A stretch of 64,000 nt of DNA from Nitrosopumilus sp. (GTDB lineage Archaea; Thermoproteota; Nitrososphaeria; Nitrososphaerales; Nitrosopumilaceae). The DNA is taken from the NCBI GenBank assembly GCA_965223425.1, contig OZ245003.1, positions 128,001-192,000 of the forward strand, in the 5' to 3' direction. Numbering within the stretch: the first letter of the stretch is position 1; the number at the start of each line of letters is the position of its first letter. The notes below the pieces were generated by a model. The model searched no databases and was not told the origin of the DNA. It saw nothing but the letters and a program-made list of their open reading frames with translations. This document shows positions 1 to 64,000 of this stretch, in pieces. Made by a program: the position numbers and the translations under genes.

Positions 1-534
1 TGAGGGCGATCCGCCGCGCTTTTTTTTAAACTCGCTGATCTCGCGCTCCGAGGCCGCCTTCGGGTTCCTGGGGCGCAGCTTGCGCCACGACAGGCCGAGC
101 CTTGAGAGCAGCTTGTGCACCCCGTTGAGCGAGTACGCCGCGCCGAACTTCCTCTCGATGTGCGCGCAGACGATCCTCGCCGTCCACAGCCGGGTCTCAA
201 ACCCGCAGTTCTCAGGTCCCGCTACAAGATCTGCGAGCAGCTCCGCCCTCTGGGACTCGTCGAGCCTGCACGGGCATCCCGGCCTGCCGCGGTCGCGGCG
301 GCCGCGCAGGCCGCCGTCCCTTGCCCGCACCAGCCAGTCCCGTACTGTGGAGTAGCTGCGGTTTGTCCGCGCGGCGATGCCGCGTATGCTCATGCCCTCC
401 TTCCGCATCATGTACACGAGGAGCCTGTCCCGTGCCTTGGGGTCAGTCTCCCTCTTGTGGCACTCCCTCAAATAACCTGTGCCTGTGCCCTTCAGAAAGC
501 CGGATCCCCTCTCCAAATTCCTAGGTTTCTTCAT
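1..534 (-). CDS. IS630 transposase, N-terminal HTH/winged-helix part (partial)
   Basis: Hand translation from ATG at 534: MKKPRN...STVRDWL...GRPG...LWTARIV...FGAAYSLNGVHKLLSRLGLSW...EFKKK; TTTAAAAAAAAG slippery run at 19-30. Not in the ORF track. Confidence 0.85.
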   Translation of the reverse strand, partial: MKKPRNLERGSGFLKGTGTGYLRECHKRETDPKARDRLLVYMMRKEGMSIRGIAARTNRSYSTVRDWLVRARDGGLRGRRDRGRPGCPCRLDESQRAELLADLVAGPENCGFETRLWTARIVCAHIERKFGAAYSLNGVHKLLSRLGLSWRKLRPRNPKAASEREISEFKKKRGGSPS

Positions 535-608
535 AGAGTGGCTGGGAATCCGCATGATCTAGATCCTTCGGTCAAAAAACATTCCCAAAAGGATCAAGAT
601 CGATTATA
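1..608 (-). mobile_element. IS630-family insertion sequence (left part; continues beyond window)
   Basis: GC-rich block carrying a transposase N-terminus; ends near a TATA stretch at ~605-610 (IS630 targets TA); boundary approximate. Confidence 0.75.
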
Positions 609-845
609 TATTATGGGCACTACGGATACGGAGGCCCCCGGCTGCAGTATTCCGTCGGAAACCTCTGCCTTCTTAAAGCACCTGACAGTTATGTCAATGC
701 TGGATATTTCAGTCGTTCCGATGTTGTACATAGTATAGTCCAGCACCATCACATTCCCTGCCATATGTGCATTGGCATACACGTCCGCCCCTATTCCCCG
801 TGCCGTCCCTGAAAAATCAGAGACCATGAGTGCCACTGCCGCTAG
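609..845 (-). pseudogene. Fragment of a pilin/flagellin-like or other surface protein, cut by IS630 and a MITE
   Basis: AAVALMVSDFSGTARG...VLDYTMYNIGTTEISSIDITV...ILQPGASVSV: hydrophobic helix end followed by a beta-rich domain. Confidence 0.35.
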
Positions 846-923
846 GTTGTTGCATAACTTGGATCCTAGGCACAAAATTTACCCAACTTTTGACTGGATT
901 AGGCATGTTATGCAACAAACTAG
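842..923. mobile_element. ~80-bp MITE, copy 1
   Basis: TIRs CTAGGTTGTTGCATAAC / GTTATGCAACAAACTAG; near-identical copy at 51084-51164. Confidence 0.85.
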
Positions 924-1091
924 ACGGTCAGTCAGTTGTCATATACGTTGGATCGTGGATTTTCAGTAGGCATTTGATGTTCACGGAAGAAACATTTGCA
1001 GTGTAGAGGAAAAAAGAGATTAGCATAATGGCACTATGCTAACGTAACCGAAACCTAGCATTATATTGTAATTGTATTATAAAAATCGTGT

Positions 1092-1163
1092 GGGCTAGTA
1101 GTATAATTGGTACTATTCGTAGCCGAGACCTGCGAGATCAGGGTTCGAATCCCTGCTAGTCCA
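1092..1163 (+). tRNA. Atypical tRNA: GAG anticodon, short variable loop, C33, G3:U70 and A73
   Basis: Acceptor GGGCTAG/CTAGTCC-A; D arm GTA...TAT with GG; anticodon arm CGTAG-CCGAGAC-CTGCG; T arm CAGGG-TTCGAAT-CCCTG. Confidence 0.75.
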
Positions 1164-1358
1164 CACTTTAACGGTCTGATGGGTTTTCCAGTTTGTTTCA
1201 TGACCACCTACCTTGCCGCCATCACCTACGCATATTTTGACAATAATGCCTCAATAGAACCTGCAATGATCATGTTGGATGGTGTGCGTGAATTTACCTT
1301 GTGTACAGTACGGAGTTGTTGCCGAATTGTATCTTGCTGTTGGATTTGTGTGATATGT

Positions 1359-1390
1359 CAGTAGTTCCCAGATGTAGATTTACCGCAACC
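1359..1390. repeat. Orphan copy of the ISH3-family right end
   Basis: CAGTAGTTCCCAGATGTAGATTTACCGCAACC identical to 1761-1792, also preceded by ATGT. Confidence 0.9.
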
Positions 1391-1560
1391 ACTAGCTTGA
1401 ACACATGATAACCACCTCGTCGTAGTTGTAGTGATGGATCGACTCCTGTATGCATATGGGCCTTGCGCCCTTGAGCTTGAATGGGGCAATCCGAGCTGCT
1501 GTGTAATTGGGCCTTGCGCCCTGATAGGTGTATGCAGCTTCCGGTCTGTCAACACATTCG
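1391..1560 (+). ncRNA. Putative IS110 bridge RNA region
   Basis: Position upstream of an IS110 recombinase; duplicated hairpin GGGCCTTGCGCCC at ~1458 and ~1509. Confidence 0.5.
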
Positions 1561-1760
1561 AAAGGAGGTGATAGAAAAGAATGAATGCAAACATTGGAAT
1601 AGACATTGGAAAGAAAAAATGTGACGTATGCGTGGTGGACGGGAATGGCAAAGTCCTGGAGACAGGACAGTACCCCAACACTGCAAGCGATGCTGGGAAA
1701 TTTGCACAAAAGATGGCGCACAAATACGCCGGCAAGGCAAAAAAATGCAGGGCAGCATGT
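1391..1760 (+). mobile_element. Truncated IS110-family element (left non-coding end plus recombinase N-terminus)
   Basis: ~190-bp non-coding end, GGAGGTGA SD, then an IS110-type ORF cut by ISH3. Confidence 0.8.
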
Positions 1761-1766
1761 CAGTAG
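1581..1766 (+). pseudogene. IS110 DEDD recombinase, N-terminal fragment
   Basis: IGIDIGKKKCDVCVVDGNGKVL...YPNT...RAAC, broken just before the second catalytic residue (E). Confidence 0.85.
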
Positions 1767-3129
1767 TTCCCAGATGTAGATTTACCGCAACCGCAACTGG
1801 CATCGGTTCTACTTGCCTCGATCATTGACAAACAACTCGTTTCTGCTTGTAATGTACACGATAAACAACGCCATGGTGAGTTTTTTCCCCGCAGAAGACA
1901 CTCTTCCATGCCTCTTTCCCGCATCAAGGCAGAACCTGGCAATCCTCCACAGGTTGTACAGCAGCAGCGGCAGGTAAAACATCAGCAGCCTCACAGACAG
2001 GGAGTTGCTGCATGTCCTGCCCATGATCTCCTTTATGACGCGAAACCCCGTCTCGATGCCCCATCTCTTGCGGTACTGCTCCGGTATGATGCCTGTCATG
2101 GCTCTGGCGCTCCTGATGGGAATGTTTGTTGCAAACGCAATGTATTGCTCCTCCCCCTCCTCTTCCCCCTCCCCCTTTTTCTTCTTCTTCCTGTCTCTTT
2201 TGACAATTACAAGGTTGTAGGTCACAGTTACGCCGTCTTTGTTGGTCATTGACTGCTGCGATACCTGGCTTGCCTTTCCGTCCTTGTACATCTTGACTAT
2301 CCTCTTGATCTTGGAGTTCATGATGACAGGCATAATGTAGCGGCACCCGCCCTTTCCTGCCTCTGTCATGCAGTCAGCGCTGTAAAAGGCGCGGTCGTAC
2401 AGGAACACATTCTTTGAGTGTGCGCCCCCTCTGAGGATTTTCGTGCGTGTTTTGGCTATAAAATCGGCCAGTTTTTCCTTTGCCGGCAGCAGCTGCGATT
2501 CCAGGACAATCTGCGAGGAGTCCCTGCCGGCTCCGTGCACTGCGACATACGAGAGAAACGTGGATGTTACTGCCCTTGGACGCGACTTTCTTGTATGCCC
2601 CTGCAGCTGCTCCCCATGGTATGGTATGTCCGTAACGTCTATTGCAATGGCGTCGATGTCCTGCAGCATTCCTGCACGGCGGGCGTGCCGCACCGTGCGT
2701 GCCAGCGTCCTTGCACACCAGCCCTGCACGTCTGCCGGTTCGACGCCACGGACTGCAGACATGACCAGGTCTGCATCAGGCGTACGTGCACCCGTGTCTT
2801 GAAGCCTGTTGCGCCGTACGAGGGATTCTACAAACGTGTTTCTCTCAGACGCCCTGATTAGCACGTCCAGTATGTCATTGCATCCGTATACGGCGTTGTG
2901 CCTCTCAGACATTGGCATGCCAAGCTTTTGAAACGACGAGCGCAGGATTTTAAACCGGTTTGATGTTATATTGTACTGGCGTGCGATCAGTTCGTCATGT
3001 AATTCGACTTTCATGACATATTGCACGCCGTAGCCTAATCTGGATCTTTGCATTGCAGTTACGCGGTAACGCACCGGCATCTGGGCATAAACCTACATCT
3101 GGGCACAAATCTACATCTGGGAACTACTG
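1761..3129 (-). mobile_element. ISH3-family insertion sequence, intact
   Basis: Perfect 23-bp TIRs CAGTAGTTCCCAGATGTAGATTT; ATGT on both flanks; three tandem CATCTGGG units at the left end. Confidence 0.9.
1809..3080 (-). CDS. ISH3-family (IS4-like) DDE transposase
   Basis: AIDVTDIPYHG, LYDRAFYS, YRKRWGIETGFR motifs. Confidence 0.9.
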   Translation of the reverse strand: MPVRYRVTAMQRSRLGYGVQYVMKVELHDELIARQYNITSNRFKILRSSFQKLGMPMSERHNAVYGCNDILDVLIRASERNTFVESLVRRNRLQDTGARTPDADLVMSAVRGVEPADVQGWCARTLARTVRHARRAGMLQDIDAIAIDVTDIPYHGEQLQGHTRKSRPRAVTSTFLSYVAVHGAGRDSSQIVLESQLLPAKEKLADFIAKTRTKILRGGAHSKNVFLYDRAFYSADCMTEAGKGGCRYIMPVIMNSKIKRIVKMYKDGKASQVSQQSMTNKDGVTVTYNLVIVKRDRKKKKKGEGEEEGEEQYIAFATNIPIRSARAMTGIIPEQYRKRWGIETGFRVIKEIMGRTCSNSLSVRLLMFYLPLLLYNLWRIARFCLDAGKRHGRVSSAGKKLTMALFIVYITSRNELFVNDRGK

Positions 3130-3377
3130 ATGTTATCCTCAATTGTTTGTTTAAGACGTTTTTGCGTTCAGTTTTTTTTATTTGAAGTTCCAGGATTGAA
3201 TCCTCTAATTTGAATTTCTCTAAAAACTAATTCCCATTTCAATAAATCTTCTTTCATGAACCAAGTAAAATCATTATCGACTGGTAAGGCGTTGTCCAAT
3301 TTTTCCCAGCAAAATAGCTGACGTTATCGGACAGTGCCCACCATTAACCATAAAACCTATATTTCTTTATATATATT

Positions 3378-3389
3378 CTCTATATAGAG
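3378..3389. promoter_or_regulatory. Palindrome CTCTATATAGAG between TATA box and abiEi start; likely autoregulatory operator
   Basis: Perfect 12-bp palindrome after TTTATATATA; AbiEi proteins autoregulate through inverted repeats. Confidence 0.45.
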
Positions 3390-3395
3390 AGAATA

Positions 3396-4205
3396 ATGAC
3401 AAAAGAATATAAGCGTAATTTATCAGATAGAGAATCACGGATCATCACAGATCTTAGTTACAAAAACAAATCAATATTCACAATTAATGATTTGAAAGAA
3501 TATGTAAAAGATACAAAAAATTTTCTTCATCACCTAGTTGAGAGAAAATGGATTTTGAAAATACGAAATGGGGTTTATGCCATTACACCATTTGATGCAG
3601 GAAAGGAAGGTTCTGGAAGTTATACTCTACATAGCTTTGTAATAGGTTCCCTTCTCACAACACCATATTACATTGGATATTTGAGCGCATTAAATTATCA
3701 TGGTTTAACTGATAGAACACCATCACATGTATACATAGTAACAACAAAAGCAAAACATTCACGTGAATTACTTGATATAAAATTCAAATTTGTAACTGTG
3801 CATTCCAGAAAAATGTTTGGTTTAGAAGAAGAAATAATTGATGATAAAAAAGTGATAATGTCGTCTCTTGAGAAAACTATTGTAGACTGTTTAGATCATC
3901 CAGAATATAGTGGCGGTATTGAAGAAATTGCTAAATCACTGTTTTTTTCAAAAAATGAAATTGATGTGGAGTTATTGGTTAATTACGCAAAGAAAATTGA
4001 AAATAATACGGTAATCAAAAGATTAGGATACATATCAGAAATAATTGAGTGGAATGAATGTTTAGAGTTACTTGTTAATATAAAATTGAAGAGTGGATAT
4101 TCACTTCTTGAACCGAAATTTCCAAAAAATTCTACCTCAAAAATCAAGGAAAGATGGAAGTTATTAGTAAACACTAAACTAGAATCAAAGAGGTTCTTAC
4201 ATTAA
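3396..4205 (+). CDS. abiEi: Type IV TA antitoxin, AbiEi-family transcriptional regulator
   Basis: N-terminal wHTH, YYIGYLSALNYHGLT, SSLEKTIVDCL...GGIEE, KRLGY; coupled to AbiEii. Confidence 0.85.
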   Translation: MTKEYKRNLSDRESRIITDLSYKNKSIFTINDLKEYVKDTKNFLHHLVERKWILKIRNGVYAITPFDAGKEGSGSYTLHSFVIGSLLTTPYYIGYLSALNYHGLTDRTPSHVYIVTTKAKHSRELLDIKFKFVTVHSRKMFGLEEEIIDDKKVIMSSLEKTIVDCLDHPEYSGGIEEIAKSLFFSKNEIDVELLVNYAKKIENNTVIKRLGYISEIIEWNECLELLVNIKLKSGYSLLEPKFPKNSTSKIKERWKLLVNTKLESKRFLH

Positions 4206-5002
4206 TGATTTTAAGGCAAGAATTAGTAAATGAAGCAAAAAAGCACGGATTTGCTTTAGATATAATGGCAAAACATTATGTTTTAGGATGGCTTTTACAT
4301 GGAATTCTATCAACTACAATATCAGATAGTTTGATATTCAAAGGGGGAACAGCATTATCTAAAATTCATTATCCTAACAACTGGAGATTATCAGAAGATT
4401 TGGATTTTACAGCATCGAATAGTGAAGAATTTGATACATTTGGAAATGTTTTGAAAAATGAATTACCTGCAATAGTGAAAAATTCATGTGATTTGGACAT
4501 AAAACAAAAAGACGAACCATATACAAATGGCGGATATGTGCGGACAAGATTTTCCTATAATAGCAAAATTGGCACTGGCGCTGTAAAAATTGAAATTACA
4601 GCAGAAAATGTAATAGGAACAGTTGAAAAAAAGCAGTTATTCAAGATTTTTGATTATCCGGATTTGGAAGTTAGAACGTATTCAGTTTCTACAATTCTAG
4701 CAGAAAAACTTCGTGCCATTATAGAACGTGGTTATGTCAGAGATTATTATGATGCATGGAGACTATTGAAAATTGAAAAATTTGATAATGATGCTGTCAG
4801 AAATTTATTTTTAGAAAAATTAAAGCTTAGAGATACAAAATTTGAAGGTATAGAGCAATTTTTTCCTGAAGGAGTTGTTGAAGAATTTGAGACACAGGTT
4901 GAAGAGGGTTTAACAAGATTAAAGGATGAGGAATTGCCTACTATGAGTAATATGATAAAAGAGCTAGAGGCGTTATTAGAAAAAAATATTTTCTTGAATT
5001 AG
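4205..5002 (+). CDS. abiEii: Type IV TA toxin, AbiEii nucleotidyltransferase
   Basis: FKGGTAL, RLSEDLDF, AEKLRA, RDYYD motifs. Confidence 0.9.
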   Translation: MILRQELVNEAKKHGFALDIMAKHYVLGWLLHGILSTTISDSLIFKGGTALSKIHYPNNWRLSEDLDFTASNSEEFDTFGNVLKNELPAIVKNSCDLDIKQKDEPYTNGGYVRTRFSYNSKIGTGAVKIEITAENVIGTVEKKQLFKIFDYPDLEVRTYSVSTILAEKLRAIIERGYVRDYYDAWRLLKIEKFDNDAVRNLFLEKLKLRDTKFEGIEQFFPEGVVEEFETQVEEGLTRLKDEELPTMSNMIKELEALLEKNIFLN

Positions 5003-5202
5003 GATTTAATTAAAATTTATTTTTAAGATATGTGTCATGATAAGTACTGTCATGTTTTGAAGATAGAAATTTCTTACATACATTCTCTTTGTTTCTTAGC
5101 TACGCGTTAATTTTAGAAAGTTATCATAGACATTTTCTCTAGGGTCTTCTATCTCTATCACATCTGAATTAGATGATGGGGCTTTGAGTCAGTAAAGTAG
5201 AG

Positions 5203-5276
5203 TGGGATCGGCAGGATTTGAACCTGCGACCACTAGTCCCCCAGACTAGTATCATACCAAGCTAGACGACGATCCC
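5203..5276 (-). tRNA. tRNA-Pro(GGG)
   Basis: GGGATCG...CTAGT-CTGGGGG-ACTAG...GCAGGTTCAAATCCTGC-CGATCCC-A cloverleaf. Confidence 0.95.
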
Positions 5277-5316
5277 TTATCACATAGACGCAAAATGAAA
5301 TTATTAAATCGTCGTA

Positions 5317-5538
5317 TTGATTAACAAATACATGAAAATGTGCAGTATTTGTCACAAAGTTTCCGCAACAGAACAAGATCATCTTGATTGTATTCAGAGA
5401 AGAAGTATCGAAATGGAAGACGAGAATTTTAAAAATAATATTCCTGAAAAGCTGAATCTGTCAAAAAATAATCAAGATTTAGGTATTGAAGTGAAAGCTA
5501 TCTTAGAGCATCTTACAAAAGAAAAAGAGGAAAAATAA
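5317..5538 (+). CDS. Small hypothetical protein with CxxC...H..C motif
   Basis: ORF with host-like composition. Confidence 0.6.
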   Translation: MINKYMKMCSICHKVSATEQDHLDCIQRRSIEMEDENFKNNIPEKLNLSKNNQDLGIEVKAILEHLTKEKEEK

Positions 5539-5555
5539 TAATTATTTTGACTTGC

Positions 5556-6296
5556 TTATCGTTCTTGAGTTGTAGGTCTTATCAAAATCTCATTAACGTT
5601 AACATGAGATGGAGATTCAACTGCGTACAAAATTGCGTTTGCAATATCTTCTGCTTGTAGTGCTTGCATCTTTTTCGTATTTTCAACAAATCCTTTCAAA
5701 GATTCATCAGTGATTGTATCGTTAAGCTCTGTAGCTACAACTCCAGGTTCAATACTAGTTACTCGGATGTTAGAGCGTACGCTAAATTCTTGTCTTAGTC
5801 CTTCACTGAATGCTGCAACTGCATGTTTTGTTGCACAATAAACACTGCCAGCTGGAAAGACAATTCTTCCGGCTACAGATGAGAGATTAACAATATGGCC
5901 AGATTTTTTTTCTTGCATATGTGATATTACTGCACCTGTAGAATACAGTACGCCCTTGATGTTCACATCAATCATTTTATCCCATTCATCTACCTTGAGG
6001 CTTTTGAAGAAACTCAGAGGCATCAATCCGGCATTATTTACAAGAATGTCAACAGAATTCCATTTATCTAAAACTGCTTTAGCAAAATTTTCACATTCTG
6101 ATCTTTGTGTAACGTCTAGTTTTTGATAAAATACTTCTCCACCGTCAGCGGAGATCTTTTTTGCGAGTTCTTCTAACCTATCAACTCTTCTAGCGCCAAT
6201 AGCTACTTTAGCACCTGCTTTTGATAGTGCCAAAGCAGTGGCAAATCCTATTCCACTGCTTGCCCCAGTTATTATTGCCACCTTATCTTTAATCAT
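5556..6296 (-). CDS. Short-chain dehydrogenase/reductase
   Basis: TGASSGIG, NNAG, YCATK. Confidence 0.92.
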   Translation of the reverse strand: MIKDKVAIITGASSGIGFATALALSKAGAKVAIGARRVDRLEELAKKISADGGEVFYQKLDVTQRSECENFAKAVLDKWNSVDILVNNAGLMPLSFFKSLKVDEWDKMIDVNIKGVLYSTGAVISHMQEKKSGHIVNLSSVAGRIVFPAGSVYCATKHAVAAFSEGLRQEFSVRSNIRVTSIEPGVVATELNDTITDESLKGFVENTKKMQALQAEDIANAILYAVESPSHVNVNEILIRPTTQER

Positions 6297-6371
6297 CTAA
6301 ATACTTCAAACAGGTTCAATTTCAACATCGTAAAAATGTTTAGGCGTTAAGAGATTTCAGGCAGATACTAG

Positions 6372-6535
6372 GGTTCTGTGAAGTTATCGGGAGTTAACCC
6401 CTATAACTCGACTTTGACATATCGACTATTCGGATTACCAATGGTGTGCCGGATTCCGTCATCGCCGGCTCAAAAGTGCCGGACTGCGCTTCACATATGT
6501 CATCTCTACTGCCCCTAAACCTAGGGGGCAGCTTG
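6372..6535 (-). ncRNA. Putative omegaRNA scaffold overlapping the tnpB 3' end and TIR
   Basis: Hairpin 6509-6531; TGACATAT/ATATGTCA pairing (6415-6422 with 6495-6502); GAGTTA/TAACTC hairpin (6391-6409). Confidence 0.6.
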
Positions 6536-7590
6536 CGTGATATGTTGTTCATGGCAGCGACAATATCCCTGTCCATAAACAAACCGCAATTATTACACGA
6601 CAGTTTACGATGCTGTTGCATGTCCTCTTGGAGTCTCTTTCCGCATTGCGGACACTGCGTGCTCGTGTTTCTTGGGTCTACTGTCTCGACTGGCGGGAGC
6701 CCGACCCGTTGGGCTTTGTATTCTATTTGGCGTTGCAGCTCGTAGAATTGCCACCCGTTCAATCTGCGCCTGTACTTGTTGCCCTGACCATTTCCTTTTT
6801 TGTAGAGTTTTCTAACTCCTTTCAGGTTTTCTAGAACGATTGCAGCCTTTTCTTTGACGGCATTATCCACAATATCCTTTGATATTCTGTGGATGCATTG
6901 TTTTGCTCTGTCAGTCAGTCTTCTCTGTTTTTCCTTGCAGAACTGGTTTTTCTTCCTGCGGTCATTTCTGTGGAAGCCTGCCCTGGCGTGTATTGTGTTC
7001 TCCTTTATGGATAGCAGCTTGTTTGTCTTGCAGACTGTCACCCCTTCCTCGCTCCCACACGTCACATTTCTTAGGTTTCTGTCTATTCCAACTTTCTTGG
7101 TGCACTCTATCTCTTGTACTTTTTTTGAAACACAAAGACTGATGTTGAGGGCAGTCAGTGAAAACGAGCGCACCGTCAGGGCGGGATCAGACAGGATTTT
7201 TTGGGCGTGATCGTTGAGTAAAATGTTGATTGGGTTATGCTTCTTGTATGGGATTGTTAGTAGTGCACCGTTGTGTTTTATGCCGTAACAGTTTGTCATA
7301 AAGGGATTTTTGACTATTGGGCCTCTTATTCTGACACCTCGTTTGACTGATTGTTTTCTGTTTGATAATATGCCTGCAGCCCTTGATATTGCATTTAGTT
7401 TGTATGACGATAAAATGTCATAGTTACGTAATTCATGATAACATAACATGGACAGCCTCTTCATATTGTGAGTGTCTTCTTTCAACCCTATCTTGATGCA
7501 ATGATTGGCCATCTTTGTGAATGTAGCCGCCATATCCATTAGGTCAGAGTTCGGCGCATATTTCTGTGATATTGGCTTTATCGCCTTCAG
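6394..7590 (-). CDS. tnpB: TnpB RNA-guided endonuclease (start uncertain; must lie inside the element)
   Basis: RuvC GIDRN, VLENL, DRDIVAA; zinc finger CPQCG...CNNCG. Confidence 0.88.
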   Translation of the reverse strand: MKAIKPISQKYAPNSDLMDMAATFTKMANHCIKIGLKEDTHNMKRLSMLCYHELRNYDILSSYKLNAISRAAGILSNRKQSVKRGVRIRGPIVKNPFMTNCYGIKHNGALLTIPYKKHNPINILLNDHAQKILSDPALTVRSFSLTALNISLCVSKKVQEIECTKKVGIDRNLRNVTCGSEEGVTVCKTNKLLSIKENTIHARAGFHRNDRRKKNQFCKEKQRRLTDRAKQCIHRISKDIVDNAVKEKAAIVLENLKGVRKLYKKGNGQGNKYRRRLNGWQFYELQRQIEYKAQRVGLPPVETVDPRNTSTQCPQCGKRLQEDMQQHRKLSCNNCGLFMDRDIVAAMNNISRKLPPRFRGSRDDICEAQSGTFEPAMTESGTPLVIRIVDMSKSSYRG

Positions 7591-7704
7591 CGAATATCTT
7601 GCGGTTTGGAGGCTTGTACATTTTGGGAATTGACATATAACTCCCGATAACTTCACAGAACCGATACTAGCAACTTTATTAAAAGAAAAATTGCAAAATA
7701 AGTT

Positions 7705-7926
7705 ATGAAGTCTGAAAAATGTGCTTATTGCGGCGATCTGACGGATTTGCCCTTTCAATGCAATTATTGTAAGGACCAGTTTTGTTCAGAACACAGGCTT
7801 CCTGAAGAACACAGATGTGTAAAACTCAGCCAGATTAGAGCAAAAAGATTTGGTGAAAAAAAAGTCATACGAGACGGCGGACCAAACAAGCCAAATATTT
7901 TCAAACGACTTTTTGGGAGATTTTAA
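7705..7926 (+). CDS. AN1-type zinc finger protein
   Basis: CAYCG...PFQCNYC...FCSEHRLPEEHRC. Confidence 0.9.
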   Translation: MKSEKCAYCGDLTDLPFQCNYCKDQFCSEHRLPEEHRCVKLSQIRAKRFGEKKVIRDGGPNKPNIFKRLFGRF

Positions 7927-7929
7927 AAA

Positions 7930-8214
7930 TCAATAAGGGCTTTTGTCAGGAGAAATCTTTGCGCGTCTACCTTGATAGATTAAGGCAATAGCAAGTGCAA
8001 ACATCACCATTGCAGTTAATGGAAAATTTTGGGGAGCAGGCAGAACAAACCAATAGTAAACGCCAAAACCAACAGAGACTGCCGCTTGTACCCAGAGTTT
8101 AATCCATTTTGGAGCTTTGATTAATCTGCTAACAACTTCAACAGAAAAGATTCCAATTACTGGATAAATTGTATAAAATAGAAAATCAATTACATCAACG
8201 CCTGTATGGGACAT
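7930..8214 (-). CDS. Small membrane protein
   Basis: Three hydrophobic segments. Confidence 0.7.
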   Translation of the reverse strand: MSHTGVDVIDFLFYTIYPVIGIFSVEVVSRLIKAPKWIKLWVQAAVSVGFGVYYWFVLPAPQNFPLTAMVMFALAIALIYQGRRAKISPDKSPY

Positions 8215-8247
8215 ATGGTATCAAAATAAAACATGCATAATTTCTAT

Positions 8248-8805
8248 CTAATCTTCCCAACGAACCTTGGTTGCAGCATTTTTGGTAATTAATGCCTGAG
8301 CATTCTCATATGGAATTGTGGCAATGTCCTCAGTTTTGAAGGGACCATATTTTTCAAGATCAGCACCAACAATCTCATCTACTTCTTTGAGAAACCGAAT
8401 AGCAATTTTCTTTATTTTGTGATTCTGGGCTACTGATTCAAGAAATTTTGACTTTCCGTTGATTGTTGCAGAAAGAATCATTTCTGTTCTTTCTTTTTGT
8501 TCCTCTTGTGAATCCAAGATGAATTTTTCTTCGTCTAGGAGATGTCCAATTTCTAGATCAGAAGATTTTGAAATTTTGTCTAATCGAATATGAATTAGTA
8601 GTGATGTTAGTTCTGTTGCCATTTCTATCAAAGCATCTTTGATTTTGCTTTCTATACCATCAAATTCTTGTTTTCTTAAATTACCGATAAAGTCAGCCAG
8701 GTTTCTATAAAAATTTGGATCAATTTCCAATATAGGATTGTTTTCAGTTTCCCGTAAAACTGTATGATGTAAAGAGTTGATATCAATTTGATTTGTTTCA
8801 GACAT
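8248..8805 (-). CDS. GINS subunit (Gins51/15-type)
   Basis: Helical A domain and C-terminal B domain RFLKEVDEIVGADLEKYGPF...IPYENAQALI. Confidence 0.8.
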   Translation of the reverse strand: MSETNQIDINSLHHTVLRETENNPILEIDPNFYRNLADFIGNLRKQEFDGIESKIKDALIEMATELTSLLIHIRLDKISKSSDLEIGHLLDEEKFILDSQEEQKERTEMILSATINGKSKFLESVAQNHKIKKIAIRFLKEVDEIVGADLEKYGPFKTEDIATIPYENAQALITKNAATKVRWED

Positions 8806-8859
8806 TTCTTACCTAATCCTTAAATGCTGGATGTATTTGTGTTTGATTGAAGTACAAAA

Positions 8860-10320
8860 TTGCCCTATAAAGTCAGTCACGGTAAAGCAATACAGGTAAC
8901 ATATTCACCAGAAGAGGTTTTCTCTAGAATTCAACATGAGGGCATTCAGTTTATCGATCTGCAGTTTACTGGCCTTACAGGTCATTTTCATCACACCACA
9001 ATCTCAACTGATACGTTTACTCCCGAACAAATGAGGGATGGGTTACCAAAATTGGATGGTTCGTCAATCGTTGGTTTTACCAGTATTAATGATTCAGATC
9101 TGCTTCTCAAACCAGATCCAAACACATTTGCAATAATCCCTTGGATGACTGAAAACAAAACAGCTAGACTTCTTTGTGATGTGTATTGGGGGGGGAATAG
9201 AGGAAGGTTATCAAGAGATCCAAGAGGGATTGCACAAAAGGCTGAAGAATACATCAAATCTCAGGGATTTGATTTTAGTACTTGGGGTCCAGAGGTGGAA
9301 TTTTTTGTTTTTGATAAGGTACATTGGGATGTTCTAACTCCATACAAAGGACAATCATATTCAATTGAATCAAAAGAAGCGCCATGGAGCCAGGAAGGAG
9401 ACGGATACCCAATGGGATTACAAGAGGGATATTATCCAAGTACACCATCAGATACTCTCACACCATACAGAAACGAATGTGTGAATATTCTAAATAGGAA
9501 TTTTGGAATATTATGTGACAATCATCACCATGAAGTTGCAACTGCAGGACAATGTGAAATTGACATTAGATATGATCATCTTACAAATGCTGCAGATGCT
9601 GCACAATCTTACAAATATGTTATCAGAAATATTGCACAAAAGTATGGCAAGGTTGCAACAATGATGCCAAAACCAATTGCAATGGATTCAGGTTCCGGAA
9701 TGCACGTTAATGTTAGTTTATGGAAAGGAAAAGAAAACATGTTTTATGATTCAGAAGATGAGATTGAATTGAGTCAGACTGCAAGATATTTTTGCGGTGG
9801 AATTGTTAATCATGCCAAAGCATTATCAGCAATTTGTAATCCTACTACTAACTCATACCATAGACTTGTACCTGGATATGAAGCTCCGGCATATATTGCA
9901 TGGAGTTCAGGAAATAGATCTGCCATTGTTAGAGTTCCAAAACATCTTACAGGAAAAGGGTATGCACATCTAAAGAGACTGGAGTTCAGAGCGCCAGATC
10001 CTTCATCTAATCCATATCTTGTATTTGCTGCAGTAACAGGAGCTGGAATGGATGGAATCAAAAAGAAGATGGATCCGGGGGATCAAGTACGTGATGATAT
10101 CTTTAAGATGACCAGATCAGATAGAGCTAAAAGGGGCATTGGCGTTCTTCCAAAAAGTCTTGGTGAGGCATTAGATGAGTTAGAGAGTGATAGAAAGTTC
10201 CTTAATCCAATTTACACCAATGATGTAATTGACAAGATAATAGAGTTAGAAAGAAGAGATCAGCGTGAAATAGCTATTAGGCCACACCCACATGAGTTTT
10301 ATCTATACTTTGATGTTTAG
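8860..10320 (+). CDS. glnA: Glutamine synthetase type I
   Basis: DGSSI, GPEVEFF, HHEVA, MPKP..DSGSGMH, EFRAPD. Confidence 0.97.
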   Translation: MPYKVSHGKAIQVTYSPEEVFSRIQHEGIQFIDLQFTGLTGHFHHTTISTDTFTPEQMRDGLPKLDGSSIVGFTSINDSDLLLKPDPNTFAIIPWMTENKTARLLCDVYWGGNRGRLSRDPRGIAQKAEEYIKSQGFDFSTWGPEVEFFVFDKVHWDVLTPYKGQSYSIESKEAPWSQEGDGYPMGLQEGYYPSTPSDTLTPYRNECVNILNRNFGILCDNHHHEVATAGQCEIDIRYDHLTNAADAAQSYKYVIRNIAQKYGKVATMMPKPIAMDSGSGMHVNVSLWKGKENMFYDSEDEIELSQTARYFCGGIVNHAKALSAICNPTTNSYHRLVPGYEAPAYIAWSSGNRSAIVRVPKHLTGKGYAHLKRLEFRAPDPSSNPYLVFAAVTGAGMDGIKKKMDPGDQVRDDIFKMTRSDRAKRGIGVLPKSLGEALDELESDRKFLNPIYTNDVIDKIIELERRDQREIAIRPHPHEFYLYFDV

Positions 10321-10598
10321 AGTCTACCAGTGAGGTGAAAAACAGAGTATAATGAAATTATCATTAAAGCAAATCCTATTCCCAAGAATGTTCCTCTTTT
10401 ACTTTCAGATGTAGCGGCCTTGTACAATAAAACCCCACCAGCAAGACCTACAAATAATACCAAAACTCCAAGAACCACGTCATCAAAACTTGTGCCAGTA
10501 ATTAACGGATAAAAGAGTCCAGAAAGTAATGCAAAAAATACAATCAAGTAAATGTACTTGAAACCAGTAAGCATTGTGGATGATATTTTATTCAACAT
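10317..10598 (-). CDS. Small membrane protein
   Basis: Three hydrophobic helices. Confidence 0.7.
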   Translation of the reverse strand: MLNKISSTMLTGFKYIYLIVFFALLSGLFYPLITGTSFDDVVLGVLVLFVGLAGGVLLYKAATSESKRGTFLGIGFALMIISLYSVFHLTGRL

Positions 10599-10649
10599 TG
10601 TTCGTAAATATGGTTATCAAATAAACTTTTGAAAAAATTTCAAAATAAC

Positions 10650-12365
10650 TCACATCATTCCGCCCATGTCAGGCATTCCGCCCATTCCAGGTGGCATCCC
10701 TCCCATTCCAGGTGGCATCCCTCCCATTCCAGGTGGCATCCCTCCTTCTCCTCCACCGGGAGGTCCACCTGCAGATTTCTGGGTAGCAATTACATCATCA
10801 ATTCTAAGAATCATACATGCAGCCTCAGCAGATGCAGATACAACTTGAAGTTTAACTGCAAGTGGTTCAATAATGTCACTTGATTTCATATTAGCAATCT
10901 TTCCTTTCATAACATCAATTCCAGTCCATTTCTCGCCTTTCTGTTGTTTTGATCGAAGAAGTGTAAGGGTATCAATTGGATCCATTCCAGCATTTTCAGC
11001 AAGGGTTAATGGAATTGTCTCTAATGCATCAGCAAATTTTTCTGCAGCTAGCTGTTCTCTTCCTTCGAGAGATTTTGCCCAATTTCTTAATTTTGTTGCA
11101 GCAAATGTTTCAGGAGCACCTCCGCCTGCAACAATTTCTGGTTTTTCAATTACATCTTTTACAACCATTAAAGCATCATGAACAGAGCGTGCAACTTCAT
11201 CAACTACTCTTTGCGAGCCTCCACGAAGAAGCAAGGTAACTGATTTTGGGTGTTTACAGCCTTCTACAAATACCCATTTGTCTTCCTCAATTTTTCTTTC
11301 TTCAACAACATCTGCGCTACCTAGATCTTTTTCAAAAAGATCGTCAAGGTTTGTAACTATTCTAGCACCTGTTGCTTTTGCAAGTTTTGTAAGATCACTT
11401 TCTTTTATTCTTCTAACTGCAATAATTCCAGCTTTTGCTAGATAATGTTGAGCCATATCATCAAGGCCTTTTTGACACAAAACCACATTTGCACCAGAGC
11501 CAATGACTTTGTCAACCATTGTTTTTAACATTCTATTTTCTTCGTCTAGAAATGATTTTAGTTGTTGGGGATTTGAAATGTTAATCTTGGCGTCAGTTTC
11601 AGTTTTACTAATTTCTAATGCGGTGTTAATTAATGCAATCTTGGCATCGGTAATTTTTCTAGGCATACCTCCATGAACAATTTCTTTGTCAAGAACAATG
11701 CCTTGAATTATCATCGAGTCTTTGATAGACCCGCCTGCCTTTTTTTCTACTTTAACGTCATCAATATCAACATCATAACTTTCACTGTCTTTTTCAGAAA
11801 CAGAGAGAATAGATTTTACAACAATATCTGCCAGCTGATCAGAATCTTTTCTAACAAGTTTAGTTTGCATTGAAGTTTTTGCAATTTTGGTTAGGATGTT
11901 TTTATCATTTGCATCTACCTTGTCTGCAATACTTTCAAGAAATTGTTTTGCTTTTCTTCCGGCTTTTCTGTAACCATCTACGATAATTGTTGGATGAACA
12001 TCTTGATCAATTAGTGATTCAGCATGTTCCAATAACGCACCAGCCAAGACAACTGCTGAAGTTGTACCATCTCCAACTTCGTTGTCTGTAGTTTTTGAAA
12101 TTTCAACCAGCATTTTTGCAGCCGGGTGTTGAACATCAATTTCTTTTAAAATTGTGGCACCATCATTTGTAATAGTGACATCACCCAGAGAGTCAACTAG
12201 CATTTTATCCATACCACGTGGGCCTAGACTGGTATGAACAATTTCGGCAATAATTTTGGATGCAGCAATGTTGTTTTTTTGTGCGTCTCTGCCCTTGGTT
12301 TCTGAACCTCCTTCCTTTAGCAGTACGACAGGCATACTGCCTTTTGAAGTGGCTTGCATTCCCAT
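10650..12365 (-). CDS. ths: Thermosome (group II chaperonin) subunit
   Basis: [13 protein letters not shown]; C-terminal GGMPPGM repeats. Confidence 0.97.
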
Positions 12366-12456
12366 AGATGCAAAAACTCCAGATTCCCCTTTTATACCTT
12401 CCAGATCAAGATGGGGGGATTTGATGTATCGGTGTTTTTAAATTGGGAAAATCAAG

Positions 12457-13788
12457 TTGCAAAATGTGGCCAAATCACAGAATAAAGAAGCCTACAATAA
12501 AATTTTCACTAAATTAAAGGAGCATCACAAATGGTTTGAAAATTCAATTCCGCTAATTGCAAGTGAAAATATTCCTAGCCCAGCTGTTAGAGAGGCAATA
12601 ATCTCGGATTTTGGTAACAGGTATGCTGAGGGTTGGCCGGGTGAGAGAGTGTATGCAGGATGTATCTACATTGACGATGTGGAGTTTGAATGTATGAAAT
12701 TAGCCAAAAAACTCTACAAAGCAAAGTTTGCAGATGTTAGACCAATTTCAGGTGTTGTTGCAAATCTTGCAGTATATTCAGCTTATTCAAATCCTGGAGA
12801 TGTAATGTTAGCACCGTCTATTCCAGCTGGGGGCCATATCTCACATGGTAAAAAAGAGCATTCAGGAACTGCAGGGTTAGTTCATGGATTAGAAATTGAA
12901 TTCTATCCATTTAACGCAGAAGAAATGACAATTGATGTTGACAAGACAAAACAGAAAGTTAAGGGATTAAAGAAAAACAATCGTTTGCCAAAGATAGCAA
13001 TGTTTGGCGGTTCGTTATTCTTGTTTCCACATCCTGTTAAAGAGTTGTCAGACTTTCTAAAGAGTTATGGCATGCATATCAATTATGATGCGGCTCATGT
13101 TGCAGGATTAATTGCCGGCGGAAAATTCCAAGACCCTCTTCGTGAAGGTGCAGATACAATGACTATGAGCACTCACAAGACTTTGTTTGGACCACAGGGA
13201 GGATTAGTTCTAGGTTCTGAAGAACATGAAGAGCCTATCAAAAAAGCAACATTCCCGGGTCTTACAAGCAGTCATCATATTAACAACATGGCAGGAAAAG
13301 CGGTTGCTTTTGCCGAGGCTTTAGAATTTGGAAAAGATTATGCCAGTCAAGTTATAAAAAATGCTAAATCATTTGCTGATGCATTAAATGATGCAGGATT
13401 CAAGGTGTTAGGAGAAAGTAGGGGATTTACAAAATCACATCAGGTTGCAGTTAATGTTTTAGATTATTCAGACGGTGGAAAAGTAGAAGCAGATTTAGAA
13501 AAAGCCAACATCATAGTTAACAGACAACTTATTCCAGGAGACATTAAGGCTGGAAGAAACTATTTCCATCCGGGCGGAATCAGATTAGGAGTTTCTGAAA
13601 TTACACGACTTGGAATGAAGAAAAATGAAATGCAAGAAATTGCAGGTTTAATTAAACAGGTAGTTATAGATAAAAAGAATCCAAAGAATCTACTTTCAAA
13701 AGTAAAGGCTTTCAGAAAGAACTATCAGAAAGTCAAATTCTGTTTTGATGGTAAATTGGGTGCTTATGAGTACGTCAAACTAAGATGA
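12457..13788 (+). CDS. glyA: Serine hydroxymethyltransferase
   Basis: LIASEN, YAEG, STHKTLFGPQGG. Confidence 0.96.
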   Translation: MQNVAKSQNKEAYNKIFTKLKEHHKWFENSIPLIASENIPSPAVREAIISDFGNRYAEGWPGERVYAGCIYIDDVEFECMKLAKKLYKAKFADVRPISGVVANLAVYSAYSNPGDVMLAPSIPAGGHISHGKKEHSGTAGLVHGLEIEFYPFNAEEMTIDVDKTKQKVKGLKKNNRLPKIAMFGGSLFLFPHPVKELSDFLKSYGMHINYDAAHVAGLIAGGKFQDPLREGADTMTMSTHKTLFGPQGGLVLGSEEHEEPIKKATFPGLTSSHHINNMAGKAVAFAEALEFGKDYASQVIKNAKSFADALNDAGFKVLGESRGFTKSHQVAVNVLDYSDGGKVEADLEKANIIVNRQLIPGDIKAGRNYFHPGGIRLGVSEITRLGMKKNEMQEIAGLIKQVVIDKKNPKNLLSKVKAFRKNYQKVKFCFDGKLGAYEYVKLR

Positions 13789-13789
13789 T

Positions 13790-16700
13790 TCAGGCATAAT
13801 CAGTAAGAAGTGATTGGTCTCCTTGACTTTTACCAAACACCAACTCAATTTCATCTGAGAGTGCATGAATTCTACCTCTCTGATATTCGCCAACATCATA
13901 TTTCTCAACAAGCCTTTTTGCAAGTTTTAGGTATTTTTCAACTGATCCTCTAGTTATTGTAGGGATCAGCTTATGACCGCAGACGCAAGTTTGGATGAGA
14001 GGCGTCCTACGAAATGATTTTCCACAACCGGTACATCTAAAATTTTGTCTGGCGTATGATCTAAGATTTCCCATTATATCTGGAACCAAGTGTGTTGAAA
14101 TAACATTTGAAACAATTTCTGAGGTATTTACTGCGTCAATTAGTTCGGCATTTTTAATTTGCATATCAAATTTGTCAAGCATAGATCCAAGTGTAGAATA
14201 TGCACTGCGTGATTTGGAAGTGGTCAAAGAAGATGTTGAATGTGTAAAGAAGTAGTCACAGAATTGTTTTTCAGTTTCAAGACGTGATTTTATAATTTCT
14301 ACAGATGTCACGTCTGATGCCTTAATTTGTTGAATAGTAGACTCGAAGAATTCCAATGGAAGTGATTTTGTGACTTCAAGATTGTGTGCTTGTGGCTGGG
14401 ATTCATGTGGCAATACAAGAGGCTGAACAAGTAATGGAGCATCCATTAATCCGCCTATTCTATCAGAAAGAAACTGTCTTGAGAAATTAAGCAAGCTGTC
14501 CATTAGAAGCATAATAGAATCAGCATCGCCATCTGCATCTCTTCTTTTTGCAGAATGCCAGTTTGGAGTTCCAAAACAAACATGGGTTTCAGCATAGCCA
14601 ATAATCCGCCCTACTATTCCAACAGAAGTATGGGGGGCCAAACCAATTACCAGATGGCCAATTAGTTCTTCAGAATTTTTTACATTGTAAAATGAGGATT
14701 TTCCATAAAACTTGACTAAAAGAGAATCAATGTACTTGCAAGTATCAACTAGATATTTTCCACTATCGTAAGGAATTATCACATCTTGCATGCGAAGTTC
14801 AACAATTTGTTCTGAATGTTCAAGAGGTTTTCCGTCAATATCACTAGAATATCCCAACTGCTTTAGTTTCTCTATGGATGTTCCAATCCATGACGGTTTG
14901 AATTGGGTCAGAGGTGAATTCGTTGCATCAAATCTAACAGTTCCATCTTTAAACACAGTAAGCCCGAAGTTTTGACGTGCAAGCCCTTTTTCAAGAGGTT
15001 CAGCAATTTTGTCTTGACTGATTAACTCCTTTACTCCCTTGAATGGTTCTTGGGCACGAAATTCCATCTTTTGTTGAGCTGAAAGCAGTTTCGCTTTTAG
15101 TGGGAATTCCTTGTGTGAATAAGCTGGTGCCTTACGTTTACATTTTTCACAGTATGGTTCATCCAGAGTATCCCTACAATTTGAACATCTGTAAGTGATT
15201 GTTGTCTTAGTACCACATTTAGAGCATTTTATGCCAATAGAAGGTTCATCACATTGATTACAACGTCTGTTGAAAATGTTAGTAAAGAAGTGTTCAGTTC
15301 TAGATGCTTTTAGAAGATCTCTAGTCAGTCCGCCTTTGTCACTAATTGGAAACAATACGTGTGTAGGAGGTTTCATTTGTCTAGGTGCAGCTTTCTCAGG
15401 TCTTCCTATTCTAACTCCAATAGAGTTTGAGAATTTGTTTCTAATTTGAATTCCAGATATTTTTGAAATGATTTTTGGAACTGACAAATCAGAAATTGTT
15501 AGTTTTTCTCTGAATAACAAATTAAAGAAAATTTTTGCCTCTAGATTTTCTAGAGTTATAGTATCATTTTCAATTTTATGAGGAGTCCCCAATTTTTCAA
15601 GAATTTTTTTGGTTTGAATTGAATATTCAATTGATGTTTCATTAACTTGTTTCGGTTCTAAAAGCTGTTCAAGTTCTTTTGGTGAAATTTTATCCCAAAA
15701 ATACAGATATTGTGGGTGGAGAGAAATTTGAAAATCAACAGAAATTTTTAATGCTTCATCTATTGTTGGGTTTTTGATCAGAAATTGTTTTAGATATTGA
15801 TCATTTGGTTCATGTTTCTGGATTTTTTGTTTTAGTTCTTCTATCCAAAATTCCTCAACATATCCTGAAGGAATAAGTTGGGCATTGTTTTCAAGAAAGT
15901 CTCCAAACGAAATTAAAATGTCTCCAAGATGTAGAATTTTTTCCATTTCATTTTTTATTTCTAGTCCGTGTTTTACATCTCTGATTTTTACGACATTGCC
16001 ATTTTTCAAACGAACTATAGGAGTGTCGATAGAGTCTACAAATGCTACAGTTGCCCCCTTTCCTGGAGTATCGATTTTGATCTGTGTTCCTACAGTAATT
16101 GTATGATCCAGAATTTCAGCAATTACAGGATGAAGCCCGACTGATGCAAACCCGGTATTACATGCTCTGCCATATCTTAGTCTAAATCCGCCTAATTTGT
16201 TAGGCATGGATAAGACTGATCTGCCTGTAATTACCTCACGCATTCTTTTGGCAGCTGCATCTTCCTGGTTTTCACCCGTTTGAACTGCGCCTTTAAGATC
16301 ATTGAGCCATTCCCAGCCATCAAGATGATACAACTCGATTCTTTTGAGAAGTTTTTTGGATCTTCCAATTAGTCCGTCATTTAAAACACGTAAAGCGCCA
16401 CCCCTAACTCTATCAGTTTTGATACGAGCCATAGATTTGTGATTTACAACCTCAAATGGATCTGTATCCACTCCATCTAACTCCACGGGAAGATTAGAGA
16501 TCACATGTTCAATATCTTCATCTAAGATATGGAATTGAAAACTACTGGCCTCTCTTTCATAAATTCTTAATTCTTCAACAAATCTACCAGTCTCATCATC
16601 AAAGGAATTAGCTTGGAATTTTGATAGTCCAACTGCTTTTCTTACATGATCTGCAATTAGCATTGTTACTGCAGATTCTGTTCCTCCTGCCGAACGCATC

Positions 16701-17167
16701 GGCCCTGCAATTGAAACCGAAAGATATTCAGTTCCATCTTTGTTTTTCTTTATCTTTACTTCACTAATTCCTTGCAAGGGTGCTATGGTTACTCCTTCAG
16801 TAACAATTGCCAGTCCCACACGAACAGCAAGATCCAACTTGTCTTCTAAGGAAGCATCGGGTAGAGAGTATTTTCCAAGCGCAATTTCTTTTGATAAATT
16901 TAGTGCAGAGAGTTCCTTTCCATTTGATTTTAATAATTTTCTTAAATGCTCAGCGATGTCAATATCGTGCATTTTGGCAACCCTGTCTGCCAGATCAAAT
17001 GCAATTTTGGGTTCTATAATCCCAGAAGAATCCACTAGGCTTGATTTAGCATCTGCTGCTTTCTCAAAAATAGAAAATGTTTCATTTGAGAGTTTTGAAT
17101 AATAGTCAAGATAATAATCAGGCATCTTGATACCACTAATACGAGAAATTGCATCATTATCAGGCAT
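13790..17167 (-). CDS. polC: DNA polymerase D large subunit DP2
   Basis: RSAGGTE, FRLRYGR, KRRDADGDADS, zinc fingers. Confidence 0.97.
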   Translation of the reverse strand: MPDNDAISRISGIKMPDYYLDYYSKLSNETFSIFEKAADAKSSLVDSSGIIEPKIAFDLADRVAKMHDIDIAEHLRKLLKSNGKELSALNLSKEIALGKYSLPDASLEDKLDLAVRVGLAIVTEGVTIAPLQGISEVKIKKNKDGTEYLSVSIAGPMRSAGGTESAVTMLIADHVRKAVGLSKFQANSFDDETGRFVEELRIYEREASSFQFHILDEDIEHVISNLPVELDGVDTDPFEVVNHKSMARIKTDRVRGGALRVLNDGLIGRSKKLLKRIELYHLDGWEWLNDLKGAVQTGENQEDAAAKRMREVITGRSVLSMPNKLGGFRLRYGRACNTGFASVGLHPVIAEILDHTITVGTQIKIDTPGKGATVAFVDSIDTPIVRLKNGNVVKIRDVKHGLEIKNEMEKILHLGDILISFGDFLENNAQLIPSGYVEEFWIEELKQKIQKHEPNDQYLKQFLIKNPTIDEALKISVDFQISLHPQYLYFWDKISPKELEQLLEPKQVNETSIEYSIQTKKILEKLGTPHKIENDTITLENLEAKIFFNLLFREKLTISDLSVPKIISKISGIQIRNKFSNSIGVRIGRPEKAAPRQMKPPTHVLFPISDKGGLTRDLLKASRTEHFFTNIFNRRCNQCDEPSIGIKCSKCGTKTTITYRCSNCRDTLDEPYCEKCKRKAPAYSHKEFPLKAKLLSAQQKMEFRAQEPFKGVKELISQDKIAEPLEKGLARQNFGLTVFKDGTVRFDATNSPLTQFKPSWIGTSIEKLKQLGYSSDIDGKPLEHSEQIVELRMQDVIIPYDSGKYLVDTCKYIDSLLVKFYGKSSFYNVKNSEELIGHLVIGLAPHTSVGIVGRIIGYAETHVCFGTPNWHSAKRRDADGDADSIMLLMDSLLNFSRQFLSDRIGGLMDAPLLVQPLVLPHESQPQAHNLEVTKSLPLEFFESTIQQIKASDVTSVEIIKSRLETEKQFCDYFFTHSTSSLTTSKSRSAYSTLGSMLDKFDMQIKNAELIDAVNTSEIVSNVISTHLVPDIMGNLRSYARQNFRCTGCGKSFRRTPLIQTCVCGHKLIPTITRGSVEKYLKLAKRLVEKYDVGEYQRGRIHALSDEIELVFGKSQGDQSLLTDYA

Positions 17168-17179
17168 AATAGAGCTCTA

Positions 17180-17932
17180 CTACTTGCTTCTTTGAATTGT
17201 TTTTGTTATTTCTTGGAGTTTTTTGATACTTCCACCTTTTTCAAGGAATGTTCCAATAACTAATGCATCAGCGCCTGCCTTGACCAGACTTTGAGCAGTT
17301 TTCACGTCTTTAATGCCCCCTCCTACTATCAGAAATCCATTAAACATGCGCCTTACAGTCTTGACCATCTCTGGAGTGACATTAGTTTTTGCACCAGAGC
17401 CTGCCTCCAGATATACAAATCTCATGCCAAGAAACTGGGCTGCAAGAGCATACGCTGCAGCAATTTTTGGCTTTTCAAATGGAATTCCTCTTGCAGAACC
17501 AACAAACCAGGCAGATGTTCCATCGCCTATTACCAAATAAGCAGTTGGGAGTGGTTCTAAACCAAATTTGAGAACGCTTGGAGCTCCTAACGCTTGTGCT
17601 TGAGAGATAAAGTATGGGTTTTCTGAATTCATTAACGAGCTAAACAAGATTGCATCTGCATCAGGAACAACCCCTGTAATGTTTCCAGGAAATAAAATTA
17701 TTGGAATTTTAATGCTTTTTTTGATACCTTTTACTACTTGTGCCATCTCAATTTGGTCAGTAGCAGAAGATCCTCCAATTAAGATTGCAGAAGCCCCCAT
17801 CTTTTCGGCGTCTTTGGCAAGCTTGCTTGATGCTTTCAAATTTGATACCTCAGAATCGATTAATACGAATAATAATGCATTTTTCTTTTTTAATTCAGAT
17901 TTTAGGAATGATTCAACTTTATTTCCAGTCAT
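17180..17932 (-). CDS. Geranylgeranylglyceryl phosphate synthase
   Basis: IGGSS, YLEAGSGA, VGGGI. Confidence 0.93.
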   Translation of the reverse strand: MTGNKVESFLKSELKKKNALLFVLIDSEVSNLKASSKLAKDAEKMGASAILIGGSSATDQIEMAQVVKGIKKSIKIPIILFPGNITGVVPDADAILFSSLMNSENPYFISQAQALGAPSVLKFGLEPLPTAYLVIGDGTSAWFVGSARGIPFEKPKIAAAYALAAQFLGMRFVYLEAGSGAKTNVTPEMVKTVRRMFNGFLIVGGGIKDVKTAQSLVKAGADALVIGTFLEKGGSIKKLQEITKTIQRSK

Positions 17933-17997
17933 AATGGGGGTTTGTAGATGACTCTTTAAAGTTTAATTGTAGTGTCAGTATACAGATTTGTATAGCT

Positions 17998-18360
17998 ATG
18001 GGAGAGTTTGAAGAATCTAATTTTAATAATATTATCCGTCAAATTATCAAAAAATCTCTGTTTACAGAGCGACAAATTGAAATTATTTTAAATCAGAGGG
18101 ATCTTCTAGAAACTGAGTTTTCTATAACAAAAGGAGCATATTATAGACAGGTTGGGCAGTCTAGAGAGAAATTAATCTCATTATTCTATTCAATCATACT
18201 TTTACGTGGTTTAGGCATACTTTTGCCTGATGATATTGATGTGATATCTAAACTATCTGAACAAATTAGTGTGATTAATCAAAGTGAGATCTTCCCAGAA
18301 AGAGAAGAAGATGTCATTAGTGTGATAGATAGGCTTGTTCGTCAGGCCTGCAATGTGTGA
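17998..18360 (+). CDS. Conserved hypothetical protein, probable HTH
   Basis: FTERQIEI...ITKGAYYRQVGQ. Confidence 0.7.
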   Translation: MGEFEESNFNNIIRQIIKKSLFTERQIEIILNQRDLLETEFSITKGAYYRQVGQSREKLISLFYSIILLRGLGILLPDDIDVISKLSEQISVINQSEIFPEREEDVISVIDRLVRQACNV

Positions 18361-18530
18361 TATTGTAATGATGTAAACAAAGCCAGATTGTTGTGTTTGT
18401 GATAGTGTATGTGAGTATGTTCATCTAAAGTGTGAAATAATGTTGTTCAATCACGATAAATCACAACATGGGCGTTAATTTGTGATGTTGGTAGAAATTC
18501 CTGATCCTGAAGTGATTTTAGGTGTGATTT
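18240..18530. repeat. Cluster of (T)GTGA(T)/ATCAC motifs
   Basis: About 13 copies in ~290 bp; a smaller cluster at 18887-18957. Confidence 0.6.
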
Positions 18531-19087
18531 TAGCGTTTTTGATTGGTTTGGGTGCATTGTATGCATTCTACAAAGCACGACCATTCATCAAATCTAGAAG
18601 TGAATTAACAGATACAACACAAACTGAGCGTTTAGAGTATTATGAAAGACAGTTAATTGATATGAAGATACGCCTAGATGCCTTAGAAATACAAGGAATT
18701 GAGCAGAAAACAGATGATCCTAACTTAGAATTAAAACAATTTTTGGAGAAATTAGTAAAGAATGAGGCACAGGAACCACAAGTTGAGAAAATTAACGAGT
18801 CCAAAGTCATGCCTGAAAAAACAGACTCTGCGCATAATGTTTCTAGTATGGAGCACACCAACCCAATACTTCATGTGTTGCAGCTAATCACAAACAAAGC
18901 TATGACATCACGTGACATACAAGTGACGTTGAATAGAAGCAGGGAACATACGTCACGTTTAATGAAGAAATTATTTGAAGATGGTTTTGTTGAAAGAAAT
19001 ATAGAAACGAAACCATACACCTATTCAATTACTGAAAAAGGAAAAACAAAGGTTGGTAAGCTGCAACCAAATCCTACAACTGTATAA
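18482..19087 (+). CDS. Membrane-anchored coiled-coil winged-helix DNA-binding protein
   Basis: N-terminal TM, heptad region, C-terminal MTSRDIQ...SREHTSRLMKKLFEDGFVER...YSITEKG. Confidence 0.8.
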   Translation: MMLVEIPDPEVILGVILAFLIGLGALYAFYKARPFIKSRSELTDTTQTERLEYYERQLIDMKIRLDALEIQGIEQKTDDPNLELKQFLEKLVKNEAQEPQVEKINESKVMPEKTDSAHNVSSMEHTNPILHVLQLITNKAMTSRDIQVTLNRSREHTSRLMKKLFEDGFVERNIETKPYTYSITEKGKTKVGKLQPNPTTV

Positions 19088-19221
19088 AAAATTCTCAAAG
19101 TTTTACGAATTCATTTTATGTTGTTTTATTTAGGATTTTGTCAAAATCTAACTAATTTTATTATTATTTACTAAATAGAGAATTTATTAAATTATATATA
19201 TTATAAAATTATAATGATAGT

Positions 19222-19383
19222 ATGTCTGTACAAGAGAATGAAGTGTTGGTTAAAATCACCTCAGCTGGAACAATTTCTATCCCTAAACAGTTTAGAAGGT
19301 TTATGGATATTCAAAAAGGAGAATATGTCAAGTTGATTCTTGGTAAAGACAGGTTAATTGTAAGAAAAGTTACCATTTCTTGA
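19222..19383 (+). CDS. AbrB/MazE/SpoVT-family DNA-binding protein (53 aa)
   Basis: Hand translation MSVQENEVLVKITSAGTISIPKQFRRFMDIQKGEYVKLILGKDRLIVRKVTIS. Confidence 0.85.
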   Translation: MSVQENEVLVKITSAGTISIPKQFRRFMDIQKGEYVKLILGKDRLIVRKVTIS

Positions 19384-19788
19384 TGGGTTTTGTTGTTTTG
19401 GGTGTATTTTTATGGTCTGATATGTCCATTCTCGGCCTGTTCTGGTTCTATCAACCCTGCCTTTTGATGAAAATCGTGATAAATAGGTGGATATTACACT
19501 AAGTTTTACTGGTTCGTTGAACTCATCTTCGAATTTTTCAAGAATATTAGTAGAGGTAAATTTGCCCACAGGGAAGAACTTGTCCACAACATACCAGATT
19601 TTGGTTCCTATTGAGTCCATGTTTGTTGGTTCTTGTTCTTCCTCAATATTCATCAAATCCATCATTTCAAATATTTTTAGAACCTTATCACGGGTTACAT
19701 TACCCTCCAATTTGATGTCATAACGCGCACCATCTTGGTCCTGCATATCTATTCGAATACGTTTTTTGGTCATCTTTGAGATCTTCAA
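19354..19788 (-). CDS. Hypothetical protein with C-terminal winged helix
   Basis: FTSTNILEKF...VKLSVISTYLSRF...RTRTGREWTY. Confidence 0.75.
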   Translation of the reverse strand: MKISKMTKKRIRIDMQDQDGARYDIKLEGNVTRDKVLKIFEMMDLMNIEEEQEPTNMDSIGTKIWYVVDKFFPVGKFTSTNILEKFEDEFNEPVKLSVISTYLSRFSSKGRVDRTRTGREWTYQTIKIHPKQQNPSRNGNFSYN

Positions 19789-19789
19789 G

Positions 19790-20255
19790 ATCAGGTGTTA
19801 ACAATTCAACTGATCCAAGAATGTTTGTTAACTAAATGGTTTGTTAACATTGACTGCCTAGCCCACGCCTAGCCTGAATTTTATTATTAACAACATATCC
19901 CACTAACCATTATTGAATTATAGTATTTTTACGCTTGGAGTGGAAATAAGGGGGTCAATTTTACCATATTCACACTGTTAACATTCATCTTAACGCCTGG
20001 AGTGGAAATAAGGGGGTCAAAATAGGTTTTTTAAGAAATTTCTTAACAGGAGATTAACAAGATGTTAACATCATAATGGAGGAAAAACCCACACACCAAT
20101 CTTTCCACTCTATGTTTTTTTTATTTTTTTTTTTTGAGAAAACACAAAAACTAACTAAAAATAATTAATGACAAACTAAACTAGAGTTACTATTCTATTC
20201 TATACTCTCCTAATTTAGAAATGGTTATGAAACTGTTGACAGGAAACAAAGGTGT
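19790..20255. other. Replication origin oriC
   Basis: ORB-like ACGCYTGGAGTGGAAATAAGGGGGTCAA at 19931-19958 and 19993-20020, inverted copy at ~20088-20113, AT-rich tracts, directly upstream of cdc6. Confidence 0.88.
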
Positions 20256-21464
20256 GTGAGTATGCCTGACCCAATAGATCGATTACTTGATGCATCAGAA
20301 TCTGGAAAATCCATAATAAAAAACAGGGCAATGCTTCATTTTACATACATACCGGACATTATACTGCATAGAAATTCTGAGCAGGAGCAGATAACCCAAT
20401 CATTATTGCCGATTCTGAAACAATCCAGACCATCCAACCTTTTGGTATATGGAAAACCCGGAACTGGAAAAACACTAGTTGTTAAGAAAGTGATTTCAAA
20501 AATCCAGATAAGAGTTGAAAAATCAAACTTCCCAATTAAACTTGTATATTCTAACTCTAAAGAGGAGACAACCCTTTATGGGCTATTAGTAAGCCTGGGC
20601 AGACAGTTGGGCCTGGCTGAGAAAGAACTCCCAACAACGGGCCTAGCAATAAGCGAAGTATTCAAAAGACTTCTTGCCAAAATTGATGAAGGAAAACTTA
20701 ATGCAATTTTTGTGATTGATGAGATTGACTATCTTGCCCAATTGGTAGCAAAAACAGGCAAAGACATCCTATACCAACTAACTAGGGCAAATGAGAGGTT
20801 AAAGGACGGTTCCCTTACTTTGGTAGGAATTTCAAACGATCTTACATTCAAAGAGAGGCTCGACCCCAGAGTAATCAGCAGCCTTGGTGAGGAAGAGATT
20901 GTTTTCACAAATTACAATATGGAGCAAATTCAAAAAATTCTAGAAGAAAGAACTAGCAAAGCCTTTGTAGAAAACTCCGTTGGCGAACCGGCCCTTTCCC
21001 TTTGTGCTGCCCTTGCGGCACAGGAACATGGCGATGCTCGCAGAGCAATTGATCTGATTCGTGTGGCAGGAGAAATTGCTGAACGAGAGCAATCAGAAAA
21101 AGTTACTGACAAACACATCAGATTAGCCTCTCAAAAAATTGAAGAAAATAAAGAGGAGACATCCCTTCAATCCTTCCCACTTCATGAAAAATTAGTAATT
21201 CTTGCAATCATGAAAGCGAACGGTTCGTCCACCGGGGAGATTTACTCATCATACAAAAACCTCTGCAAGGCAGTTGGAAGGGATGAGTTAACTCAAAGAA
21301 GAATCACACAAATGCTTAATGAAATTGAATTATCTGGAATTATCTCTGGAAGACTAGTCCACCAAGGAATTCATGGAAGGACAAAAAAATACAAACTTTC
21401 TATCACATTTGAGACGGTAAAAAAATCATTCAAAAACGATTCAGCTTTACAAGACATTGTCTGA
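20256..21464 (+). CDS. cdc6: Orc1/Cdc6 replication initiator
   Basis: GKPGTGKT, IDEID, GDARRAIDL, C-terminal wHTH. Confidence 0.96.
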   Translation: MSMPDPIDRLLDASESGKSIIKNRAMLHFTYIPDIILHRNSEQEQITQSLLPILKQSRPSNLLVYGKPGTGKTLVVKKVISKIQIRVEKSNFPIKLVYSNSKEETTLYGLLVSLGRQLGLAEKELPTTGLAISEVFKRLLAKIDEGKLNAIFVIDEIDYLAQLVAKTGKDILYQLTRANERLKDGSLTLVGISNDLTFKERLDPRVISSLGEEEIVFTNYNMEQIQKILEERTSKAFVENSVGEPALSLCAALAAQEHGDARRAIDLIRVAGEIAEREQSEKVTDKHIRLASQKIEENKEETSLQSFPLHEKLVILAIMKANGSSTGEIYSSYKNLCKAVGRDELTQRRITQMLNEIELSGIISGRLVHQGIHGRTKKYKLSITFETVKKSFKNDSALQDIV

Positions 21465-22901
21465 GTTTGAGTTGTAATTTTCATGAAAAACTTGGAAAGT
21501 CTTTAGATTAACCATAATTGCAATTCCTGGGTTTGGAGTCATTCCAACACTAGCCTGAAAAGGCGTCTGTTTTTGCCATGAACCAGAATTAACCAACAAA
21601 ATGCCCTTGTACATATCTAATTCTGCCCTATGAACATGACCTACATGAAAAATATCTGGAACGCCTTCAACCACTAAAAGATCCTCCATCTCAGGTGCTA
21701 TTGGGGTCTGACTGCCATAAATTGGACTTAGGTGTCTTGCCCTAAGCAGGTGCCTCATTACGTTTGTTGGCTTGTCATAACTCAGGCCCGGCGTGGTTTT
21801 TACAATATCATCAATACTTTGTCCATGAAACATCAGTATCTTCACACCATTCAACGATACTACGGCTGGATTCCCAACCATCACCACATTTTCCATTTCC
21901 CATAAACCAGAATTGTATTTTTCTGGTATGGCAGGCTGTGGAAGCGCCCTTCTTCCAGGATCATGGTTTCCAGGCATTATTATGATCTTTACATTTTTTG
22001 GAATCTGGCTGATTAATTTCTCAACTTTTTTTAACTGCTCTTCGATAGTTTGGCAAACTAATTCTTCATCTTGATTTGGATATATTCCAACCCCGTCTAC
22101 AATATCCCCCCCAATTAACACAAAACGAATTTTTCTTGCAACCGGATCTGGACTTGATAACCATGAAACAAATTCCGAGAACTCCTCCTCCATAAAGTAT
22201 TTGCTTCCAATATGTAGATCTGAAAGAAACACTGCAAATGTTTCTGATTCTGATTTGTTAATGGCCTGATCAGGAATATCTGGCAGAATAAGATCTTTGA
22301 TAATAAATCCGGAATTCTTTCCTAAACTTATCCTTGCCATAACAAACTGGTCAATTAGAAGCGTGGCTGCAGTCTTTTGCAGCTCACCATCAAAAATAAT
22401 CCCATCAAAGAAGCCTGATGGATCCTCTAAAACTAACTTTGTTACATTTCTTTCGGCATTTCTTGTGGTTATAAGACCGCAAATGTACATTCCCTCTTCT
22501 GATTTTGTAGTTTTTACAGATGCTATGGATTTGAGCATTCTTGATTCTGGTCTATCTGAAATTATTCGTTTGAGTTTGTTAAAACGACTGGAAAATAATG
22601 CGTTATACCCTTTGACTCCCTCACCTGTTGTTATCTTGCTGGTCGGATCAAACAACACCTTGAGCTCGCTTTGTAGTGTTGGATCCTCTTTAATTCCAAG
22701 ATATGTTTCTAAATCATCTTGGTTAATCTGAAATAACTTCTGTTTTGTCTTTTCTCTGACTATTTCTCTTATGACCCTCTCTAGTTTTTTAACATCTACC
22801 TTTTCTAAGATTTTAAAAGCGTCTGGATGAATCTGGAATCCTTTGTTTAGTGCGTAGTTTAATGCTAAGGATAACTCCTTTTTCATATCAAAAAATATCA
22901 T
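21447..22901 (-). CDS. polB: DNA polymerase D small subunit DP1
   Basis: SDLHIGS, GDIVDG, PGNHD, FHG, GHVH. Confidence 0.95.
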   Translation of the reverse strand: MIFFDMKKELSLALNYALNKGFQIHPDAFKILEKVDVKKLERVIREIVREKTKQKLFQINQDDLETYLGIKEDPTLQSELKVLFDPTSKITTGEGVKGYNALFSSRFNKLKRIISDRPESRMLKSIASVKTTKSEEGMYICGLITTRNAERNVTKLVLEDPSGFFDGIIFDGELQKTAATLLIDQFVMARISLGKNSGFIIKDLILPDIPDQAINKSESETFAVFLSDLHIGSKYFMEEEFSEFVSWLSSPDPVARKIRFVLIGGDIVDGVGIYPNQDEELVCQTIEEQLKKVEKLISQIPKNVKIIIMPGNHDPGRRALPQPAIPEKYNSGLWEMENVVMVGNPAVVSLNGVKILMFHGQSIDDIVKTTPGLSYDKPTNVMRHLLRARHLSPIYGSQTPIAPEMEDLLVVEGVPDIFHVGHVHRAELDMYKGILLVNSGSWQKQTPFQASVGMTPNPGIAIMVNLKTFQVFHENYNSNSDNVL

Positions 22902-22943
22902 GCGGTTTAATTAAATCTGCGCCTAACACCTAACCCTCAAATA

Positions 22944-23501
22944 TTGTTCAAAAACAAAGGCAATATGAATAAAGATAGAACAATTCTGTTTTTCATCTTT
23001 TTAGCAAGTTTTGCTGCGGTATATCAAATTGGTTCAATGTCTACTGTAAGTGAAGAAGATGCAAGCGCATTCATGGCTGAATTTGAAGAGCTTGTTTTAG
23101 ACATTGATGCATTTGGAATCTTTACACATAACACAACTATTGCACTACCGATGTTTATTCCAGGATTTGGTGTTGCATGGGGTCTTTTCTCAGCTTGGTC
23201 CACAGGATTTGCTTTTGCTGCAATAACCACCACTGCCCCACAATTAGGAAACATATCTCCACTTGCAATTCTTTTCTTATCTCCATTTGGGTTGATGGAG
23301 CTTGTTGCTTATTCATTGGGACTTTCAAGAAGCTTTATTTTGATACGAGCCATTTCCAAAAAAATCAATCTAACTCAATTTATCAAACCGACAATAATGG
23401 AAATCGGAGCTGTGGTTGGACTCCTTTTAGCTGGAGGGTATCTTGAATTTTACATGATAGAATTAGCTCAAGAAGAAGGTCTTGAGATGCCTGGGTTCTA
23501 G
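22944..23501 (+). CDS. SpoIIM-family membrane protein
   Basis: IFTHN, PFGLMEL, GYLE; several TMs. Confidence 0.75.
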   Translation: MFKNKGNMNKDRTILFFIFLASFAAVYQIGSMSTVSEEDASAFMAEFEELVLDIDAFGIFTHNTTIALPMFIPGFGVAWGLFSAWSTGFAFAAITTTAPQLGNISPLAILFLSPFGLMELVAYSLGLSRSFILIRAISKKINLTQFIKPTIMEIGAVVGLLLAGGYLEFYMIELAQEEGLEMPGF

Positions 23502-23629
23502 TCTTTAGCCCCAAACAGGATGCAGGGTTCTACAGATTACATGATCCAGACTGATTGGATGAGAGTTGTAGCATACGTATTTCCACTATCTGACAGTTTA
23601 ATTTTCGGTGATGGAAAAAATCTGGGAAA

Positions 23630-24346
23630 CTAGTTTTCCCACTGCCATTTGTAATTCATATATGAATCCAAACTTGCTTGATTAAACACCATTACAGACA
23701 AATCAGAAAATCCCTTTCCTTCCAAATCTTTTATTGTTCCTACAAAACTAGTCTCATTTTCAGTTGTTATTGCCTCAAAAACATGAACTTTCATTTTATC
23801 AGTAGGAAAACCATGTTCACGAAGATAAACGGCTATCTCTGATGGCATAAAATGTTTGTCAGGCTGTTTTGGCCAAGGCCTTGGAACTAAAACTACACTA
23901 AAACCATCAATCAACGCCTTTTGTAATTCTAATTTTTTACCTTCAATCGGGGTTGTAACATGCATTGTAATTACTTTGGATTTATCAAGAGGCACATTAG
24001 CTCTTGATGCAGCAACTTGAATTGAGCTAATTCCAGGAATAATCTCTACCTTGCCAAAAATTTCTACTAACCTATCCACAACTTCTGATTCAGAAAAATT
24101 CACATCTCCAGTAAATGGAATCACTAATGTTCTCTTGCCAAGCTTTGGAAGAATTTGCTGATAAGACTCTTCTTGATTATTCATGGTAATTTCATAGATC
24201 TCTTTTCCTTTGATTAGATGCTCTATTGTTTTTAGTGTGTATTTGTAACCAATTATAACATCACAGTTACTAACAATCTCTTTTACAATCTCAGTTACAT
24301 ATTTTGGCGAACCTGGACCAACGCCAACAGCATAGATTTTTCCCAA
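23630..24346 (-). CDS. cbiE: Precorrin-6Y/cobalt-precorrin-7 C5-methyltransferase
   Basis: VGVGPG, TGD, IPGISSIQVAA. Confidence 0.85.
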   Translation of the reverse strand: MGKIYAVGVGPGSPKYVTEIVKEIVSNCDVIIGYKYTLKTIEHLIKGKEIYEITMNNQEESYQQILPKLGKRTLVIPFTGDVNFSESEVVDRLVEIFGKVEIIPGISSIQVAASRANVPLDKSKVITMHVTTPIEGKKLELQKALIDGFSVVLVPRPWPKQPDKHFMPSEIAVYLREHGFPTDKMKVHVFEAITTENETSFVGTIKDLEGKGFSDLSVMVFNQASLDSYMNYKWQWEN

Positions 24347-24348
24347 TT

Positions 24349-24840
24349 TTACTTGGTAAATTTCTGTCTGTCTTTAATATATTGCACAAAAGGCTTCCAA
24401 TCTACCTTCATGTATTTTGTAGGCTCCTTCATTGGATATTTTACCCAATCTTGTGCTATTGCATATTGAAATTTTTCTTGTTTTCCACCTTTTTCATATT
24501 CTAGTTTTAGTACTCCTCCCCAAACCTTATCCTCATAACTAATGCTGGAAATATCGTCAAATGCTAATTCTGTATTTTTGGGATTTTCCAAATCTTCCCC
24601 CAAATCTTCTTCATTATACCCATCATGGCGAATCATTGTATTTTTTGACTTGATAAAATTAATCACTTGTCTTTGTGTAATGGCTTTCCACCAATTCATC
24701 TTGGCTTCTGTCTTGTGTACAAACATCAAATGCCTGTCAGTCAGCACCAACATTCCTTCCCTTCCTCCGATTGACATGAATTTTTTTGATTCTCTCCATA
24801 CTGAAACCAAATGTGCCTGAATCTTCTCATCAGATTCCAT
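24349..24840 (-). CDS. Hypothetical protein, PH-like fold
   Basis: GMLVLTDRHLMFV. Confidence 0.7.
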   Translation of the reverse strand: MESDEKIQAHLVSVWRESKKFMSIGGREGMLVLTDRHLMFVHKTEAKMNWWKAITQRQVINFIKSKNTMIRHDGYNEEDLGEDLENPKNTELAFDDISSISYEDKVWGGVLKLEYEKGGKQEKFQYAIAQDWVKYPMKEPTKYMKVDWKPFVQYIKDRQKFTK

Positions 24841-24912
24841 ATCGGTGATTTATTTGACTTTGTTAAAAACCAATACAATTAGCTTTTAAGTACGATTATT
24901 CATGCACAATTA

Positions 24913-26439
24913 TTGTACAAGATATTTCTGGCAGTGATATTCTTTTTACTTTTAGTTGGAGTTGGAAATCAAACATTTGCACAAGCTGAGACTTATCAAA
25001 TCGGCATACTTGATCCTGCAGTTGTTTTAGAAACCAATCTGGGAAATATTACAATAGAATTTTTTTATGATGATGCACCAAATCATGTTGAAAATTTTAT
25101 TAAATTATCACAATTGGGATTCTATGATGGCACTGTATTTCATAGAATAATTCCCGGCTTTATGATTCAAGGCGGTGATCCAAATACTGTTTCTGGTGAT
25201 TCAAGTAGTTGGGGAATGGGAGGTTCTGATGAAAGAGTAGATGCTGAATTTAACACAATAAAACACAATCGTGGAATTGTCTCGATGGCAAGATCAGCTG
25301 ATCCAAACAGTGGTGGCTCACAATTTTTTATAGTTCATAAGGACTCAAACTTCCTTGATGAACAATATACCGTATTTGGAAGAATTGTCACTGAAGAAAG
25401 TTTTGAAACACTTGATAAAATTGCATCAGTTGAAACAGGAGACGGAGACAAACCAATAAACCCAGAACAAGTCAAAATTCTTAAAACTACGGTAGTTAGA
25501 AGCTCTGAAATTTCAAACATGCTTGAATTATCCGAACCTGAGCGTACACAACCTACTGAAACCTCCTCTGTTGGCAATCAAAAATTTGAAAGCACTGAAC
25601 ATAATGTTGCATTCAGTGTACCTGAAGGCTGGCTATTACAACAACCCGATAAATCACAACAAAATTCTCCGGATGTGGTTGCAGTAGGACCTAAGGTAGG
25701 AGTAATAAACGCGATAATTTCATTAACAGTTCAGGAAACTAATCAAAAAACTTTAGATGATCTTATTTCTGAAAAAACTGAAACATTGAAAGATGCAATA
25801 GAATCAGGCAATCTGAACGTTCTATTACAAAAAAAATCAACTGTTAATGGCAATCAGGCATATGTGACTGATGCAGAAGGATATTTTTCATCTAATGGTG
25901 AAAAACTCGATATAAAATTTAGAGAAGTGTTGATTTATGATTCTGAAAAATTTTATACACTTGCTTACACTAACGATTTGTCTAATTTCAACTCTCAACT
26001 CCCAAGATTTGAGGACACGCTTGACTCGTTTGAAATATTATCCAAAAATACATCCCTGAAAGAAGAAGCGATAGAAAACGGCGGATGTCTTATTGCAACA
26101 GCAACATATGGTTCAGAACTTGCACCACAAGTACAACAATTAAGAGAACTTAGAGATAACACAATTTTACCAACAGCGTCCGGAAGCGCATTTATGAGCG
26201 GATTTAATCAATTCTATTATTCATTCTCACCAACAGTCGCTGATTTAGAACGTGAATTACCAATCTTTAAAGAAGCTGTAAAAATTGCAATTACTCCGAT
26301 GCTATCTACACTATCAATCATGGAATATGCTGAATCAGAATCAGAAGTTCTAGGATATGGTGTTGGTGTAATTCTGATGAATATTGGAATGTACTTTGCA
26401 GCACCGGCAGTAATCATCTATAAAATTAAAAAACTCTAG
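24913..26439 (+). CDS. Secreted cyclophilin-type PPIase with PsbP-like and CFI-box-CTERM domains
   Basis: Signal peptide; FHRIIPGFMIQGGDP; GGCLIATATYGSELAPQV...YYSFSP plus terminal TM. Confidence 0.88.
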   Translation: MYKIFLAVIFFLLLVGVGNQTFAQAETYQIGILDPAVVLETNLGNITIEFFYDDAPNHVENFIKLSQLGFYDGTVFHRIIPGFMIQGGDPNTVSGDSSSWGMGGSDERVDAEFNTIKHNRGIVSMARSADPNSGGSQFFIVHKDSNFLDEQYTVFGRIVTEESFETLDKIASVETGDGDKPINPEQVKILKTTVVRSSEISNMLELSEPERTQPTETSSVGNQKFESTEHNVAFSVPEGWLLQQPDKSQQNSPDVVAVGPKVGVINAIISLTVQETNQKTLDDLISEKTETLKDAIESGNLNVLLQKKSTVNGNQAYVTDAEGYFSSNGEKLDIKFREVLIYDSEKFYTLAYTNDLSNFNSQLPRFEDTLDSFEILSKNTSLKEEAIENGGCLIATATYGSELAPQVQQLRELRDNTILPTASGSAFMSGFNQFYYSFSPTVADLERELPIFKEAVKIAITPMLSTLSIMEYAESESEVLGYGVGVILMNIGMYFAAPAVIIYKIKKL

Positions 26440-26665
26440 CTAGACTGATTTGGTTTTTTTTGATGAACACACATCATCACAACTATCCCAGTTACAATTA
26501 CAACAATTACTGTGACATTGTTTGTGAGATTTATTCTGAAAAAATCTAATAAAAAAATTGCAGCGAGGGAACTGCTCCGACTAAAAGAACCCTGTCTCTA
26601 AACGAGCTATCAACTTTCCCACTTTCTCAAAAATAAAACATATTTGATATGACAGTTTTCCCTAT

Positions 26666-28039
26666 TTACCAAACATCATCTACTTCATCAAGCAGCTTGT
26701 ATTCTTTCTCAGTCTCCCGTTTCATTAGTTTAAGTCTAGAAATATCCCTATCAAAGAACAAATCTATTATCCAATCAAGTAAAACTCTAGTTTTCTTATC
26801 AAATGTTGGAATTTTTGACAGATAGACATTTCTCCAAATTAACCAAGCCCAAAATCCAGAAACATTCATTCCCAAAAATGTAGCAATTCCTGCCCTCTTT
26901 CCAATAATTGCCATCTGCCCCTTTGACTGGTACACAAACTTTTCTTTTTGTGAGTTTTTAATTAACGCCTTTAAATTTTTAGCTCCAGTTTTTGCTTGAG
27001 CTTCTGCAATTTGTGCTGTTGGAGGAAATGGTCTTTTTGTTTCAGAATCTAAAAACAACGCACAATCTCCTATTGCAAAAACTCCCGGAAAGTCAGGGAC
27101 CTCTAGATACTCATTAACTATGACTTTGCCCTTGTCCGTTTTGAACATTGATCTCTTAATTGTATTAACAGGGGTAACTCCTGCAGTCCAAACCAAAGTC
27201 TTAGTTCTAATTGCATCAATCTTTGAATTGTCAATTGGATCTTTTGGATTCTCATCTAATAATTTTGTAGTAACTTCATTTCCTTCAAAACTGGTTACTG
27301 CCGTTTTTAGTCTAATATCTATTCCTCTCTCCATCATTTTCTCTTTTGCAAACTCTGCCAATTTTTGATTAAATCCTGGCAAAATCATTGGTAATGCCTC
27401 CAACACAACAACTTTGAGTTCCTCTTTGTGAATTGTAGGATAATATTTTCGTGCATCCAAAAGTAAATCCATCAGTTCTCCTGCAGTTTCAATTCCAGCA
27501 AACCCTCCCCCCACTACAACAAAATTCAAAAAGCTTTTTCGAAGAATTGGATTAGTCTCGTTTTCTGCCTGTTCTAACATGTCAATTACCCTGTTCCTTA
27601 GCATCACTGCATCATTGAGAGTCTTCATGGTGTAAGCATTTTTTTCTACATCAGCCATTCCAAAAAAATTCGTCTCACTACCTAATGCAATCACCAAAAA
27701 ATCATAATGAATTGAGATGCTTCTTTTATCTCCAGTGCCCCATATCGTTACCAGTTTTCCATATGGATCAATATTCTTGATCCTGCCTTCATAAAATTTT
27801 GTTTTTTCGCAGATGGTTCTAATGGGCAAAACTATGTGCCTGGTTTCAATCATCCCTGATGCTACTTGTGGTAGCATGGGTGTAAATAACAGAAAATTGT
27901 CTTCGCTTACCATTACTAATTGTATTTCGGGATCATTTCCAAATCCAGACTCTAATTGTCTAGCACACTCTACTCCAGCAAACCCCCCTCCCAAAATCAC
28001 AATCTTTTTTCTGCTTCTAGTCAATCGTGTTTTTCCCAC
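26666..28039 (-). CDS. Type II NADH dehydrogenase-like FAD oxidoreductase
   Basis: Two GGGFAG motifs, WTAG, FAIGD, PPTAQ. Confidence 0.88.
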   Translation of the reverse strand: MGKTRLTRSRKKIVILGGGFAGVECARQLESGFGNDPEIQLVMVSEDNFLLFTPMLPQVASGMIETRHIVLPIRTICEKTKFYEGRIKNIDPYGKLVTIWGTGDKRSISIHYDFLVIALGSETNFFGMADVEKNAYTMKTLNDAVMLRNRVIDMLEQAENETNPILRKSFLNFVVVGGGFAGIETAGELMDLLLDARKYYPTIHKEELKVVVLEALPMILPGFNQKLAEFAKEKMMERGIDIRLKTAVTSFEGNEVTTKLLDENPKDPIDNSKIDAIRTKTLVWTAGVTPVNTIKRSMFKTDKGKVIVNEYLEVPDFPGVFAIGDCALFLDSETKRPFPPTAQIAEAQAKTGAKNLKALIKNSQKEKFVYQSKGQMAIIGKRAGIATFLGMNVSGFWAWLIWRNVYLSKIPTFDKKTRVLLDWIIDLFFDRDISRLKLMKRETEKEYKLLDEVDDVW

Positions 28040-28084
28040 ATTCTGGGTGAATATATGCTATGAGAAAAATTTCCCCTAAAACCA

Positions 28085-28750
28085 TCAGGTTCTCATAATA
28101 TCTGAATGTAAAATATCATATGCTCTAGATGAGTCCTTTTCATTGAGAATTACAATGATATTATCCTGACTGAAAAATGCATTCACCAATTCTATTCCAT
28201 TTGCATGCAGCACCTCCGCAACATAAGAAACCACATCTGATTGGTTCTGAGATGTAGGTATTGAGATTCTAATCTTTGCAAGACCTGTATTGAACATTTC
28301 ATCCCTGTCTGAGACATTACCGAATATCTGTCTAATATCTTCCATATCTTCCGTAAGGAATCTAAAAGAATCAGATAATCTGAAAAACTCATAATTGTTG
28401 GTTATTTTGGAGAATTTCTCTAAAATTGCCTTTGGATCCATTTCATTTGAATCCTTTATTGAAAATTTGATATCCATCATTCCATCAGTTAATGCCAATC
28501 GAGCATTCTTCAAAACTGGTTCTTCTCTAACCTCTTCCTTGGTTTCAAACGAGTCTGCATATCTTTTGATTGCCACCACCACCGTATTGAGATTGACAGA
28601 ATTTCCTAGAATTCTCTCGATTTCTGGTTGAATTTTTACTGCCAGTGCTGTGTAGTTTATCAAATCCATCTTCATACAGTCATAAATTGAGCGATTTCTG
28701 GTAATGATCTCCTTTACAACCTCAGGCACAGACATGCTTGAAACTCTCAT
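28085..28750 (-). CDS. ACT-domain putative regulator
   Basis: LINYTALA...VVVAIKRY N-terminus, C-terminal ACT-like region. Confidence 0.75.
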   Translation of the reverse strand: MRVSSMSVPEVVKEIITRNRSIYDCMKMDLINYTALAVKIQPEIERILGNSVNLNTVVVAIKRYADSFETKEEVREEPVLKNARLALTDGMMDIKFSIKDSNEMDPKAILEKFSKITNNYEFFRLSDSFRFLTEDMEDIRQIFGNVSDRDEMFNTGLAKIRISIPTSQNQSDVVSYVAEVLHANGIELVNAFFSQDNIIVILNEKDSSRAYDILHSDIMRT

Positions 28751-28848
28751 TAAGACTATTATATCATGTCAGTTATAATAGGATTATGTAAGAAATCAAG
28801 GAATTATCGATAATCTTTATATAATGTCATATATATTACATACTATAG

Positions 28849-29355
28849 GTGAATATGACAATGTTCTTTGATAGTGAATTTGATAGAATTTTCAAAAGAA
28901 TGTCAAACTCTTTTTTTAGCACAGATGACATTTTTGGGGAAATCAAAGGAAACGGTTCTGATTCTGGTCCATATTGTTACGGTTATACAATGACTGTTGG
29001 TCCGGACGGAAAACCTGTTGTAAAAGAGTATGGAAACATCAAACCAGGCCTTCTTCCAACTTCTGACACAAGAGAACCAATCGTCGACACAATTGTTGAT
29101 GAAAAAGAAAAAGCGGTAAAACTCGTAGTTGAGATGCCAGGAGTTGAAAAGACTGACGTCAAAATTGTTGTTGAAAACAAAACTGTGGATCTTTCTGCAG
29201 AACATGACGAAAAAAAGTATCACGCAAAAGTTCCTCTACAACATAAAGTTGATGAGAACTCTGCAAAGGCTTCTTACAAAAATGGAATTTTGCAACTAGT
29301 CTTCAAGTTAGTTGAAGAAAAGAAACCACAAGGCAAAACGGTGGAGGTTGAATAA
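28849..29355 (+). CDS. hsp20: Small heat-shock protein
   Basis: EMPGV, ASYKNGIL. Confidence 0.93.
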   Translation: MNMTMFFDSEFDRIFKRMSNSFFSTDDIFGEIKGNGSDSGPYCYGYTMTVGPDGKPVVKEYGNIKPGLLPTSDTREPIVDTIVDEKEKAVKLVVEMPGVEKTDVKIVVENKTVDLSAEHDEKKYHAKVPLQHKVDENSAKASYKNGILQLVFKLVEEKKPQGKTVEVE

Positions 29356-29383
29356 ACCCCCCCTTATTTTTTGAGGTAATGAT

Positions 29384-31522
29384 ATGAGCGAAATAATATT
29401 AAAAACAGATGAAATTCCACAACAACATGTTGGGAGAGGCAGAGCAATTGTTGATCCTAAAATTATCGGGGATCAAAAATGGAATACTGGACAAATTTTA
29501 GAATTAACGTACAATAAAAAAACCCATGTAAAACTCTGGCCAGGCACACCTGAAGAATACGGTTCAGGAATTATCAAAATTGACGGAATTACAAGACAAA
29601 ATATTGGAGCAGGAATTGGTGATAAAATTTCACTAAAATCAGTTGAAGCCACAAGTGCTGAACAGGTTGTTTTATCTCCAACTGAAAAAATTGCAGCTGA
29701 AGGGTTACAGGAATACATGATTTACAACTACCTTAATCATGTCTTTACAGCAGGAGACGCTGTATCTCTTAATACACAGATGGGTAGTCGAGTTCAGTTT
29801 ATTGTAACTAGTACAAAGCCACCAAAACCAGTTATTGTTACTGAAAAAACAATCTTCAAGCTTGGCGCTATGACAAAAGCAGTAGATGCGTCTTGCCCAA
29901 GAATAACATATGACGAACTTGGAGGTCTAAAAAATGAAGTTCAAAAAATTCGTGAGATGGTAGAACTGCCCATGAGACACCCAGAGTTGTTTGACAAAAT
30001 AGGTGTAGAGGCACCAAAAGGCGTTCTACTTTACGGTCCTCCAGGCACGGGAAAAACACTATTGGCAAAAGCAGTTGCAGGGGAGACTAATGCCCACTTT
30101 ATCTCTCTTAGCGGTCCTGAAATTATGGGAAAATACTATGGAGAAAGTGAAGAGAGGATTAGGGAAATTTTTACTCAGGCTGAAGAGAATTCCCCCAGCA
30201 TCATCTTCATTGATGAAATTGACTCTATTGCCCCAAAAAGAGATGAAGTATCTGGCGAAGTTGAAAAGAGAATAGTTTCTCAACTATTGACATTGATGGA
30301 TGGAATGAAGTCTAGAGGAAAAGTAGTAGTTATTGCAGCTACCAACAGACCAGATTCAATTGATCCTGCATTAAGGCGACCGGGCAGATTTGATAGGGAG
30401 ATTGAAATTGGAATTCCTGATGATGGAGGAAGAATGGAGGTTCTTTCAATTCATACACGCGGTATGCCAATTGATGAAAAAGTAGATCTTAAACAAATTT
30501 CAAAAACAACACATGGGTTTGTAGGGGCAGACTTGGAGGTATTATCCAAAGAAGCTGCAATGAGATCTCTTCGAAGAATTCTCCCTGAGATTGATCTTGA
30601 TGAAGCTGAAATCTCTTCTGAGATTCTTCAAAAAATCCAAATCACTAGTGAGGACTTTAGAGATGCGTTAAAAGAAGTTAGACCAAGTGCACTAAGAGAG
30701 GTCCAAGTACAAATTCCAAACGTTAGTTGGGACGATGTTGGAGGTCTTGATCAACTAAAAGAAGAACTTCGCGAAGCAGTTGAATGGCCCATCAAACATA
30801 AAGAAGCTTTTGATTATGTTGATGTCGAAACCCCAAAGGGAATACTTCTTCATGGCCCACCTGGTACTGGCAAAACCCTTATTGCAAAAGCACTTGCAAA
30901 AATGACAGAATCCAATTTTATCAGTATCAAGGGACCTGAATTACTCTCTAAATGGGTTGGTGAATCCGAAAAGGGAGTCAGGGAAATTTTCAGAAAAGCA
31001 CGACAAGCAGCACCGTGTATTATCTTCTTAGATGAGGTTGATGCGCTTGTTCCACGAAGGGGCAGTGGCGGGGGATCACATGTTGCAGAAAATACTGTCT
31101 CACAAATTCTAACTGAGGTTGACGGGCTTGAAGAACTTCATAATGTCTTGATAATTGGTGCAACTAACCGATTAGACATCGTAGATGAAGCTCTGCTAAG
31201 GCCGGGCCGATTTGATAGAATCATTGAAGTTCCTAACCCTGATATCAAAGGAAGAAAACACATCTTTGAGATTCACACCAAAAAGAAACCACTTTCACAT
31301 GAGGCTGACATCGCAAAACTAGCAGAGTTAACAGACGGTTTTAGCGGTGCTGAAATTGCTGCAGTTGCAAACAGATCTGCAATAACTGCCCTTAAGAGAT
31401 ACGTTATCGGCAATGCTCAAAATATCAAAGACATTAAAATAACACAACAAGATCTGATTGACGCAATAGATAAGGTAAAGCCTAAAAAAAGAGAGGCACC
31501 AATGGCTCAATCCATAAAATAG
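29384..31522 (+). CDS. cdc48: CDC48/VAT AAA ATPase
   Basis: Two AAA modules GPPGTGKT / RPGRFDR. Confidence 0.96.
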
Positions 31523-31551
31523 CCTAAATACTAAGGAAAATGACGTAAAAT

Positions 31552-31770
31552 ATGAAACTCTATCTAGACTTTGATCCATGTCAGGAATGTAATACGATGA
31601 TGGCAGAACTTAGCAGTCCTGAGATGTTATTTGCTGATGAAAAGAAAAGAGCAGATGAATCTGCAAAATTCCTTCGACATCTAACATATAATCACAACGA
31701 AGTCGTACAAGCTGTTATGAATGATCTTCCAAAACAGAAAAAAGACCAAGAGCCCGATTTTTACAAATAA
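31552..31770 (+). CDS. Hypothetical protein
   Basis: ORF with CxxC and HxxxxH. Confidence 0.65.
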   Translation: MKLYLDFDPCQECNTMMAELSSPEMLFADEKKRADESAKFLRHLTYNHNEVVQAVMNDLPKQKKDQEPDFYK

Positions 31771-31842
31771 CTCTTTTATTCTTAACAATTAGTAATTATG
31801 TTCTTATACAATATCGCTCTATCATATCTGTGAAAATATAAA

Positions 31843-32277
31843 ATGAAAGCTATCCTTTCTGGATTAATTGTAATGATTCTTCTAGTTGGTTCTCTGCAAT
31901 TTGCCTTGGCATTTGAAACTGAGCAAGAACCAAAACCTCCGGAGATCCCAGAACCAGCTCCAGAACCAGAACCAATCCCACTGCCAAACCCAGAACCAGC
32001 TCCAGAACCTTTTCCAGGAGAGACTGAATCAGAAAAAATACAACGGTTAACTGAAGAAAACACCAAACTAAAACAACAAAATACTAATCTCCAAGGAGAA
32101 ATATCAACTCTAAAAAATGAAAAACTAAGACTAGAAGCTGAAATATCAGAACTTGATGCTTTAATTGAAAATCTTGAAGAACTAGTTGCCGAACAACTTA
32201 AAGTAATATTGGATTTGGTAGATAGACTTGAAGAGGTATTATTTGAAAAAATATTTTCTCCTACAATTAGACTGTAG
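31843..32277 (+). CDS. Secreted protein with PEP repeats and coiled coil
   Basis: Signal peptide, PEPAPEP linker, heptads. Confidence 0.7.
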   Translation: MKAILSGLIVMILLVGSLQFALAFETEQEPKPPEIPEPAPEPEPIPLPNPEPAPEPFPGETESEKIQRLTEENTKLKQQNTNLQGEISTLKNEKLRLEAEISELDALIENLEELVAEQLKVILDLVDRLEEVLFEKIFSPTIRL

Positions 32278-32290
32278 ATCTTTTTAAAAC

Positions 32291-32479
32291 CTATTTTATT
32301 GATTCTAAAGAATGTCCACGGTTAGTAATCATTTGGGTGACTGCTTCTACAGTATAGTCAATACCGTGTTCTTCTTCAAAATGGGTTCTTAATTTTTCAA
32401 TTAATCCTGTAGTTTTTTCTTCATTTAAAACGAACTTACACTCAAAGCCATAGTCATCACATCTCAGTTTTAGATTCAT
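32291..32479 (-). CDS. DUF1059-like small metal-binding protein
   Basis: LRCDDYGFEC...HFEEEHG. Confidence 0.7.
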   Translation of the reverse strand: MNLKLRCDDYGFECKFVLNEEKTTGLIEKLRTHFEEEHGIDYTVEAVTQMITNRGHSLESIK

Positions 32480-32641
32480 GATTTTGTGGACAAAATTGAG
32501 CATATAAAAATCAATGATCTTTTTTCCAAATATGACGAAATTAGGCAAATAATCTAAATTCTTTCAAGCAGCACCAATATCCATTGTGGCACTGATTGGA
32601 GGAAAATCCTTAATGAGTACATCATCCCTAATTGATCAGAA

Positions 32642-32872
32642 ATGGTTTATTCATATCAAGTTGTAAAATTTCAAACTATCTCATTTGTGCAGGGAACCCA
32701 CTGGTCTCAATCAATAGGTGATAAAGGAGTTCTCTACAAATCACTAAAAGATCCATTTTCAAAACTTATCATACAGTTATCTAATGGTTCAAAAAAACTG
32801 TATCATGTTCCAAAAGACAGAACAGTTATTGTATCTAATGACACCGTTCATTTTCTAGGCGAATTAGGATGA
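32642..32872 (+). CDS. Hypothetical protein
   Basis: ORF with host-like composition. Confidence 0.6.
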   Translation: MVYSYQVVKFQTISFVQGTHWSQSIGDKGVLYKSLKDPFSKLIIQLSNGSKKLYHVPKDRTVIVSNDTVHFLGELG

Positions 32873-32875
32873 TAA

Positions 32876-33148
32876 TTATTTAAAAAATTTATCCACCTGA
32901 TCTCTATACTTTAGAGCAATCTTTCCAAAAGCTGCAAAATCTTCTACAGTTGGATTTTTCATTCTTATCGCATATTGATTGACAAATACAGATAATGCAC
33001 TACCAATAATTAGATTGTAAACACCATCAGCCATGTTTTTTGAATAAGGAAATACAACTTTGATAAAAGGCATGTATGTTTCTGTCTGAGAAATCATTAG
33101 CTTGATGTGTTCATCGACAAACTCTTCAACTTCTGATGGAATTACCAT
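32876..33148 (-). CDS. Hypothetical protein
   Basis: ORF with upstream TATA box. Confidence 0.65.
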   Translation of the reverse strand: MVIPSEVEEFVDEHIKLMISQTETYMPFIKVVFPYSKNMADGVYNLIIGSALSVFVNQYAIRMKNPTVEDFAAFGKIALKYRDQVDKFFK

Positions 33149-33243
33149 AATCTTACTAGTCTTAATTTCTTATAAATAGGAGTTAAATTGTCAGGCATGG
33201 TTTGATTCCAATCGATATTGGAAAGTGACAACTGTCTTGTTTC

Positions 33244-33458
33244 TTATTTTACAACTCGTGCAAGATATTTTCCTTTTCCTTTTCCTTTTCTGCTTCTAGG
33301 TAGACATCTTGATTGCCTATTGCAACAGGTGCAAGTTATTCATCATAACCTACAAATATTTCACAATAATTGCATCTTTTTTGTCCAGATGCATACCTGC
33401 CAACCTCTGATGGTTTTAGAGCCTTGTACTTTTTACATTTACCTGTACAACAAGTCAT
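33244..33458 (-). pseudogene. Disrupted small Cys-rich zinc-finger protein
   Basis: MTCCTGKCKKYKALKP...GRYASGQKRCNYCEIF then stop/frameshift, then CTCCNRQ.RCLPR. Confidence 0.6.
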
Positions 33459-33570
33459 TACAAAGCAAGCAGCAAAATTCTCTGAAGATAAAATGTTTGA
33501 TTGTACTGTACTCACCTTGGTAAATCCATGTCAAATAAAATTGAATTTATAACGTGAATTTTACTCTTTA

Positions 33571-33873
33571 TTGTTGCTTGAGTTAGACAGGAAAGTATTT
33601 GGTAAAATCACAACCAAGGAAATTATTGGGGCTGAGCCTCCTGCAATTCCTGACACGAGAGAAATTCTTGAAAAAGAATTTACAATTCTAATTGCGGAAT
33701 TAGGATCTCAATCAAAAACCAATCTCAAGAATCTTTTGGAGCAACAAAAAATTTTGGGAAAACATGTCAATAATAGGCCGGGTGCTATGGCCTTGGCTCA
33801 AAACAAAATCAAACTATTCAATGAATATAATGAAAAATATGTTCAAACAATCGAGGAAAAACTAGAATCCTAG
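33571..33873 (+). CDS. Hypothetical protein
   Basis: ORF, helical. Confidence 0.6.
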   Translation: MLLELDRKVFGKITTKEIIGAEPPAIPDTREILEKEFTILIAELGSQSKTNLKNLLEQQKILGKHVNNRPGAMALAQNKIKLFNEYNEKYVQTIEEKLES

Positions 33874-34868
33874 TTTTTTTTCTTTTTGGGGCGTTTTTTG
33901 TTAGAGTTTTGATTTCTTCTAATTAATAGTGAGATTATTGTGCCTGCAGGAATTCCTATAATTGTTCCAAGGCTTACATATGGCGCAATAAAGAAATTTC
34001 CAATCCAGATTCCTCCATCCGTTGTTAATTCCATAAATGTTCTAGGTCGTAGAATTATTGAAACTGTTTGTGAGTCTTCTTTTCTCTCCCCAATATCATC
34101 TGTGTATTCTACAATAATCTCAAATGGAAGTTTGTATTCCGTATTTACTTCCCCCGTTGGCGTAATGATCTGCGATGTTATTCCTATGTGTCTGCTCTTT
34201 TCTATTTTTGAAAATGTATGCAGTGTTTCGCCTCTAAATTCAATGTCCTTTGGAGGAATTATCTTTATGCCAACATCTGTAATGTCTATGTCTTCTGAGA
34301 TTATCTCAACCTCTATTGGAAACTCTGCATTAGTAAAAATTGATTCAGGTGTTTTTGTATGAATTGTAACGCTTGCATCTTCTTTTATTGTAATTGGAAT
34401 GGCGATGTCATGAAAAATCGCAGGTTGTGGCGTTTCATTATTTGCCACAAGAACTTGAGAATATTTTATGTTTAGAAAATGAATTCCAGGACTGGCATCG
34501 TTGGGAATTGACAAATCAATGTTTCCGCCATATGATCCCTCTTGTGCAAGTTTGTCTATGACAATACTGTCTGATGGGCCAGTAACCAATGCACTATCCT
34601 GATTAGAAACAACAAACGAAATATCTTGTTTATCTTCCCAGCCATTATTTTTTATCAAAATTGAAATAACGCCGTCACGTCCTACTATGATCTCATCAGG
34701 ATATGTAATTTCAATATCCATTCCGCCATCCAGATTATGAGTTATTATCTCTGCGTGAATATTTGGTAACAAAATGATGAATCCAATCACCAATGGGATT
34801 GTCCAGAGTAAATTCATACCGTATTGACTTATCTCATAATGTTTATTTTGTGTTATTGTTAGGCTCAA
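33870..34868 (-). CDS. Membrane-anchored surface protein with Ig-like domains
   Basis: Signal peptide, beta-rich domains, C-terminal TM and basic tail. Confidence 0.7.
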   Translation of the reverse strand: MSLTITQNKHYEISQYGMNLLWTIPLVIGFIILLPNIHAEIITHNLDGGMDIEITYPDEIIVGRDGVISILIKNNGWEDKQDISFVVSNQDSALVTGPSDSIVIDKLAQEGSYGGNIDLSIPNDASPGIHFLNIKYSQVLVANNETPQPAIFHDIAIPITIKEDASVTIHTKTPESIFTNAEFPIEVEIISEDIDITDVGIKIIPPKDIEFRGETLHTFSKIEKSRHIGITSQIITPTGEVNTEYKLPFEIIVEYTDDIGERKEDSQTVSIILRPRTFMELTTDGGIWIGNFFIAPYVSLGTIIGIPAGTIISLLIRRNQNSNKKRPKKKKN

Positions 34869-34930
34869 AATTTGAAAAAAAAACTTGTTGATTCATAAAT
34901 ACCAAACAACGCAGGATTCTAGAATCATAC

Positions 34931-35836
34931 ATGGTTAGTAAAACAAAAGAATTGTGCCCAAGGTGTGCGCAGGGAAAGTTAGTTACTGACAACGAATCAG
35001 GAGAAATGTTTTGCTCAAAATGTGGATTTGTGATTACTGAAAAATTACAAGAATCTGGTCCAGAATGGAGATCCTTTTCTCAAGATGAACATGGAGATAG
35101 AGCAAGAGCCGGGGCACCTACATCATTAACAATGCATGACATGGGCCTTGCAACAATCATCAACCCTGTAAACAAAGATGCTTCTGGTAGACCGCTCACA
35201 GCAACCATGAAAAGTACAATCGAAAGACTTAGGACTTGGGATAGTAGGAGTCAAGTTCATGAACCAGTAGATCGAAACTTTAGGCAAGCGTTTAGTGAAC
35301 TAAACAGGTTAAAAGACAAACTAGCAATTTCTGATTCAGTGATTGAAAAAGCAGCTTATCTTTACAGAAAAGCACTTGATAAGGGTCTTGTTCGAGGCCG
35401 CTCCATCTCAGCCTTGATGGCGTCTGCACTTTATGCTGCTTGTCGTGATACTGAAACTCCAAGAAACCTAAAAGATGTAGAGCAAGCTGCTAATATCAAA
35501 AGAAAAGATATCGCAAGGTGTTACAGGCTGTTAGTAAAAGAATTAGATCTGAAAATGCCGGTAACTGATTCAATTCAATGTGTTGCAAGAATTGCTAGTA
35601 GAATTGGAATTGCTGAAAAAACAAAAAGATATGCAGTCAAAGTACTAAAACAAGCACAAGAAAATGAAGTCTCTGCAGGAAAAGATCCAATGGGGTTGGC
35701 TGCAGCAGCATTGTATCTGTCTTGTGTACGAAATGGTGAAGATAAAACCCAGCGCGATATTGCTGAGGCTGCAAATGTTACTGAAGTGACTATCAGAAAT
35801 AGATACAAAGGCCTCAAAGACTCGCTGGATCTGTAA
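34931..35836 (+). CDS. tfb: Transcription initiation factor B
   Basis: Zn ribbon, GPEWRSF, cyclin repeats, VTEVTIRNRY. Confidence 0.97.
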   Translation: MVSKTKELCPRCAQGKLVTDNESGEMFCSKCGFVITEKLQESGPEWRSFSQDEHGDRARAGAPTSLTMHDMGLATIINPVNKDASGRPLTATMKSTIERLRTWDSRSQVHEPVDRNFRQAFSELNRLKDKLAISDSVIEKAAYLYRKALDKGLVRGRSISALMASALYAACRDTETPRNLKDVEQAANIKRKDIARCYRLLVKELDLKMPVTDSIQCVARIASRIGIAEKTKRYAVKVLKQAQENEVSAGKDPMGLAAAALYLSCVRNGEDKTQRDIAEAANVTEVTIRNRYKGLKDSLDL

Positions 35837-35936
35837 TGTTTTATTTTAAATAAAATCCATAACTTCCACTTTTCTTTTCTAGCATACTGACCTAAGATCT
35901 TTCTTTGACCTATTTCTGCCTAGTTGTATCTGCCGT

Positions 35937-37322
35937 CTATTCTCTCTGTGAGCTCTCAGGTGGTTTTTTGACAAATCCTCCCTCAACTGATTCAGGTGGA
36001 GGAATTTTCTTGGACTTGCCTAATCCGATTGTTGTAATAATTATTGATGATAAAATGATAAAGAATATGATTTGTGGATATGCATCAGCGTTTGGCAGGC
36101 CCAAAGTAATTGGATATGTAGCAAGTACCGCCGCAGCTAATCCTCTAGGAATCATAGAATTTGTTACAGCTCTGTCCAATTTTGAGAATCTTTTAGTGAG
36201 TGTTATCCTGACAACAAATGATCTTCCAAAGAAGACGGCAACAGTGACCAAAACTCCAAATATTACATATTCTATTTGTCCAAAACTTGCCATTAATCCA
36301 ACAAATACAAAGAAGAAAGATCTAACCAAAAATGTTAGTTGGTTGTGTGTGGGATCATCTACTTCAATTTTTGGCAGTTTGAATTTGAGTATTCGTGAGA
36401 GGTGGTTTTTGTTTCCAAGCATCAAGCCAAATACCAATGCTGTCAAAGCTCCAGATTCTCCAAATGAATTTGCCAGGAAGAACAGAACGAACAAGATTCC
36501 TAATGTGAGCATATATCCGTGTTGGGCATTACCGAGTTTTGTTGAAACATACATCCATGGGATTCCTACCCCAAACCCAAGAACCAAACCTACAATGACT
36601 GCCCTTCCAATAGTCTCTTGTAATGTTTGAAGATCAAAATGTCCTGCAAGTACAGCCTCAAATAATATGAACGCAACAATCATAGCTAGAATATCAGTTA
36701 GAGCGGATTCAAAACTAAGCATTGATCTAGCCTCTTCTGAAATTTTGACATTTCTAACAAGACCAAAAACAATTGCCGAGCTGCTTCCGCCAACAATTGA
36801 ACCTAGCAAAATACTCTCTAACCAAAGCCATCCTAGCGCATAATGAGCCGCAGTTGAAATAATTACAACGGATAAAATAAAACCAAGAATTGCAATCGTT
36901 GTTGAAAAATGTGCAGTCTTTATGATGTGTTTGATGTCTAGATTTAGTCCGCCATCAAACATGATGATGATTAGTGCAAGCGCTGCAAAATATGGCACTA
37001 CCTGGATAACAGCTTCTGGTTGAATTATTCCAAAGACAGGTCCTATAATTACTCCAAGAATCATCAGGAATGCTATATCTGGAACACCCGTTTTTTTGAA
37101 GAACGCCTCTCCTGCCACTCCAAGTAAAATTACTACTCCTGCTGCCAGTAATACTACATGAGCTGCAGCAATCGGCCCATCTTGTGTAGATAACGTTTCT
37201 ATAGAATTATGTAATTCCACAATTTTATCTAAAATCAAATTTGGATTAAAATCAGGCAATTGAAGCATGTCCTTACTTTGTCCTGCGATTAGATTCAGAA
37301 TAGAGAAAATTATGGGATTCAT
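35937..37322 (-). CDS. CPA1 cation:proton antiporter (NhaP-type)
   Basis: FDGGL, FESALTD, PRGLAAAVLA. Confidence 0.88.
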   Translation of the reverse strand: MNPIIFSILNLIAGQSKDMLQLPDFNPNLILDKIVELHNSIETLSTQDGPIAAAHVVLLAAGVVILLGVAGEAFFKKTGVPDIAFLMILGVIIGPVFGIIQPEAVIQVVPYFAALALIIIMFDGGLNLDIKHIIKTAHFSTTIAILGFILSVVIISTAAHYALGWLWLESILLGSIVGGSSSAIVFGLVRNVKISEEARSMLSFESALTDILAMIVAFILFEAVLAGHFDLQTLQETIGRAVIVGLVLGFGVGIPWMYVSTKLGNAQHGYMLTLGILFVLFFLANSFGESGALTALVFGLMLGNKNHLSRILKFKLPKIEVDDPTHNQLTFLVRSFFFVFVGLMASFGQIEYVIFGVLVTVAVFFGRSFVVRITLTKRFSKLDRAVTNSMIPRGLAAAVLATYPITLGLPNADAYPQIIFFIILSSIIITTIGLGKSKKIPPPESVEGGFVKKPPESSQRE

Positions 37323-37440
37323 TAATGACTGAATGTAAGTATATGCGGATAAAAGTTAAACTGGGACTGTTTGATATTTTTAGCCTCTATCGTTAATTTT
37401 TAGATACACATTAAATCAACCTTAACAATACTTTTCTTAC

Positions 37441-37983
37441 TTGAGTGCAACTGAAGCATTACGCGAAGATCACAAACAAATTAAACGCTTGGAGAAAATA
37501 ATCATAAAATGTTATACAGAACTTTATGCGGGAAAAAATATTCCTTTATCTGATATAGATAAAATCACATTAGTTATTGAAGAATTCTTAGATTCAATTC
37601 ACTATTCAAGAGAAGAAGACTCTTATTTTCCTTGTGTTGCGAGTTACGATCATCTTAAAGAAGAAATCCATAAATTATTAGTAGAACATGAATTTTCTAG
37701 AAATATTTCAACACAAATCAAAAAACATCTTAAAAGATGGAAAGAAGGAGAAGATGCAAGAGAACCTGTAGCTAGATTTCTAAGAACATATTCAATATAT
37801 CTTATCGATCATATGACTAAGGAAGAAAACTTTTTTGATAAAGCTGAATCAGACGTACTCTCTAAAGAAGAAGAATACGATATGTATGAACAATTCAAAT
37901 CGGTCATGACAACTTCTAAGAAACTGGAAGATATGATCAAAGAAATTGAGTATTTGGAAAATCAATCTTGGTTTCAAAATTAA
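37441..37983 (+). CDS. Hemerythrin-domain protein
   Basis: EDH, H..REE..YFP, EH, H..KEE. Confidence 0.85.
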   Translation: MSATEALREDHKQIKRLEKIIIKCYTELYAGKNIPLSDIDKITLVIEEFLDSIHYSREEDSYFPCVASYDHLKEEIHKLLVEHEFSRNISTQIKKHLKRWKEGEDAREPVARFLRTYSIYLIDHMTKEENFFDKAESDVLSKEEEYDMYEQFKSVMTTSKKLEDMIKEIEYLENQSWFQN

Positions 37984-38019
37984 CGTAAGCTCTTTATGGG
38001 CTGTTTAGATGTTTTATTC

Positions 38020-38535
38020 ATGAAGCCTTTCATTCTTTGGATGACCGGTCTTCCTTGTTCAGGAAAGACTACCATCGTAAAAGATCTGCAAAAAGACATC
38101 CAAAATTTGGCAATGCTTGATGGTGATGAATTAAGAGAATGGTTTTCTCCAAAAGATTTTTCAAGAGCAGGACGTGATGAACACAACAAGAAAGTTGCCC
38201 ATTTGGCCAAGCTTTTGCTTAATCATGGTGTTCCAAGTGTTGTATCTCTAGTATCTCCATATGTTGAGAACAGACAAAATGCTAGGGAGATTGTTGATGC
38301 AGGCGATCAGTTTGCAGAGTGTTATGTAAAATGTTCACTAGAAAAATGTGAAGAAAGAGATGTGAAAGGCATGTATGCTAAAGCAAGAAAAGGAGAAATT
38401 AAAGGATTTACAGGAATTGATGATCCTTATGAAGCTCCAGAAAATGCAGATTTAATAATTGATACAGAACACGAGCCATTATCAGAAAGCGCAAATAAAG
38501 TAAGGGGTTTTCTTAAAACAAGAGACCTACTTTAA
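38020..38535 (+). CDS. cysC: Adenylyl-sulfate kinase
   Basis: TGLPCSGKTT, LDGD, FTGIDDPYE. Confidence 0.95.
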   Translation: MKPFILWMTGLPCSGKTTIVKDLQKDIQNLAMLDGDELREWFSPKDFSRAGRDEHNKKVAHLAKLLLNHGVPSVVSLVSPYVENRQNAREIVDAGDQFAECYVKCSLEKCEERDVKGMYAKARKGEIKGFTGIDDPYEAPENADLIIDTEHEPLSESANKVRGFLKTRDLL

Positions 38536-39345
38536 TTTTTTAAATTGTGTAACTATTTTTTCATGAATTAATCCATTTGTTGCTAGAATTCCATTTTGAT
38601 GATAAACGTCTTTGTTGTTGTATGTGATATCATTTCCTAGCATATCTGTCATTTTTCCTCCAGCTTCTGAAATAATGCAATAAGATGCAGCTGAGTCCCA
38701 TTCTTTCATTTTGTTTGTAGTCGTGATATATGCTTCTGCTTCCCCCGAACTAATCTTTCCAACTTTTAATGAACTGCCTATACTTGTAAAGTCTTCCATG
38801 CCCAACTCTCTGATAAATGATTTTTCCTTATCTGATAAATGATGTCTTGATCCAACAGTTCTACATTGTGAAAGCTCTGCAATTTTAGTTACAGACATTT
38901 TCGTCCACTCGTTATTTGAATATCTAAATGCGCCACTTCCTTTTTGTGCAACAAAGAATGTTTCTTCTGTAGGCCAAGCAATAACTCCAAGAACCGGTTT
39001 TTTGTTTTTTATCAGTGCAATCATAACCGTAAATTCCCCTGTTTTGTCAATAAAATCAGAAGTACCATCAAGCGGGTCCACAATCCAAATTGTTTCCTTT
39101 GATAATCTGACTTGATCATCTTTGTCTTCTTCGGATAAAACTGCATGTTCTGTTTGTTGGAGAAACCCTTTAATGATTTCATTACTCTTAAGGTCTGCTT
39201 CTGTGATGGGAGAATCATCATTTTTTTGGAATGCCTCAAAATCTCCCTGATAGATCTCTAAAATTGCCTTTCCAGCCTCATTTGCAGCCCTGATTGCAAT
39301 ATCTAACTCAGGAATTTTATCTGATATTGGTATGTCTTTCAACAT
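38527..39345 (-). CDS. cysQ: 3'(2'),5'-bisphosphate nucleotidase
   Basis: SEE, VDPLDGT, EWDSAA. Confidence 0.9.
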   Translation of the reverse strand: MLKDIPISDKIPELDIAIRAANEAGKAILEIYQGDFEAFQKNDDSPITEADLKSNEIIKGFLQQTEHAVLSEEDKDDQVRLSKETIWIVDPLDGTSDFIDKTGEFTVMIALIKNKKPVLGVIAWPTEETFFVAQKGSGAFRYSNNEWTKMSVTKIAELSQCRTVGSRHHLSDKEKSFIRELGMEDFTSIGSSLKVGKISSGEAEAYITTTNKMKEWDSAASYCIISEAGGKMTDMLGNDITYNNKDVYHQNGILATNGLIHEKIVTQFKKLK

Positions 39346-39352
39346 AGGTTCC

Positions 39353-39559
39353 CTATGTTGTAAGTTCCGGCTTTAATGTCCAGACAACCCCTAGAACAAT
39401 AAATGGAATCGACATAATCCCTATGATGCCAAGTATGGTGTTAAACTGTGATTCTGAAACCTGTGGGTTGTTTACTATCCATGGTAATGGCAAAGTGATA
39501 ATTATCCAAATAATTCCTAAAAGTATTATTAACTTAGCTTTTGATTTCCTGTCTTTCAT
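39353..39559 (-). CDS. Small two-TM membrane protein
   Basis: Two hydrophobic helices. Confidence 0.65.
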   Translation of the reverse strand: MKDRKSKAKLIILLGIIWIIITLPLPWIVNNPQVSESQFNTILGIIGIMSIPFIVLGVVWTLKPELTT

Positions 39560-39604
39560 AACATCTCCAATTCCTACGTTGTATTAAATTCATATGAATT
39601 CATT

Positions 39605-40408
39605 TTATTGATTCCCCTCCACCCACTGCAAGTATTGCACCAGTAGTCCATATGCGTCATCTGACATAAAATATATTATAGCTTTTGCTATTTCTTCTGG
39701 TTGGCCAATACTGCCTTGGGTGCTCACCACCCATGAATTCTTTGTCTTTTTGAGTTTGTAAAAACGGTTTTGCCATATCTGTATCTGCTACTCCCGGACA
39801 CGCAATTGACTATAATTTTGTCCTTGGCATGTTCAAGTGCCCAACATTGTCAGTATAGCTAAAGCAGCTTTTGAGGCAGTGTATTATCGGCATTAAAATC
39901 TTGATGTGTCTTTAGTCCTGCATCCGACGAAATGTTAATTATCGAACCGCCTGTTTTTTCCAAATGAGGGATTGCTTCCTTGGCAAATCTAAACTGTCCT
40001 GTAAGATTACGTTTAAGACTTGATTCCATCCCAAAATCTGATTTCATGTAATTGTTTGATCTTTGGAAATATGCCGGGCATTATTTACAAGAATATCCAA
40101 TTTACCAAATTTTTCAATTGTTTTGTTTACAACTTTTTTTTAAATTCATTCCTATTTCTAATACCAGCTGCAATACCTACTGCACTAGGAATTTCAACAC
40201 TGATTTCTAATCTTTCTTGATCTCTTGCTGTAATAATTACAGTTGCTCCATTTTCTGATAAACATCTTTGCTGTAGCAAAACCTATTCCACGACTTCCAC
40301 CTGTTACTCAGATGCCTTGTCACACTTTATTGCCAAAGTTCTAGGTAGCAAAACCTATTCCACGACTTCCACCTGTTACTATGGAACTTTCCCAGATAAT
40401 CTCAACAT
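39605..40408 (-). pseudogene. SDR oxidoreductase pseudogene with many frameshifts
   Basis: Fragments VTGGSRGIGFA, GGSIINISSDAG, PGVADTDM, IGQPEEIAKA. Confidence 0.85.
40273..40380. repeat. Perfect 36-bp direct repeat around a 36-bp insert
   Basis: GTAGCAAAACCTATTCCACGACTTCCACCTGTTACT at 40273-40308 and 40345-40380. Confidence 0.95.
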
Positions 40409-40573
40409 TTTTTACATAAAAATTCGTAATTCATAGATCAATTCTGTCTCATACAGGCATAAAATATTTCATAAAAATCTATAGAAAACTATAATTTATT
40501 ATCTAAAATGTTAAATAGTTAAAGTTACTATATTAATTAATGCCGAAGGATATAATTCCTATCGACTGAAATT

Positions 40574-40668
40574 GCGTAGCCCCGCAGAACGAGAAAGGCA
40601 ATCAGACGTTATAACGTTCTGACAACGAGAGGAAATCTCTCAAAGTTCTGTAGCAAAGGGGTTTACGC
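40574..40668 (+). ncRNA. Candidate structured non-coding RNA
   Basis: Four nested stems in a GC-enriched intergenic patch; TATA-like TTAAATA at 40511. Confidence 0.55.
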
Positions 40669-40670
40669 CA

Positions 40671-41099
40671 TCATCTTTCTAAAATATCGACAGATACGGA
40701 TCCCATCACATTTCCGTTTGGATTGATAGTAATTGAAATTTCCTGCATTTCTGAAATCAAAACGGTTTTTTGTCCATCATATTCCCACGTGAAATATTCA
40801 GATGCCCCAGCTTGATGCTTGGTGCCCTCAAGTTTAAAATCTTCAGAAAAATCAAATCTTTCTCCGTTCAGTATTATTGACAATGTGTTTGGGCTACTGC
40901 CATTTGGCACAAATCTAAAATAATATTCTCCTTTGTCCACAGTAAATACATCAGTATATACTCCGTTAACATACAAATCAGGTTCTGCAAGAGTTATGTG
41001 AAATACTACATTGTTCTCTCTCTCTGATGGGTCTGATGAAAAAACTACTAAAATTGCAACTATGCCGATTATTGGAATTAACATAATTTTTTTGTCCAT
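40671..41099 (-). CDS. Membrane-anchored hypothetical protein
   Basis: N-terminal TM, beta-rich domain. Confidence 0.7.
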   Translation of the reverse strand: MDKKIMLIPIIGIVAILVVFSSDPSERENNVVFHITLAEPDLYVNGVYTDVFTVDKGEYYFRFVPNGSSPNTLSIILNGERFDFSEDFKLEGTKHQAGASEYFTWEYDGQKTVLISEMQEISITINPNGNVMGSVSVDILER

Positions 41100-41248
41100 T
41101 TACACAAGTTCCAAATTCCATTATAAAAATAAATTTCTAATTTAATTTAGAACTAAGCATTAAAAATATTGTTTTTCTCCAATCTTTACAGTTGATACTT
41201 CTAATTTCTTAAGATGCCCTAATGCTCATGAATCATTAATTAAATTCA

Positions 41249-41638
41249 TTAATTTTTCATTTTTAACATATTAGGTGTAGTGACTGCCTCTTCAAAATCA
41301 TAAAGTTTTATCACTCCATTTCTAACATTTTCAGATTCAATTTTTTTATTATGTGCAAAATCATCTCTGATTTCTCTGGTCTCATCAAGCTTTTGTTGAA
41401 TTTTTACTCTTGCACTTTCATCAATTTTATTTTTAAAATCTATATGATGTTTCATTATTCTAGATAACCAAACAATTTTTGTACCAAATGATGCGGTTTG
41501 ATCTTCATCAAACACTGTTTTTGCCCATAAGGGAAAATCATTTTTATATAGTAAAAATAAAACTGGCATAATTACAATAAGTGTAGAATCTAACACTGCT
41601 ACGCAGCTTAAGAAATTTCTCTGAATTCTGTTAACCAA
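41249..41638 (-). pseudogene. Degenerate AT-rich ORF, possibly HEPN-like (RDDFAH)
   Basis: RxxxxH motif; ragged start. Confidence 0.3.
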
Positions 41639-41950
41639 GTTAACATATTCTTTGTCTGTGGATTTTTTAGATCTTCAGGTAAATCAAAACCAGATGGTTC
41701 GCCCATGAATTCATCTCTAAAAAAATACCTGAATAGATTTTTCAGTCAATTATAGTGTTAAAATGACAAAATGTCCCCTTTGTGGAGCCATTAGATGATG
41801 ATGATACATCTCTTCTGCAGCCTCATATTCAAAAAATTTACCCTTAAAGAAAAATATCATTCCTGAAGCCTAAATTTTGTTAGTTAAATTTTATGTACTG
41901 TAAACCAATCTTTACACTTGAAATTAAGTACGTATTTTAAAATTAAACTC

Positions 41951-42592
41951 ATGCCTAATTTACATAATAAATGGTCAAAACAACCACGACCAGGCATTGG
42001 TGAAAAAATTAATGATACTCTCAAGCCTAAAGGTCCTTTAAAACCAAGAGTACAGGAAGGAATTAAAAAATTACAATTACAAATTAAAAAATTAGATTCA
42101 ATGTTGACCAATTTACAAGAACGTGATGCAAAACTATTTCAACGAATTGTAGAGGCTACACAAAAACATGATACTCAAACCAGTAAAGTTCTTGGTAATG
42201 AATTAGCAGAAGTAAGAAAAGTTACAAAAATTTTGAGCAGTGCTAGAATAGCATTAGAACAGATTGAATTACGATTAACTACTTGTAGTGATCTTGGAGA
42301 TACTGTAGTTGCAATCATGCCAACTATGGGGCTGATGAAGAATCTAAAATCTTCTCTTGGTAAGATAATGCCTGGAGCAGAACAAGAAATCGGTCAAATG
42401 GCAGAAATGCTTGGAGGATTTATGACAGAAAGTTTCTCAGGAGACTCAGCATTTGGAGTTGATGAAACTACCAATTCAGAATCTGAAGCAATTCTTAAAG
42501 AAGCTGCCGCTGTTGCAGAAAGTTCTGCAGGCCAAATGTTTCCTTCAGTTCCAACAGAGACACAAGAAGCAACTACTGCAAAATTTCTATAA
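41951..42592 (+). CDS. ESCRT-III/Snf7-family protein, CdvB paralog
   Basis: NELAEVRK, ALEQIELRL, ILKEAAAVAE...FPSVP. Confidence 0.88.
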   Translation: MPNLHNKWSKQPRPGIGEKINDTLKPKGPLKPRVQEGIKKLQLQIKKLDSMLTNLQERDAKLFQRIVEATQKHDTQTSKVLGNELAEVRKVTKILSSARIALEQIELRLTTCSDLGDTVVAIMPTMGLMKNLKSSLGKIMPGAEQEIGQMAEMLGGFMTESFSGDSAFGVDETTNSESEAILKEAAAVAESSAGQMFPSVPTETQEATTAKFL

Positions 42593-42601
42593 TTCTAAAA
42601 T

Positions 42602-43075
42602 TTAATCGCCAAGGGGCTCTCTGGATTCTCTAATTTTCTTTACTCTGTTGCCTTCATCATCAATAACTCTGTCAACTCCCGAAAGTTTTTCTTTTAAATT
42701 GTTGATAATTGTCCCTACTTCATCAGCTTCATTTTCTACCTGTTTTCTTTTACTTGCAAGTTCTTGAATTCCTCTGTTTTCTTCATCTATGTACTCACTA
42801 ACTTTTTGTAACTTCTCCTTGAGATTTTTAATATCTACTGATTCCTCTTCGATATCTTTTTCAAGTAAAGTTCTCTTATCTTTGAGATTTTTAATCATTA
42901 AACCAACATAATCAATTGCCTCCTCTAATTTTGCACGTTTTCCCATCAACTCTCCAATCCCAATCTCACTTGCAGATTCAATTGAAGTAGATTCTGTAGA
43001 TTCCGAATTGACGTTTTCTTCAGTTTTCTCTTCTACTCTTTCTCCACCTTCTCCTTTTTTGAATTTATCAAACAT
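42602..43075 (-). CDS. Coiled-coil hypothetical protein
   Basis: Long heptad pattern. Confidence 0.7.
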   Translation of the reverse strand: MFDKFKKGEGGERVEEKTEENVNSESTESTSIESASEIGIGELMGKRAKLEEAIDYVGLMIKNLKDKRTLLEKDIEEESVDIKNLKEKLQKVSEYIDEENRGIQELASKRKQVENEADEVGTIINNLKEKLSGVDRVIDDEGNRVKKIRESREPLGD

Positions 43076-43325
43076 TTTATGATTTTCTTTTCAAATTGGG
43101 AATAAAAAGTTATTATGAATCTCAAAGCTGACCTTGTGAATAATTTTTAGTCAATTAAAGAAAAAATGGTGATTATCTCACCGATATTGAATTTCTGACT
43201 TCTTCGATAAGGCCTTTGGTCTTTCTGAATACATGGTCAATTCTCCAAACTGCAAAATTTTGATATCTTGATCTACCCAGGATCGATTTTTTGGAAAATT
43301 CTGGTATCTTTTTGACTGAAACGCA

Positions 43326-43351
43326 TGTTCCGCTTTGTGTTCCGCTTTAAA
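43326..43351 (+). promoter_or_regulatory. Tandem TGTTCCGCTTT repeat abutting a TTTAAA box
   Basis: Copies at 43326-43336 and 43338-43348 upstream of a wHTH gene. Confidence 0.5.
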
Positions 43352-43395
43352 GTTTCAAAATGTCCCTCATAAAGCTAATAGTCGTACACCAAGAC

Positions 43396-43683
43396 ATGTC
43401 AAAACAACAATACAGGTCCGAAATGGGCATAATGGGTGATATCTTAGACGTTACCGCCGACGGCGGTCGTGATGGAATCATTGTATCTGCAATCTCTCGT
43501 AAAGCCAACCTATCTCACTATGCAGTACTAGACAAATGTGAGAAACTGGTAGAAGCAGGCTTGGTCGAATCCGTCAAAAATGACAGGAACAGAGTCTTTT
43601 TGATAACTGAAAAAGGACTACAATTTTTTCAGGAATTCAAAAGATTCCAGGGACTAGTAGAAAGCATGAATCTAAGGTATTGA
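43396..43683 (+). CDS. Winged-helix transcriptional regulator
   Basis: YRSEMGIMGDIL...ANLS...LITEKG. Confidence 0.85.
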   Translation: MSKQQYRSEMGIMGDILDVTADGGRDGIIVSAISRKANLSHYAVLDKCEKLVEAGLVESVKNDRNRVFLITEKGLQFFQEFKRFQGLVESMNLRY

Positions 43684-43687
43684 GCAA

Positions 43688-44737
43688 ATGAACTCTCAAA
43701 TCGTACCAATTCATAGGAAAGAGTCTCTTCGGGAGGATGGAATGCTTTTTGTAAGGACTGATGGTATCCTCGAAACAATGGTTAAGGCCCCTTTGATAAT
43801 TACCGGCTTGATTGTTGTTGCGCTAACAATGCCAATACAGCCTTCGTTCAGCTCCACTCGAACTCTTGATCTTACCCTCTACTCAGATGGGTCAGTGCAT
43901 GTCTCTACTCAACTAGACGTGAATCCACTAGAGCCTGATTTTGAAGTTAGCCTATTTGGTCCATCTGTTGACAACTTTGTCGCAGTTGGTGAAAATGGCT
44001 TTTTGTTATCTAGCGAAATAATCGGTGATAAAGTAACTGTGGACACTTTTGGTTCTTCATCTATTACAATTGATTATGATGTCCATGACTTGATTTCAAA
44101 AGAAGGAAGAATCTGGACTTTTTCTCTTGATTCACAAAATGATTATTCGTTATTAATGCCGCCAAACTCTATTATCGTTGGTATGAGTGCATTTCCATCA
44201 AACATGGAGTTGGTTAATGATCAAACAAAATTAGACTTGGGCACTGGCATGTCCGAAATTAATTACGTCTTTGGTAACACAAACCCATCAACCACAAACC
44301 CATCAACCACAAACCCATCAACCACAAACCCTGTGCAAACAACTATTGATATTTCTACAATTGCTATAATTGGCGGTTCTGTTGCAGCAGCTACAGCTGG
44401 GGCAATAATTACCCTTAAAAGAAAACAAACAAAATCTTCATCTGTTTTAGAAACTGAATCTAGTTCTCAATCTCAAACAACTATTGATTCTCTTGACACT
44501 GAAACTATTTTCAATCTACGACCGGAAATGCGTGAGGATGACAAAGAAATTGTTAAATTTATTTATGAAAATGGTGGACAAGCTTTGGAAAGTGAATTAA
44601 GAAAGAAATTCCTTCAACCTAGAACTACAATGTGGAGAGCAGTAAAACGGTTAGAACGACAAGGAATAATTGAAATTTCCAAAAAAGACTTGCACAACCT
44701 GGTTAAATTGAAGAAAGAACTGGAGGAAGAAGAATGA
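43688..44737 (+). CDS. Membrane protein with extracellular domain and C-terminal HTH
   Basis: TNPST x3 linker, TM, PRTTMWRAVKRLERQG. Confidence 0.8.
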   Translation: MNSQIVPIHRKESLREDGMLFVRTDGILETMVKAPLIITGLIVVALTMPIQPSFSSTRTLDLTLYSDGSVHVSTQLDVNPLEPDFEVSLFGPSVDNFVAVGENGFLLSSEIIGDKVTVDTFGSSSITIDYDVHDLISKEGRIWTFSLDSQNDYSLLMPPNSIIVGMSAFPSNMELVNDQTKLDLGTGMSEINYVFGNTNPSTTNPSTTNPSTTNPVQTTIDISTIAIIGGSVAAATAGAIITLKRKQTKSSSVLETESSSQSQTTIDSLDTETIFNLRPEMREDDKEIVKFIYENGGQALESELRKKFLQPRTTMWRAVKRLERQGIIEISKKDLHNLVKLKKELEEEE

Positions 44738-45759
44738 AAACTATCACAACTTTTGGCCTATTGATCTTAGTTGCCAGTATGGCACTTGGAGGCATGACTA
44801 GTAATGTTTCTGCTCAAGATGATCCTGCTGTTCTTCTAAAGATCGCAAAACGTGCACAAGAACAAGTCCATAATCAAATTTCCAATGACTCTTCAGATAA
44901 AGTAAAGGGTTTGTTTGAAGAGGGAACCCAAAAAGTCAATGCTTTGGAAAAAGCACTTGGGAACGGTGATGTTGACTCTGCAAAGGAAAACTTTCTTTCT
45001 GCTATGAAGATTTTCAAAGAAATTTTTAGACATTTAGCAACATCATCTGATAATGTATCTACTGAAGAATCCGTTCCAAGTGATTCCATTTCTGTAGAAA
45101 CCAATGTTAAAGATCCATCAAATGATCTTCAAAGATTACAAGGATATGTTGATAATCTAAAAACAATTGCTATAAAACATAATGTTCCAGTTGATTTTTC
45201 TGAATTAGATGAATTGTTTGTTAAAGCAAGACAACAGATAAGCGATCATCAATTTGCTTTGGCATTGGAAACACTTTATGAAATTAAAGAGATTACTGTA
45301 GAAATAGACAAAGAGCTTCGTGAAGAAGCCTTAAAACAAGAATCTCAACGCGCTAAAGATTACGCTCAAAAATATCTAGAACAGCTTGATCGATTAATAG
45401 AACACGCTAAAAAACAGGGCGTTGCTGACGAAATTATAGAACAACTAGAAACAGCCAAAGAAAATCTTTCTTCAGCAGATAATCCACGTGAGATTGTTAA
45501 GGAAATCAGGAAAATCATGTCACTTAAGGATCAATTTGAATTAACAAAAAATGACGGACTTGAATCTAGAGTTTTACAAGTTGAAAAAACATTATCAGAG
45601 TTATCTCAAACAGATGGAGTAGATCCGGATGATCTGGCAGATGCCGAAGAAACACTTCAAAGTATCAAACGCTATCTAACAGAAGGCGAATTTGATACAG
45701 CTAATCAACTTTTGATATATCTGGAAAACCAATTACAAGAAACTAAAAATTCTCTCTAA
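44734..45759 (+). CDS. Secreted alpha-helical protein
   Basis: Signal peptide, helical repeats. Confidence 0.7.
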   Translation: MKTITTFGLLILVASMALGGMTSNVSAQDDPAVLLKIAKRAQEQVHNQISNDSSDKVKGLFEEGTQKVNALEKALGNGDVDSAKENFLSAMKIFKEIFRHLATSSDNVSTEESVPSDSISVETNVKDPSNDLQRLQGYVDNLKTIAIKHNVPVDFSELDELFVKARQQISDHQFALALETLYEIKEITVEIDKELREEALKQESQRAKDYAQKYLEQLDRLIEHAKKQGVADEIIEQLETAKENLSSADNPREIVKEIRKIMSLKDQFELTKNDGLESRVLQVEKTLSELSQTDGVDPDDLADAEETLQSIKRYLTEGEFDTANQLLIYLENQLQETKNSL

Positions 45760-45798
45760 TGTGTTATCATAAACTTCATATACATTTTCTAAACAGCA

Positions 45799-45999
45799 TT
45801 GAACATGGCATCTAAGGCAATTGTAGTTGGAGTTGCGATTCCAATGATTATAGTGGGTGGCTTGATGGCTTGGTTATGGGCTCCAATGGAAGAAGATCTT
45901 CAAAATCAAGTAGAATTAGTTGGAAGCACCATCGGTATATTGGGAATAGTGTTCTTTATCACGGGATTGTTCTATTCAAAAGAACCTGTAATGCATTAG
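45799..45999 (+). CDS. Small membrane protein
   Basis: Two TMs. Confidence 0.65.
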   Translation: MNMASKAIVVGVAIPMIIVGGLMAWLWAPMEEDLQNQVELVGSTIGILGIVFFITGLFYSKEPVMH

Positions 46000-46040
46000 A
46001 AACTCATTGAATAAATAATGAAAAAAACTACTATTATCAC

Positions 46041-46754
46041 TTGAAAGTAAGACTATTTGAGATATTTACATCCGTCGAAGGTGAAGGCATCCTATATGGA
46101 ACAAAGACTCTCTTTGTAAGACTAGCCGGATGTCCCTTCACCTGTTTTTATTGTGACACCAAAGAATCCCTTCCACTTGATTCCGGTACAGAATATTCAA
46201 TTGAAGAAGCAAATCAACTGATTGATTCTAATCTCAAAAACCAAACCTACAAAGTTAATTTTACCGGTGGTGATCCATTAATTCAACACGAAGCCGTAGC
46301 TTTACTTGCCAAGCACATACAAGACAAAAAAATTCCTACATATCTCGAGTCATCATGTTTTGATATTGATAGATTTAATCATGTTTTACCATTTATTGAT
46401 ATTGTAAAGATTGAGTTTAAAACAAAAGACTCTGATTTTGTAGACTCTGAACATTATAAAAAATTAATTGATCATACTATGAAATGTCTTGAATCCTCTG
46501 TAAAGACAGAGAAAACAACTTATATCAAAATTGTAGTTAGCTCAAAAACTCAATTAAACGAATTTAAAAAATTGATAAATCAAATTTTTGACGTTGTTTC
46601 TAAAGATCAAATTGATGGATTTATTATACAACCCACTTATGGCATCTCTGAACCATCATTGGATCTTTTGTTAAGTTTGTATGATATAGTGTATCCGTAT
46701 TATGTTGATGTCAAAGTAGTTCCACAATTACACAAATTCATTGGAGCACCATAA
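46041..46754 (+). CDS. queE: 7-carboxy-7-deazaguanine synthase (radical SAM)
   Basis: EGEG, CPFTCFYCDT, TGGDP, PQLHK. Confidence 0.93.
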   Translation: MKVRLFEIFTSVEGEGILYGTKTLFVRLAGCPFTCFYCDTKESLPLDSGTEYSIEEANQLIDSNLKNQTYKVNFTGGDPLIQHEAVALLAKHIQDKKIPTYLESSCFDIDRFNHVLPFIDIVKIEFKTKDSDFVDSEHYKKLIDHTMKCLESSVKTEKTTYIKIVVSSKTQLNEFKKLINQIFDVVSKDQIDGFIIQPTYGISEPSLDLLLSLYDIVYPYYVDVKVVPQLHKFIGAP

Positions 46755-47589
46755 CATTGCCACCTGCCTAAACCTGTCTAGATACCAGTTTCCGACATGT
46801 TTTTTTATTGACGTGACATTTTTTAGATTATGAAAGGAGGTTCCAACATACGATATGAGATAATACCTGCATTTGAAGAGTCCAAAAACTACAATGTACA
46901 CATCACAGAAAGCTACAGTCAAATTCTTTGTCGTCTACAGCAAAAGGGAAATGTGTTTAGCCCACAAGAATTTTGTGACAGAAATCAGGATCTCTTCTCA
47001 GCAGGTAAAAGATCAAAAGAGAGTTTTAGATCTGCCGGGTTCTGAGTGATGAGGGAAAAGAAATGTATCTGAATGCAAGTAATACGAAAATATCCAAAAA
47101 TGAAGAGATAAAAGAGAATGCCATAAAAAAACAAATGAAAGAATACAGGATTAACAGAAACACAGCAATTCTAAACCTCAGAAAATGGCGACCTGATGTT
47201 TTTTAAATTACTGTCTAGTAACTGAACTGTAAAGTTATGAAAAAAACTAGTTTCCTAAAGTGCAGATCCGACATCCCGTTTGATCCAAGCTGCCGTCTTC
47301 AAGCCCGACCCCGGTGAACAACCCGACAATGACGGCAATTACTGGAGGACCATAATGGGTCTTTTGGATGCCGTAAGCGAGATGAAATCCCAGATTGATT
47401 CCATGAAAAAAGACAATCACAAAAAACTAGAGTTCTGCTGCGTTGGCTGCAGTAGTCCACGAGATGCAAGAGTGTCCTGCCTGCGGCTCCCAGCTGAGGA
47501 GAATTTACGAGCCTGCCTGACACGCTGTTAAGACCTGCCGGTTCCCAGAAAATGAAAAAAATATTAGTGGATTTTTAATTCAACAAGCA

Positions 47590-47913
47590 ATGGAGCCTGA
47601 CTATTCCGGCATGGCAACTGACTTGTTAAACGCAGGAATGGGCGATGTCGGCAGATTAAAGTTCATTATTGAATGCATCAAAAATCAAAAGCCGTTATAC
47701 AATACAGACAAGTCATACCTGACACGAAAATACCAGGAACTTGAAACAAAACTAGAGGCATTATCAGGCAAGAAAAAACCCAAGACCATAATATCTGAAA
47801 ATGAGTCAGATAAGATTGTAGACCAGGCACTGTCCAGAGAAAATCAACCGGAGACAGCCATGCCCCCAAGCAAACAAAGATCATTTCTTAGAAGACTGTT
47901 TGGCAGAAGATGA
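47590..47913 (+). CDS. Hypothetical protein
   Basis: GDVGRLKFI...KPLYNTDKSYL. Confidence 0.6.
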   Translation: MEPDYSGMATDLLNAGMGDVGRLKFIIECIKNQKPLYNTDKSYLTRKYQELETKLEALSGKKKPKTIISENESDKIVDQALSRENQPETAMPPSKQRSFLRRLFGRR

Positions 47914-48436
47914 CAAAAAAGCCTGTCAACAAAAAGATTCAAGCGGTTTTTCTTCTAAATGTTCACAAATCTGTTTTTTACAATCATCTAGTCTGTTGTA
48001 TAACCACACCTAAACTAGTAAAAACAACGAGAATTTTTGTACTTGAAATTGAAGTTATGCAACAGACTATGACTCAGGATCACTTTTTAAATCATGCATT
48101 CATACAAAAAAATAGTAGGCTAGAAGCACAAATAACCAATAGTGCCAGATTTTGTCAGTTTTCAAGTCATTTGATGCCTCTACTAAGATGATTCAGGATT
48201 CTGTCCTTGCCAAAGTCTTCTTAAAATTTAAAATCATTCATTTGAAATTCCCTAGCCCATTCCATTAAAGTTTAATTGAGATGTAGGCCCTCTGCATTTG
48301 AATTTGATTTGAATTAACTTCATTCGAGTTTAATTTTAATTTAATTGAAGATGTGCCGCCCGCCCCTCTCCCCCAAGATTCTGATTTGATTTGATTTTTT
48401 AATTTTAAAGGAGCGCGCATGGCAGAAACGCAATGG

Positions 48437-49070
48437 TGTAATATACCAAAATCATTTCGCCTAGTCATGCAGGTTCTCCTCCATCCATTTTGGGTCACTT
48501 TTCCTGATCGCCTCGGTTGCCTTTTTGTCTGAGAACGCCCTCAGCGGCGTCTGGAGGTTGTAGATGTCAAGCGAGAAGTGCAGCCTTTTCTCGTTGTAGT
48601 ATTGCACATACGCAGACAGACTCTCATAGTGCCATATCTCAGTAGCAATTCGACCTCAAGGCCGTAGGTCTCCACATTTCCCTTTGCCTTTTTTCTGCCG
48701 TTTTGTACCACAAGGCACGGGCCACTGTCAAGCAGTATTGCTGTAGGGGTTCCAAACTTGGCTGTTGCATTTTGAAGAATACCTTACCGCGTTCTCCAAG
48801 ATGACCTGCGTAAACAGCAACTGTGCTGTTGTTTTCCTTCATTGTTTTGTGTGTGGTGCATAGGCGTACATCCTCTGGATGTGCCTTTGTGATACGTGCA
48901 TCTCTTGTACAATTCTGACAGGCAGGCCTGCTCTTTGTGCAGTGTCGTATGATATACTTTATTTTGCTGGTTGTCAGTCTTTTTACCGTTAATTTTTTGG
49001 ATCGGTACAGGATCAGGTATTCCTTTGCAGTACATCTAAAATTAGTGCGACCTAATTTCCGTACAAGACA
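48437..49070 (-). mobile_element. Internally deleted IS481-family remnant
   Basis: TGT-starting ends at 48437 and 49070; decayed N-terminus KRLTTSKIKYIIRH...EMHVSQRHIQRMYA; C-terminus YVQYYNEKRLHFSLD...PKWMEE. Confidence 0.75.
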
Positions 49071-49082
49071 GTGAAAATATGG

Positions 49083-49862
49083 TCACTTCATCACTTTTGA
49101 AACAATTTTGAGTATTTTTTGAGACACGTCAGCAAAAGATGGAGGTTTTTGTTGTAAAAGAGGCTGTAAATCTCGTATCCAAAACTCCTCTTTCTCAACA
49201 ACGCCCTCTTTGAACTCGTCCATATTGAATTCATCCCCATAAACTGACTTGATTTTGGTCCTAACCATACCTGGATTTAGTCTCACATTTTGGTCATCTA
49301 GGAATGAAAGATCATGCAAATGCCTGGGATGTTTAGTATACAAAATGGCCCTAATTTTTTCAGCCATTATCTCTTCTATAGACATGGTGGGAATCTCAAA
49401 GGGGTTAGTAAAAGTATCATAGAAATGCAACACAGGTTTTGTAGAAGTATCTGTAAGAATATCTTTTCGTAAACTCAAATCAACTTTCACACTTGCTACT
49501 CTTCCATTAAATTGAGTATATTTGATTCTGAATTTGAAACTTTCATTTCTTCTTTCTTCATCATCAATTTCTGTAAATTGTACATCTAATCCTTTCATGT
49601 TACCCTTAACAAAATCACGAAATTCCTCTGAAACATCTTCTACACAAGTAAAATCAAGATCCTCAGAAAATCTAAAATTGTCAAAATATATCTTCTTTAG
49701 TGCAGTTCCCCCTTTGAATACCAGAGAATTAAGTTTTGGAAAATTAGCAATTATTGAAAGAAGATTAGTTAATGCATAGTCTTTTTCTAGTGTTCCTAGA
49801 GGCATATTTTGTCTATCTGCTAAACTTCGTAATTGATTTTCTTCCATTAGTAATCCATCCAT
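49083..49862 (-). CDS. abiEii: AbiEii nucleotidyltransferase toxin
   Basis: EKDY, FKGGTAL, RFSEDLDF, AEKIRA. Confidence 0.92.
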   Translation of the reverse strand: MDGLLMEENQLRSLADRQNMPLGTLEKDYALTNLLSIIANFPKLNSLVFKGGTALKKIYFDNFRFSEDLDFTCVEDVSEEFRDFVKGNMKGLDVQFTEIDDEERRNESFKFRIKYTQFNGRVASVKVDLSLRKDILTDTSTKPVLHFYDTFTNPFEIPTMSIEEIMAEKIRAILYTKHPRHLHDLSFLDDQNVRLNPGMVRTKIKSVYGDEFNMDEFKEGVVEKEEFWIRDLQPLLQQKPPSFADVSQKILKIVSKVMK

Positions 49863-50689
49863 CCTAATAATTCTTCTTTAGTTCTGTTAATTATCAATCC
49901 ATAATCATTAGATGATTCAATTTTCTTTTTTACCGTGTTTGGGTCTAAGTATTGATATGGATATCGTTTTATTTTTGTAATAACTGATTTTGAAATAGTA
50001 TTTTCAATTTGTAAAACACCTAACAAATATCCTAATCTTTTTAACACAACATTAACTTCAACTTGCTCTGCCACTTCCAAAACTTTGATCCAATCAATTT
50101 CTTTTCGTACATTCCACATTGCTTTTGTTACTTCAGTAATTCCACCACAGTACTCGGGGTGCATTAAACCATCCACTATTGTTTTTTCTTTACTTGAAAT
50201 ATTGAATTTTGTTTTACCAGATTTGTCTTCTACAAACCCAAAGAATTTTTTCTTTGATAATGTAACAAATTCATATCGTTGATTTCCAAATTCTAATACT
50301 TTATTCTTTTTTCGTTTTGGAGTTGCAACAAAAATTGTATAGAGAATCTGCTCAGTCATTCCCCAGAAATCCATAGCAGTCCAAAATCCAACATAATATT
50401 CGTTAATTAGATGAGGAACTACTGCCCATGCTTCTTCTACCCAATAGCCTTCTACTCCTGCACGTGACGGAATAAGGAGATATTTTCCTCTTTCAATCTG
50501 GCGAATGCGTCCTTTTTGCTTTAATCCACTGACTACCAGTTTTGTTGCTGTTGCTCCTGATCCTAGTATTTTTCTGGCATCACCTATAGTGAAAGCACTG
50601 AAATTCTCCTCCTCTAGTGTGAAAAGGAGTTTTATCTCCTGAGGACCAAGTTTTATATTTTGTGTAACCATAGTATCTTCTAAAGACAT
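49847..50689 (-). CDS. abiEi: AbiEi-family antitoxin (start 50689 or 50671)
   Basis: YYVGFWTAM..WGMTEQ, SSKEKTIVDGL..PEYCGG, KRLGY. Confidence 0.87.
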   Translation of the reverse strand: MSLEDTMVTQNIKLGPQEIKLLFTLEEENFSAFTIGDARKILGSGATATKLVVSGLKQKGRIRQIERGKYLLIPSRAGVEGYWVEEAWAVVPHLINEYYVGFWTAMDFWGMTEQILYTIFVATPKRKKNKVLEFGNQRYEFVTLSKKKFFGFVEDKSGKTKFNISSKEKTIVDGLMHPEYCGGITEVTKAMWNVRKEIDWIKVLEVAEQVEVNVVLKRLGYLLGVLQIENTISKSVITKIKRYPYQYLDPNTVKKKIESSNDYGLIINRTKEELLGWMDY

Positions 50690-50755
50690 TATGGTAACAT
50701 AAAGTATATATATTTTGTGTAACCATAGTATCTTTATAAGATACCTTAGTGACAT
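50654..50755. promoter_or_regulatory. Duplicated inverted-repeat operator over the abiE promoter/start
   Basis: TATATTTTGTGTAACCATAGTATCTT at 50654-50679 and 50709-50734, each followed by an imperfect inverted copy. Confidence 0.7.
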
Positions 50756-50763
50756 GAAACATT

Positions 50764-51050
50764 GTTACATAGAAATCATCAACCAAACTAAAGAAATCAA
50801 ACACACATCCTGTGACAGTTGCAGGCCAACACACGATAAAGTAATTCTTTTTCCCTCATGGATTCATCATGTGATTTGATTTCAGAGTCAAATCTTCTTT
50901 TTATTACAGAAGATATCGCTTCAGTCTTGTTTCTCTTATGGTACTACAACGTTTCGTCAGATTCTCTTCTCATCAGTCTTCTGTATTTTCCATTTGTATC
51001 TGAAATTAAGTTGTCCTGTATAGTCCAAAAAGTAGTTCACCCCTTCTCCG
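50764..51050 (-). pseudogene. IS5-like DDE transposase C-terminal remnant
   Basis: GKYRRLMRR...YHKRNKTEAISSVIKRRFDSEIKS...KELLYRVLACNCHR. Confidence 0.65.
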
Positions 51051-51083
51051 AGTATGTAAAGTCGATAAAGAACAGGCGCACCG

Positions 51084-51164
51084 TAGTTTGTTGCATAACT
51101 TGGATCCTAGGCACAAAATTTACCCAACTTTTGACTGGCTTGGGCATGTTATGCAACAAACTAG
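51084..51164. mobile_element. ~80-bp MITE, copy 2
   Basis: TAGTTTGTTGCATAAC...GTTATGCAACAAACTAG; about 3 differences from copy 1. Confidence 0.85.
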
Positions 51165-51340
51165 AGTATGTCGACTATTACAACGAGAGGCGGCTCCACT
51201 GGGCACTGGATATTGACAACTATGAAAAGCCGCTTGAGGCGTTTCACAACAAAACGGCTACTGAAGCGATCAGAAAAAGCAACCCAAAATGGATGGAAGA
51301 GGAGGCAGACGTTAGTGAGACCTAATTTTCATATAATACA
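51165..51340 (+). mobile_element. IS481-family C-terminal remnant with right end
   Basis: YVDYYNERRLHWALD...PKWMEE; end TTAGTGAGACCTAATTTTCATATAATACA resembles 49042-49070. Confidence 0.78.
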
Positions 51341-51394
51341 ATGGTCAAGAAATCTGATTAGGTTCAAATACTAGAAAAACTGTGAAAACATCAA

Positions 51395-51952
51395 ATGGAC
51401 AAAGAACGTGTAAAAAAACTTGTAAGAGAACTGATTATTGAAGTTGGTGAGGATCCTACTCGTGAAGGGCTACGGGAAACCCCCGAAAGAATTGCAAATA
51501 TGTACAAAGAAATCTTTGGAGGATATGATTATGATTCAGAATTATCAGTACAATTCTTAGAAGACTCTGATGTTGTTATAGCGCGCGATATCCAATTTTA
51601 TTCAATGTGTGAGCACCATATGTTGCCATTCTTTGGCAAAATCCATATTGCTTATTTGCCAAATGGCAGAGTTTTTGGAATATCAAAACTTGTCAGACTA
51701 GTTGAAAAATATTCAAAAAGATTGCAAATTCAGGAACGACTAACTAAGAATATTGCTGATGAACTATATGCCCAGGGAGTTAAAGGCGTTGTAGTCTTTG
51801 CCGATACGGAACATCTTTGTATGAAAATGCGTGGGGTTAGAAATAACGCAATGCTTTCCTCGGCTGCATTTAGAGGAATTTATGAAAATCAAAAAGAAAA
51901 AGAAAGCATAATGACACTTATCAGAAAACGATCTACGGATTCATATTTCTAG
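51395..51952 (+). CDS. folE: GTP cyclohydrolase I
   Basis: ETPER, SMCEHH, RLQIQERLT, HLCM.MRG. Confidence 0.96.
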   Translation: MDKERVKKLVRELIIEVGEDPTREGLRETPERIANMYKEIFGGYDYDSELSVQFLEDSDVVIARDIQFYSMCEHHMLPFFGKIHIAYLPNGRVFGISKLVRLVEKYSKRLQIQERLTKNIADELYAQGVKGVVVFADTEHLCMKMRGVRNNAMLSSAAFRGIYENQKEKESIMTLIRKRSTDSYF

Positions 51953-51982
51953 GCATACTGAAAAATTAAATAATCAATAATT

Positions 51983-52234
51983 TTGGTGAAAGTTATGGGA
52001 ACTCATGACAATATACACATTCCAAGAGAGTCATTTCCTCACTGGATATGGTATGCAATTGAGTGTGCTATTGTTGGTGCAGTCTCTTTCTTAGTATCAA
52101 GAGAAATTACTGATTCTATTGCTGATCTTACACCAGAAATACAGAACTATGTGTTTATAGGACTAGTAGGAGTATTCTTCCTAATCTGGTATATTGGAAT
52201 TAGAGGATTTGTTCTAAAAAAGAAAATTCTTTGA
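51983..52234 (+). CDS. Small membrane protein
   Basis: Two TMs. Confidence 0.65.
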   Translation: MVKVMGTHDNIHIPRESFPHWIWYAIECAIVGAVSFLVSREITDSIADLTPEIQNYVFIGLVGVFFLIWYIGIRGFVLKKKIL

Positions 52235-52242
52235 AACAGTTA

Positions 52243-52923
52243 CTAGGATTGTTTAAGATACCTTGTTTTATCCATAATTCCAGCTTTATGAAATGCAATC
52301 TTTCTGTTATTGCAAGACTCGCAAACACCGCAATGATATTTTTTATTTGAATAACAACTCCAGGTTTTAAAAATAGAATTTCCTAAAACTTTTACGCCTT
52401 TCTTTAGCAGATCACTCTTTGATAATCCTTCACGATATGGTGACCAGATCTCAATACTTTTTCGTAACTTTGAATTGATTCCGTCAATTTCTCCCTGATT
52501 AAATGCAGCTTCTAATTTTTTTGCAAAAGGCGGCCTACAATCAGGATAGTGTTTATCTCCAGTATGGGCCCCATATACAACCAATGGCGCATCAAGTGTA
52601 AAAGCCCACGCTGAGGCAATTGATAGAAACACAGCGTTCCTAATTGGAACTACAATGGAATATTCAAATTTACTAGGAATTTTTCTTTTTGTGCTTGTTA
52701 AAACGTTTGAATCCCCGTACAATTCTTTCATAAAACCGATATCAATAATTTTGTGCTGTTTTAATCCCAGTTTCTTTGCAAAAGATTTTGCCGCTATAAC
52801 TTCACAACTTGCCTTTTGTCCATATGAAAATGTAATTCCATATAGCTCATACTTTGATTTCAAAAATGAAACTGCGCAAACAGAATCAACCCCTCCGCTA
52901 AATACAATGACTGCTTTTTTCAT
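52243..52923 (-). CDS. queC: 7-cyano-7-deazaguanine synthase
   Basis: SGGVDS, YPDC, TWSCY...CGVCESC. Confidence 0.95.
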   Translation of the reverse strand: MKKAVIVFSGGVDSVCAVSFLKSKYELYGITFSYGQKASCEVIAAKSFAKKLGLKQHKIIDIGFMKELYGDSNVLTSTKRKIPSKFEYSIVVPIRNAVFLSIASAWAFTLDAPLVVYGAHTGDKHYPDCRPPFAKKLEAAFNQGEIDGINSKLRKSIEIWSPYREGLSKSDLLKKGVKVLGNSIFKTWSCYSNKKYHCGVCESCNNRKIAFHKAGIMDKTRYLKQS

Positions 52924-52932
52924 AAAATTCCC

Positions 52933-53859
52933 TCAAGATTTTTTCTTGTCTATTGCACCCTTGCTAGGTTTACAAATTATTGTCTGACATTCTGTTTTTT
53001 TAGATGCAAATCCACTTGACATCGCCGAACTAATTTTTTTCATATCTGCAGAATTTTTTGAAAATGCAATTACTGAAGGACCTGCACCGCTTATTGTAAC
53101 ACCCAATGCTCCTGCCTTTAGGGCATTTTGCTTAACTTTAGCGAATCCTGGAATCATATGCTGTCTTGCAGGTTCAACTATCACATCCTTAATCGAATTA
53201 CCAATCAACTCCGGATCTTTTCTCATAAACCCTGCCACAATTCCTGACGCATTTGACAAATTCAAGATACTGTCAGTTAACTTGATCTTCTTTGGAATTA
53301 CCCCTCTTGATGCTTTTGTCTTCTTTTCTGGAACGCCAATACTTGGAACTGCAACACACATTCTGAGATTTGTTGGTGGCTCTATTTTGATCACGTCTAA
53401 AGGATTTGTCTTTACAATCACAAATCCTCCTAACACGGAAGCTGCAACATTGTCATAATGAACTGAACCTGCACTAGCTTTTTCACCGGAACCTGCAAAT
53501 TCAATTAATGAGTTTTTGTCAAGCTCAAGCATAAATAGCCTATCAAATGCTACTGCAGCCGCCGCAGCAGATGCTGCACTGCTTCCCATTCCAAACCCTG
53601 CAGGAATTCCTTTTTTAATTTTGATCTCAATACCACTTTTGATCTTGAATTTTTTTTTCATGTTTTTTACAACCAACCCCGCAGTATTATTTGCAGGATC
53701 TGTGGGAACATTGTCGTCTGTAATTATTGCAATTCCACTTTTTGTCTTAGTCAGCGTCACTTCATCATAGAATGCGTCCATTGCTAATCCGAACACATCA
53801 AACCCTGGGCCTAGATTTGCTGTAGATGAGGGTGCCTTTATCGTAATCTTTGATGCCAA
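52933..53859 (-). CDS. thrB: Homoserine kinase
   Basis: ANLGPGFD, GMGSSAAS, HYDN, SGAGPS. Confidence 0.95.
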   Translation of the reverse strand: MASKITIKAPSSTANLGPGFDVFGLAMDAFYDEVTLTKTKSGIAIITDDNVPTDPANNTAGLVVKNMKKKFKIKSGIEIKIKKGIPAGFGMGSSAASAAAAAVAFDRLFMLELDKNSLIEFAGSGEKASAGSVHYDNVAASVLGGFVIVKTNPLDVIKIEPPTNLRMCVAVPSIGVPEKKTKASRGVIPKKIKLTDSILNLSNASGIVAGFMRKDPELIGNSIKDVIVEPARQHMIPGFAKVKQNALKAGALGVTISGAGPSVIAFSKNSADMKKISSAMSSGFASKKTECQTIICKPSKGAIDKKKS

Positions 53860-54618
53860 CTAGTCTTCTACCTCTTCACCTAAGTTAAGAATTCTGCTCA
53901 GAGCGCCCTCCAGACTCACAAAACCTTCTCCTGTAACATTTGAAACTGGAATCAGCCCCTGTGCAAATCCACTAAGATTCAAACCACGTAAAATATTTGT
54001 AGTCAATGTATAGGTATCCCCGTCTGCCTCTTTAGCAATAGCATCTTCTAATCTACTCAAACTTGTTGACCATTGTAGTATATCTTTTAGTTTACCGCCA
54101 ATAAGATCTGTTTTTGTTAATACATTAACAGTTGGCAAATTCAAACGTAATCTTATTGATGTTGCAAGAAGTGCAATTGAAACAAAATTTACTGGCGAAG
54201 TAATCAGTGATCCATCAAAAAGAAAGATACTTGTTTTTTCTTCTGATGTGATATTCTCTACAAGAAAACGTCCGCTGGAACGATATGCAAACAATTCGAT
54301 CTGGCCTGGCGTATCCACAATTAGATAATCTGGATTTACTCTGTTTACTTCATTTTGAATGTCATCAATTTTTGATGCGATCAGATCTGCTGCCATTATT
54401 AAAGCTCCATTCGGACCAAGATCATATTGTTGCATTATAGATACAATGTCGACAAAGTCTCTAACATCTACATCACAAGCATATGGCAGACTTTCTACAC
54501 CTGGATCTAAATTCAATACGGCAGTAAATGCACTATTTTTTGTATAGTATTCATATAATTTTGATGTGAGCAATGATTTTCCTGAACCTGCAGTGCCAGA
54601 AACAAAAATTGTTTTCAA
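53860..54618 (-). CDS. GPN-loop GTPase
   Basis: GTAGSGKS, LGPNG, DTPGQIE. Confidence 0.92.
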   Translation of the reverse strand: MKTIFVSGTAGSGKSLLTSKLYEYYTKNSAFTAVLNLDPGVESLPYACDVDVRDFVDIVSIMQQYDLGPNGALIMAADLIASKIDDIQNEVNRVNPDYLIVDTPGQIELFAYRSSGRFLVENITSEEKTSIFLFDGSLITSPVNFVSIALLATSIRLRLNLPTVNVLTKTDLIGGKLKDILQWSTSLSRLEDAIAKEADGDTYTLTTNILRGLNLSGFAQGLIPVSNVTGEGFVSLEGALSRILNLGEEVED

Positions 54619-55005
54619 TTCTGTCTGCTTTTCTTTCTTTGCTTATATTTCAAACTAGCTTGATCATCGTATTCTCTTAGAAAATGCCAAATTAGTCTTA
54701 AAAAATATGGTAAAATTCCACTTGATCTTTAACTGATCGAGTTTTATTCTATTCATGATTCAAAACGCATCTGAAAAAGAAGCGCATCTTGAAGATCTTG
54801 TAGTAAAACTACTTTGAGAAAGACATTTTTCAGATTATAATATGTTGGATTCATTATTTACCGAGATTAAAGAAGAGCTGCAAAATACTCATAAAAATAC
54901 CAGTCAACCATTCTCTGACATTTTCGTGCCTAATTTTAGGCGTGAAATTTTTGGTGATTGCAAATTTGTCAACTTTATTATTTGATCCCTCAAAAAATTC
55001 ATCAA

Positions 55006-56022
55006 ATGAACTGGAGACTGGCGGTAATACCTGTTACCTTAATTCCCATTTTTATTATTGCTATTCAATTTGACATCCAATTAGAAGATGTCTTGGCAAT
55101 CGGGCTCTTTCCGTTTGTTGGCGCAGTTATTGCAATGTTGATTAAACTAGGTCTTCAGGGAGTAAAATTTGCGTACATTGCAAGAAAATATCTTGGCAGT
55201 TTTGACTCTTTTTGGAAACTAATTGGTGTTAGAGTTGGAAGTGAATTTATCAAATTTACAACTCCGATGTTTGTTGGTGCAGAATTTATTGTAATATATT
55301 ATTTACATAAAAAAGGAGTAAAACCTTCAAAATCAACTTGGATTGCCATCATGGATATCGTAACTGAAGTACTTGCAGCTGGATTGCTGTCCATAATGGC
55401 AGGAATCATTGCTTTGATGAATGAAGCATACGTAGTTGCGACTGTTATCTTAGGTACTAGTATTACCATAACATCTTTGTGGATGGTAATATTCTTCTTG
55501 TCTTCCAAGCGTACATTCCACGTTCCAAAAGTATTGGCAAGCCTTACTAGAAAATTTGGAAAAGAAAAAGGTGCTAAATACATTGATAAAACAAATTCTT
55601 GGATAGAAGAAATCTGTATCATGAGCAGACAAAATCTAAGAACCTCTGAATCTAAAAAAATCTTCACGGTATCTTTTCTGTTTTCACTTGTATCTTGGGC
55701 ATTCTATGGAATATCATTTATGATCATTGCGATGGGAACAGGATATGTGATCAATGCATTTGACTCTATAATGGCAGTTATGGGTGCAAATGCAATAGGA
55801 AACCTGCCAATTACTGTAGGTGGTTCTGGCTTGGCCGAATTTGGAATTGTGGCATTTCTTAATAATCTAAATCCTTTTGACTTTGATATTCCTGCAGGAA
55901 CTGTTGCCTGGGATGCAGTTATTGGTTGGAGAATTGCAACATATTACGTTCCAATCTTGATTACATGGTTACTCTTGGTAAAATTAGCCTTGAGTAAGAT
56001 ATCAAAAATACAATCTACATAG
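55006..56022 (+). CDS. Lysylphosphatidylglycerol-synthase-TM/flippase-like membrane protein
   Basis: TP..VGAE, GGSGLAE, WRIATYY. Confidence 0.8.
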   Translation: MNWRLAVIPVTLIPIFIIAIQFDIQLEDVLAIGLFPFVGAVIAMLIKLGLQGVKFAYIARKYLGSFDSFWKLIGVRVGSEFIKFTTPMFVGAEFIVIYYLHKKGVKPSKSTWIAIMDIVTEVLAAGLLSIMAGIIALMNEAYVVATVILGTSITITSLWMVIFFLSSKRTFHVPKVLASLTRKFGKEKGAKYIDKTNSWIEEICIMSRQNLRTSESKKIFTVSFLFSLVSWAFYGISFMIIAMGTGYVINAFDSIMAVMGANAIGNLPITVGGSGLAEFGIVAFLNNLNPFDFDIPAGTVAWDAVIGWRIATYYVPILITWLLLVKLALSKISKIQST

Positions 56023-56154
56023 AAACCACTTCCTCCTGTAGAATCATACCGGATAATCCCCCACCCGTTTTATCAAACCTTCCTTGTCATAGCGACAAAT
56101 CCAATTTGCAATCATATGTGGGTCACAAAAGCACAGTGATGCTACTTCGGACAC

Positions 56155-56442
56155 TCATAAATGATGACTTTGTTCTCTTTCAAATCTCCATGCATTAAAT
56201 TCTACAAATTCATATTTTCCATCTATTTTCTCTCGTACATTGCCCATAACACTTGATTTTCCGGTACCCCAACCACCAAAAATTCCAACTGTGTATGGTG
56301 GTTCTGAATTTAATATAATGTTGTAAATTGTATCAACATAATCATCATAGTTTAAGGCTAATTTTCCAATTTTTGGTTTATCATTAAAAATTTGATATTG
56401 ATCTTGAGATCTTGTTGGAATATGTCCCATTGGTAATGCCAT
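56155..56442 (-). pseudogene. KAP-family P-loop NTPase, N-terminal fragment
   Basis: DKP, VGIFGGWGTGKSS, VEFNAW. Confidence 0.85.
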
Positions 56443-56534
56443 GCAAAGTTATTTTCTCATAACATAATAAAATTAACTAATTATTTTTAAAATAATTTAG
56501 ATCACTAAAAATATTGGATATTTCTCACTAAATT

Positions 56535-57134
56535 ATGGAAACAATCAAACCAATCAATCATTCCAAAGAAATTATCATTGACAGTCTAGCTTTCAACGTT
56601 TTTGATAATTCTGATGCATTTAGAGAAAATGCTGATGGAAAACACATTTCTCTTGCGTTATTTGAAGATCCAAAACATTTGAAGGAAACTACACTAAAAC
56701 TACTACGACTTCATCTTAAAGAATCAAATTGTAAATCTGTTATAGGATTTACTGATAATGATCCATATTTGATTGTTTTAGCAACTCAAGCAAGTTTAAA
56801 CGAAAATTTACCACTTTATCTATATGATTTAGAAAATGATGCAGGAGCATTTAGTCAATTTATCAGACCCGAGATTGTTCCATGTTCTTTGATAATTCCT
56901 TATTCTGTAAACAAAACCCATGTTTTAGAAATTATTGAGATGTTTTCTCAACAAAAAGTTCCAATTTCCCAAGTCATTTCAATAATTGATGAAAATCCAT
57001 CAAAAACTAATTTTTCAGACAAAGATTTTGAATTTGTATCCATTTGTGATTGGAATTCTCTAAAAAATAGAATGAATCATTATCAAAACATTACAAAAGA
57101 GAAAATGGATCGCTTATTGGCAAATTTTGGCTAA
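56535..57134 (+). CDS. Divergent PRTase-fold protein lacking the PRPP-binding motif
   Basis: Colinear with the neighbouring PyrE-like protein; VIIDDVITSG replaced by SLIIPYSVNK. Confidence 0.55.
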   Translation: METIKPINHSKEIIIDSLAFNVFDNSDAFRENADGKHISLALFEDPKHLKETTLKLLRLHLKESNCKSVIGFTDNDPYLIVLATQASLNENLPLYLYDLENDAGAFSQFIRPEIVPCSLIIPYSVNKTHVLEIIEMFSQQKVPISQVISIIDENPSKTNFSDKDFEFVSICDWNSLKNRMNHYQNITKEKMDRLLANFG

Positions 57135-57322
57135 AATGATCAATTCTGTAAAAATTGAGCACTTTGAGTCAAATGAGTCTGACTTCACCCATTTAGATCA
57201 TATATGGTCTTGTAATACATCAAGTTGATGAGGCAAGGGGGCAATCTTGATTATTGTATCCATAACCGTTTTCTCTCATTATTAGATTTGAAAATTAATA
57301 TTGACTGGAGGTCTTTTACTCA

Positions 57323-57946
57323 ATGATGACCCTTTCGTCTGATTTTGAAACTGATAAACAAAGATTAGCCGATTTACTAGTGGAAACTAAAGCATTTCAA
57401 TATTCACCAGAAAAACCATTTCAATTAGCATCTGGAGCAACCAGTCCATATTACTTTGATCTAAAATTACTAAATGGACATCCAGAAGGAATCAATACAG
57501 TTGCCAAAGTATTCTATCATTTAATCAAACAATACCCTGATGTAGAAGCAGTTGGCGGTTTAGAATCTGGTTCAATCTCGATTGCAACAGCAGTTTCACA
57601 ATTAAGTTACTTTGAACATGAAAAAGATCCTTCAAATCCTTTAATCACATCATTCTTTGTGCGTAAAGCACCAAAGAAACATGGAACTCAAAAATTAATT
57701 GAAGGAAGAGTTAATTCCCCAGTAGTTATCATTGATGATGTAATCACTAGTGGAATGTCTGCAATAATTGCAGTACATGCAGTTGAAGAAATGGGATATG
57801 AGTGTAAATCTCTAATGTCTATAATTTTTAGAGGAACTAAAGAACATCGTCAAAATGTCGAAAAAGAAAGTACATTACAGTATATCTTCCACAAAGATCA
57901 ATTCATTGAAGAATTCAAAAAACAATTCAAAGAATTAACTGCATAA
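57323..57946 (+). CDS. Orotate phosphoribosyltransferase-like protein
   Basis: LASGATSPYYFD, GGLESG, VRK..K.HGT, IIDDVITSG. Confidence 0.85.
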   Translation: MMTLSSDFETDKQRLADLLVETKAFQYSPEKPFQLASGATSPYYFDLKLLNGHPEGINTVAKVFYHLIKQYPDVEAVGGLESGSISIATAVSQLSYFEHEKDPSNPLITSFFVRKAPKKHGTQKLIEGRVNSPVVIIDDVITSGMSAIIAVHAVEEMGYECKSLMSIIFRGTKEHRQNVEKESTLQYIFHKDQFIEEFKKQFKELTA

Positions 57947-58099
57947 TCAATTTCCTAAAAAAATAAAGGGAAAGGTTGTTTTAATTTCTAAAAAATCAAA
58001 ACTTCCTAATTGATTCCGTATTTTGATTTTAATGACTTCAAACCTTCATTTTCAAAGAAATAGCTAGTAATTTTCCTAGTTTTCCATTTCTTGAAATAT

Positions 58100-58611
58100 T
58101 TCAAACTTTTTTCTTTCCTTGAAATTTATCTTCAACAATGTTTGTCAAAGAATTTGGTGAAAGTTTGGTATCAAATTCATCAAAGACAAAGGTTTTACTG
58201 TTCCACGAATCAAACATACCTGCAAGATTTGTGTTGTTTGTAAGCAAACTCCACAATACAAGTGATTCAATTTCGTTTTCTTTCAGATTCTCAACAAGAA
58301 TTTTGAAGATTACAGCCTCAACTATTGGTGATTGATTTTTGGCGTTGTTTGATGTAGTGTTTCACAACATTTGTTGCATCATCAAAAAATCCAGTATTTT
58401 CAAAAACTCCAAGAAAATCCTCCCAAAGCTCTTGATCACGTCGAATCAAATCTGATTTGAATTCATGTTTTTCTTCCATTCTCTGGATTTTCCAAATCAA
58501 TAGCTTATTTCTCAATGAATTTAGCTCTGATTTCTCATCACGGGTTGCTCTTTTGATATTTTTCAAAGGAGTACCGCTAACCATATTGGATAATGGCCAA
58601 TCTTTCAACAA
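58100..58611 (-). pseudogene. Fragment of a probable mobile-element replication protein
   Basis: LRNKLLIWKI...RRDQELWEDF; broken frame; family call from memory. Confidence 0.3.
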
Positions 58612-58683
58612 ACCCCTTGTTTCTTGGGAGTTTCTCTCCAGCTTTCTGATATTCTAGGTCAAGAATTTAGAAACTAACTGTCA

Positions 58684-58944
58684 GTGAACATGTATGATTT
58701 TGCATTTACAATGCTTTTGAATGAAGCAGTTCTATTTTCACTTGGAAAATCATATAAAAAATTGGCAAACAAGTATTCCCTATTCAAAGAAATTAGAAAA
58801 GATCTCTTACAAGCACATAAAGAATTTACAAATCGTTCAGAACTTATTCCGATGTATTTTTTAACATTGGATAGAACACAACCAGTCCCACCAAATTTAA
58901 TGGAATTCATAGATACTACTCTAAAAGAATTCAAAACTGATTGA
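58684..58944 (+). pseudogene. C-terminal fragment of an unknown protein
   Basis: ORF without a clear start, inside the island. Confidence 0.3.
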
Positions 58945-59053
58945 TTAGATGGAAATAATATTTGATATTACCTAAATTTGAACCTAAATTTCTATTTATC
59001 CTGTAAAAATCTCCTATAGAAACCACTTTATCTTTAAACGAGTTTTCTGATTT

Positions 59054-59854
59054 GTGGATTTCAAAAATAAAGTAGTTCTAATTACTGGCGCATCATCTGG
59101 AATTGGCAAACAAACTGCAATGGAATTTGCAAAATTAGGTGCAAACATAATTCTAGTTGCGAGAAGAAAAGACAAACTCGAACAAGTTGAAAATGAACTA
59201 AAAGAATTTCCTGTATCTGTACTTGTTTGTCAATGTGATGTTTCAAAAAAAGATCAAGTAAAAGAAATGTCAAAAACAGTTTTAGAAAGATTTGATTCTG
59301 TTGATATTTTGGTGAACAATGCTGGTTTTGCAATATATGGCTCTGTGTCTGATCTTACCATAGATGAAATAGAATCCCAGATGGAGACAAATTATTTTGG
59401 TATGATTTATTGCATCAAAAATTTTCTCCCATCAATGCTAAAGAAAAAATCCGGTCACATAGTAAATGTTGCATCAGTTGCAGCAAGTTTTGGTTTACCC
59501 GGTATTGCCTCATATTGCGCGTCTAAATTTGCCATGCTGGGATTCTCAGAGGGTCTAAAACATGAGTTAAAAGATACTGGAGTTGGAATTACCGTCGTAA
59601 GTCCAATCATGGTTAGAACTGATTTTTTTGATCATCCCTCATTTGAAAGAATGCCACAATACTCCACAACATCACTTAGTGCCAAAACAGTAGCAAAAGC
59701 AATTCTAAAGGCAGCAAACTCCACAAGATTGGAGATCATAGTTCCACCTGTTGTACGTGGTGCAGTATGGATGAAAAATACGTTTCCTTATTTTATCAAT
59801 CCAATACTGGGAAAATCTTTCAAAAAACAGCTAGATGCCACAAAACAAGACTAG
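59054..59854 (+). CDS. Short-chain dehydrogenase/reductase
   Basis: TGASSGIG, NNAG, YCASK. Confidence 0.92.
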   Translation: MDFKNKVVLITGASSGIGKQTAMEFAKLGANIILVARRKDKLEQVENELKEFPVSVLVCQCDVSKKDQVKEMSKTVLERFDSVDILVNNAGFAIYGSVSDLTIDEIESQMETNYFGMIYCIKNFLPSMLKKKSGHIVNVASVAASFGLPGIASYCASKFAMLGFSEGLKHELKDTGVGITVVSPIMVRTDFFDHPSFERMPQYSTTSLSAKTVAKAILKAANSTRLEIIVPPVVRGAVWMKNTFPYFINPILGKSFKKQLDATKQD

Positions 59855-59856
59855 TT

Positions 59857-60258
59857 TTATTCTTCTGCATCACCATCATCTGCAGATTCAGAGCCCACAT
59901 CTAGCAATTCTAATGATTTTAGTTCAAATTGATAAACTGCACTCATTTCGATCTCTTTTTCTTTTTCTAGATACTCTGAACACTTTTTGCTTAATGGAGC
60001 TTTATGTTGATCAAAAACAAACTCGTAAACTTCCCCTTTTACCAAATCATCAAGTTTAATTTTTTTTGTTGCATCCATTGTAACTATGTGTCTTCCATCT
60101 TCTACAGGATCATACAACTGTGCATCTATCTTGTTATCTTCATAATAAAATTCCAGAATATATCCGGTCTTTTTCATTTCAGTTGGTTTTTCAAATTTAG
60201 CATTTTGAATTTCATCAGAAATCCAATCAGGAATTTTATCTTCTTTCTTTTTTACCAT
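59857..60258 (-). CDS. Hypothetical protein
   Basis: ORF with host-like composition. Confidence 0.7.
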   Translation of the reverse strand: MVKKKEDKIPDWISDEIQNAKFEKPTEMKKTGYILEFYYEDNKIDAQLYDPVEDGRHIVTMDATKKIKLDDLVKGEVYEFVFDQHKAPLSKKCSEYLEKEKEIEMSAVYQFELKSLELLDVGSESADDGDAEE

Positions 60259-60270
60259 AATAAATTCACT

Positions 60271-60579
60271 CTAGTTTGCTTGTTTTTCTTTCTTACTTTT
60301 TGACCACCAGTCAAGATAGTCATCATGCTTATCTTCACGTGTTTTCTCTTTTTGATTTAGTTTATACCGAATATCTGAAACTTGTTCTCTTGTTGCATAT
60401 AATCCACATCTTTTACAAATGAAGTGTTTTGTAGCAGAATCCATTTTCATTGGAATTTCAATTTCATCAAATAACTTGTACAAGTCGTCTCTGCCTCTTT
60501 CTTCTTCTGGAGTTTCTGTTTCGTATTTTGCTTGAATCTTCTTTTTCTCTCTTGATGTACATTCTGGACAGTTAGGCAC
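60271..60579 (-). CDS. Zinc-ribbon hypothetical protein
   Basis: CPEC ... CKRCG. Confidence 0.72.
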   Translation of the reverse strand: MPNCPECTSREKKKIQAKYETETPEEERGRDDLYKLFDEIEIPMKMDSATKHFICKRCGLYATREQVSDIRYKLNQKEKTREDKHDDYLDWWSKSKKEKQAN

Positions 60580-60638
60580 TGATGATTTGGCTTAATTTTT
60601 TCCATAAAAGCGTTCCCACATTCTTAATTGATCGATAT

Positions 60639-60710
60639 TCATCTGGCACGCGGATTTTTTCATCATCCCTTTCGGTCCGTTCGCCCATCGAAATCCCGCG
60701 TACCAGATGA
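60639..60710 (-). ncRNA. Candidate structured RNA (long GC-rich hairpin)
   Basis: ~19-bp stem with G:U on the minus strand; apex contains CCGAAAGG and GATGATGA. Confidence 0.5.
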
Positions 60711-60732
60711 GCACAATTCTCAAAATAATGTA

Positions 60733-61968
60733 TTATCTCTTTTCTTCCAAAATTTGGGCAGCAATTCTTGCTGAATTTTCCGCCCCATTAGGAACAAAAT
60801 TCTTTGAAAATTCCCTCAGATTCTCTTCAAATTCCTCATAATTTCCTTTAATTTTGGATATTGCATCAGTTACTTGTTTTGTTTTTGTGGCCAATATGCC
60901 CAGGTTTTTCTCTTCGGCCCACTTGATATTGTTTGTGTGCTCATCATAAATGGGAATTCCAATTATTGGTTTTGCTTTTCCGCCCATAATCTCCCCCATT
61001 ACGGTATGAGAGCCATTTACAACTGCATATCTGCACAGATTTAATACTGTGTCTTTTTCTTGTTCTGAAAGAAAACCAACATCGATTTGTATCCAATCTA
61101 TCTTTTTATCTGAGGCTTCTTCAATTGAATATTTTTTACCATCTTTTCCTGTTACTGAATCTACATTTGGATCATTTCTTGCGTGCGAAATGATTCTTTT
61201 TTCATTCCTCATTTGATCTTGATGAAACACATCCTCATATTTTTGGCCTGTCCCATCATTTGTTGACTTGTTTCCAGTTCTCATCCAATACCCGAATTCA
61301 TTATTTCCAACTAATTTTTCAAGATCTGAATCGTCTTCTTTTACGATTTGTTTGTTATTTGTAAAGTGTCCTACATATGTTATTTTTTCTCTTACTTTCT
61401 TGGTGAAATTTAGATTATATTCACAGACTGTGTATGGCGGTGGCGAATCTGCAACAAGAATTTTTGATGCCTTGGAAATTTGTTTTGCAATAAAGATTAA
61501 TGATGGATAAAGATATGATCTTGAACTGTAGAGTCTAGGTTTAAATTGATTTGTTATAAACAAACTTGGAATGTTTCTGTTTTTTGCCAAAATATTTGAA
61601 CCCATATCGCCATCGTTGATTACAAGATCAAATTTTTCTTTATTGTACAGTTTTCTTTCTTCTTTCAGATAATTTGCAATCTGTCTTACTAATGGAGGAT
61701 TTTTTGAAATTGGTAATAACAAATTCATCAGTGACATTGAAACACTTGGACCAAACTTTCCATCAATTGGGGTGGGCATTAAGATCTCATGGATTTTCTC
61801 TTTTTCGTCTGGAAACCTTTTTAGTAATTTTTCATAAACGTGATCCTTACTTGAAAAATGAATCTCAAATTCTTCTTTTATGTGGTCTCGTAATACTTCA
61901 TTTAGCCTCATCATTCGGGAATAATGGCCGCTTCCCCATGGATAGATAAATTCTCCTATTTTGAGCAC
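60733..61968 (-). CDS. GT-B glycosyltransferase (GT28-like)
   Basis: WGSGHYSR, NGSHTVMGE, PIYDEH. Confidence 0.82.
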   Translation of the reverse strand: MLKIGEFIYPWGSGHYSRMMRLNEVLRDHIKEEFEIHFSSKDHVYEKLLKRFPDEKEKIHEILMPTPIDGKFGPSVSMSLMNLLLPISKNPPLVRQIANYLKEERKLYNKEKFDLVINDGDMGSNILAKNRNIPSLFITNQFKPRLYSSRSYLYPSLIFIAKQISKASKILVADSPPPYTVCEYNLNFTKKVREKITYVGHFTNNKQIVKEDDSDLEKLVGNNEFGYWMRTGNKSTNDGTGQKYEDVFHQDQMRNEKRIISHARNDPNVDSVTGKDGKKYSIEEASDKKIDWIQIDVGFLSEQEKDTVLNLCRYAVVNGSHTVMGEIMGGKAKPIIGIPIYDEHTNNIKWAEEKNLGILATKTKQVTDAISKIKGNYEEFEENLREFSKNFVPNGAENSARIAAQILEEKR

Positions 61969-61998
61969 AATATGAAACCAAATATGCCGTTTAAATTC

Positions 61999-63114
61999 TC
62001 AATGATTTTCCTCTAGGGAATCTAAAATATCATGAACATTGTTAGGCCCTACCTGAATCGAAACCTTTTTCTTTGTTTTAAGAGCATTTCCTACCTCTTT
62101 TTTTGAAAAATTAGGAATTTCAGTAGAATTAATCGTGATCATCTTTTCTAATTTTTTGATGTTTCTTTCCAATCCTATCTCTTTTGCATCATTAAACAAA
62201 TTATCGTCTACGCCAACAAGTGGGGTTATTGGAATCTTTTCCTTTTCAAATACGTGTTTTAATGAATTTGCAATAAAATCTGTAGAAAATACCAGTGGTG
62301 ATAAAGCTAGTGATACATAGTTGTTTGAGTCCTGCAGCATTATTTCTAATATGGAATTTACACAAGTCAAGTAATTTTTAACTCCGTTTGGATTTATCTT
62401 TAGATGAAAAAACTCTAATTCGATTTTATCTTGTACCAACCTTGGAATTATTTGATTGATCATTTTAGCTAAATTCATCAATTCTGATTTTTGTCTATAA
62501 CAAACTATGATCTTGGCGTCATAACCTTGTTTTATTGTTTCATAACAAGAAACTGCAGAAATTTCATCGTATATTGCACAAATTGTTTTCTGATTTTGTG
62601 ATTGATATGGAATGCCTCCCTTACCTTTGTCTAAGAAAATACAGATGTATGCATTATTTTTTGTTAAATATGTATACAGCAATTTATCATAATTTTCTTC
62701 AGTTCCAGGATGAGCTCCAAGTTTTGATTTCTTATCTATTATGCTTGATGTTGCAGCAATTTCAACATCCTTTGTGACAAATCCTCTTGATGAACCTTCA
62801 ACTCTTACTAGGAATTTTTCACCCTTTAGGAGTAGATTTCCACCTATAGATGTAATCTCTGATACAATTCCTTGAAAATCATTTTTCGTATGCCTGGCAA
62901 TTGCAATTTTTTCAATTCCAAAAAGTAAATTGATTGCAGATGATGCAAATACGGGATCATTTGCTTCAACTAAGATTACATCTCCATCACGTTTTACTGA
63001 TTTGAATTGTTGATTCTTTACCTTGAGAATTTTTTTGATGTTTATAATTAACTGCGGAATTTTATTTTTTGCAAATATAGTTGGAAAAACCACAACATAC
63101 GACATTTCATTCAT
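61999..63114 (-). CDS. ThiI-like THUMP-domain protein with degenerate PP-loop
   Basis: LFGIEKI, THUMP-like region, GKGGIP, then CAIYDEISAVS instead of SGGxDS. Confidence 0.72.
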   Translation of the reverse strand: MNEMSYVVVFPTIFAKNKIPQLIINIKKILKVKNQQFKSVKRDGDVILVEANDPVFASSAINLLFGIEKIAIARHTKNDFQGIVSEITSIGGNLLLKGEKFLVRVEGSSRGFVTKDVEIAATSSIIDKKSKLGAHPGTEENYDKLLYTYLTKNNAYICIFLDKGKGGIPYQSQNQKTICAIYDEISAVSCYETIKQGYDAKIIVCYRQKSELMNLAKMINQIIPRLVQDKIELEFFHLKINPNGVKNYLTCVNSILEIMLQDSNNYVSLALSPLVFSTDFIANSLKHVFEKEKIPITPLVGVDDNLFNDAKEIGLERNIKKLEKMITINSTEIPNFSKKEVGNALKTKKKVSIQVGPNNVHDILDSLEENH

Positions 63115-63198
63115 ATTTTCTATTTTGAAATCTACTTGTTTATAATTTAGGATAAAACGTCGGGTAATCAATATAAAACAAATACTTGAGGTGAATAT

Positions 63199-63915
63199 AT
63201 GACAAAATTCACACAAGAACAAGTTGATGATCTTAATTCAAGAATAAAGACTACTGAAGAGGCACTTCAATGGACCTCAGATAATTTACATCCTAAAGTT
63301 GCTAAAGCATCAAGCTTTGGGGCCGAAGACACAGTAATTATGGATATCATGATAAAAATTAATCCAAAATTTAGATTCTTTACCCTAGACACCGGAAGAC
63401 TGCCACAGGAAACTTATGACATTATGGATGTTGTAAGAAAAAAATACAACGTTTCAATTGAAGTGCTGTTTCCTGATGCCAAAGAAGTTGAAGACATGGT
63501 TAGAAAAAAAGGCGTTAATCTCTTCTATGAAAGTGTGGAGAACAGAAAACTGTGTTGTGAAATTCGTAAAGTGCATCCAATGAATAAGATGTTGAGTACT
63601 CTGGATGGTTGGATTACCGGATTAAGACGTGATCAAACCAAAAATCGAGAAAATGCAACAATCTTCCAACTAGATCAAGGCCATGGTGGAATTCTAAAGA
63701 TTAATCCAATCATTGGTTGGACTTGGGATCAAGTTCAAGAATATATCAAAAAGAACAACCTGCCATACAACAGTCTTCTTGACAAAGGTTACCCAAGTAT
63801 TGGCTGTGAGCCTTGTTCAAGACCCATAAAACCTGGAGAGGATCCCCGAGCAGGAAGATGGTGGTGGGAACAAGATGGAAACAAAGAGTGTGGAATTCAT
63901 ATAGACCATAAATAG
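63199..63915 (+). CDS. cysH: APS/PAPS reductase
   Basis: SFGAED, LDTG, CCEIRKV, SIGCEPC, ECGIH. Confidence 0.94.
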   Translation: MTKFTQEQVDDLNSRIKTTEEALQWTSDNLHPKVAKASSFGAEDTVIMDIMIKINPKFRFFTLDTGRLPQETYDIMDVVRKKYNVSIEVLFPDAKEVEDMVRKKGVNLFYESVENRKLCCEIRKVHPMNKMLSTLDGWITGLRRDQTKNRENATIFQLDQGHGGILKINPIIGWTWDQVQEYIKKNNLPYNSLLDKGYPSIGCEPCSRPIKPGEDPRAGRWWWEQDGNKECGIHIDHK

Positions 63916-63924
63916 AGAACCTGC

Positions 63925-64000
63925 ATGTCAGAAAATGACTCAATTAAACCGCATGGTGGCGTACTAGTTAACCGAATTACCAAAGTTGATCCATCCGGAT
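63925..64000 (+). CDS. sat: Sulfate adenylyltransferase (5' end only)
   Basis: MSENDSIKPHGGVLVNR directly after cysH. Confidence 0.8.
   Translation, partial: MSENDSIKPHGGVLVNRITKVDPSG

Follow-up and report, generated by a model that had tools for sequence, protein, structure and literature searches.

A TnpB and guide-RNA module between IS6-like ends in Nitrosopumilus, with an oriented flank motif as its candidate TAM

The role of TnpB is understood for transposons that excise without leaving a scar (IS605, IS607), in which the target of the transposase is also the TAM. IS607 elements rely on a serine recombinase and have neither terminal inverted repeats (TIRs) nor target-site duplications. 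IS200/IS605 elements are likewise described as being without TIRs or a target duplication; they carry subterminal hairpins, and the target of their Y1 transposase corresponds to the TAM (PMC13565253). As a known rule for TnpB, the ωRNA reads out of the right end (PMC13565253). TnpB has also been found with DDE transposases. Altae-Tran et al. (2023) describe the branches DDE-2, DDE-3 and DDE-5 as well as DDE-6, the last of which is linked to IS630 (PMC10691335), and a 2026 review names ISL2, IS630 and IS1031 as DDE partners in its section 6.2 (PMC13565253); the rarity of such partners in prokaryotes is treated as an open point in a recent review. In Fanzor, a fixed duplication (TA or TTAA) lies within the TAM on the 5' side and within the RNA scaffold on the 3' side (PMC13565253). 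The IS6 family is marked by ends with GG tips and a CTGT motif and by direct target repeats of 8 bp; the family review records a single member that carries a passenger gene, along with two MITEs, and nowhere uses the word TnpB (PMC7986276). Harmer and Hall argue that the archaeal IS6-like members may form a separate family (PMC6807381).

The element that we describe lies in a window of 64,000 nucleotides on contig OZ245003.1 of Nitrosopumilus sp.; the window is the whole stretch of DNA that was analysed, and the coordinates of the element refer to it. Like IS1341-type members of IS200/IS605 (such as ISDra2 TnpB/reRNA), the element is non-autonomous and encodes a TnpB that has RuvC motifs together with a zinc finger, its guide-RNA scaffold overlaps the gene at the 3' end and reaches the right end, and a short motif on the 5' side would make the empty site a TAM followed by a guide match. 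Unlike IS200/IS605, it has 25-nt inverted ends, with a variable 8-bp duplication between the candidate TAM and the element, and Y1_Tnp (PF01797) has 0 matches in the 99.99% complete genome, in a search that matched in 6 of 14 control genomes. It differs from IS607 in having both TIRs and a target-site duplication, and Resolvase (PF00239, the serine transposase) also has 0 matches in this genome.

With IS6 elements (IS26, IS257) and their archaeal relatives it shares the GG tips, the CTGT motif and the 8-bp duplication, and the local transposases match DDE_Tnp_IS240 as well as the full length of the NCBI IS6 model; in contrast to IS6, the tnpB element encodes no transposase, and the local transposases score just below the IS6 cut-off. 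The DDE-associated branches of Altae-Tran et al. resemble it as prokaryotic TnpBs in transposons with symmetrical ends and DDE transposases, and the TnpB clade studied here may be one of them, but the transposase lies beside tnpB in DDE-6 whereas tnpB stands alone here, and the text compared neither names IS6 nor gives a TAM-duplication geometry (PMC10691335). Fanzor offers a parallel as an RNA-guided nuclease that is the cargo of DDE transposons with TIRs and target duplications and whose TAM is tied to the insertion site (PMC13565253, PMC3627910). Unlike in Fanzor, the duplication here is variable and would supply the first 8 nucleotides of the guide, the candidate TAM lies outside it, and the host is an archaeon. 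Cas12f proteins, the effectors of type V-F CRISPR systems, are the best-scoring solved relatives of this TnpB, but no CRISPR array or cas genes are present here, and the guide would come from the transposon flank. For some Cas12f proteins, T-rich 5' motifs with a final purine are reported.

Anatomy of the element

The element is 1291 bp long (6372-7662), its two arms are 25 nt long and 100% complementary (GGTTCTGTGAAGTTATCGGGAGTTA), and an exact 8-bp duplication, GATACTAG, adjoins it on both sides, all as given in the initial annotation. Both tips begin with GGTTCTGT..., which holds the GG tips and the CTGT motif; the 'caaa' motif of the IS6 consensus is absent from the ends. The repeat is not due to chance: a genome search that allowed up to 3 mismatches located the 25-mer at 26 places and the reversed control pattern at none. 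One minus-strand frame is open from arm to arm. It is tnpB; no other long frame matches a protein family, and because the element encodes no IS6 DDE transposase, it is non-autonomous. The features are listed below, with LE and RE for the ends at the 5' and 3' sides of tnpB.

6352-6371, minus strand: predicted guide-encoding flank, made up of the RE-side duplication and the next ~12 nt; its extent is inferred from the geometry and the TnpB rule
6364-6371, no strand: target-site duplication GATACTAG on the tnpB 3' (RE) side, read directly; single and diverged in related genomes
6372-6396, no strand: RE terminal inverted repeat (tnpB 3' end), which holds the tnpB stop codon TAA at 6394-6396
6372-6590, minus strand: ωRNA scaffold overlapping the tnpB 3' end, assigned from covariation; 5' limit approximate
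6394-7656, minus strand: tnpB gene, 420 codons and stop; proposed start GTG at 7656-7654, inside the LE repeat
7638-7662, no strand: LE terminal inverted repeat (tnpB 5' end), paired with the RE arm
7663-7670, no strand: target-site duplication GATACTAG on the tnpB 5' (LE) side, read directly
7671-7673, minus strand: candidate TAM, which reads TTG along the tnpB strand and CAA along the plus strand, directly 5' of the LE-side duplication; proposed from the statistics of 33 insertions

The tnpB product matches the Pfam family Cas12f1-like_TNB (PF07282) at 8.4e-20 and OrfB_IS605 weakly, and it reaches 110.1 bits against the NCBIfam model guided_TnpB (NF040570), whose cut-off is 100. Its nearest solved relatives by sequence are Cas12f proteins (9nzq, 8j12 and 7wju, at ~7e-11); ISDra2 TnpB is a weak sequence match only (4e-4), and the NCBIfam model Cas12f2 aligns at 1e-25, a score far below its cut-off. 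The RuvC acidic motifs and the zinc finger that had been noticed in the single sequence proved invariant across an alignment that includes four relatives at 60-63% identity: this holds for D192 (GIDRN), E276 (ENLKG) and D362/D364 (MDRD), in motifs that we take to be RuvC-I, -II and -III, and for two CxxC pairs (C335, C338, C354 and C357). The start of the gene is uncertain, as the conserved protein begins about 21 residues further in than the GTG. Of the 14 frames that exceed the Pfam cut-off on the main contig, 13 have 340 codons or more. The nuclease is apparently active.

The initial annotation had the element carrying only tnpB. This is correct for protein genes, but a structured RNA is carried as well: the last ~220 nt of the element encode a covarying RNA structure, which we identify by comparison as the ωRNA scaffold. 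Its helices pair 6588-6585 with 6537-6534, 6532-6526 with 6514-6508 (loop UAGGUUUA) and 6502-6496 with 6421-6415. Paired cells amount to 95.2%, compared with 68.4% in shuffled controls, of which none in 500 attains that value, and with 31-49% after sliding of the partners; of the 18 pairs, 13 have changes on both sides. The comparative analysis replaced a single-sequence fold of the right end, which is weak on its own (z = -1.98). An Rfam scan of 6200-7850 with E up to 1 returned only a chance lncRNA match and no known RNA family.

Copies, relatives and IS6-like transposases

About 14 related copies are present in the genome. Their 8-bp duplications differ (on the plus strand GATACTAG, CTGTATTG, CTACAGGA, GGTTTATT, CAGAAATC, CC[C/T]ATGAA, GAAATAAC and TTATAGAT), two further copies have swapped flanks, and all copies share the same repeat-to-repeat boundaries. 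A duplication that matches at 7 or more of the 8 positions was found in 29 loci, to which four reconstructed cases can be added. The empty site is present in related genomes, which carry a single, diverged copy of GATACTAG. Further tnpB copies with different duplications and an empty site in relatives, both anticipated in the initial annotation, are thus to be found.

TnpB homologues of 24-91% identity occur across Nitrosopumilales, usually with GGTTCTGT ends, at a spacing of 1.21-1.37 kb. The concern that the closest homologues might never carry these TIRs falls away, as both close and distant homologues have them. By automated criteria the pair of ends was detected at 51 of 67 full-length homologue loci (32/34 at 80% identity or above, 5/6 at 60-79%, 13/26 at 40-59% and 1/1 below 40%). 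Half of the loci of 40-59% identity fail this automated test; a recognisable right terminus was seen in 13 of 13 automated failures inspected by eye. The family spans Nitrosopumilus to Nitrososphaera, with at least one copy in a Methanomethylicaceae genome.

An IS6 transposase with the same ends had also been expected, and IS6-like transposases are indeed encoded in the genome. DDE_Tnp_IS240 (PF13610) has 9 matches, with 44.7 bits for an IS6-like DDE transposase against a cut-off of 27. The NCBI IS6 equivalog model NF033587 is aligned over its whole length at 102.6-121.9 bits, for a cut-off of 125, and the transposases carry a zinc-binding extension at the N-terminus. Two of the frames seem to be intact, namely L082:2304-3338 and one of 343 codons at 258918-259946. 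Transposase-bearing elements with GGTTCTGT ends and 8-bp duplications lie at 915423-918405 (CAATAGAG) and 256390-260474. The outer 19/19 nt of the tnpB element are shared by a transposase remnant (G000:C1:2470372) and its 141-bp MITEs; this exact match is to the remnant and MITEs, and none of the intact transposases of this genome has the same ends as the tnpB element. For a second tnpB subfamily, the match is 29 of 30 nt, to the end of another transposase remnant (793017).

Searches with tblastn detected TnpB in none of the IS6 loci L082-L128, and no autonomous element with both tnpB and a transposase turned up there. Of the 12 sampled family genomes that carry the TnpB clade, three fragmented assemblies (G049, G076 and G125) yielded no match to IS6 at 1e-30. 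The initial reading, a non-autonomous element mobilised in trans by an IS6-type transposase, is thus borne out for the ends, the duplications and the presence of IS6-like transposases, while the trans-mobilisation itself is what we infer from them. Other passenger genes are often carried by IS6-like elements in this family.

The oriented flank motif and its possible meaning

Across 33 insertions, independent as events but not as lineages, the flank just outside the duplication on the tnpB 5' side has T at -2 in 33/33, a purine at -1 (G in 22, A in 11) and T at -3 in 28. Insertions that lie in the same genome have a common selection history. The mirrored motif is found on the RE side of 5/33 insertions (Fisher 1.4e-13 against the tnpB 5' side). 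The motif occurs on 2/26 sides of transposase-bearing elements with the same ends (Fisher 1.5e-14) and on 2/10 sides of other elements without tnpB. Five of six further insertions conform; the exception, L148, reads TAT instead of xTR, has 36% identity and ends that match at 15/24 positions. These statistics point to TTR as a candidate TAM of the TnpB nuclease. Because TTR precedes the duplication on the tnpB 5' side in intact insertions, the uninterrupted site reads TTR, then the duplication, then the 3' flank. TTG as an in-frame start codon was considered and rejected: 11 nt before the element it is out of frame, and TTA is frequent.

We consider it probable that the element joins IS6-like ends to an OMEGA module, is moved in trans, and uses TTR as its TAM for homing or retention. 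Its ends and its chemistry of insertion would be those of an archaeal IS6-like DDE transposon (GGTTCTGT..., 8-bp duplication). The place of the transposase is taken by TnpB and the ωRNA scaffold, which overlaps the gene at its 3' end and reaches the right end, and the element would be mobilised by IS6-like transposases from other loci in the genome. Readout past the right end would yield an RNA whose guide is the 8-bp duplication and the adjoining flank. The empty site, a TAM followed by a full guide match, would then be a target, and the occupied site would be spared because the element's own end (...ACC), not TTR, precedes the guide match. TnpB would cut empty alleles, repair would copy the element in, and only insertions that land beside TTR in the right orientation would persist. 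IS6-family elements are described as replicative, with no empty donor site left behind; 'restorative' homing would therefore not apply, only homing into empty alleles. IS6 cointegrates are treated in the family review (PMC7986276).

We also lean, if only slightly, towards a self-programming element. The duplication would make up the first 8 guide nucleotides and the TTR outside it would be the TAM, each insertion next to a correctly oriented TTR would be armed automatically against its own empty site, and homing rather than transposition frequency would decide which copies survive. If this is true, only TTR-flanked, correctly oriented insertions reach fixation, as in the 33/33 observed.

The same motif could in principle result from promoter capture, in which an insertion is expressed and retained only if a suitable signal precedes it in the flank, with no need for targeting of empty sites. 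In this subfamily the likely start codon lies within the repeat, with no room for a promoter of its own, and the flanks are AT-rich with a mild enrichment from -12 to -4 (for example A in 21/33 at -7). However, there is no positioned TATA-like block and no fixed TATA box upstream of the element out to -36, and TTR is kept as strictly in the 13/13 insertions whose frame starts at least 33 nt inside (33-98 nt), where an internal promoter is possible, as in the 16/16 with the start in the repeat. An invariant T-purine at one exact position corresponds to no archaeal promoter element that we know of, and we hold promoter capture to be improbable.

It is similarly unlikely that TnpB has been exapted, for instance in regulation, or is inert cargo in an element that spreads as a mere IS6 passenger. 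Exapted and inactivated TnpBs are documented (PMC10691335), and passenger genes other than tnpB are frequent in the IS6-like elements of this family. Against this, the catalytic motifs and the zinc finger are invariant, nearly all of the main-contig frames that pass the Pfam cut-off are long (13 of 14, as above), the RNA structure covaries, and the oriented TTR would be left without explanation.

A target preference of the mobilising transposase is a very improbable source of TTR. Such preferences are common among transposases, but a transposase could not orient this element on an asymmetric target because its two ends are identical over 25 nt; the motif is nonetheless on the tnpB 5' side in every insertion and rarely mirrored, and it is rare beside transposase-bearing elements with the same kind of ends. 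Least credible is an ordinary IS200/IS605 (IS1341-type) tnpB element with its own hairpin ends, nested by chance in an IS6-derived MITE, a case that the initial annotation had raised: TnpB normally resides in such elements (PMC13565253) and MITEs with these ends exist in the genome, but the frame begins at position 7 of one repeat and stops in the other and thus leaves no room, the boundaries are the same in all copies, homologues of 24-91% identity keep these ends at the 1.21-1.37 kb spacing given above, and neither a Y1 nor a serine transposase was found in the genome.

Returning to the proposed OMEGA module that would home from between IS6-like ends, the oriented motif at every intact copy suggests that the nuclease helps the element persist. 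The surviving insertions all carry the motif that would permit cutting of the empty allele, which, read from the genomes themselves, is population-level evidence for a role of the nuclease in persistence, even with a transposon that is probably replicative. Here an entire archaeal family has TnpB coupled to IS6-type ends. This pairing had been thought not to be well described, and for IS6 that stands: our literature search, conducted partly by title or abstract, found neither the IS6-TnpB pairing, nor the geometry of TAM and duplication, nor anything linking TnpB with Nitrosopumilus. It does not stand for DDE transposons at large, as TnpB linked to IS630, ISL2 and IS1031 has been published. 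The question can now be tested by comparing fresh and fixed insertions, with and without TnpB. In practical terms, the family points to small nucleases of mesophilic origin (~400 aa), each accompanied by a short predicted TAM and a defined scaffold of ~220 nt.

The public runs that we surveyed consist entirely of assembled contigs, with a single RNA run among them. In this sponge metatranscriptome, contigs lie over 6368-6767 and also, less deeply, over stretches of tnpB; such contigs do not allow strand, ends or level to be read, the DNA runs are equally uneven, and nothing decisive follows. No contig of these runs joins the two flanks; one apparent joint, from 6393 to 7641, falls inside the inverted ends and probably arises from the alignment. 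In two DNA runs there are contigs that span a junction of this very insertion.

The tnpB element and its copies

The element occupies 1291 bp (6372-7662), and within it the minus strand holds a single long frame, open from arm to arm. Its ends and neighbours are as follows:

6372-6396 and 7638-7662, inverted arms of 25 nt each, perfectly complementary (GGTTCTGTGAAGTTATCGGGAGTTA)
6364-6371 and 7663-7670, target duplication GATACTAG, flanking the arms on both sides
5556-6296, minus strand, short-chain dehydrogenase gene, one neighbour of the element
7705-7926, plus strand, zf-AN1 gene, the other neighbour

The frame matches Cas12f1-like_TNB (Pfam, 8.4e-20) and, weakly, OrfB_IS605, and scores 110.1 bits against the NCBIfam model guided_TnpB (cut-off 100). 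Aligned with four relatives (60-63% identity), the protein shows no variation in GIDRN (D192), ENLKG (E276) and MDRD (D362, D364), which we take to be the three RuvC motifs, or in two CxxC pairs. By sequence comparison with solved structures, the closest to this TnpB are Cas12f proteins (~7e-11), and ISDra2 TnpB matches at 4e-4. The observations of the initial annotation, a tnpB with RuvC acidic motifs and a zinc finger between perfect inverted ends and an exact 8-bp duplication, are thus confirmed. G+C is ~0.50 at 6400-6700 versus 0.28-0.40 in neighbouring 300-nt windows.

The source genome comprises 2.64 Mb in two contigs, the window being G000:C1:128001-192000. At up to three mismatches the 25-mer occurs 26 times in it and the reversed control pattern not at all. 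Pairing these matches yielded eight 1291-bp copies (96-100% identity), two interrupted copies (594234-596770 and 2292571-2294969; L169 and L170), two copies in which one end is altered (783913-785206, 654737-656024), a second tnpB subfamily with ends GGTTCTGTCAAGTTATAGGCACCT (1781136-1782425 and 2433495-2434822) and a 344-bp deletion derivative (1199933-1200276). As the initial annotation had anticipated, the further copies carry different duplications; in tnpB orientation these read CTAGTATC, CAATACAG, CTACAGGA, GGTTTATT, CAGAAATC, GAAATAAC, TTATAGAT, AATTATCC and TTCAT[A/G]GG, and four copies have none (286119, 594234, 654737 and 783913). The inverted copies at 1325308-1326598 and 1451399-1452689 carry one another's flanks as reverse complements (TAGAAACT, TTATGTTA), a sign that recombination between the two has inverted ~126 kb.

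The nested element in both interrupted copies encodes a DDE_3/HTH transposase (IS630-like by Pfam), and the same gene also lies inside a 6.85-kb element at 1201385-1208237 of the main contig. The left-end variant ACGTCTGT is preceded by an identical ...AAAAGATTTCGTATA at 654737 and 785206 and in a distant Nitrososphaera MAG (L060), so the real left boundary of that subfamily may be further outward.

The flanks of the element (window 5300-8800 as query) are present in 79 of 80 other genomes of the genus that were searched, and only the source genome has the element at this locus. The two flanks adjoin by coordinates in, for example, G011 (12998 and 13016), G054, G007, G120, G202 and G231. The empty site proposed by the initial annotation is therefore found, with one diverged copy of the octamer in each of four aligned sites (G120: ...AATACTGG/CAACTTTATT).

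IS6-like transposases with the same kind of ends

Neither Y1_Tnp nor Resolvase had a match in the source genome, in searches that matched 6/14 and 12/14 control genomes, respectively. DDE_Tnp_IS240 had nine, of which two frames seem intact. The relevant elements are:

915423-918405 (L082), IS6-like element of 2983 bp with one of these two transposase frames, GGTTCTGT on both tips and duplication CAATAGAG
256390-260474, element with the other of these frames, ends matched 19/20, duplication 7/8
G000:C1:1088904-1089044, 1892824-1892964, 641370-641470, 1768689-1768774, 1769205-1769290 and 1599170-1599502, GGTTCTGT-ended MITEs

The initial annotation had suggested seeking a transposase with the ends of the tnpB element, and the genome has remnants that share them: 141-bp MITEs from a remnant element at 2470372 have their outer 19/19 nt in common with the tnpB element, the remnant transposase gene (2470410-2470880) ends next to GGTTCTGTGAAGTTGTCGGTACATG, and the end of a different remnant (793017) agrees with the second tnpB subfamily at 29/30 nt. 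The proteins of the two apparently intact frames align to the NCBI IS6 model over its full length at 102.6-121.9 bits, slightly below its cut-off of 125, and have an N-terminal zinc-binding stretch. Published descriptions of the IS6 family give target repeats of 8 bp, and ends of 15-20 bp that carry GG tips and the motif cTGTt (PMC7986276). We use the name IS6-like because Harmer and Hall doubt that archaeal elements belong to the family (PMC6807381). TnpB was absent by tblastn from all the IS6 transposase loci (L082-L128), and no autonomous form was seen among them.

The IS6-like elements measure 2-3.3 kb and hold passenger genes, an N6/N4 DNA methylase-HNH gene in L082 and small unknown ORFs in its relatives (L110-L122); the IS6 review mentions a passenger gene in one member only (PMC7986276). 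Several MITE families with GGTTCTGT ends, of 86-333 bp, occur on the main contig, and the 141-bp family arose by deletion from the remnant IS6-like element at 2470372.

A pattern scan with one genome per species recovered 69 loci encoding TnpB relatives (24-91% identity) in Nitrosopumilus, Nitrosotenuis, Nitrosotalea, Nitrososphaera, unclassified Thermoproteota and one Methanomethylicaceae MAG; a single Nitrosopumilus MAG holds ~27 copies. For a survey of ends we pooled the scanned loci, the copies of the source genome and loci from a 151-genome sample of the family, leaving out those of the unpublished G118, and kept the loci that were full-length and had 150 nt or more on each side, 67 in all. 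By automated criteria 51/67 have a GGTTCTGT-type end pair (32/34 at ≥80% identity, 5/6 at 60-79%, 13/26 at 40-59% and 1/1 below 40%). Thirteen of the 16 failures were viewed by eye, and in all of them a right terminus can be recognised 40-90 nt past the gene (...ACAGAACC or a sequence close to it), the left partner being diverged, indel-bearing or of another type; in the remaining three an end is mutated or has an indel. Because the ends accompany close and distant homologues alike, and the inspected failures keep the right terminus, the pairing of this TnpB clade with such ends is old and general rather than a single capture. Within the 151 genomes, the IS6-like transposase occurs in 61 and this TnpB clade in 12, of which nine also have the transposase (8/11 without G118; Fisher p = 0.014, with related genomes that are not independent). 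In the three without a match (G049, G076, G125), the assembly is split into 90-120 contigs.

The reading of the initial annotation, in which a transposase of IS6 type would move the tnpB element in trans, is supported. TnpB as cargo of DDE transposons is already known: DDE-n branches have been published, including an IS630-linked DDE-6 with symmetrical ends (PMC10691335), and a 2026 review names ISL2, IS630 and IS1031 as TnpB-linked (PMC13565253). The present case is an IS6-like, non-autonomous, archaeal variant. We found no publication on a TnpB-IS6 pairing, and none in which TnpB and Nitrosopumilus both come up; supplements of the 2023 census (PMC10691335) may already include this clade. The word TnpB does not occur in the IS6 review (PMC7986276).

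Three TnpB genes of ordinary type, without GGTTCTGT ends, lie at G000:C2:36361-47890. This second contig (123 kb; G+C 0.469 vs 0.412 on the main contig) could be plasmid, viral or contaminant DNA.

An oriented motif beside the duplication

The chief interest of the element lies in an oriented T-T-purine (TTR) motif and a covarying RNA, which together provide a concrete, testable mechanism. All copies were oriented with tnpB forward, and the three bases that directly precede the left-end (5') copy of the duplication were read in 33 independent insertions with a duplication matched at least 7/8 (29 from the automated table, two rebuilt from the swapped pair, one interrupted copy and one deletion derivative). 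Position -2 is T in 33/33 (chance ~1e-13 given flank composition), -3 is T in 28/33, and -1 is G in 22/33 and A in 11/33, with little information at -12 to -4 or in the 12 bases past the other duplication. The duplication mostly begins with C or T (24/33; C 14, T 10), so the motif may extend to TTRY.

The mirrored motif stands on the other side in 5/33 insertions. Since the ends are identical over 25 nt, the transposase cannot distinguish them, and the oriented motif must therefore originate inside the element. Thirteen elements that encode a transposase, have a duplication and share this type of ends (ten from other genomes, with two loci of unpublished genomes left out, and three from the source genome) have T-purine on 2/26 sides, and five other elements without tnpB on 2/10 (Fisher against 33/33: 1.5e-14 for control sides, 1.4e-13 for the mirrored side). 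The motif is kept in all 16 insertions whose frame starts in the repeat and in all 13 whose frame starts only 33-98 nt into the element, and no positioned TATA-like block was found out to -36. Six extra insertions, outside the 33, read ATA, GTA, ATG, ATG, ATA and TAT, the last being a 36% homologue with ends matched only 15/24 (L148); in distant clades only the T-purine core is kept.

From flank composition, random insertion would give TTR in the correct place and orientation in ~8% of cases and T-purine in ~19%, yet all fixed copies have the motif, which implies strong filtering.

A structured right end and possible homing

An alignment of 280 nt from the right end of 23 elements contains blocks conserved beyond protein requirement. 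The consensus structure has 18 pairs, and in 13 both partners have changed; 95.2% of cells are paired, versus 68.4% in shuffles (0/500 reach the observed value) and 31-49% with partners slid, and the covariation score is 0.762 versus at most 0.18 in slid versions. Mapped to the window, it consists of:

6588-6585/6537-6534, helix
6532-6526/6514-6508, helix with loop UAGGUUUA
6502-6496/6421-6415, long-range stem

TnpB elements encode their guide-RNA scaffold (ωRNA) at the matching position (PMC13565253).

An empty site consists of TTR, octamer and 3' flank, and insertion duplicates the octamer. An RNA reading out of the right end would carry the scaffold, then the octamer and 3' flank as guide, which would match the empty site straight behind TTR. 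The occupied site would be spared, as the element's own ...ACC stands in front of the guide match there, and its left junction would offer just 8 bases matching the guide. We propose that the filter on insertions is homing into empty alleles, or elimination of such alleles. We infer all four steps: cleavage, guide extent, trans-mobilisation and homing. IS6 elements are described as replicative, via cointegrates (PMC7986276); if this is valid here, there would be no empty donor site, and the gain would be homing into empty alleles, not donor repair. The logic would be that of IS605, in which the empty site is cut and the occupied one spared, but fitted to a transposon with variable duplications. 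In Fanzor, by contrast, the duplication is fixed, belonging on the 5' side to the target-adjacent motif (TAM) and on the 3' side to the scaffold (PMC13565253, section 6.2).

A 220-nt stretch encoding the RNA occurs 17 times in the source genome, each time with a tnpB element, whole or truncated. In some copies it is more alike than the whole element (99.5% vs 96% at 1259858), which fits a double constraint on this stretch.

Follow-up and report, generated by a model that had tools for sequence, protein, structure and literature searches.

The question raised by this locus is whether the right end of a small tnpB-carrying transposon also encodes the scaffold of a guide RNA (omegaRNA), and whether the DNA beside it supplies the guide. 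The locus lies in a 64,000-nucleotide stretch of Nitrosopumilus sp. DNA (contig OZ245003.1, positions 128,001 to 192,000), which is referred to here as the window. An initial annotation, made from the sequence of the window, had proposed that the scaffold includes the terminal inverted repeat (TIR), that the predicted guide matches the empty insertion site, and that the site carries a TTG-like TAM.

The element is non-autonomous and present in many copies

The flagged stretch forms the right (3') end of a non-autonomous element that spans 1291 bp on the minus strand of the window (Table 1). The element is bounded by a perfect 25-nt inverted repeat and flanked by an 8-bp duplication. Its sole long reading frame is tnpB, and there is no tnpA inside it. 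Nine full-length copies, 95 to 100% identical, are present in the same genome, along with two copies broken by other insertions, three copies at 83 to 86% identity and several 3' fragments.

TABLE 1 Features of the tnpB element, in window coordinates
Feature	Positions	Strand	Remarks
Whole element: left TIR, tnpB, omegaRNA region, right TIR	6372-7662	-	Delimited by the TIR pair, genome copies and the uninterrupted sites of relatives
Left copy of 8-bp target-site duplication, CTAGTATC	7663-7670	-	
TAM-like TTG	7671-7673	-	Abuts the left duplication on its 5' side; W-T-R across the family
Left TIR, GGTTCTGTGAAGTTATCGGGAGTTA	7638-7662	-	Has an in-frame GTG (7654-7656), a possible tnpB start
tnpB reading frame	6394-7656	-	Open from the left TIR; start at the GTG in the TIR or at CTG/TTG at the LKAIK position, 7590
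Proposed omegaRNA scaffold, ~164 nt	6372-6535	-	Overlaps the 3' end of tnpB
Hairpin 1, GCUGCCC/GGGCAGU	6508-6532	-	Loop GGUUU (6517-6521); both sides changed in 5/7 pairs; pairing in 98.1% of cells
Long-range helix, UGACAUA (6496-6502) with UAUGUCA (6415-6421)	6415-6502	-	6/7 pairs changed on both sides
Inner stems within the long-range helix, CCGGC/GCCGG and CGGA/UCCG	6478-6482/6465-6469 and 6455-6458/6431-6434	-	
Terminal stem, GUCGAG (6407-6412) with CUUCAC (6378-6383)	6378-6412	-	Encloses a variable stem-loop; 4/6 pairs changed on both sides
Right TIR	6372-6396	-	Also the final 25 nt of the proposed RNA scaffold; tnpB stop TAA at 6394-6396
TIR tip GAACC	6372-6376	-	Proposed pseudoknot partner of the hairpin-1 loop
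Right copy of 8-bp duplication, CTAGTATC	6364-6371	-	Would form the first 8 nt of the predicted guide
Predicted guide, CTAGTATCTGCCTGAAATCT	6352-6371	-	Duplication plus right flank; length assumed; predicted from the motif position and the mode of action of TnpB

Several features of the copies were noted in passing. The inserts in the interrupted copies (G000:C1:2292745-2293849 and 594882-596149) measure 1105 and 1268 bp, and both encode a 352- to 371-aa protein whose translation resembles, by eye, an IS630-type DDE transposase. Two inverted copies (G000:C1:1325308-1326598, plus strand, and 1451399-1452689, minus strand) have their duplications swapped between left and right, which indicates an inversion of ~126 kb between them. 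The inversion could have arisen either by recombination between the copies or by intramolecular replicative transposition of the IS6 type, a mechanism described in the text of PMC7986276. Three left ends (G000:C1:654737, 785206 and 2062648) begin with ACGTCTGTGAAG instead of GGTTCTGTGAAG and have ~75 nt of upstream sequence in common, two of them more than 1.2 kb; they may represent a variant whose left end is extended, or nesting of the element within another repeat. Four internally deleted derivatives of 344 to 497 bp keep both repeats (G000:C1:1199933-1200276, and L133, L134 and L136 in G201), and the three that we looked into (the G000 derivative, L134 and L136) retain the 3' part with the RNA region. 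Each of these three also has T-purine at its left flank, with the duplication verified in two only. They may be elements that encode only the RNA and depend on TnpB supplied in trans. Across 25 elements, the left TIR tip had 10 mismatches to GGTTCTGT and the right tip had 3, which is a trend only (P 0.09). A tRNA gene on the minus strand (window 5203-5276; Rfam RF00005, 58.9 bits), ~1.1 kb from the element, is unrelated to it.

The tnpB product belongs by sequence to the RNA-guided RuvC nucleases

The tnpB frame matched the NCBIfam model NF040570 (guided_TnpB) at 110.5 bits, above the cut-off of 100, and the Pfam domain Cas12f1-like_TNB at 70.9 bits (E 9.7e-20; cut-off, 26.3). The match to OrfB_IS605 reached only 17.5 bits, which is under its cut-off. 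PDB chains of Cas12f and TnpB were matched at 6e-11. In the alignment to the Cas12f chain 9nzq_A, the ENL of RuvC-II falls on ED(L), the second D of DRD in RuvC-III falls on an aspartate, and CPQC and CNNC fall on the cysteines of the zinc ribbon. The RuvC-I aspartate lies outside this alignment and was read by eye from the sequence as GIDRN. The product is, on these matches, a predicted RNA-guided RuvC nuclease of the TnpB family. The frame is open in all nine full-length copies, and of the 201 genomes of the same family that were searched with the protein, 21 (G000 counted) contained homologues, most of them at 45 to 60% identity.

The start codon was looked at across copies. In all c1-type copies the frame is open from the first base of the left repeat. 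The LKAIK position (7590) has CTG in the window copy and a TTG start in diverged copies. An ATG at 7636 lies in a different frame, which reaches a stop after 30 codons.

The insertion site is uninterrupted in related genomes

A DNA search with the left flank gave matches in 40 of the 41 genomes of the same genus (G000 counted). Eleven loci from other genomes, at 82 to 85% identity, were taken from among the best matches; the site was uninterrupted in all 11, and the element is therefore an insertion. It occupies the intergenic region between a short-chain dehydrogenase gene and a zf-AN1 gene. The empty sites read ...TTTTCTTTTAATAAAG(T/G)TG, followed by a single CTAGTAT-like word and then by the right flank. 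This bears out the initial annotation, in which the target of the empty allele followed AAGTTG: the relatives have AAAG(T/G)TG at this place, with the CTAGTAT-like word once. No empty-allele joint was found in four sequencing runs (the metatranscriptome contigs X1, and X2, X4 and X5, of a kind not on record).

The sequence TTTTCTTTTAATAAAG(T/G)TG (window 7671-7700; L173-L183) is nearly invariant in 11 related species, in contrast to the variable bases past the insertion point, and resembles a promoter element for the divergent dehydrogenase and zf-AN1 gene pair. The element sits between this promoter-like flank and the dehydrogenase gene and shares the orientation of that gene.

A conserved RNA structure is predicted at the right end

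The proposed scaffold, read from 6535 to 6372, folds at -52.8 kcal/mol (z -2.5), a value equalled by 2 of 200 shuffled sequences. Folding energy by itself is modest evidence; the comparative evidence is strong. In order to obtain it, 22 right ends from several genera were aligned over 190 nt (alignment A1), with two loci of the unpublished genome G077 (L045 and L066) excluded. A consensus was computed with RNAalifold, a pseudoknot was added, and the pairs were then counted. The consensus has 33 pairs in seven helices, and standard pairs fill 95.5% of its cells, compared with 83.1% in shuffled alignments (none of 500 reached the observed value) and 33 to 52% when the alignment was slid by 1 to 3 columns. 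Both sides had changed in 18 of the 33 pairs, versus 10.2 for shuffled and 4 to 7 for slid alignments. The covariation score was 0.397, against 0.169 and at most 0.107, respectively. This covariation indicates long-term selection on RNA. G-U pairs are frequent across the consensus and are consistent only with an RNA read from the tnpB sense strand. The seven helices describe a predicted structured RNA that overlaps the 3' end of tnpB and reaches the end of the element.

Two of the three structures drawn in the initial annotation hold, and the third was redrawn. The words CTGCCCC (6525-6531) and GGGGCAG (6509-6515) are present on the minus strand, and their hairpin is conserved and covaries (Table 1); in copies c11 to c13 it reads CTGTCCC/GGGATAG, a compensatory change. 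The arms of the 8-bp helix, TGACATAT (6495-6502) and ATATGTCA (6415-6422), are also in place, and this helix is conserved with changes on both sides. The enclosed CCGGC/GCCGG stem is likewise where it was drawn; it is lineage-specific and shows one compensatory change relative to c11 to c13, where it reads CCGGT/ACCGG. The second inner stem changed in the same copies from CGGA/TCCG to TGGA/TCCA. As for the third structure, GAGTTA (6404-6409) and TAACTC (6391-6396) exist as words, and the latter forms the inner edge of the TIR and holds the stop codon TAA, but their pairing is not conserved. The minimum-energy fold does not contain this hairpin, and copies c12 and c13 have a deletion that removes its 3' arm. 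The family-wide consensus has in its place a stem of GTCGAG with CTTCAC.

The inverted repeat forms part of the predicted RNA

The 3' arm of this replacement stem (helix 7), CTTCAC, corresponds to bases 7 to 12 of the TIR. Four of its six pairs have changed on both sides across subfamilies, and we conclude that the inverted repeat and the upstream arm have co-evolved. The claim that the scaffold includes the TIR, and evolves with it, thus stands on a stem other than the one first drawn.

The outermost bases of the TIR may also be paired. The tip GAACC is complementary to the hairpin-1 loop GGUUU, and all 22 sequences in A1 keep this pairing (99.1% of cells paired). There is no both-sided change among the 22, and both partners are nearly invariant, so the pair count speaks neither for nor against the pseudoknot. 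In a distant relative, L185, the tip is GAACU and the loop AGUUU, with a G-C pair replaced by A-U, which is a single event. The TIR tip probably pairs with the hairpin-1 loop as a pseudoknot. A pseudoknot at the 3' end of the scaffold is described for prokaryotic OMEGA systems in the text of a 2026 review (PMC13565253). The inverted repeat would have two roles, one as a transposon end and the other as an RNA stem and pseudoknot partner, and it would be a tangible example of a transposase site and a guide-RNA scaffold evolving together.

A one-sided motif precedes the insertions

If the RNA runs to the tip of the repeat, the guide would consist of the right duplication and the flank, and the TAM would consequently lie just 5' of the left duplication. 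Insertions were oriented by tnpB and kept if the 8-bp duplication matched at 7 or more of 8 bases; the two copies with swapped duplications, which verify each other, also were kept. The first set comprised 25 insertions, 11 from the genome of the window and 14 from eight other genomes, with L045 and L066 of G077 left out. The second set was drawn from 37 loci in public records, most of them from one Nitrosopumilus sp. genome, of which 24 had a verified duplication. Among the 48 loci L040 to L088 (L060 aside), no credible TIR pair could be made out in 15, owing to decay or to the end of a contig, and these enter no count.

T at position -2 and a purine at position -1 of the left flank were found in 24 of 25 insertions of the first set (binomial P 2e-19, background 0.147) and in 24 of 24 of the second (P 1e-20), giving 48 of 49 verified insertions. 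The mirrored right flank had the same bases in 4/25 (P 0.51) and 5/24, a total of 9/49, which is the background level. Position -3 was T or A in 23/25 and 23/24. The trinucleotides of the 49 insertions were TTG (20 cases), TTA (13), ATA (9), ATG (3), CTA, CTG and GTA (1 each) and, as the one miss, TAT. The initial annotation had asked whether other insertions share TTG at this place: they share a motif, the commonest form of which is TTG, but it is W-T-R and not strictly TTG. No conserved position was found within the duplication in the second set. The 49 sites all differ in sequence and come from at least 10 genomes and several element subfamilies. With the duplication variable and the conserved motif outside it, the duplication would be part of both the guide and the target, and we infer that W-T-R serves as the TAM.

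The motif was less regular in insertions that had no verifiable duplication (13/19 in the first set and 8/13 in the second). One more verified insertion, that of L185, has ATG. A distant tnpB clade (30 to 36% identity) provided only two verified sites, TAT and ATG, which are too few for a comparison of the motif.

The occupied site looks different. In the window the filled junction is preceded by GAACC, as had been pointed out, and in all 22 right ends of A1 it is preceded by ACC or ACT, never by T-purine. At an inserted site the target would follow the TIR tip ACC, and so the element's own junction would be spared.

The ends of the element are of the IS6 type

GG tips, a CTGT motif in the repeats and 8-bp direct repeats mark the IS6 family (PMC7986276). 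The element has GGTTCTGT... at both ends together with an 8-bp duplication. It contains no IS6 DDE transposase; IS6-type DDE genes (DDE_Tnp_IS240, matches to PF13610) are found elsewhere in the genome, where many ends have GGTTCTGTnAAGTT in common with the element. No intact autonomous partner was found in the genome of the window: its DDE genes have a TIR on the 3' side only, and its other TIR-bounded elements contain no recognisable IS6 transposase as read from their frames. In a related public genome, however, there is an intact 1970-bp element (L137) with a perfect 25-nt TIR, an 8-bp duplication and a 403-aa DDE gene. The gene matches DDE_Tnp_IS240 at 1.3e-10, and its best NCBIfam match is transpos_IS6 (2.3e-29) at 102.6 bits, below the cut-off of 125. 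The TIR of L137 is identical to those of the tnpB elements L117, L125 and L132 over the first 18 nt. These common ends suggest that the element is mobilised in trans by an IS6-type DDE transposase.

A further element with IS6-like ends was observed. L138 (G201:C1:699740-703370) is a 3.2-kb element with perfect 25-nt IS6-like repeats whose cargo is a DDE_Tnp_IS240 gene with a SWIM zinc finger and a DNA methylase gene (N6_N4_Mtase, E 1.6e-42). A matching duplication was looked for at L138, and none was found.

IS6 elements are described as replicative (PMC7986276). Replicative transposition leaves no excised donor site, and any benefit from homing must therefore arise through other copies of the genome or through the exchange of DNA. 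A 2025 preprint argues, in its available text, for such a drive in multicopy plasmids (PMC11870625).

RNA sequence data are compatible with an omegaRNA

In the metatranscriptome contigs (X1), the summed word depth was 113 to 213 over positions 6416 to 6577 and 0 to 9 over most of the tnpB frame, contig depth being a measure that cannot rank the parts of a gene. A high-depth run (X2, of a kind not on record) had no such excess over 6416 to 6577. One X1 contig bridges the right end of a related copy and continues into 624 nt of unlike flank. Contigs carry no strand, ends or level, and the X1 data therefore are no more than compatible with an omegaRNA.

Alternative explanations of the motif and the structure

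The main alternative for the motif is that W-T-R is a target preference of the IS6-type transposase, and that its TAM-like position is a coincidence. We regard this as unlikely. The motif does stand at a fixed distance from the TIR, as such a preference would have it, and the controls are few: a single intact DDE element, plus three short elements bounded by TIRs in which the duplication was verified. Target preferences of DDE transposases are normally palindromic, yet the motif is one-sided, the mirrored right side being at background. Moreover, the flanks of L137, the only intact DDE element found, are ACA and CAA, and T-R occurs at just one of the six ends of the three short TIR elements, which have no tnpB. 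The motif also lies exactly where the TAM of TnpB must fall relative to a guide taken from the flank.

A second alternative concerns the structure. The right end could hold a real RNA or DNA feature that is not a flank-guided omegaRNA, such as an element that terminates or stabilises the tnpB mRNA, or a hairpin bound by the transposase, and TnpB would then work without a guide from the flank. The structure overlaps coding sequence, and an Rfam scan of positions 5000 to 8500 (E up to 1) returned the tRNA and chance hits and nothing in the RNA region. This alternative is nevertheless very improbable: the G-U pairs and the covariation are specific to the tnpB sense strand, no equivalent structure was noticed at the left end on reading the sequence, and the flank motif would be left without a role. 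The architecture, a scaffold extending from the 3' end of tnpB to the end of the element, also is the one described for TnpB in the text of PMC10691335 and PMC13565253.

Least probable of all is that the tnpB copies are inactive, decaying relics and the motif the trace of a past burst from a few TAM-like hotspots, for although the copies differ by 2 to 5% and some are fragments or are interrupted by IS630-like insertions, the frame remains open in all nine full-length copies, the 49 sites differ from one another and are spread over at least 10 genomes and several subfamilies, and the covariation reflects long-term selection on RNA.

Discussion

We consider it likely that the element is an IS6-ended, non-autonomous transposon that encodes TnpB together with an omegaRNA scaffold of which the TIR is a part, that it takes its guide from the flank, uses a W-T-R TAM, is maintained by homing or retention, and is mobilised in trans. 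In this scheme the last ~164 nt (6535 to 6372) would encode the scaffold on the tnpB strand. Transcription would continue into the flank, and the guide would comprise the right duplication and the DNA that follows. In an uninserted site, the same 8+n bases would be preceded by W-T-R (here TTG), acting as the TAM. TnpB would cut such empty alleles, and recombination would copy the element in. New sites would be reached by means of an IS6-type DDE transposase supplied in trans. Three independent comparative tests support what the initial annotation had proposed, at the level of sequence.

Much of this predicted arrangement is known from TnpB of IS200/IS605 elements such as ISDra2. There, too, a TnpB-family RuvC nuclease is accompanied by a scaffold that extends over the 3' end of tnpB to the right end, the guide comes from the flank (here by prediction), and the TAM lies 5' of the left end, so that only the empty site is targetable. 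The predicted pseudoknot likewise has its counterpart at the 3' end of the scaffold in those systems (PMC13565253). The differences lie in the transposon. The absence of a TIR and of a duplication, hairpin ends and a Y1 or serine TnpA characterise IS200/IS605 and IS607, and none of these is seen here: the element has no ends for a Y1 TnpA and no subterminal DNA hairpins, and instead has 25-nt TIRs and an 8-bp duplication. Unlike in IS200/IS605, the putative TAM is not the target word of the transposase, the duplication separates the TAM from the left end and would supply the first 8 nt of the target, and the last RNA stem is built from the TIR.

That TnpB occurs in DDE transposons is already established. 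Altae-Tran et al. (2023) described six DDE-associated TnpB branches with inverted terminal repeats, in which no more than 250 bp separate the 3' end of tnpB from the end of the element (PMC10691335). The same text reports that solo tnpB copies have their ends in common with transposase-bearing copies, suggesting mobilisation in trans. Our element resembles these in having TIRs around tnpB and ends common to solo and transposase-bearing copies, and its protein family may already fall within one of the DDE branches of that study. The DDE families named for TnpB are IS630 in PMC10691335 and ISL2, IS630 and IS1031 in the review PMC13565253. IS6/IS240-type ends, by contrast, are not named in the available text of either source; nor does that text describe a TAM outside a variable duplication or an RNA stem built from the TIR, both of which are proposed for the present element.

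Fanzor1 and Fanzor2 of eukaryotic DDE transposons offer another parallel, as RNA-guided relatives of TnpB carried by TIR elements that duplicate their target. For these, the 5' duplication is described as part of the TAM, and the 3' duplication as lying in the scaffold (PMC13565253). Here, unlike in Fanzor, the duplication is variable and the conserved motif stands outside it; the Fanzor type of duplication use was not found.

The likeness to the IS6 family (IS26, IS240 and archaeal members) extends to the GG tips, the CTGT motif and the 8-bp repeats (PMC7986276), and IS6-type DDE genes with such repeats are present in the same and related genomes. Unlike IS6 elements, ours has no transposase of its own and carries tnpB. 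The IS6 review, in its available text, gives one case of a passenger gene and makes no mention of TnpB, and the archaeal clades that it lists exclude this lineage (PMC7986276). In our literature searches, no paper connected TnpB with the IS6 family in this sense, and none covered both Nitrosopumilus and TnpB. What is new here, as judged from the sequence comparisons, is the IS6-like ends, a variable duplication that would start the guide, and a putative TAM outside the duplication.

The 2026 review treats the association of TnpB with DDE transposons as rare and unexplained in its available text (PMC13565253). The 49 independent insertions constitute a natural data set on this point, with a TAM-like motif that the transposase's own target word would not supply. 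A motif of such origin, near-universal and one-sided, is informative about what TnpB does for a DDE transposon. It may be that the TAM decides which insertions exist, a proposal that we advance tentatively and hold to be less probable than the reading given above. Either homing would be needed for an insertion to persist, or TAM-bound TnpB would steer IS6-type integration. The first option would amount to an RNA-guided natural gene drive, acting among genome copies or cells of free-living marine archaea and required for the persistence of insertions. Under the second, TAM-bound TnpB would direct IS6-type integration 8 bp downstream and in a fixed orientation.

The nuclease is compact (~400 to 420 aa), with a predicted TAM of two to three bases (W-T-R), and would be of practical interest if active. 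For the ammonia-oxidising archaea, the finding would extend the OMEGA systems to IS6-like elements. If the proposal is true, a replicative transposon of the TIR type depends on an RNA-guided nuclease for its genomic distribution, and its TIR is selected twice over, in DNA as a transposase site and in RNA as a scaffold.
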